Source of the DNA: Chiloscyllium plagiosum
Taxonomy: Eukaryota
DNA: 20,000 nucleotides
Reading direction: 5' to 3'
Assembly (NCBI RefSeq): GCF_004010195.1
Contig: NC_057752.1
Location: forward strand, 4,518,390-4,538,389
Below the pieces are notes generated by a model. The model did no database searches. It was not told the DNA's origin and worked only from the letters and a program-made list of their open reading frames with translations. Made by a program: the position numbers and the translations under genes. Of the stretch, positions 1 through 20,000 are shown one piece after another; the stretch's first letter is position 1; the number at the start of each line of letters is the position of its first letter.

Positions 1-278
1 TGAATTTCTCGACTTGTTTTTATTTCAGATTCCTAGTATCTGCTTAATTTTGACTTTATTAAAGTTAGGTCTGTGATGTGCCAATGACTACATTGGTTTC
101 ACAAGCACTACAGTTCTACTCAAACTGGGTGTGCACTTTCTAATCGCCAATTTACCCATTGAAATACCCTTTCTGCTCTACAATTACATTGTAACTTAGC
201 CAGGATTCAGGCATTTCTCCATGTTCCCTGACTGCAGACAGTTGCAAAACTGGGAGCATAACTCAGTTCTGATTACTC

Positions 279-459
279 TCCAACAGGTTTAATTGGAAGC
301 ACACTAGCTTTCGGAGCGCTCCTTCATCAAGTGATCACCCGATGAAAGGGCATCGCTCCGAAAGCTAGTGTGCTTCCAATTAAACCTGTTGGACTATAAC
401 CTGGTGTTGTGTGATTTTGAACTTTGTACACCCCAGTCCAACACCGGCATCTCCAAATC
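279..459. mobile_element. Short palindromic Penelope-derived element, family A (inverted pseudo-LTR pair plus tail)
   Basis: Inverted repeat 279-318 / 354-393. The right arm continues to ...ttgaacttt plus a 34-nt tail gtacaccccagtccaacaccggcatctccaaatc. Same sequence as the PLE terminus at 10745-10830. Degenerate TSD ctgattactctc (269-280) / ctgatgattctc (460-471). Both hammerhead cores are mutated (TTGATGA, CCGATGA). Confidence 0.85.
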
Positions 460-626
460 CTGATGATTCTCAGCAGGTATTGGTCCCATCCAGCTATAGC
501 TACACTTTCCATCTAAAAGTAAACCACTGTAAAGGCGTTGCTCTTAATGTGATTCACTCAGCAGTCCTGTGATTTGCAATCCTGCTGGTATATATAATTT
601 TATCTGAATGCGTTTGTGGTTTTCAG

Positions 627-726
627 AACAGGATGTTATGCAAATATATCTGCGACTTGCCAAGGGCTATCAGAACAACAGCGATCAGCATGTTGTTTAA
701 AGGGGATGAAAGGCAACACCTGCTGA
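627..726 (+). other. Possible terminal coding exon of an upstream gene (unidentified)
   Basis: Acceptor gtttgtggttttcag|AAC at 626/627 in non-repeat sequence. Short open frames QDVMQIYLRLAKGYQNNSDQHVV* (stop 698-700) or Cys-rich TGCYANISATCQGLSEQQRSACCLKGMKGNTC*. AATAAA downstream at 1577-1582. No homolog recognised. Confidence 0.25.
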
Positions 727-1745
727 ATTCGCATGTTGCCAAGGTGCCTGTTTGAGCAGAGTCCTCGGCGATAACATGCACTAACACTACACCCCTGAAT
801 ACGCTTTGATCCTTGTCTTGCTGAATTTACAAAATGCAAAGTATGAAGTCACACCTTCTTTTAGAAGCCATACGTATGTCGAGAATCAGGATTTCTCACA
901 CAAACGGAACCACCTGAACATCTTCTCAGCCTTCAATGTAAATCAATTTATCTACCCTTAAGATGCCAAGTTCAAGTAGGTAATAGTCAGCAAAAGTTTC
1001 GTTCGATTGAAGTGTGTGGGTTAGTTGAAAAAGCCTAAAAAAAACGCTGACAGTCATCTTCCCGTCCAGAGTGATGTGGCCTGCCGATGACAGTAATGTT
1101 AACACTTACAGCGCAAAGTGTAAACCCTCATGCATCAATAACATTCTCCAGTATATCCACTCATGGCCGGCAGGGGGACTTCTTATACTGGCTTCCCAGA
1201 GATTAGAAACACGCTAATGAGATGGCAGAAACAAAATGACCTCCAGTTTTCACAGTGTTGATGTGGAAAACAATAATGGTGCCTGCTCTACTGTTGACTG
1301 CTCCTTTAACCAGCTTTATTCCAAGCTAAGCATAAACAATCTCGCATTCAACTCTGGGAAAGACCACTGTCTGCAGTCTTTCTGCCAAAGTACAAGGCTC
1401 CATTCAATTATCAAACCCTCTCATTGCCTCAAAATAAATTGTATCCTGTATGAGTAGACAATGCCTTTGGTTGCAACTGCAGGGAATGTCCAATTCCAGT
1501 GTTTGCTTTCCTTTGTATGCAAAGACTATACAAAACTGTTTTAGTACCTTGTGTATGTATCTAAGGATTTTTTATGAATAAAGTATATTTTTGCAATTAA
1601 AACATTTGTTGCTGTCTGCTATATCTCTGAGCTCATGTGAAGGACATTCAGGATTGACATTTTAATTTTCTGACTGGTTTAACTAATCTCTATAGTCAGA
1701 ATGTTCCCCTGCACATTCAGTTTTCGGAGCTGCCAGATCCCACAA

Positions 1746-1809
1746 TTTCCTGCTTTCATGTCCTAATTATATTGTTGCAACAATATAATTAGGACATGAA
1801 AGCAGGAAA
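1746..1809. repeat. Perfect 64-bp palindrome with no spacer
   Basis: tttcctgctttcatgtcctaattatattgttg|caacaatataattaggacatgaaagcaggaaa: 32/32 complementary, centre between 1777 and 1778. Confidence 0.97.
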
Positions 1810-2022
1810 CAGTAGTCTGCCTTCTGCCAAAGGCATTAACTGGTGCTAGGGTAAATTTCATCTGTTAGCTGGGCTAAGGGAGGGCTATCTGGTACTTCGA
1901 TCACATCAGGGGCATCACGACTGAACCTAGTTCTGCCATCAGTCAGCTGGAGGAGGTGAGCTGGAACAAAAAACGTATAGAAGGCTGTATCGTGAAGCAG
2001 CCAACAATGCCTTTCAGGCTTT

Positions 2023-2227
2023 GATTTGGAGATGCCGGTGTTGGACTGGGGTGTACAAAGTTAAAAATCGTACAACACCAGGTTATAGTCCAACAGGTTT
2101 AATTGGAAGTACACTAGCTTTCGGAGTAACTCTTCTTCATCAGGTGAAGGAGCGTCGCTCCGAAAGCTAGTGTGCTTCCAATTAAGCCTGTTGGACTATA
2201 ACCTGGTGTTGTGTGATTTTTAACTTT
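2023..2227. mobile_element. Short palindromic Penelope-derived element, family A, with 12-bp TSD
   Basis: 34-nt tail (2023-2056), then inverted arms 2057-2126 / 2158-2227. Flanked by perfect direct repeat tttcaggctttg (2012-2023 and 2226-2237). Confidence 0.9.
2112..2146 (-). ncRNA. Minimal hammerhead ribozyme motif (stem II degenerate)
   Basis: Minus strand reads CAC CUGAUGA agaagaguuacucc GAA AGCU A GUG. Core nucleotides intact, stem II altered. Confidence 0.55.
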
Positions 2228-2364
2228 TCAGGCTTTGTGCCTGGTGTATATTTGCAACTTGTGATCTGAGATAGCACAGGTCACAGTTCATTGTACACCC
2301 TATTTGCAAAGAGATACTGGAAGAGTGAGTCAACAGAGTTGACTCCACAAGCTGACACCTTCAT

Positions 2365-2845
2365 TCCCCGCTTGCCTGGATGGGTGTGGCTCAAACAACA
2401 CTCACAAAGCTTGATACCATCCAGGACAAAGCAGCCCCAGTTTTTTGGCACCCAATCCATCATCACTGACACACAGTGGCAGGAGTAAATACCAAGATGT
2501 ATTGCAGTAACTCGCTGAGGCACCTTTGGCAGCACCTTCCAAATCTGTGACCTCTACCACCTAGAGGGACAAGGGCAGCAGGTACATAGGAACACCACCC
2601 CCTACAAATTCCCCTCTAAACCAAACACCATCCTGACTTGGAAATACATTAGCCATTCCTTCCATTAGCCAGGTTCAAAATCCTGGAATTCCCTTCCTAA
2701 CAGCACTGTGGTTTTACCCGCACCACATATGGACTGCAGTGGTTTATGAAGGCAGCTCACCACCATTTTCTTAAAGGCAGGTAGTGATGGGCAACAAATT
2801 CTGGCCCAGCCAGGGACACACATATCCAATGGAATAACATATAGA
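2365..2845 (+). mobile_element. Degenerate 3' end of CR1/L2-clade LINE
   Basis: Decayed ORF2 C-terminus (cttgcctggatg..., aagcttgataccatccaggacaaagcagcc = KLDTIQDKAA, aaaatcctggaattcccttcct = KSWNSLP) and 3'UTR gatgggcaacaaattctggcccagccag. Confidence 0.7.
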
Positions 2846-2929
2846 AATGATCTGGCTGAACCATCAGGAATAGAGTCAGTAAAGCATTAGACCCTTTCAA
2901 ACTGATCAGACTTAGCTACAGTATGGAGT

Positions 2930-3050
2930 GCTGAGATCTCAGTGGATTATGGTGGTGGAGATTACAGAGATAGGAAGGGGACAAAGCCATGAAGGGATTT
3001 GGAGGTGGAGAATTTAAAAACTTCGGTGTTACTGGACCAAGTGTCAATAT
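2930..3050 (-). mobile_element. L2-like LINE fragment
   Basis: Reverse complement (ttttaaattctcc...aaatcccttcatggc...ctatctctgtaatct) resembles 4168-4240 in this window. Confidence 0.5.
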
Positions 3051-3057
3051 ATATTGG

Positions 3058-3345
3058 AGGGGCAGCATGGTGGCTCAGTGGTTAGCACTGCTGCCTTGGG
3101 ACCCAGGTTCGATTCCAGCCTCGGGTAACTGTCTGTGTGGACTTTGCACGTTCTCCTGTGTCTGTGTGGGTTTCCTCTGGGTGCTCCTGTTTCCTCCCAC
3201 AGTCTAAAGATATGCAGGTTAGGAAGATTGGCCATGCTAAATTGCCCGTAGTGTCCAGGGATGTGCAGTATAGGTGGATTAACCATGGGAAATGCAGAGT
3301 TACAGGGATGGTGTGGATCTGGTGGGATGCTCTTTTGAAAGTCAC
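3058..3345 (+). mobile_element. HE1-type tRNA-derived SINE
   Basis: Pol III A box TGGCTCAGTGG (3071-3081), B box GGTTCGATTCC (3106-3116), core gggtttcctctgggtgctcctgtttcctcccacagtc, ggccatgctaaattgccc. Homologous to the copies at 7834 and 14288. Confidence 0.88.
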
Positions 3346-4164
3346 GGAAGGGTAGAGATAAGAGGCCATAAAATGGTGCAAAGACCAAGTGATGTGAGGC
3401 AACATCTTTAAGGTGATCTCACAGTGTCTGCCATACATTTGGTGCTTCACTCACGAACAAACTGCTGCACACCCTGCAGCATAACTAGGGCATTCAGTTT
3501 TGAGGATAAGTAGTAATTTAATGCGAGTAAAGTGACTAAGAATTGAAAAGTATTCATTTACAACCTGATAGCAATTAGATGGGGGATTATTGGATGTCAA
3601 TCAAATATGGTTTGAACCTGACAATCACATTCCTCAGGTGACATTCCGTGGTTTAAAAGATGTCTGAAGCTGATTGTTCCACAGGAATTTTGACCAACAG
3701 TTGTAATCAATCCTGTTTGTAACCAGATACTTATATAACTTAGAGAAAAAAAAGGTTGAAGAACATAGCATGACTCCTCTTGATGTTCCACATATTTCTC
3801 ATTCTTTTAAACTGAAGCCTCACTAGTTTAATAGTGCTATCACCTTGACTGCTGTGCAGAGATGAGGTCAAAGAACCTTTCTTTATCTATTTTGCTGTTA
3901 GCGCTGAAAGACCTGTAATATTTTCCGTCATTGGTAGCCCCAACCCCGCACCCCTGATGCTCTGAAGGAGGTGACTTCTGCTGGGTTCAGGTTCACAGAT
4001 ACTAAAAGCATCCTGATACCTAAATCACTTGCATGGTCATTCCTCATATCTGATCTCAGACAATGTTAACAGGCACCACAGACAAGCCCAATCTTCTCCT
4101 CACCCAGTAGCTACATGTATGCACTTTCCAGCAGAGCACAGTGAATTTGTTCGGAGAAAAACTA

Positions 4165-4500
4165 ATTGATTTAAAATTTCTCATACCTTGTTTTCAAATC
4201 TTCCATGGCCCTTTCTTTCACTATTTATGCAACCTTTTGCAGTTCTACATTCTCTGTATTTCTCCAATTCTGACCTCGAAAGCATCCACAATTTTAATCG
4301 CTCCACCACTAGTGTCTGTGCTGCTGCCTTTAAACTCTGGAATACCCTCCCTAAACTTCTGCCTTTTATTTTCTCCTTTAAGTCCTTCCTTAAAACTTAT
4401 CTCAGTGACAATTCTTTTTGGTCATCTGTCCTAATATCTCCATATATATCAAACGTAATACTCCCATGAAGCAACTTGGGACTTTTATATAGTGTCCTTA
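4165..4500 (+). mobile_element. L2-like LINE 3' end (degenerate)
   Basis: gatttaaaatttctcatacc...ttcaaatcttccatggcc (FKIL..FKSLHG-like), aaactctggaataccctccct (KLWNTLP), ttccttaaaacttatctc (FLKTYL). Confidence 0.65.
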
Positions 4501-4518
4501 ACTTATTAAAATGCTGGT

Positions 4519-5108
4519 TATAGAATCATAGAGATATACAGCTTTGATCCAACTCATCCATGCTGAGCAGAGATCCCAAATAAATCGAGTTCCATTTGCC
4601 AGCACTTGGCCCATATCCCTCTAAACCCTTCCTATTCATATACCCATGCAGATGCCTTTTAAATGCTTTAATTGTACCAGCCTCCACCACATCCTCTGGG
4701 AGTTCATTCCATACATGCACTACCCTCTGCGTGAAAAAAATGCCCCTTAGGTCCCTTTTAAATCTTTCCCCTCTCATCTTAACCCTATGCCCTCCAGTTT
4801 TGCACTCCCACACCCGTGGGAAAAGACCTTGTCGATTCCTGCTGAAGGGCTTTTGCCTGAAACGTCGATTCTTCTGCTCCTCAGCTGCTACCCGAGCTGC
4901 TGTCCGTTTCCAGCACCACACTCTTGAGTCTGATCGCCAGCATCTGCAATCCTCACTTTCTCCACCTTGTCTATTTACCCTATCCATGCCCCTCATGATT
5001 TCATAAACCTCTATAAGGTCACCCCTCAGCCTTCGACGCTCCAGGGAAAACAGTTCCAGCCTATTCAGCCTCTCCCTATAGCTCAAACCCTGGCAACATC
5101 CTTGTAAA
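4519..5108 (-). mobile_element. CR1/HER1 LINE 3' fragment, interrupted by a PLE-derived insert
   Basis: ORF SYRERLNRLELFSLERRRLRGDLIEVYEIMRGMDRV...FFTQRVVHVWNELPEDVVEAGTIKAFKRHL is a typical CR1 ORF2 C-terminus. 3' tail ctctatgattcta. Confidence 0.92.
4834..4963 (+). mobile_element. Single-arm Penelope-derived element, family B, nested in CR1
   Basis: Flanked by perfect TSD accttgtc (4826-4833 / 4964-4971). Starts with a hammerhead-like core CTGCTGA-a-GGGC-tttt-GCCT-GAA-ACGT-C (4839-4866, one core substitution). Ends with tail ...cagcatctgcaatcctcactttctcc. Confidence 0.87.
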
Positions 5109-5335
5109 CTAGTTGTTAATTTTCTCCTCTCATGGGCAATGTATAGCTAATGAAGTGAACAGACCACTCTTTCTCTATCTTCTATGATTCTTTGGGGCAT
5201 TTTTTCTTATAGCTTTAAGTGTGAAAAGCTAATTTATATACAACACTTCCAGAAATTCTAGTGCTATTCACTTTAGTACCTTGGCCACAGTCTTTTAGAA
5301 GGATAGCATGGATGAGGGTATTCAGTTCTGTGTAA

Positions 5336-5455
5336 AGTTCTGATGAACTTTCACTGGCCCAAAAGGTTCATATTCAATCTCTCTCCACAGATCGTGCCTG
5401 ACCTGCTGAGTGTTTCTAGCATTTTCTTACTTCGAACATCTGGAGCATTTTGCTC
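5336..5455 (+). mobile_element. Old, degenerate PLE-terminus remnant (related to family B)
   Basis: agttCTGATGA at 5336-5346, followed by ...ctctccacagatcgtgcctgacctgctgagtgtttctagcatt, similar to gatgctgcctgacctgctgcgcttttccagca of family B. Confidence 0.5.
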
Positions 5456-6198
5456 TTGGTCAAAGTAGAATATTAATTGTGTGGTTCATTATTTCGCTTC
5501 CAGCATGCAGGTTTCCACTTCTAATGACCTGGTCTTTTTCTGAAAATAGTGTTTTTTGTGACCAGCATATAAATTGAAAACAATGGCGAAAGAGCCTGAT
5601 TTGTAACATGTTTGTGACGAAGGCCAGAATATTTCGTGATTCCATACATCTTATTGTGTTGTTTAATAATCGCAGTAGAATGCCCTGGTGAAAGGTTAGA
5701 GTGGTTGGAGAGTTTAAGAACACATATTCAAAAAAATCAAAGTTTCAGCATTTAAGATGATTCACCTGTTAATACATGTTGGACAATGCATTTGTAAACA
5801 TCATTGTTCGTAATGCTATTTTATGGAAGTGCTATTACAGGTATTTGTTTGCGGCCATATAATTTATGCTGGTACACTACTTCATTTGTAATTCCTTTGG
5901 GGCAGTAGGGTGGGGACCAGGGAAAGCACCCCACCGAGACCACAGTTCTCAATCGGACGAATTCAAACGCAAGAGCTTCCATTGCTTCAGCAACCAATAC
6001 CTTCATTCAGATGCCTCCAACTGTTTGATTGATGCCTCATTCATTTTCTTGTTCATCCCGGTGAACTTATGTGCCCATGATTTTGGGAGCCTTTGCCAAA
6101 CCTGAGATAACCAATGAGCATTGACCTACACCTTGGGAGTTGCCAAGCTATAGCTTGCATGTGGCTCTTTTACACAAAAGATAGGGCTGTCAAAACTA

Positions 6199-6420
6199 AA
6201 TAGGTTCTTCTGCTGTAGCGCGTTTTGTTAACGCGAATTCGCTATAATGCGATTGACGAATCGGGGCCACTGTTTCTAAAGCGCAAACTTTTTAAACATG
6301 TGTTGGCTGTAACGCAATTGCATCGCCAACACTTTAAGTGCTGATTCTAAAGGGCAATTTTTCTGTAATGCGGGGTTTCTGCAAGAATGCAGCCATTGCG
6401 TTGTAGAAGAACTACCACTA
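6199..6420. mobile_element. Tigger/TcMar-like non-autonomous DNA transposon (MITE) remnant
   Basis: Imperfect terminal inverted repeats (ggttcttctgctgtagcgc ... gcgttgtagaagaactacc), TA at the ends, internal hairpin tgttggc...gccaaca (6301-6331), CpG-richer than its flanks. Confidence 0.55.
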
Positions 6421-6744
6421 TGGGTGCAACTCATCCTCAATCTCAACCACTGCAAAATGCCCTCCTCACAATTTACATAGGTACTAAGCAGGAAAGGTAT
6501 ATTAACACATTCTATTCAGGGAAATAGTGAGAGCTGCAGTAAGTTTTTATTGCAGCTGTTGAAATGTATTCCTGTGACATGACCACTGCAGTCAGTTATG
6601 GTACAGCACCGCCAGTCTGAACAGCCACAATAATTTTGATAATTAATTCCTGTGGGAATCACGGTCGTGAGTGGTAGGAGACGATTAAATAACTATGGAA
6701 AGATGGTGGTTTATTGGTAATGTTACTGGACTACTATTCCAGAA

Positions 6745-6909
6745 GAGAGAAAGTGAGGGCTGCAGATGCTGGAGATCAGAGCTGAAAATGTGTTGCTGGA
6801 AAAGCGCATGAGCCCTTCCTGAAGAAGGGCTCATGCCCGAAACGTTGATTCTCCTGTTCCTTGGATGCTGCCTGACCTGCTGCGCTTTTCCAGCAACACA
6901 TTTTCAGCT
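6745..6909. mobile_element. Short palindromic Penelope-derived element, family B
   Basis: 35-nt tail 6745-6779. Perfect inverted repeat agctgaaaatgtgttgctggaaaagcgca 6780-6808 / 6881-6909. Inner hairpin 6806-6836. TSD ctactattccagaa (6731-6744) / ctagtattccagaa (6908-6921). Confidence 0.9.
6816..6850 (+). ncRNA. Minimal hammerhead ribozyme motif
   Basis: UUC CUGAAGA a GGGC ucau GCCC GAA ACGU U GAUU. All core positions conform, palindromic ACGU stem III, stem I weak. Confidence 0.7.
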
Positions 6910-7156
6910 AGTATTCCAGAAACTGAGACTCGTGTTTTAGGGACATGGGTTTGAATTCCACCATAGCAGATAGAGAAATTTGAATTCAGGTAAAAATCTG
7001 CAATTAAGCACTGGACTAACGGAGACCGTCTAACCACTCTCGATTGTCATAAAAGCCGTATGGTTCACTAATCTTCTTTAGGGAAGGAAATCTGCCATCC
7101 TTACCTGTTCTGGCCTACAGCCCCACCCAATGTGGTTGAAGCCTGAAAGTACTGTA

Positions 7157-7500
7157 CAGCCAATGAAGTACTTTTAAAATGTAGTCATTGTTGTATTGTA
7201 GAATACACAGCAGTCAATTTGCACACAGTACAATCCCACAAACAGCAATGGGATAATGGCCAGATAATCTCATCTTGTGATTTGTATGAGCAAGTAATAT
7301 TCGCAAGGACACCAGAAAGAACACCCTTGCTTTTCTTCCCAATTGTATCAGGAAATCTTTTACTTTCGTTTGAGAGGGGAGACAGAACCTTGGGTTTAAC
7401 ATCTTACACAAAGCAAAATGCAACATGCCCTGAATACTGCATTAGATTGTTAACCGAGAAGTTTGTACTCAGGACTCTGGAATGGGACTTGAACCATAAA
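7157..7500 (-). mobile_element. Deu-domain SINE (SacSINE1/AmnSINE-like), degenerate
   Basis: Reverse complement contains cattgctgtttgtgggattgtactgtgtgcaaattgactgctg and gactacattttaaaagtacttcattggctg. Homologous to 12248-12325. Confidence 0.65.
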
Positions 7501-7509
7501 ATCAGGGGG

Positions 7510-7635
7510 CCATTGCTGTTGGTGGGAACTCACTGTGAGCAACTTGGTTGCTGTATTTCCGAAATGACAACAGTGACTACATTTCAAATGCACTTCACTG
7601 ATTGTAGAACATTTTGAGGGAGTCTTGTGGTTGTG
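7510..7635 (+). mobile_element. Deu-domain SINE 3' fragment
   Basis: cattgctgttggtgggaactcactgtgagcaacttggttgctg...acagtgactacatttcaaatgcacttcactgattg. Confidence 0.6.
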
Positions 7636-7778
7636 CCTCTCAGAGGAGAACTGCCCTCTCTCTGCCTTGGTGGCTTCATTTTAACCTGAACAAGTATTAA
7701 CCTCAGAACAACAGCATCTTTAAATAACCTATAATAACTGCACTTTCCTACACTGGCTGGCAACAGATAAAGCGGGAG

Positions 7779-7832
7779 GAAATTAAAAGACCTTTGAATT
7801 TTTCAAGTGAAATTAAAAGACCTTTGAATTTT
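7779..7832 (+). repeat. 24-bp direct tandem duplication (30-bp period)
   Basis: gaaattaaaagacctttgaatttt at 7779-7802 and 7809-7832. Confidence 0.95.
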
Positions 7833-7833
7833 C

Positions 7834-8142
7834 GCACGGTGGCTCAGTGGTTAGCACTGCTGCCTCACATCGCCAGAGACCCGGGTTCAATTCCAGCCTC
7901 GGGTGACTGACTGTGTGGAGTTTGCACATTCTCCCCGTGTCTGCGTGGGTTTCTTCTGGGTGCTCCGGTTTCCTCCCACAGTCCAAAGATGTGCAGGTCA
8001 GGTAAATTGGACATGCTAAATTCCCTGCAGTGTTAGGTGGATTAGTCAGGTGTAAATATGGAGGGGGGGTTCTCTTTGGAGGGTTGGTGTGGACTGGTTG
8101 GGTCGAAGGGCCTGTTTCCACACTGCAGGGAATCTAATCTAA
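7834..8142 (+). mobile_element. HE1-type tRNA-derived SINE, near full length
   Basis: A box 7840-7850, B box GGTTCAATTCC 7884-7894, LINE-derived tail gggtcgaagggcctgtttccacactg, terminal (aatct)n. Confidence 0.9.
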
Positions 8143-8443
8143 ATTCGCTTTTACAATTACCATTCATCTGGTTAAAAAGAAGCAAACCTCGATCATCCCA
8201 TTCTAATCCCTTTGCAATCAAATCAATCTCAAATGTTGGGAAGCCTTGCTTTAGAGATTTAAGGTTTTCAAAATAAAACTGTCAGTTTTGATTCAACTTT
8301 ACACATCAAGGGAATGATCATTTACAGTCTTTAATCCAGCTCAGCCATTCAACGCAGATTGTCAGGAGTAAATGCTCCAGGTATACACTTACAATTTTAC
8401 AATGGTTGCATTGTCTTCACCAAGGGTACGGACATCAGCAATA

Positions 8444-8628
8444 GGTGAAAGTGAGGACTGCAGATGCTGGAGATCTGACAGCAGGTCAGGCAGCATCCCA
8501 GGAGCAGGAGAATCGACGTTTCGGGCATAAGCCCTTCATCAGGAATGGCTTATGCCTGAAACGTCGATTCTCCTGCTCCTGGGATGCTGCCTGACCAGCT
8601 GTGCTTTTCCAGAACCACACTCTCGACG
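8444..8628. mobile_element. Short palindromic Penelope-derived element, family B
   Basis: Tail ggtgaaagtgaggactgcagatgctggagatc. Inverted arms ~8479-8533 / 8547-8601. Degenerate TSD acatcagcaata (8432-8443) / acattaacaata (8630-8641). Confidence 0.88.
8511..8546 (-). ncRNA. Minimal hammerhead ribozyme motif, intact core
   Basis: Minus strand AUUC CUGAUGA a GGGC uuau GCCC GAA ACGU C GAUU, with the canonical GUC cleavage triplet. Confidence 0.78.
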
Positions 8629-8888
8629 TACATTAACAATACCCTATTTTTCTTTGGGGCTTGGTGCTAAAGTCCACTTCCACTCAAGCAAAGCCATCCC
8701 TGCTTGGTGGAGCCTCCTTCTGCCTTCTGCAGCAGGGCATGGGAGGGGAAAATGGGTCAGTAACACAGGCATCTGAGAATTTGTGTCCTCCCATCCTGCC
8801 ATTTACGTGTAGTCAGACCTAGCTTGGTTGATGATAAGAAGGACGCTCCCTGTTAAATCCTTCCTGTCCATCTGATTGCCTCTCTATG

Positions 8889-9060
8889 TTGCCCTCAAGG
8901 TGGCTGCAGTGGAAGTGACCATTGCCCACTTTCGCTGGACTATGCCTTTGCAAAGAAGGTCTGGGAAGAAAGAGATGCGGGGGTTTTGTCAAGGTTCATC
9001 CTGAGCAACTCTGTAATGCATGGGCTGTTGTCAGTGACACACACTGAGACATGTAATTGG
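8889..9060 (+). mobile_element. Tx1/L1-like LINE fragment (C-terminal zinc-knuckle region)
   Basis: Frameshifted CPQGGC..TIAH...AFAKKVW, resembling the CCHC motif of L1/Tx1 ORF2. Confidence 0.5.
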
Positions 9061-9604
9061 AGGGCCGTCCAGAGGGGCAGCAGGAGGGTGTACTGGGGGT
9101 TGTGGATTTGCACAAGGAGTGCAAATGCTAAAATAACCCCTCTGAGACCCTCTTGTTTGGGAATGGACAATGTCTTATCTGTAACGGTTCTCGTCATCCA
9201 TTAAGAGCAGGCTACACAAGCTCAACTGTGTGGAAAAGGGATACACTTGGATCTGTTTATAATTTCGCAAAACCTTTCTCAGCTTTATCAATCAGCATCT
9301 CTCCCTCTTCTGTCATGAGGATAGCTTGAGCAATTGTCACAGATACTTTCAGCTCTTTGTAAATCTAGTATCATGTAGAAACATTTATCCAATGCTCAGA
9401 ACAGGTGCTGAAAGAAACCTAACAGGACTGGAATCTGCACCTGTAGTTTCGGTGCCTTTTCTGTGATGCCAAAACAATGCAGTTGAATTGAGCTAACCTT
9501 GAAATGGGTGTGTCAGTGTTTAAGTTTAAGCTTCAAGCTCACTGAGCTCAGTTTTTGCAAACACAAAGTTTCCAGACTCCAATATTATCTCTAGTCAATC
9601 AATG

Positions 9605-9989
9605 AAATTGGTGGTGTAATGGACACTGATGAAGGTTATGAGGGGCAAGGATAGGGTGAATAACCAAGGTCTTTACCCCAGGTTAGGGGAGTCCAAAACC
9701 AGAGGACATAGGTTTAGGGTGAGAGGAGAAAGATTTAAAAGGGACCTAAGGGGCAATTTTTCCATGCAGAGGGTGGTGCGTGTATGAAATGAGCTGCCAG
9801 AGGAAGTGGTGGAGGCTGGTACAATTACAACATTTAAAAGGCATCTGGATGGGTACATGAATAGGAAGGGTTTAGAGGGATATGGACCAAATGCTGGCAA
9901 CTGGGACGAGATTAGGTTGGGATATCTGGTCGGCATGGACAAGTTGGACCGAAGGGTCTGTGTCAGTGCTATACATCCCTAGACTCTAT
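9605..9989 (+). mobile_element. CR1/HER1 LINE 3' fragment with internal deletion
   Basis: KIGGVMDTDEGY joined directly to MRG.DRVNNQGL...KRDLRGNFSMQRVVR...ELPEEVVEAGTITTFKRHLDGYMNRKG. Highly similar to the reverse complement of 4519-5000. Confidence 0.9.
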
Positions 9990-10792
9990 AAATCCAGCTG
10001 ACCGTTTTCAGTCATTTAGTTTGGCCCTTTTATTGTGCAGCAAATGGAGTACTTTGCCATTCTTGGCACTCAAGAGTACAGCACTTTGTCCATGGGTGCC
10101 CAGAATGATAAGGAATAACGTTTTCTTGCTGAGTGAGATCCTGGAGTTGGTGAGCTCATTGCCAATGATCGTTATCACTGTGCTGCCTGCCCACGGGCAC
10201 ATAGTTTGCCAACCTCAATTAATGTTGAACCATGAAAGAAAACAAGGAGAGAAGCCCATTGTCCCATTTGACCTGTTGAGTCCCACTTGCAAGAAGAGTG
10301 TGCTAACCCCATGAGTTTAGTAACTTAATGTAAGATAACATAGCATAATTCAAGACAAGGATCAAAGTTGAAAGAAATTGAAGAGCTGTGATCGAACACA
10401 TGGACAATAGTTTGGTTTCTTGGGCCCTTGACATCATCTGAAACTTCAGCCATGCCAACCCAGATCTCATCTCAGCAGGTATTTGAGTGTGTGGCAGCCT
10501 GCCCTCACTCTCATTTACCAACAGGAGCTTGAGACATTGAGGGATTAAACTTTGGCTGATCTTCCCAGCCATTGCCCAAAGTCAGAGGAGTTTAGGCCAA
10601 TTGCAGGACTACTGGTAAAGTTCCAATTGAGAGGACTAACACGATGCTGACTGGGAATAAAAGCGAGGATCTTTATGCTCAGTTACGTGTTAGGAGTGAT
10701 ATCTCATTTATGCAGTTGTACTCTTCACTATCTTGGAATATCAGAGTTAAAAATCACACAACACCAGGTTATAGTCCAACAGGTTTATTTGG

Positions 10793-10833
10793 AAGCACTA
10801 GCTTTCGGAGCGCTGCTCCTTCATCAGGTGATT
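10793..10833 (-). ncRNA. Minimal hammerhead ribozyme motif, intact core, in PLE pLTR
   Basis: Minus strand AAUCAC CUGAUGA a GGAGC agc GCUCC GAA AGCU A GUGCUU: stem I CAC/GUG, 5-bp stem II, palindromic AGCU stem III, predicted cleavage after the A at 10799. Confidence 0.8.
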
Positions 10834-11328
10834 GTGGAGAATAAGATTGTAAGACACAGAATTTATAGCAAAAGTTTACAGTGTGATGTAACTGAAATTA
10901 TATATTGAAAAAGACCTGGATTGTTTGTTAAGTCTCTCATCTGTTAGAATGACCATGTTGGTTTCAGTTCTTTCATATGGAAATCGCAAAACCTTTTTTA
11001 AAGTTACATTCTCAAGTGAACTTTAACAAGGATGTCCTGAGGCATGGCATGGTGTCATGTCGGCCCAGATAAGGTATTGAAGGTGTTAAATCCCTGTGAG
11101 GCTGTCTGCGCCGCAATGGTCAGACTGATTCTAATCTAAAAAACGGATTTACAGAATTTTACATGGATTCATGTAGTTTTTGAGCAAAGTAAAATGTAAT
11201 TCTGCAAGTACAAATTCATCCCACAAACTTATATGTGTATGTGTGCATGTGGGGGAGGGGGTGGTTATGAGTGTATGTGTGTGAGTGTAAAGGGGTTTAA
11301 GTCTGTGAGAGTGTGTGGTGCTGTGGGG

Positions 11329-11952
11329 TCACCCGTAGTGTGACATGAACCCAAGGTCCCGGTTAAGGTCATTCCCATGGGAACCGAACTTGGCTATCAG
11401 CCTCTGCTTGGCCACTTTGCGTTGTTGCCTGTCCCGAAGTCCACCTTGGAGGACGGTCACCCAAAGGTCCGAGGTCGAATGTCCCAGGCCGCTGAAGTGT
11501 TCTCCGATTGGGAGGGAACACTCCTGTCTGTTGACTGTTGTGCGGTGTCCATTCATTTGTTGCCGTAGCCTCTGTTTGGTCTCACCAATGTGCCATGCCT
11601 CAGGACATCCTTGCCTGCACCGTATGAGATAGATAACATTGGCTAAGTCACATGAGCACCTGCCACATACATGGTGGGAGGTGTCCCCACATGTAATGGC
11701 GGTATCCTTGTCGACATTCTGACATGTCTTGCAGCGCCTACCGTGATAGGGTTGTATGGAGTTGTCCTGAGAGCCGGGCAGTTTGCTACAAACAATGATC
11801 TGTTTGAGGTTTGGTGGCTGTTTAAAGGCGAGAGGTGGAGGTGTGGGGAAGGTCTTGGCGAGGTGCTCATCCTCATTGGTAATGTGTTGCAGGCTGCGAA
11901 GAACATGGGCGTAGTTTGTCAGCTTCTGGGAAGTACTGGACAATGAAATCAT
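11329..11952 (-). pseudogene. PLE ORF C-terminus: Cys-rich linker + GIY-YIG endonuclease
   Basis: RCKTC...CSCDLANVIYLIRCRQGCPEAWHIGETKQRLRQQMNGHR...IGEHF...LNRDLG. Frameshift near 11908 (upstream frame reads FIVQYFPEADKLR). YIG appears as HIG. Confidence 0.9.
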
Positions 11953-11974
11953 TTGGAATATCAGCTGTAGGTTA

Positions 11975-12385
11975 TTTGGTCATACTCTTGCCTCTCAACT
12001 TGAGCTCTGCTTCTAGTGTTATGTCTTATTCCAGAGCTTGCACACTAATATTGAAGCCAGCACTACAATGCGACACTGTCAGAGCTGTCAATGCTTAGAA
12101 GTGGCATTAAATCGAGACCCCCACCCCCCTACCCTCCCAGATAGATGTAAAAGATCCATGGCACTATCTTGGAGAAAAACAGGAGAGTTTTTCTTGGTGT
12201 CCTTGCCAATGTTTATCCCTTGATCATCAAATAAAAATGTTAATGCTCACGTTGCTGTTTGTGGGAGCTTGCTGTGCACAATTTAGCTGTTGTTATTATA
12301 GATTATAACAGATTACATTTCAAAACCTCGTCAATGTCTGAATTTTGAGCACTGAAAAATGTGATAGAAGTGCAAGGCTTTTTCA
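11975..12385 (+). mobile_element. Deu-domain SINE (SacSINE1-like)
   Basis: gatgtaaaagatccatggcactat...ggtgtccttgccaatgtttatccct...gttgctgtttgtgggagcttgctgtgcacaatt. Confidence 0.7.
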
Positions 12386-13187
12386 AAAAAGAGGAAGAAA
12401 TTCAGCTTGGTGCAAAACTAGCATTGTATGTGATTTTATGGGTTTTCCTGTTTTACAAGTCAGTTTAAAATTGCTCCCATGTTGATTAGGACTCAGGCAC
12501 ATAATTGCTGGTTTTCCAAAGTCTGAGCATGCCAGTACTGGTTCACCTGAATTCACAAAATCATCCCTTCTCAATGTCTTTAACGAGTGAATCATGAAAG
12601 GAGTGGTCAGTAATGGCAGTTTACACATTCCAATTAAGTAAAGTGTACAGAAAGCAATATCTTTAAACTGTACACCATGACCACTACAGTCATGAGCAAA
12701 ACTAGGGTTGGGTACAAAGGCAGGTGTGGGAATACAGACTGCAGCCCTCAGTTTAGTGGGCGCGAACTGAAACTGGAATTGGCACAGGCTCTTTTTTTTA
12801 TTACAGCACCTTTCTCCAGCCTCAAGCAAATTACTATTCTTGTCATGACTGATTCTTTTCAAATAAACGGTTGAAAGTCTGTAACTATGAGCCTGAGATT
12901 ACCTAGCAACAGCTAATAAAGAATCTCCAGGTGTGTGGGAAGCGGGTGGGGTGGAATATGCAACCTTTCTGAAGGGAGTGGCAAATGATTGCTTTGGAGA
13001 TTAGAACGATCAGACATTTCAGATTGTTCTTTAAACTGATTACTCATGTTTCTTTTAAACTGGGCCAGAAAAAAAAGCCTCACTCATTTATGTTGACTAT
13101 CAGCAATGTTTCTTCAATACAATAGTGAGTTTTCCCAGAGCTTGTTTCTCTCTGAAAATAATGCTAATTGGCCCTAGTTGCAGAAAG

Positions 13188-13699
13188 AATTGAATTGAAT
13201 TGAATTTATTGTCACGTGTACCGAGGCACAGTGAAAGGCTTTGTCTTGTGAGCAATACAGGCAGATCACAGAGTTAAGTAGCGTAGATAAGTAAATAATA
13301 GGTAAACAGCAGCAAAAACAAAAACACAGGTACAGGCAAATGTTAAGAGTTTCTGAGTCCATTCAGTATTCTAACAACAGTAGGGTAGAAACTGTTTCGA
13401 AACCGGCTGGTGCGTGTGTTCAGGCTTCTGTACCTTCTCCCTGATGGTAGAGGTTGTAGAAAAACATTGCCAGGGTGGGATGGATCTTTGAGAATGCTGG
13501 TGGCCTTTCCTTGACAGCGGGCCTGGTAAATGGATTCTATCGATGGGAGATTGGCCTTTGTGATTTGTCCCGGCCGAGTTCACCACACTCTATAACCGTC
13601 TCCGATCTTGAATGGTTGCCATACCAGGTGGTGATACATCCAGACAGAATGCTCTCGATGGCGCACCTATAAAAGTTGGCAAAGGTATTCGCCGTCATG
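13188..13699 (-). mobile_element. Rex1/Babar-like LINE 3' fragment
   Basis: Minus strand encodes NFYRCAIESILSGCITTWYGN, a Rex1/Babar-type motif. 3' end aataaa followed by (ttcaa)n. Confidence 0.75.
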
Positions 13700-13849
13700 A
13701 CAGTTCATACATCTTCTATAGCACGGACTGCCTCAGTTCTGTAAACATTGCACTAGTGTATAGAAAATAAAATTTGGGGTGCACACTTAAGATGGCCTTC
13801 TTCAGCAGGTAAAGGCATTGCTGAGTGTAGCATTGCGCTATACAGTCTT

Positions 13850-14095
13850 TTCATTGTTCCACCATTGGTAAGCTTGGCTTCAGCTGCCTGGTCCTACATT
13901 TTGGAATTCACTATCTAAACCTCTCTTCTCTCTCTTTCTTTCTATTCCTTTTAAGGTGCTTCAAAAATAAATCTACCTCTTTAACCAAGCTGGTGGTGAC
14001 CTGTCCTAATATTTTCTTCTCCAGCTCAGTATCAAATTCTCCTGTCGAGTGCCCAGTCAAGGTTTGCAGGTAAAGTGCTAAATGCAGATTGTTGC
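13850..14095 (+). mobile_element. L2-like LINE 3' end (degenerate)
   Basis: ccaccattgg...ttcagctgcctgg...tggaattcact...ctacctctttaaccaagct...ctgtcctaatat; similar to 4300-4440. Confidence 0.55.
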
Positions 14096-14287
14096 TGTGT
14101 TTTACCTCCTGTACTGGGTTAGCTGATTGCAGCTGGGGTTGTATTTCTATTAGCTGCCATAATTCACCGTAATGTCCATTGGCATGAGGTAGTAAAGTCT
14201 GCCAGAGCGTCTTCTCTTGATCGCTATCCAGAGATTCTTGCTGAAAAGTGTGTACGTGAGTTCTACATAAGACTGCAGGGTGACTCA

Positions 14288-14595
14288 GGGCGGCCCGGTG
14301 ACTCAGTGGTTAGCACTGCTGCCTCACAGCACCAGGGACCTGGCTTCCATTCCACCCTCATGCGACTGTCTGTGTGGGTTTCCTCCCACAGTCCAGAGCT
14401 GTGCAGGTTAGGGTGGATTGGCCATGCTAAATTGCCCCGTCATGTGAAGGTTATGTGGGCTGGCCATGGTAAAAAACACATGTGGGATTACAGGGATGGG
14501 CGGGGGGGCGGGCGGGTGGTGGATGATCTTCAGAGGGTTGGTGTGGACTCAATGGGCCGAATGGCCTCTTTCTGCATTGTAGGCATTCTGTGACC
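14288..14595 (+). mobile_element. HE1-type SINE with internal deletion
   Basis: ggtgactcagtggttagcactgctgcctcacagcaccagggacc; gactgtctgtgtg fused to ggtttcctcccacagtcc; tail gggccgaatggcctc. Confidence 0.85.
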
Positions 14596-14599
14596 TTCC

Positions 14600-15300
14600 T
14601 ACCAAAGTGAACCACCACCTCACATTTTTCTGTCAAATTCCACCTGCCTATGGCCTTCTATTCAAACCTATTACCACATTCCTCACTGTTTACTACACTT
14701 CAAAGTTTCATGTCACCCACAAAGTTTGAGATTGTGTCCTGTTCTCCCGAGTCCATGTAATGTGTCAAAAACAGCAGTGGTCCCTGGGGCACAGCCCTGT
14801 ACACCTTCTTGCAGTCTGAAGGCATTCACCACAACCCTCTCTTTTCTAACCACTATAATTTCCTATTTATGTTGTTACTGTTCCTATCCCATGGACTTCT
14901 CTTTAGCTGAAATTTACTTTAATTTAAAATGTACTTCATGAGAGGCCTTTTGAAAGTTGAAAGACAGACATCAACTGCACTGCCCTCACCTACCCTGCTA
15001 CCTTATCAAAGAACTCAATCAAGTTTGTTAAGCACAATTGACCTTAGCAAATCTTTGTCAGCTCCCCTTAGTTAATCCACATTTGTCCACGGCTGTTAAT
15101 TTTCTCAAAGATTATTGTTTCCAAACCATTCCCCACCACCAACACTAAAACGGCTGCCTGTAATTATCAAGCATATCATCTTCCTTTTATGGACAAGGGG
15201 GTAAATATTTGCAATCCTTTGGTGCTCTGGCACAATCCTGTATTTATGGAGAATTGGAAGATGGTAGACACCACCTCCGCAATTTTTACCTTTTCCCTTG
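14600..15300 (-). mobile_element. Old CR1 RT fragment (heavily decayed)
   Basis: Remnants KCEVVHFGRK, GPLLF, LNKLD.VL (from the LTNLIEFFD region), DNYRQP, VPEHQRIANIYP in the expected order. Confidence 0.7.
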
Positions 15301-15859
15301 AAGAATGGCTGACTCAACAACATTTTTGAGATCCTTATCTTTAGTTTGATCTTATTTCAGTATCCTGATAACCTTCTCTGTGATTCTAGTTATTCAAAAT
15401 GTTTTTTTAAAATACGCACTTGTGAGTCTAATGGTTCTGTTGTTACTTTTGTTTCTGTGTTCTAATATTCTTTCAATATGGAAAACTGCTGAGAGGCCAA
15501 TGTGTTATAAATGTGCAACTGGGCAGTCTTTCACAGATAGTAACTGCTTTGCTCTCACAGTTAAAAGTGAAGGAGACACCCAGCCCTGAGGCTGGTAATG
15601 GAAGGTGTACAGCTTCTTCTGCTGACCAATTAGGAGGGAGGTCACGTCTCATGGAAGAATCATTCAGTCCAGGAATTTGAGCTATTCTGTCTGCTTCCCA
15701 TTGACTGTCTCAGTTTGCACACTGCCTATTCTGTTTTGCAGTGGAAGGTTGGAGACATTTTTACATTTGAGTTAGGGGTACCAGGAGTCCAGTGCTCAAA
15801 TGGAGTGCTATAGCCTGATAGCACTAGCCTCACTGAAAACAAGAGCAAACTTGTGTTTT

Positions 15860-16250
15860 CACAGCGTTTATCACAGCCTCAGGATATCTTCATTGCTTCA
15901 TAGCTAATGGTTAGTTTTTGAACTCTGAGTGCTATTAGTTTGTAGACAAACATGGTAGCAAATATGTGCACAGCAAGTGTCCACAAACTCCAATTGAAAT
16001 TACTGATCAAATAATCTGCTTTGGTAATGTTAGGAGGGTGGAATAGTGGGTCAAACCTTGGTCTTCTTCAACTAATGCTATGACACCCTTTATAGCTCCC
16101 CAATCAGGTCATATTATAATGTCTGATCAGAAAAAAATGGCACTTCCAACAGTGAAAGTGTCTCTCAGGAAGTGCTCCTCATTGGAATGCCCAAATCTTG
16201 GAGTGGAGATTGAACCCATGGCATTCTTATTCAGAGGCTACTAACTAAGC
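15860..16250 (-). mobile_element. Deu-domain SINE, degenerate
   Basis: gcaaatatgtgcacagcaagtgtccacaaac...tgatcaaataatctg...ggcacttccaacagtg...attgaacccatgg, matching 7157-7500. Confidence 0.55.
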
Positions 16251-16958
16251 CATGGCTGGCATTGGCTGAAGGTTAAGGGCAAGATGCCCACAATTCAAAG
16301 GAAGAAGTCCATATAAGTCCAATTTTAGAATATCCTTAGGATAATTCCTGAGACCAACTTCTCACATGCCTGAATGGAGTTCGACTGTTGCACTAATATG
16401 ACCCCACCCCAATACACCCAATTCCACCATCCTTTGAGGCAACTTCAACCCCTGCACATCTCAGGCTAAAGGTATGACTTGAGTCTATTAAGGAATAAGC
16501 TTAACAGGAAACATTAAAAATCAGCATGTTTCAATTACATGGCTTCACATAACTCACAAGAATAACAGTAACATTCCTAGAACTTCAAATATTTTTCAGT
16601 GGTAGATCTTTTAGTGTGATCCACATATTTTTCTGATTTTTTTTCTCTCAGCCTGTGAGGATCCATTTGCCCTGTTCAGTGTGTGTTAGTCCCTGCAAGA
16701 GTAACTCACTATTCTCTGCCTTTTTCTTGTAGCCTTTCTCCTCAGCTAATTATCCTATACTGTTTTGAAAGCTGTGATTAACTATATAAACGCAAGTGTT
16801 CCTTTTTAGTGGAAAAAAATCCGGATCAATTTTTGTTGATTTCTCTTCCTCTTCACTGTTGCAAAATGCACTGCCTGAAAGCTTAATAGAGTCAATTGTT
16901 CGCCGTACGGAGTTTAGGCAATTCATCGGCCCAGGTCTCTTCAAAGCTTTTTTGCAGG

Positions 16959-16977
16959 TAGCCACCAGATGGTGCTA
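16959..16977 (+). promoter_or_regulatory. CTCF-like binding motif
   Basis: tagCCACCAGATGGTGCTa matches the CTCF core CCASYAGRKGGCRS with one mismatch (T for C). Confidence 0.45.
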
Positions 16978-18194
16978 TACAGCTTCCATACCGATTTCCC
17001 TCGGTCTGAGTTGGGAGGAAAGACCTCAATTGCTCTGAAACTGTTCACTGTATCTGAAGAGTGGCCTTTTCATGCAGCCCTGAACTCTCTGCTGTGATGT
17101 AAAAGAACTGTCCGTGCCCTTCCGATACCCTGGGACTGTATGGGCATTCTTGCCCTCTCATGGTGCCCAAATCTGGGGAGAAAGGGAGCACTGCTCACCT
17201 AAACACCAATCCTATCTGTAACTGGTTATGAACATAATCTGAGTGCTTTGTTTGTACTGTGGCTGGTTGTTCACAGTCTGGGAGTGCACGGACATCAAGA
17301 CAGGAGGCCACAATATAATTAGGATGCGCCAGCAATAGGAACAAACTTGCCCTTCACAAAACTATGTTTACTAATTCGCTCAAGCCTTTCCGAGTGTTCA
17401 CAATTTTCAGTCTCTGCCACAGTTTTCTGTGAGCCCTGTCATAAGTGTGTGCAGCCCATTATTTTGACTTGGCCATTTGGAACCCTAACAAGCCTGCCCT
17501 TTGACCTCTGTTGGTGACAATTGCACCAACATACCTTTACATTTTGCCTTTGATGTAATAAAATGGTGGAATGACAGAAATGAAAGTTGGGTAAGAAGCT
17601 AGAACTGGGGTAGGGCTGAGATCACAAAGGCTGTATGACTGCAGGTGCAAAGATAGAGAGCAGGCTAGAGCCATGAAGCAAGAAAATCTGGGGGATGGTC
17701 CCATGATTTTCACACTTTCAATGGGCTGGGAACTGCAGCTATGTCCCTTTTTTATCCTGTCAAAGGTACTGGAATGCCTGGTAAAAGCACCCGGGGTCAA
17801 GAAGGGATGATGGTGTTCATCCATTGTAAAAAATTTTCCACTGCTCTGTCTAAAGGGAGCTGCTTTAAAACTCGAAAAACTGCAAGAAGTGCAATAGGAT
17901 AGATCCAATAATAATTGACACGTGCCAAAAGCAAAAGTCCCCACCAAAGCCCAAAGTTCCTAAGAAGACCCAGGATATTGGAACTGTAATGTTCAGAATT
18001 TCTACCTCCTTGCCTTACATCGATATGCTTTTAAGGGATGGAGAGCGTTCTTACAAGACCACCCCAGACACCTTGGTACTTGGCTGAGGTTTGGTGTAAC
18101 TTGATCTCGGCCTAGCTTTCAGCTTATTCCAATCAGAAACTCTGTTCTTTAGCCATCATCATTTAGAGCATCAGCCTGGACTTTCTCAAGGAAT

Positions 18195-19339
18195 AGAACA
18201 AAGAACAAAGAACCTGACAGTACAGGAACAGGCCCTTCGGCCCTCTAAGCCTGCGCTGATCCAGATCCTCTATCTAAACCTGTCACCTATTTTCTAAGGG
18301 TCTGTATCCCTCTGCTCCCTGCGCATTCATGTATCTGTCTAGATACATCTTAAATGATGCTATTGTGCCCGCCCCTACCACCTCCGATGGCATCGCATTC
18401 CAGGCGCCCACCACTATCTGCGTGAAGAACTTTCCCCGTATATCTCCCCTAACCTTTACCCTTCTCACTTTGAACTCGTGACCCCTAGTAATTGATTCCT
18501 CTACCCTGGGAAAATGTTTCTTGCTATCCACCCTGTCTACACCTCTCATGATTTTGTAGGCCACAATCAGGTCCCACCTTAACTGCCTTCTTTCCAATGA
18601 AAATAATCCTAATCTACTCAACCTCTCCTCATAGCTAGCACCCTCCATACCAGGCAACATCCTGGTGAACCTCCTCTGCACCCTCTCCAAAGCATCCACA
18701 TCCTTTTGGTAGTGTGGTGACCAGAACGGTTCACAGTATTCTAAATGTGGCCGAATCAAAGTCTTATACAACTGTAATATGACCTGCCAACTCTTGTGCT
18801 CAATAACCGGTCCGAAGAAGGAAAGCATGCTGTATGCCTTCTTGACCACTCTACTGACCTGCATTGCCACCTTCAGGGAACAATGGACCTGAACACCCAG
18901 ATCTCTCTGCACGTCAATTTTCCCCAGGGCTTTTCCATTTACTGTATAGTTCGCCCTTGAATTGCATCTTCCAAAATGCATCTCCTCTTATTTGTCCGGA
19001 TTGAACTCCATCTGCCATTTCTCTCCAATCTGTCTATATTCTGCTGTATTCTCTGACAGTCCCCTTCACTACCTGCTACTCCACCAATCTTAGTGTCATC
19101 TGCAAACTTGTTAATGAGGCAACCTACACCTTCCTCCAAATCATTTATGTATATCACAAACAACAGTGGTCCCAGTACAGATCCCTGTGGGACACCACTG
19201 GTCACTGGTCTCCATTTTGAGAAGCTTTCTTCCACCACTACTCTCTGTCTCCTGTTACCCAACCAGTTCTCTATCCAGCTAGCTAGAATACCTTGGACTC
19301 CATGCGACCTTCTTCATCAGCCTACCATGGGGAACCTTA
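18195..19339 (-). mobile_element. CR1-clade LINE, 3' 1.15 kb of ORF2 (RT pseudogene)
   Basis: KVPHGRL...GVPQGSVLGPLLFVIYINDL...KFADDTKIGG; frameshift near 19020; ...LYKTLIRPHLEYC...LERVQRRFTRMLPG...; tail (ttctttg)n. Confidence 0.95.
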
Positions 19340-20000
19340 GTCCAAGAACTCCCCACCTACGTTCGGGACACCACCCACGCCCTCCACCTCCTCCATGATT
19401 TTCGCTTCCTCGGCCCCCAACGCCTTATCTTCACCATGGACATCCAGTCCCTATACACCTCCATCCCCCATCACGAAGGCCTCAAAGCCCTCCGCTTCTT
19501 CCTTTCCCGCCGTACCAACCAGTACCCTTCCACTGACACCCTCCTTCGACTGACTGAACTGGTCCTCACTCTTAACAACTTTTCTTTCCAATCCTTCCAC
19601 TTCCTCCAAACCAAAGGAGTAGCCATGGGCACCTGCATGGGCCCCAGCTATGCCTGCCTCTTTGTCGGATATGTGGAACAGTCCATCTTCCGCAGCTACA
19701 CTGGCACCCTCCCCCACCTTTTCCTCTGCTACATCGGTGATTGTATTGGCACAGCCTCGTGCTCCCATGAGGAGGTTGAACAGTTCATCCACTTTACTAA
19801 CACCTTCCACCCCGACCTCAAATTTACCTGGACCGTCTCAGACTCCTCCCTCCCCTTCCTAGACTTCTCCATTTCTATCTCGGACGACCGACTCAACACG
19901 GACGTATACTATAAACCGACCTGCTCCCACAGCTACCTAGATTACACCTCCTCCCACCCTGCACCCTGTAAAAACGCCATCCCATATTCCCAATTCCTTC
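19337..20000 (+). pseudogene. Penelope-like element reverse transcriptase fragment (runs off window)
   Basis: Open frame LVQELPTYVRDTTHAL...MDIQSLYTSIPH...QTKGVAMGTCMGPSYACLF...CYIGDC...LPFLD...YYKPT..HSYLDYTSSHP..CKNAIPYSQF. The catalytic YIDD position reads YIGD (19730-19741). Confidence 0.92.

Follow-up and report, generated by a model that had tools for sequence, protein, structure and literature searches.

Short fold-back inserts with hammerhead motifs in Chiloscyllium plagiosum as probable stubs of Penelope-like element termini

The window analyzed here, a 20,000-nt stretch of the Chiloscyllium plagiosum genome, contains five short inserts that are best explained as TSD-flanked stubs of the terminal module of Penelope-like elements (PLEs). 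We think it probable that each fold-back among them was built during its own insertion, and not copied from a palindromic master. Insertion likely left them as dead-end by-products; a new element that spreads by itself is the less likely reading. Their pattern (inverted copy, one-sided tail and TSD) is already described for PLEs and, as elements, they are ordinary, their value being that of a footprint of a poorly understood insertion reaction.

Inserts and their boundaries

All five inserts lie about where the preliminary description had placed them, with flanking direct repeats in every case, and their refined boundaries are given below. Two features not listed there as parts, a longer parent-type copy and the end of a third family, are also included.

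281 to 459, arms on both strands: A1, family A fold-back; TSD 269-280 / 460-471, 10/12
2024 to 2225, arms on both strands: A2, family A fold-back; TSD 2012-2023 / 2226-2237, 12/12
4834 to 4963, plus strand: B1, family B monomer; TSD 4826-4833 / 4964-4971, 8/8
5336 to 5428 (approximate), plus strand: decayed PLE-type end of a third family related to B; CUGAUGA present, other core letters degenerate
6745 to 6911, arms on both strands: B2, family B fold-back; TSD 6735-6744 / 6912-6921, 10/10
8444 to 8625, arms on both strands: B3, family B fold-back; TSD 8428-8443 / 8626-8641, 13/16
10745 to 11952, minus strand: long family A PLE copy; TSD 10733-10744 / 11953-11964, 12/12

Arm comparison confirmed the two sequence families and the four inverted dimers that had been proposed: four of the five short inserts have an inverted arm, joined head to head just upstream of, or within, the hammerhead core, and B1 is a monomer. 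TSDs were found at all six inserts (the five short ones and the long copy), two of them degenerate. Among 400 random intervals taken as controls, none had repeats as good as those of A2, B1 and B2, while 3.75% matched those of A1 and 1.5% those of B3. The TSD of B2 has an extended version of 13/14, and the left boundary of B1 could be moved up to 4 nt further inward, giving a TSD of 11/12. The target of B1 is a LINE-like fragment, and a paralogous fragment at about 9600-9720 contains the target once, as an analogue of the empty site. The third-family end has 56-65% identity to the B arms and was matched by nhmmer with a profile that includes it; no TSD was found in its flanks.

Family positions are counted from the first C of CUGANGA, taken as 0. 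In all four fold-backs the tail is found on a single arm, with about 36 nt in family A and 35 nt in family B. In A1, the left arm (minus) spans -4 to about +52, ending 30 nt away from the short end; the right arm (plus) goes from -4 through the tail end, being the only one with the 36-nt tail. They meet at a blunt GTGA/TCAC junction (334/335) and both cores are mutated (C3 in the left; U4 and stem II in the right). In A2, the tail arm (minus, 2147-2024) starts at -4 and keeps the conserved core letters with a broken stem II; the short arm (plus, 2145-2225) starts at +4, therefore lacking CUGA, and the join is a TCA/TGA overlap. B1 goes from -5 through the tail end of family B with a single core mutation (A6). 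In B2, the tail arm (minus) begins at +5, lacks 47 internal nt, GAAA included, and has no ribozyme, and the short arm (plus) begins at 6816, family position -3, and has an intact core at 6819. In B3, the tail arm (minus) begins at 8546, family position -4; its core, at 8542, is intact, and 26 nt are deleted internally. The short arm of B3 (plus) begins at 8543, family position +5. The centre of B2 is a TTC/GAA overlap, shared by B3, which has the tail on the opposite arm.

Penelope-like origin of family A and, probably, of family B

The long copy is a 5'-truncated PLE of 1.2 kb that terminates at the short end without a tail; an inverted arm was looked for and not found. It comprises a coding stretch to 11329, with a CxxC linker and a GIY-YIG-type endonuclease, and a 3' UTR of about 500 nt. 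It has an intact hammerhead at 10827, a TATAAAT at -40 and an AATAAA at +38, where A1 and A2 have ATTAAA. The family A arms have 89-96% identity to the 3' end of this copy. Its coding stretch aligns over 195 aa, at 69% identity, with the C-terminus of a shark protein that bears an RT. The GIY-YIG assignment comes from homologs carrying RT or GIY-YIG, since the fragment itself had no match in the Pfam search; the Pfam GIY-YIG domain is present in a shorter homolog. The linker has the form C-X4-CKTC in homologs P0001 and P0036, the window copy having lost the first Cys. In the available text of PMC8557442, a CX2-5CxxC linker between RT and EN defines Neptune/Nematis-type PLEs, and family A, by way of these homologs, has this linker.

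The presence of the same end sequence on an endonuclease-coding copy supports a PLE origin of family A. The earlier claim of PLE derivation is thus upheld directly for this family; for family B it is supported by analogy of architecture, the parent being absent from the window, where no coding copy with a family B end was found. An RT fragment cut by the window edge (19340-20000) has 37% identity to the family A-type RT. Pattern scans revealed no further family A copies in metagenome contigs or prokaryote genomes, and no family B copies in viral contigs. Two matches of the family B pattern in metagenome contigs were rejected as chance, being located in bacterial-looking coding DNA.

Hammerhead motifs

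A strict descriptor (CUGANGA, stem II of at least 4 bp, GAA, 4-nt palindrome, H) gave three matches in the window (6819 plus, 8542 minus and 10827 minus), where 30 Markov controls gave a mean of 0. Allowing one mismatch, there were 5 matches against 0.07 in controls and, with two mismatches, 7 against 0.6; at this last level the match at 8420 (minus) was discarded as a chance hit and that at 2141 (plus) as a junction artefact. Only two of the three intact motifs are within the short inserts. Among the 9 arms of these inserts, the core is intact in 2 (B2 right and B3 left) and spanned but mutated in 4 (A1 left, A1 right, A2 left and B1); the other 3 have their start within it, at +4 in A2 right and at +5 in B2 left and B3 right. 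Nor do the fold-backs have two ribozymes reading outward, as had been described: none of the four has two intact cores and three second arms start inside the core. The framing as a ribozyme dimer also fails, since head-to-head arms place both motifs on opposite strands.

By its conserved core, stem II and palindromic stem III, the motif carried by the inserts is a minimal type I hammerhead, with putative self-cleavage. An Rfam search returned no hammerhead-family match up to E 5, its 19 matches being nearly all generic miRNA hairpins. For minimal PLE hammerheads, published cleavage activity is low or protein-dependent (PMC4209133; available text of PMC11167929).

In folding predictions, stem II had a pair probability of 0.00 within the fold-back transcripts of B2 and B3, compared with 0.99-1.0 when their core arms were folded alone and 0.99 in the long copy, and the loss was also predicted for prefixes of the nascent transcript. 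Long duplexes were predicted for the fold-back transcripts (MFE of -80 to -142 kcal/mol). These models suggest that the arms would pair with each other rather than form ribozymes, and that the hammerheads within the stubs are passengers. Two hammerhead monomers cofolded without constraints gave stem II kissing or exchange structures and no stem III dimer, and this model was set aside.

Formation of the inserts

According to the available text of PMC11167929, both strands of the DNA are nicked and extended by the PLE protein, and the tail is delimited by the two sites within the RNA at which reverse transcription begins, with the RNA uncleaved. One-sided tails of 30-40 bp, an adjacent inverted 5'-truncated copy and TSDs are described for PLEs in the available sections of PMC8557442 and PMC3846280. 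We suggest that the RNA of the element would have its 5' end about 4-10 nt upstream of the hammerhead, and that RT primed at the two nicks would copy only 85-125 nt and then run off this end, as in the retroviral strong-stop. Two cDNAs, or a single one snapped back, may then have been joined, either blunt (A1) or by a 3-nt overlap of a helix I strand with the core (A2, B2 and B3), with the TSD arising from gap filling. Copies passing the run-off point would reach the 3' UTR and ORF, as in 10745-11952.

Among the A and B arms that retain the start of the core, 6 of 7 begin at -5 to -3, and the seventh reaches 1125 nt upstream. These starts likely mark where the template RNA has its 5' end. The four fold-backs compared, all from the window, have four different structures, with none shared. 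As B2 and B3 have the same centre with the tail on opposite arms, independent formation is favored. The stem II loop is TCAT in both arms of B2 and TTAT in both arms of B3, and the B2 left arm is identical to its own right arm in 39/41 positions, against 29/39 to the B3 right arm. All core-bearing stubs extend past the cleavage site (about +27) in both directions, which indicates uncut templates, as in the available text of PMC11167929. At the end of the element, 40-80 nt follow the poly(A) signal, which is what copying from the 5' leader of the RNA would be expected to give.

Some observations do not favor this explanation, which comes from four fold-backs, one short monomer and one long copy in one window. 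The within-copy signal is weak in B3, whose arms share 53/56 positions with each other against 52/56 and 49/56 with B2 right, and there is no within-copy excess in family A (50/54 and 73/81, against 89-98% between copies). Later gene conversion could also be a source of within-copy similarity. The TATAAAT at -40 was noticed post hoc (0.5% under the Markov null for an 18-nt slot), and a second TATAWAW occurs at -77 within the same 504 nt of the long copy. With the usual spacing of 30 nt from TATA to start, transcription would begin at about -10 to -8 instead of -4. In Drosophila virilis Penelope, 46 nt and an intron of 75 nt separate helix I from the start upstream of it (PMC2377424, PMC4209133), so not all PLEs start at the hammerhead. 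Run-off also leaves the early stop of the A1 left arm and the internal deletions of the B2 and B3 tail arms without explanation.

Alternative explanations

The stubs might be fossil strong-stop products of PLE RNAs that start at the hammerhead, and those that keep the start could themselves be transcribed and re-mobilised by the PLE protein in a SINE-like way, with the palindrome rebuilt by two-strand priming each time; we consider this combination unlikely. In a related version, which seems quite unlikely, monomeric stubs from the RNA 5' end would still contain the priming sites as well as an internal promoter and be re-transcribed, the fold-back being rebuilt at each insertion. The 5' ends at -5 to -3, the complete monomer B1 with its TSD from -5 to the tail, the internal promoter of D. 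virilis Penelope (PMC2377424) and the sufficiency in vitro of a short RNA as template are consistent with it. However, the stubs do not have the upstream TATA-like site, the poly(A) signal of family A precedes the priming sites, and the A stubs are equally close to the coding copy and to each other, so no separate non-autonomous lineage is visible.

Random 5' truncation, with ends piled up by RT stalling, by cDNA snap-back at 3-nt core stems or by a splice junction at helix I, is similarly improbable. Three of the four centres are 3-nt overlaps able to form a cDNA mini-hairpin, self-priming has already been proposed for palindromic PLE junctions, and the D. virilis intron terminates at helix I (PMC4209133). 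On the other hand, stalling would not be expected where the ends lie, at the far (5') side of the structure, and B1 and A1 end there without core overlap. A splice acceptor at -4 was rejected because the sole long copy has CAA instead of CAG immediately ahead of it; the centres also contain no extra exon sequence.

A MITE-like palindromic family, with whole fold-backs transcribed and re-inserted in trans by the PLE protein, is very unlikely. The stereotyped size and the TTC/GAA centre common to B2 and B3 would fit it, and non-autonomous PLE derivatives are known, such as Chlamys MRC1 (PMC8557442, available text), as are pLTR-flanked cargo moved in trans (PMC3846280, available text) and retrozymes. 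Nevertheless, no structure is common to any two of the four fold-backs, B2 and B3 differ in the tail arm and have private deletions that are not shared, and the transcript duplex would likely hide the priming sites. Between the two options left by the preliminary description, stereotyped abortive PLE insertions fit better than a propagating non-autonomous class, given the published PLE signature of one-sided tail, inverted arm and TSD and the different structures of the four fold-backs compared. Unique against recurring junctions, the test proposed to separate them, is not clean, because run-off and microhomology predict recurring centres even without propagation.

Non-LTR retrozymes consist of hammerhead repeats in tandem, with self-cleavage and circularisation. 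They share the type I hammerhead, PLE relationship, lack of coding capacity and long TSDs, but are extremely improbable here, since the window has no head-to-tail tandem repeats, the motifs are minimal rather than canonical and the arms are on opposite strands.

Returning to stubs built at insertion, if the RNA starts where their 5' ends lie, PLEs would use short run-off cDNA as LTR elements do. If true, run-off would account for the pLTR, for ends beyond the poly(A) signal and for head-to-head inversions. For annotation, such hairpins score as miRNA precursors and resemble MITEs.

Comparison with known systems

By title and abstract start, we found no paper dedicated to MITE-like or strong-stop PLE stubs, in a search whose coverage excluded most subscription papers and supplements. 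MITEs, like these inserts, are short, non-coding, hairpin-shaped and flanked by TSDs. The inserts differ from them in having a one-sided tail instead of TIRs at both ends, a variable TSD length and a retroelement origin; MITEs are named as an analogy in bioRxiv 10.64898/2026.07.22.740005. Non-LTR retrozymes (PMC7229834; bioRxiv 10.64898/2026.07.22.740005) are also short, non-coding, hammerhead-bearing and PLE-derived, but are head-to-tail tandems with canonical hammerheads, whereas the inserts are inverted or single, with minimal motifs.

The minimal type I hammerheads of metazoan PLE pLTRs (PMC4209133) share with ours the CUGANGA, the extra base before stem II, G10.1-C11.1, the palindromic 15.2-16.2 positions and the short helix I. 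Metazoan hammerheads are mostly dispersed single motifs from truncated PLEs, and in Schistosoma dual hammerheads occur 100-700 bp apart on opposite strands (PMC4209133). Here, helix I has just 2-3 contiguous bp, and the motifs paired on opposite strands are separated by 0-10 bp, most of these pairs being incomplete.

The Anolis Poseidon element PAc resembles the inserts, in the available text of PMC11167929, in its two end points bounding the tail, the uncut template and the hammerhead upstream of the priming sites. Family A differs in the CxxC linker before the endonuclease, described for Neptune/Nematis and not for Penelope/Poseidon, and neither fold-back stubs nor clustering of 5' ends is discussed for PAc in that text.

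The insertion units of EN+ PLEs, in the available sections of PMC8557442 and PMC3846280, have the same head-to-head arms and palindromic or overlapping junction, and are also alike in the tail on one arm (35-36 nt in the inserts), the TSD (8-16 bp) and the presence of the same end on a coding copy. The examples given there keep the ORF between the repeats, whereas the inserts are reduced to 130-200 bp, with their ends clustered at the 5' edge of the hammerhead.

Short inserts derived from Penelope-like elements

Retroelement debris is abundant in this window of animal DNA. All five short inserts of the preliminary description are present, with slightly corrected boundaries. They are listed here with a longer family A copy; arm junctions (centres) are in family coordinates, 0 being the first C of CUGANGA.

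281-459, A1, family A fold-back (two head-to-head arms); centre blunt, -4 to -4
2024-2225, A2, family A fold-back; centre -4 to +4 via TCA/TGA
4834-4963, plus strand, B1, family B monomer
6745-6911, B2, family B fold-back; centre -3/-4 to +5 via TTC/GAA
8444-8625, B3, family B fold-back; centre -3/-4 to +5 via TTC/GAA
10745-11952, minus strand, long copy of family A; intact hammerhead at 10827

Target-site duplications (TSDs) are exact in A2 (12 bp), B1 (8 bp), B2 (10 bp) and the long copy (12 bp), each above all 400 random intervals. Those of A1 (10/12) and B3 (13/16) are degenerate, with 3.75% and 1.5% of random intervals reaching as much. The B1 target is present once in a paralogous LINE-like fragment elsewhere in the window. 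LINE-like RT fragments lie at 4542-5100, 9638-9990 and 18283-19313, B1 sitting inside one of them, and Pfam RVT_1 matches the last at 18942-19313.

The proposed origin from Penelope-like elements (PLEs) proved the correct link, through the end sequence on an endonuclease-coding copy for family A and through matching anatomy for family B. One family A arm is extended upstream by 1125 nt, which cover a 3' UTR and reach into the endonuclease-coding stretch, and the 12-bp TSD bounds this whole copy. Across 195 aa, the coding stretch is 69% identical to the C-terminal end of an RT-domain shark protein of 643 aa. The endonuclease-type fragment (11332-11979) has 77-82% identity to Chiloscyllium proteins among its best matches, which makes the DNA shark-like. 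Pfam GIY-YIG was found in a shorter homolog; the window's own endonuclease fragment gave no Pfam match. The CxxC linker present in the homologs points to a PLE of the Neptune/Nematis type. No coding parent of family B was found in the window, and this family is assigned to PLEs by its identical anatomy. A tail of 35-36 nt is found on one arm and absent from the other in all four fold-backs. We hold with high confidence that the inserts are PLE stubs.

A profile search of the window recovered five arms of each family; one further match (E 0.5) was dropped. A decayed hammerhead-type end of a third, B-related family (56-65%) at 5336-5428, itself part of the search profile, has no TSD that we could find. 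A second PLE-type RT fragment lies on the plus strand at about 19340-20000 and shares 37% identity with the family A-type RT. It abuts a minus-strand LINE-like RT fragment and is cut by the window edge; it could be of the type parental to family B or to the third family, C. In the long copy, an exact 23-nt endonuclease-coding piece is repeated inverted in the 3' UTR (11027-11049 / 11591-11613).

Among other repeats, a perfect 64-nt palindrome without loop (1746-1809) resembles neither family and has no TSD detected around it; 18 nt of it resemble 17307-17324. Three copies of a repeat at 3060-3330, 7829-8135 and 14288-14590 are presumably SINE-like, with a tRNA-like head by appearance.

Hammerhead motifs

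A strict descriptor found three motifs in the 20 kb (6819, plus strand; 8542 and 10827, minus strand) versus none in 30 Markov controls, and five with one mismatch versus 0.07. Across the nine arms of the five inserts, two cores (CUGANGA...GAA) are intact, four are mutated and three arms start inside the core. The two outward-reading ribozymes attributed to each fold-back were not borne out, since none of the four has two intact motifs, and the seeming mutated cores of the A2 and B3 right arms are the reverse complement of the opposite arm. Because the arms are head to head, a fold-back transcript carries a single sense motif with its antisense ahead of it. The predicted stem II probability in the two intact cases falls from 0.99-1.0 in the arm alone to 0.00 in the fold-back, with the same loss predicted for nascent prefixes. 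Minimal hammerheads in PLE pseudo-LTRs, including opposite-strand pairs, are already described in the cited account (PMC4209133).

Propagated or built anew

A recurring internal junction had been suggested as the mark of a propagating element. The TTC/GAA centre does recur, but this test is incomplete unless tail polarity and diagnostic bases are considered as well, since overlaps fixed by sequence recur by themselves. B2 and B3 share one centre type, yet the tail-bearing arm is the one starting at +5 in B2 and the one starting at -4 in B3, and each has a private deletion (47 and 26 nt). Each also has a loop variant common to both its arms and absent from the other copy. The B2 left arm is identical to its own partner at 39/41 positions versus 29/39 to the B3 right arm. 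Other comparisons counsel caution: from +5 to +60, the B3 arms agree at 53/56, and the B2 right arm matches them at 52/56 and 49/56. Family A shows no excess of within-copy similarity, the whole comparison comprising four fold-backs. Gene conversion might homogenise arms and mimic such similarity. Formation of the fold-backs at insertion is quite likely.

Part of one arm is missing in three of the four fold-backs (6745-6818, 47 nt; 8444-8546, 26 nt; 281-334, ~30 nt), a loss dating either from insertion or from later hairpin deletion.

Clustered 5' ends

The interest of the inserts rests on their 5' ends. In six of the seven family A or B arms retaining the core start, the first nucleotide falls between -5 and -3. 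This is the 5' edge of helix I and leaves ~30 nt before the cleavage site; the templates were therefore uncut. A PLE protein is described as cutting and extending both strands, with two internal RNA start sites bounding the tail, and as not requiring hammerhead cleavage (PMC11167929). Element RNA would have its start a little upstream of the hammerhead. From the short end (without tail) and from the tail end, cDNAs would be primed that run off after 85-125 nt; they would then either fuse head to head or fold back on themselves. We consider the run-off step evenly balanced between right and wrong.

In the long copy, TATAAAT lies at -40 (0.5% under the Markov null, picked after the fact, and matched again at -77). 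The poly(A) signal of this copy is at +38, its last 40-80 nt falling outside a normally ended transcript. Both placements are circumstantial support for an RNA start near the hammerhead. Against it stands the start in D. virilis, reported to precede helix I by 46 nt and a 75-nt intron (PMC2377424; PMC4209133). Both tails at 2024-2060 and 8444-8480 (minus strand) contain CAG|TCC after a pyrimidine-rich stretch, 14-24 nt before the tail end, resembling a splice acceptor.

Comparison with known elements

An identity as MITEs fails on the asymmetric ends of the inserts. Retrozymes, as described, require head-to-tail repeats (bioRxiv 10.64898/2026.07.22.740005; PMC7229834), and the window has none. 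A literature search by title and opening lines of the abstract, chiefly among open-access papers, returned no paper devoted to minimal PLE fold-back stubs or to a PLE strong-stop step. Published PLE insertions (PMC8557442; PMC3846280) show a TSD, a tail of 30-40 bp at one end only and, adjoining the element, a further copy that is inverted and 5'-truncated. The fold-backs resemble them in their inverted arm, one-sided tail and TSD; the inserts are real, but a reduced form of this known pattern.
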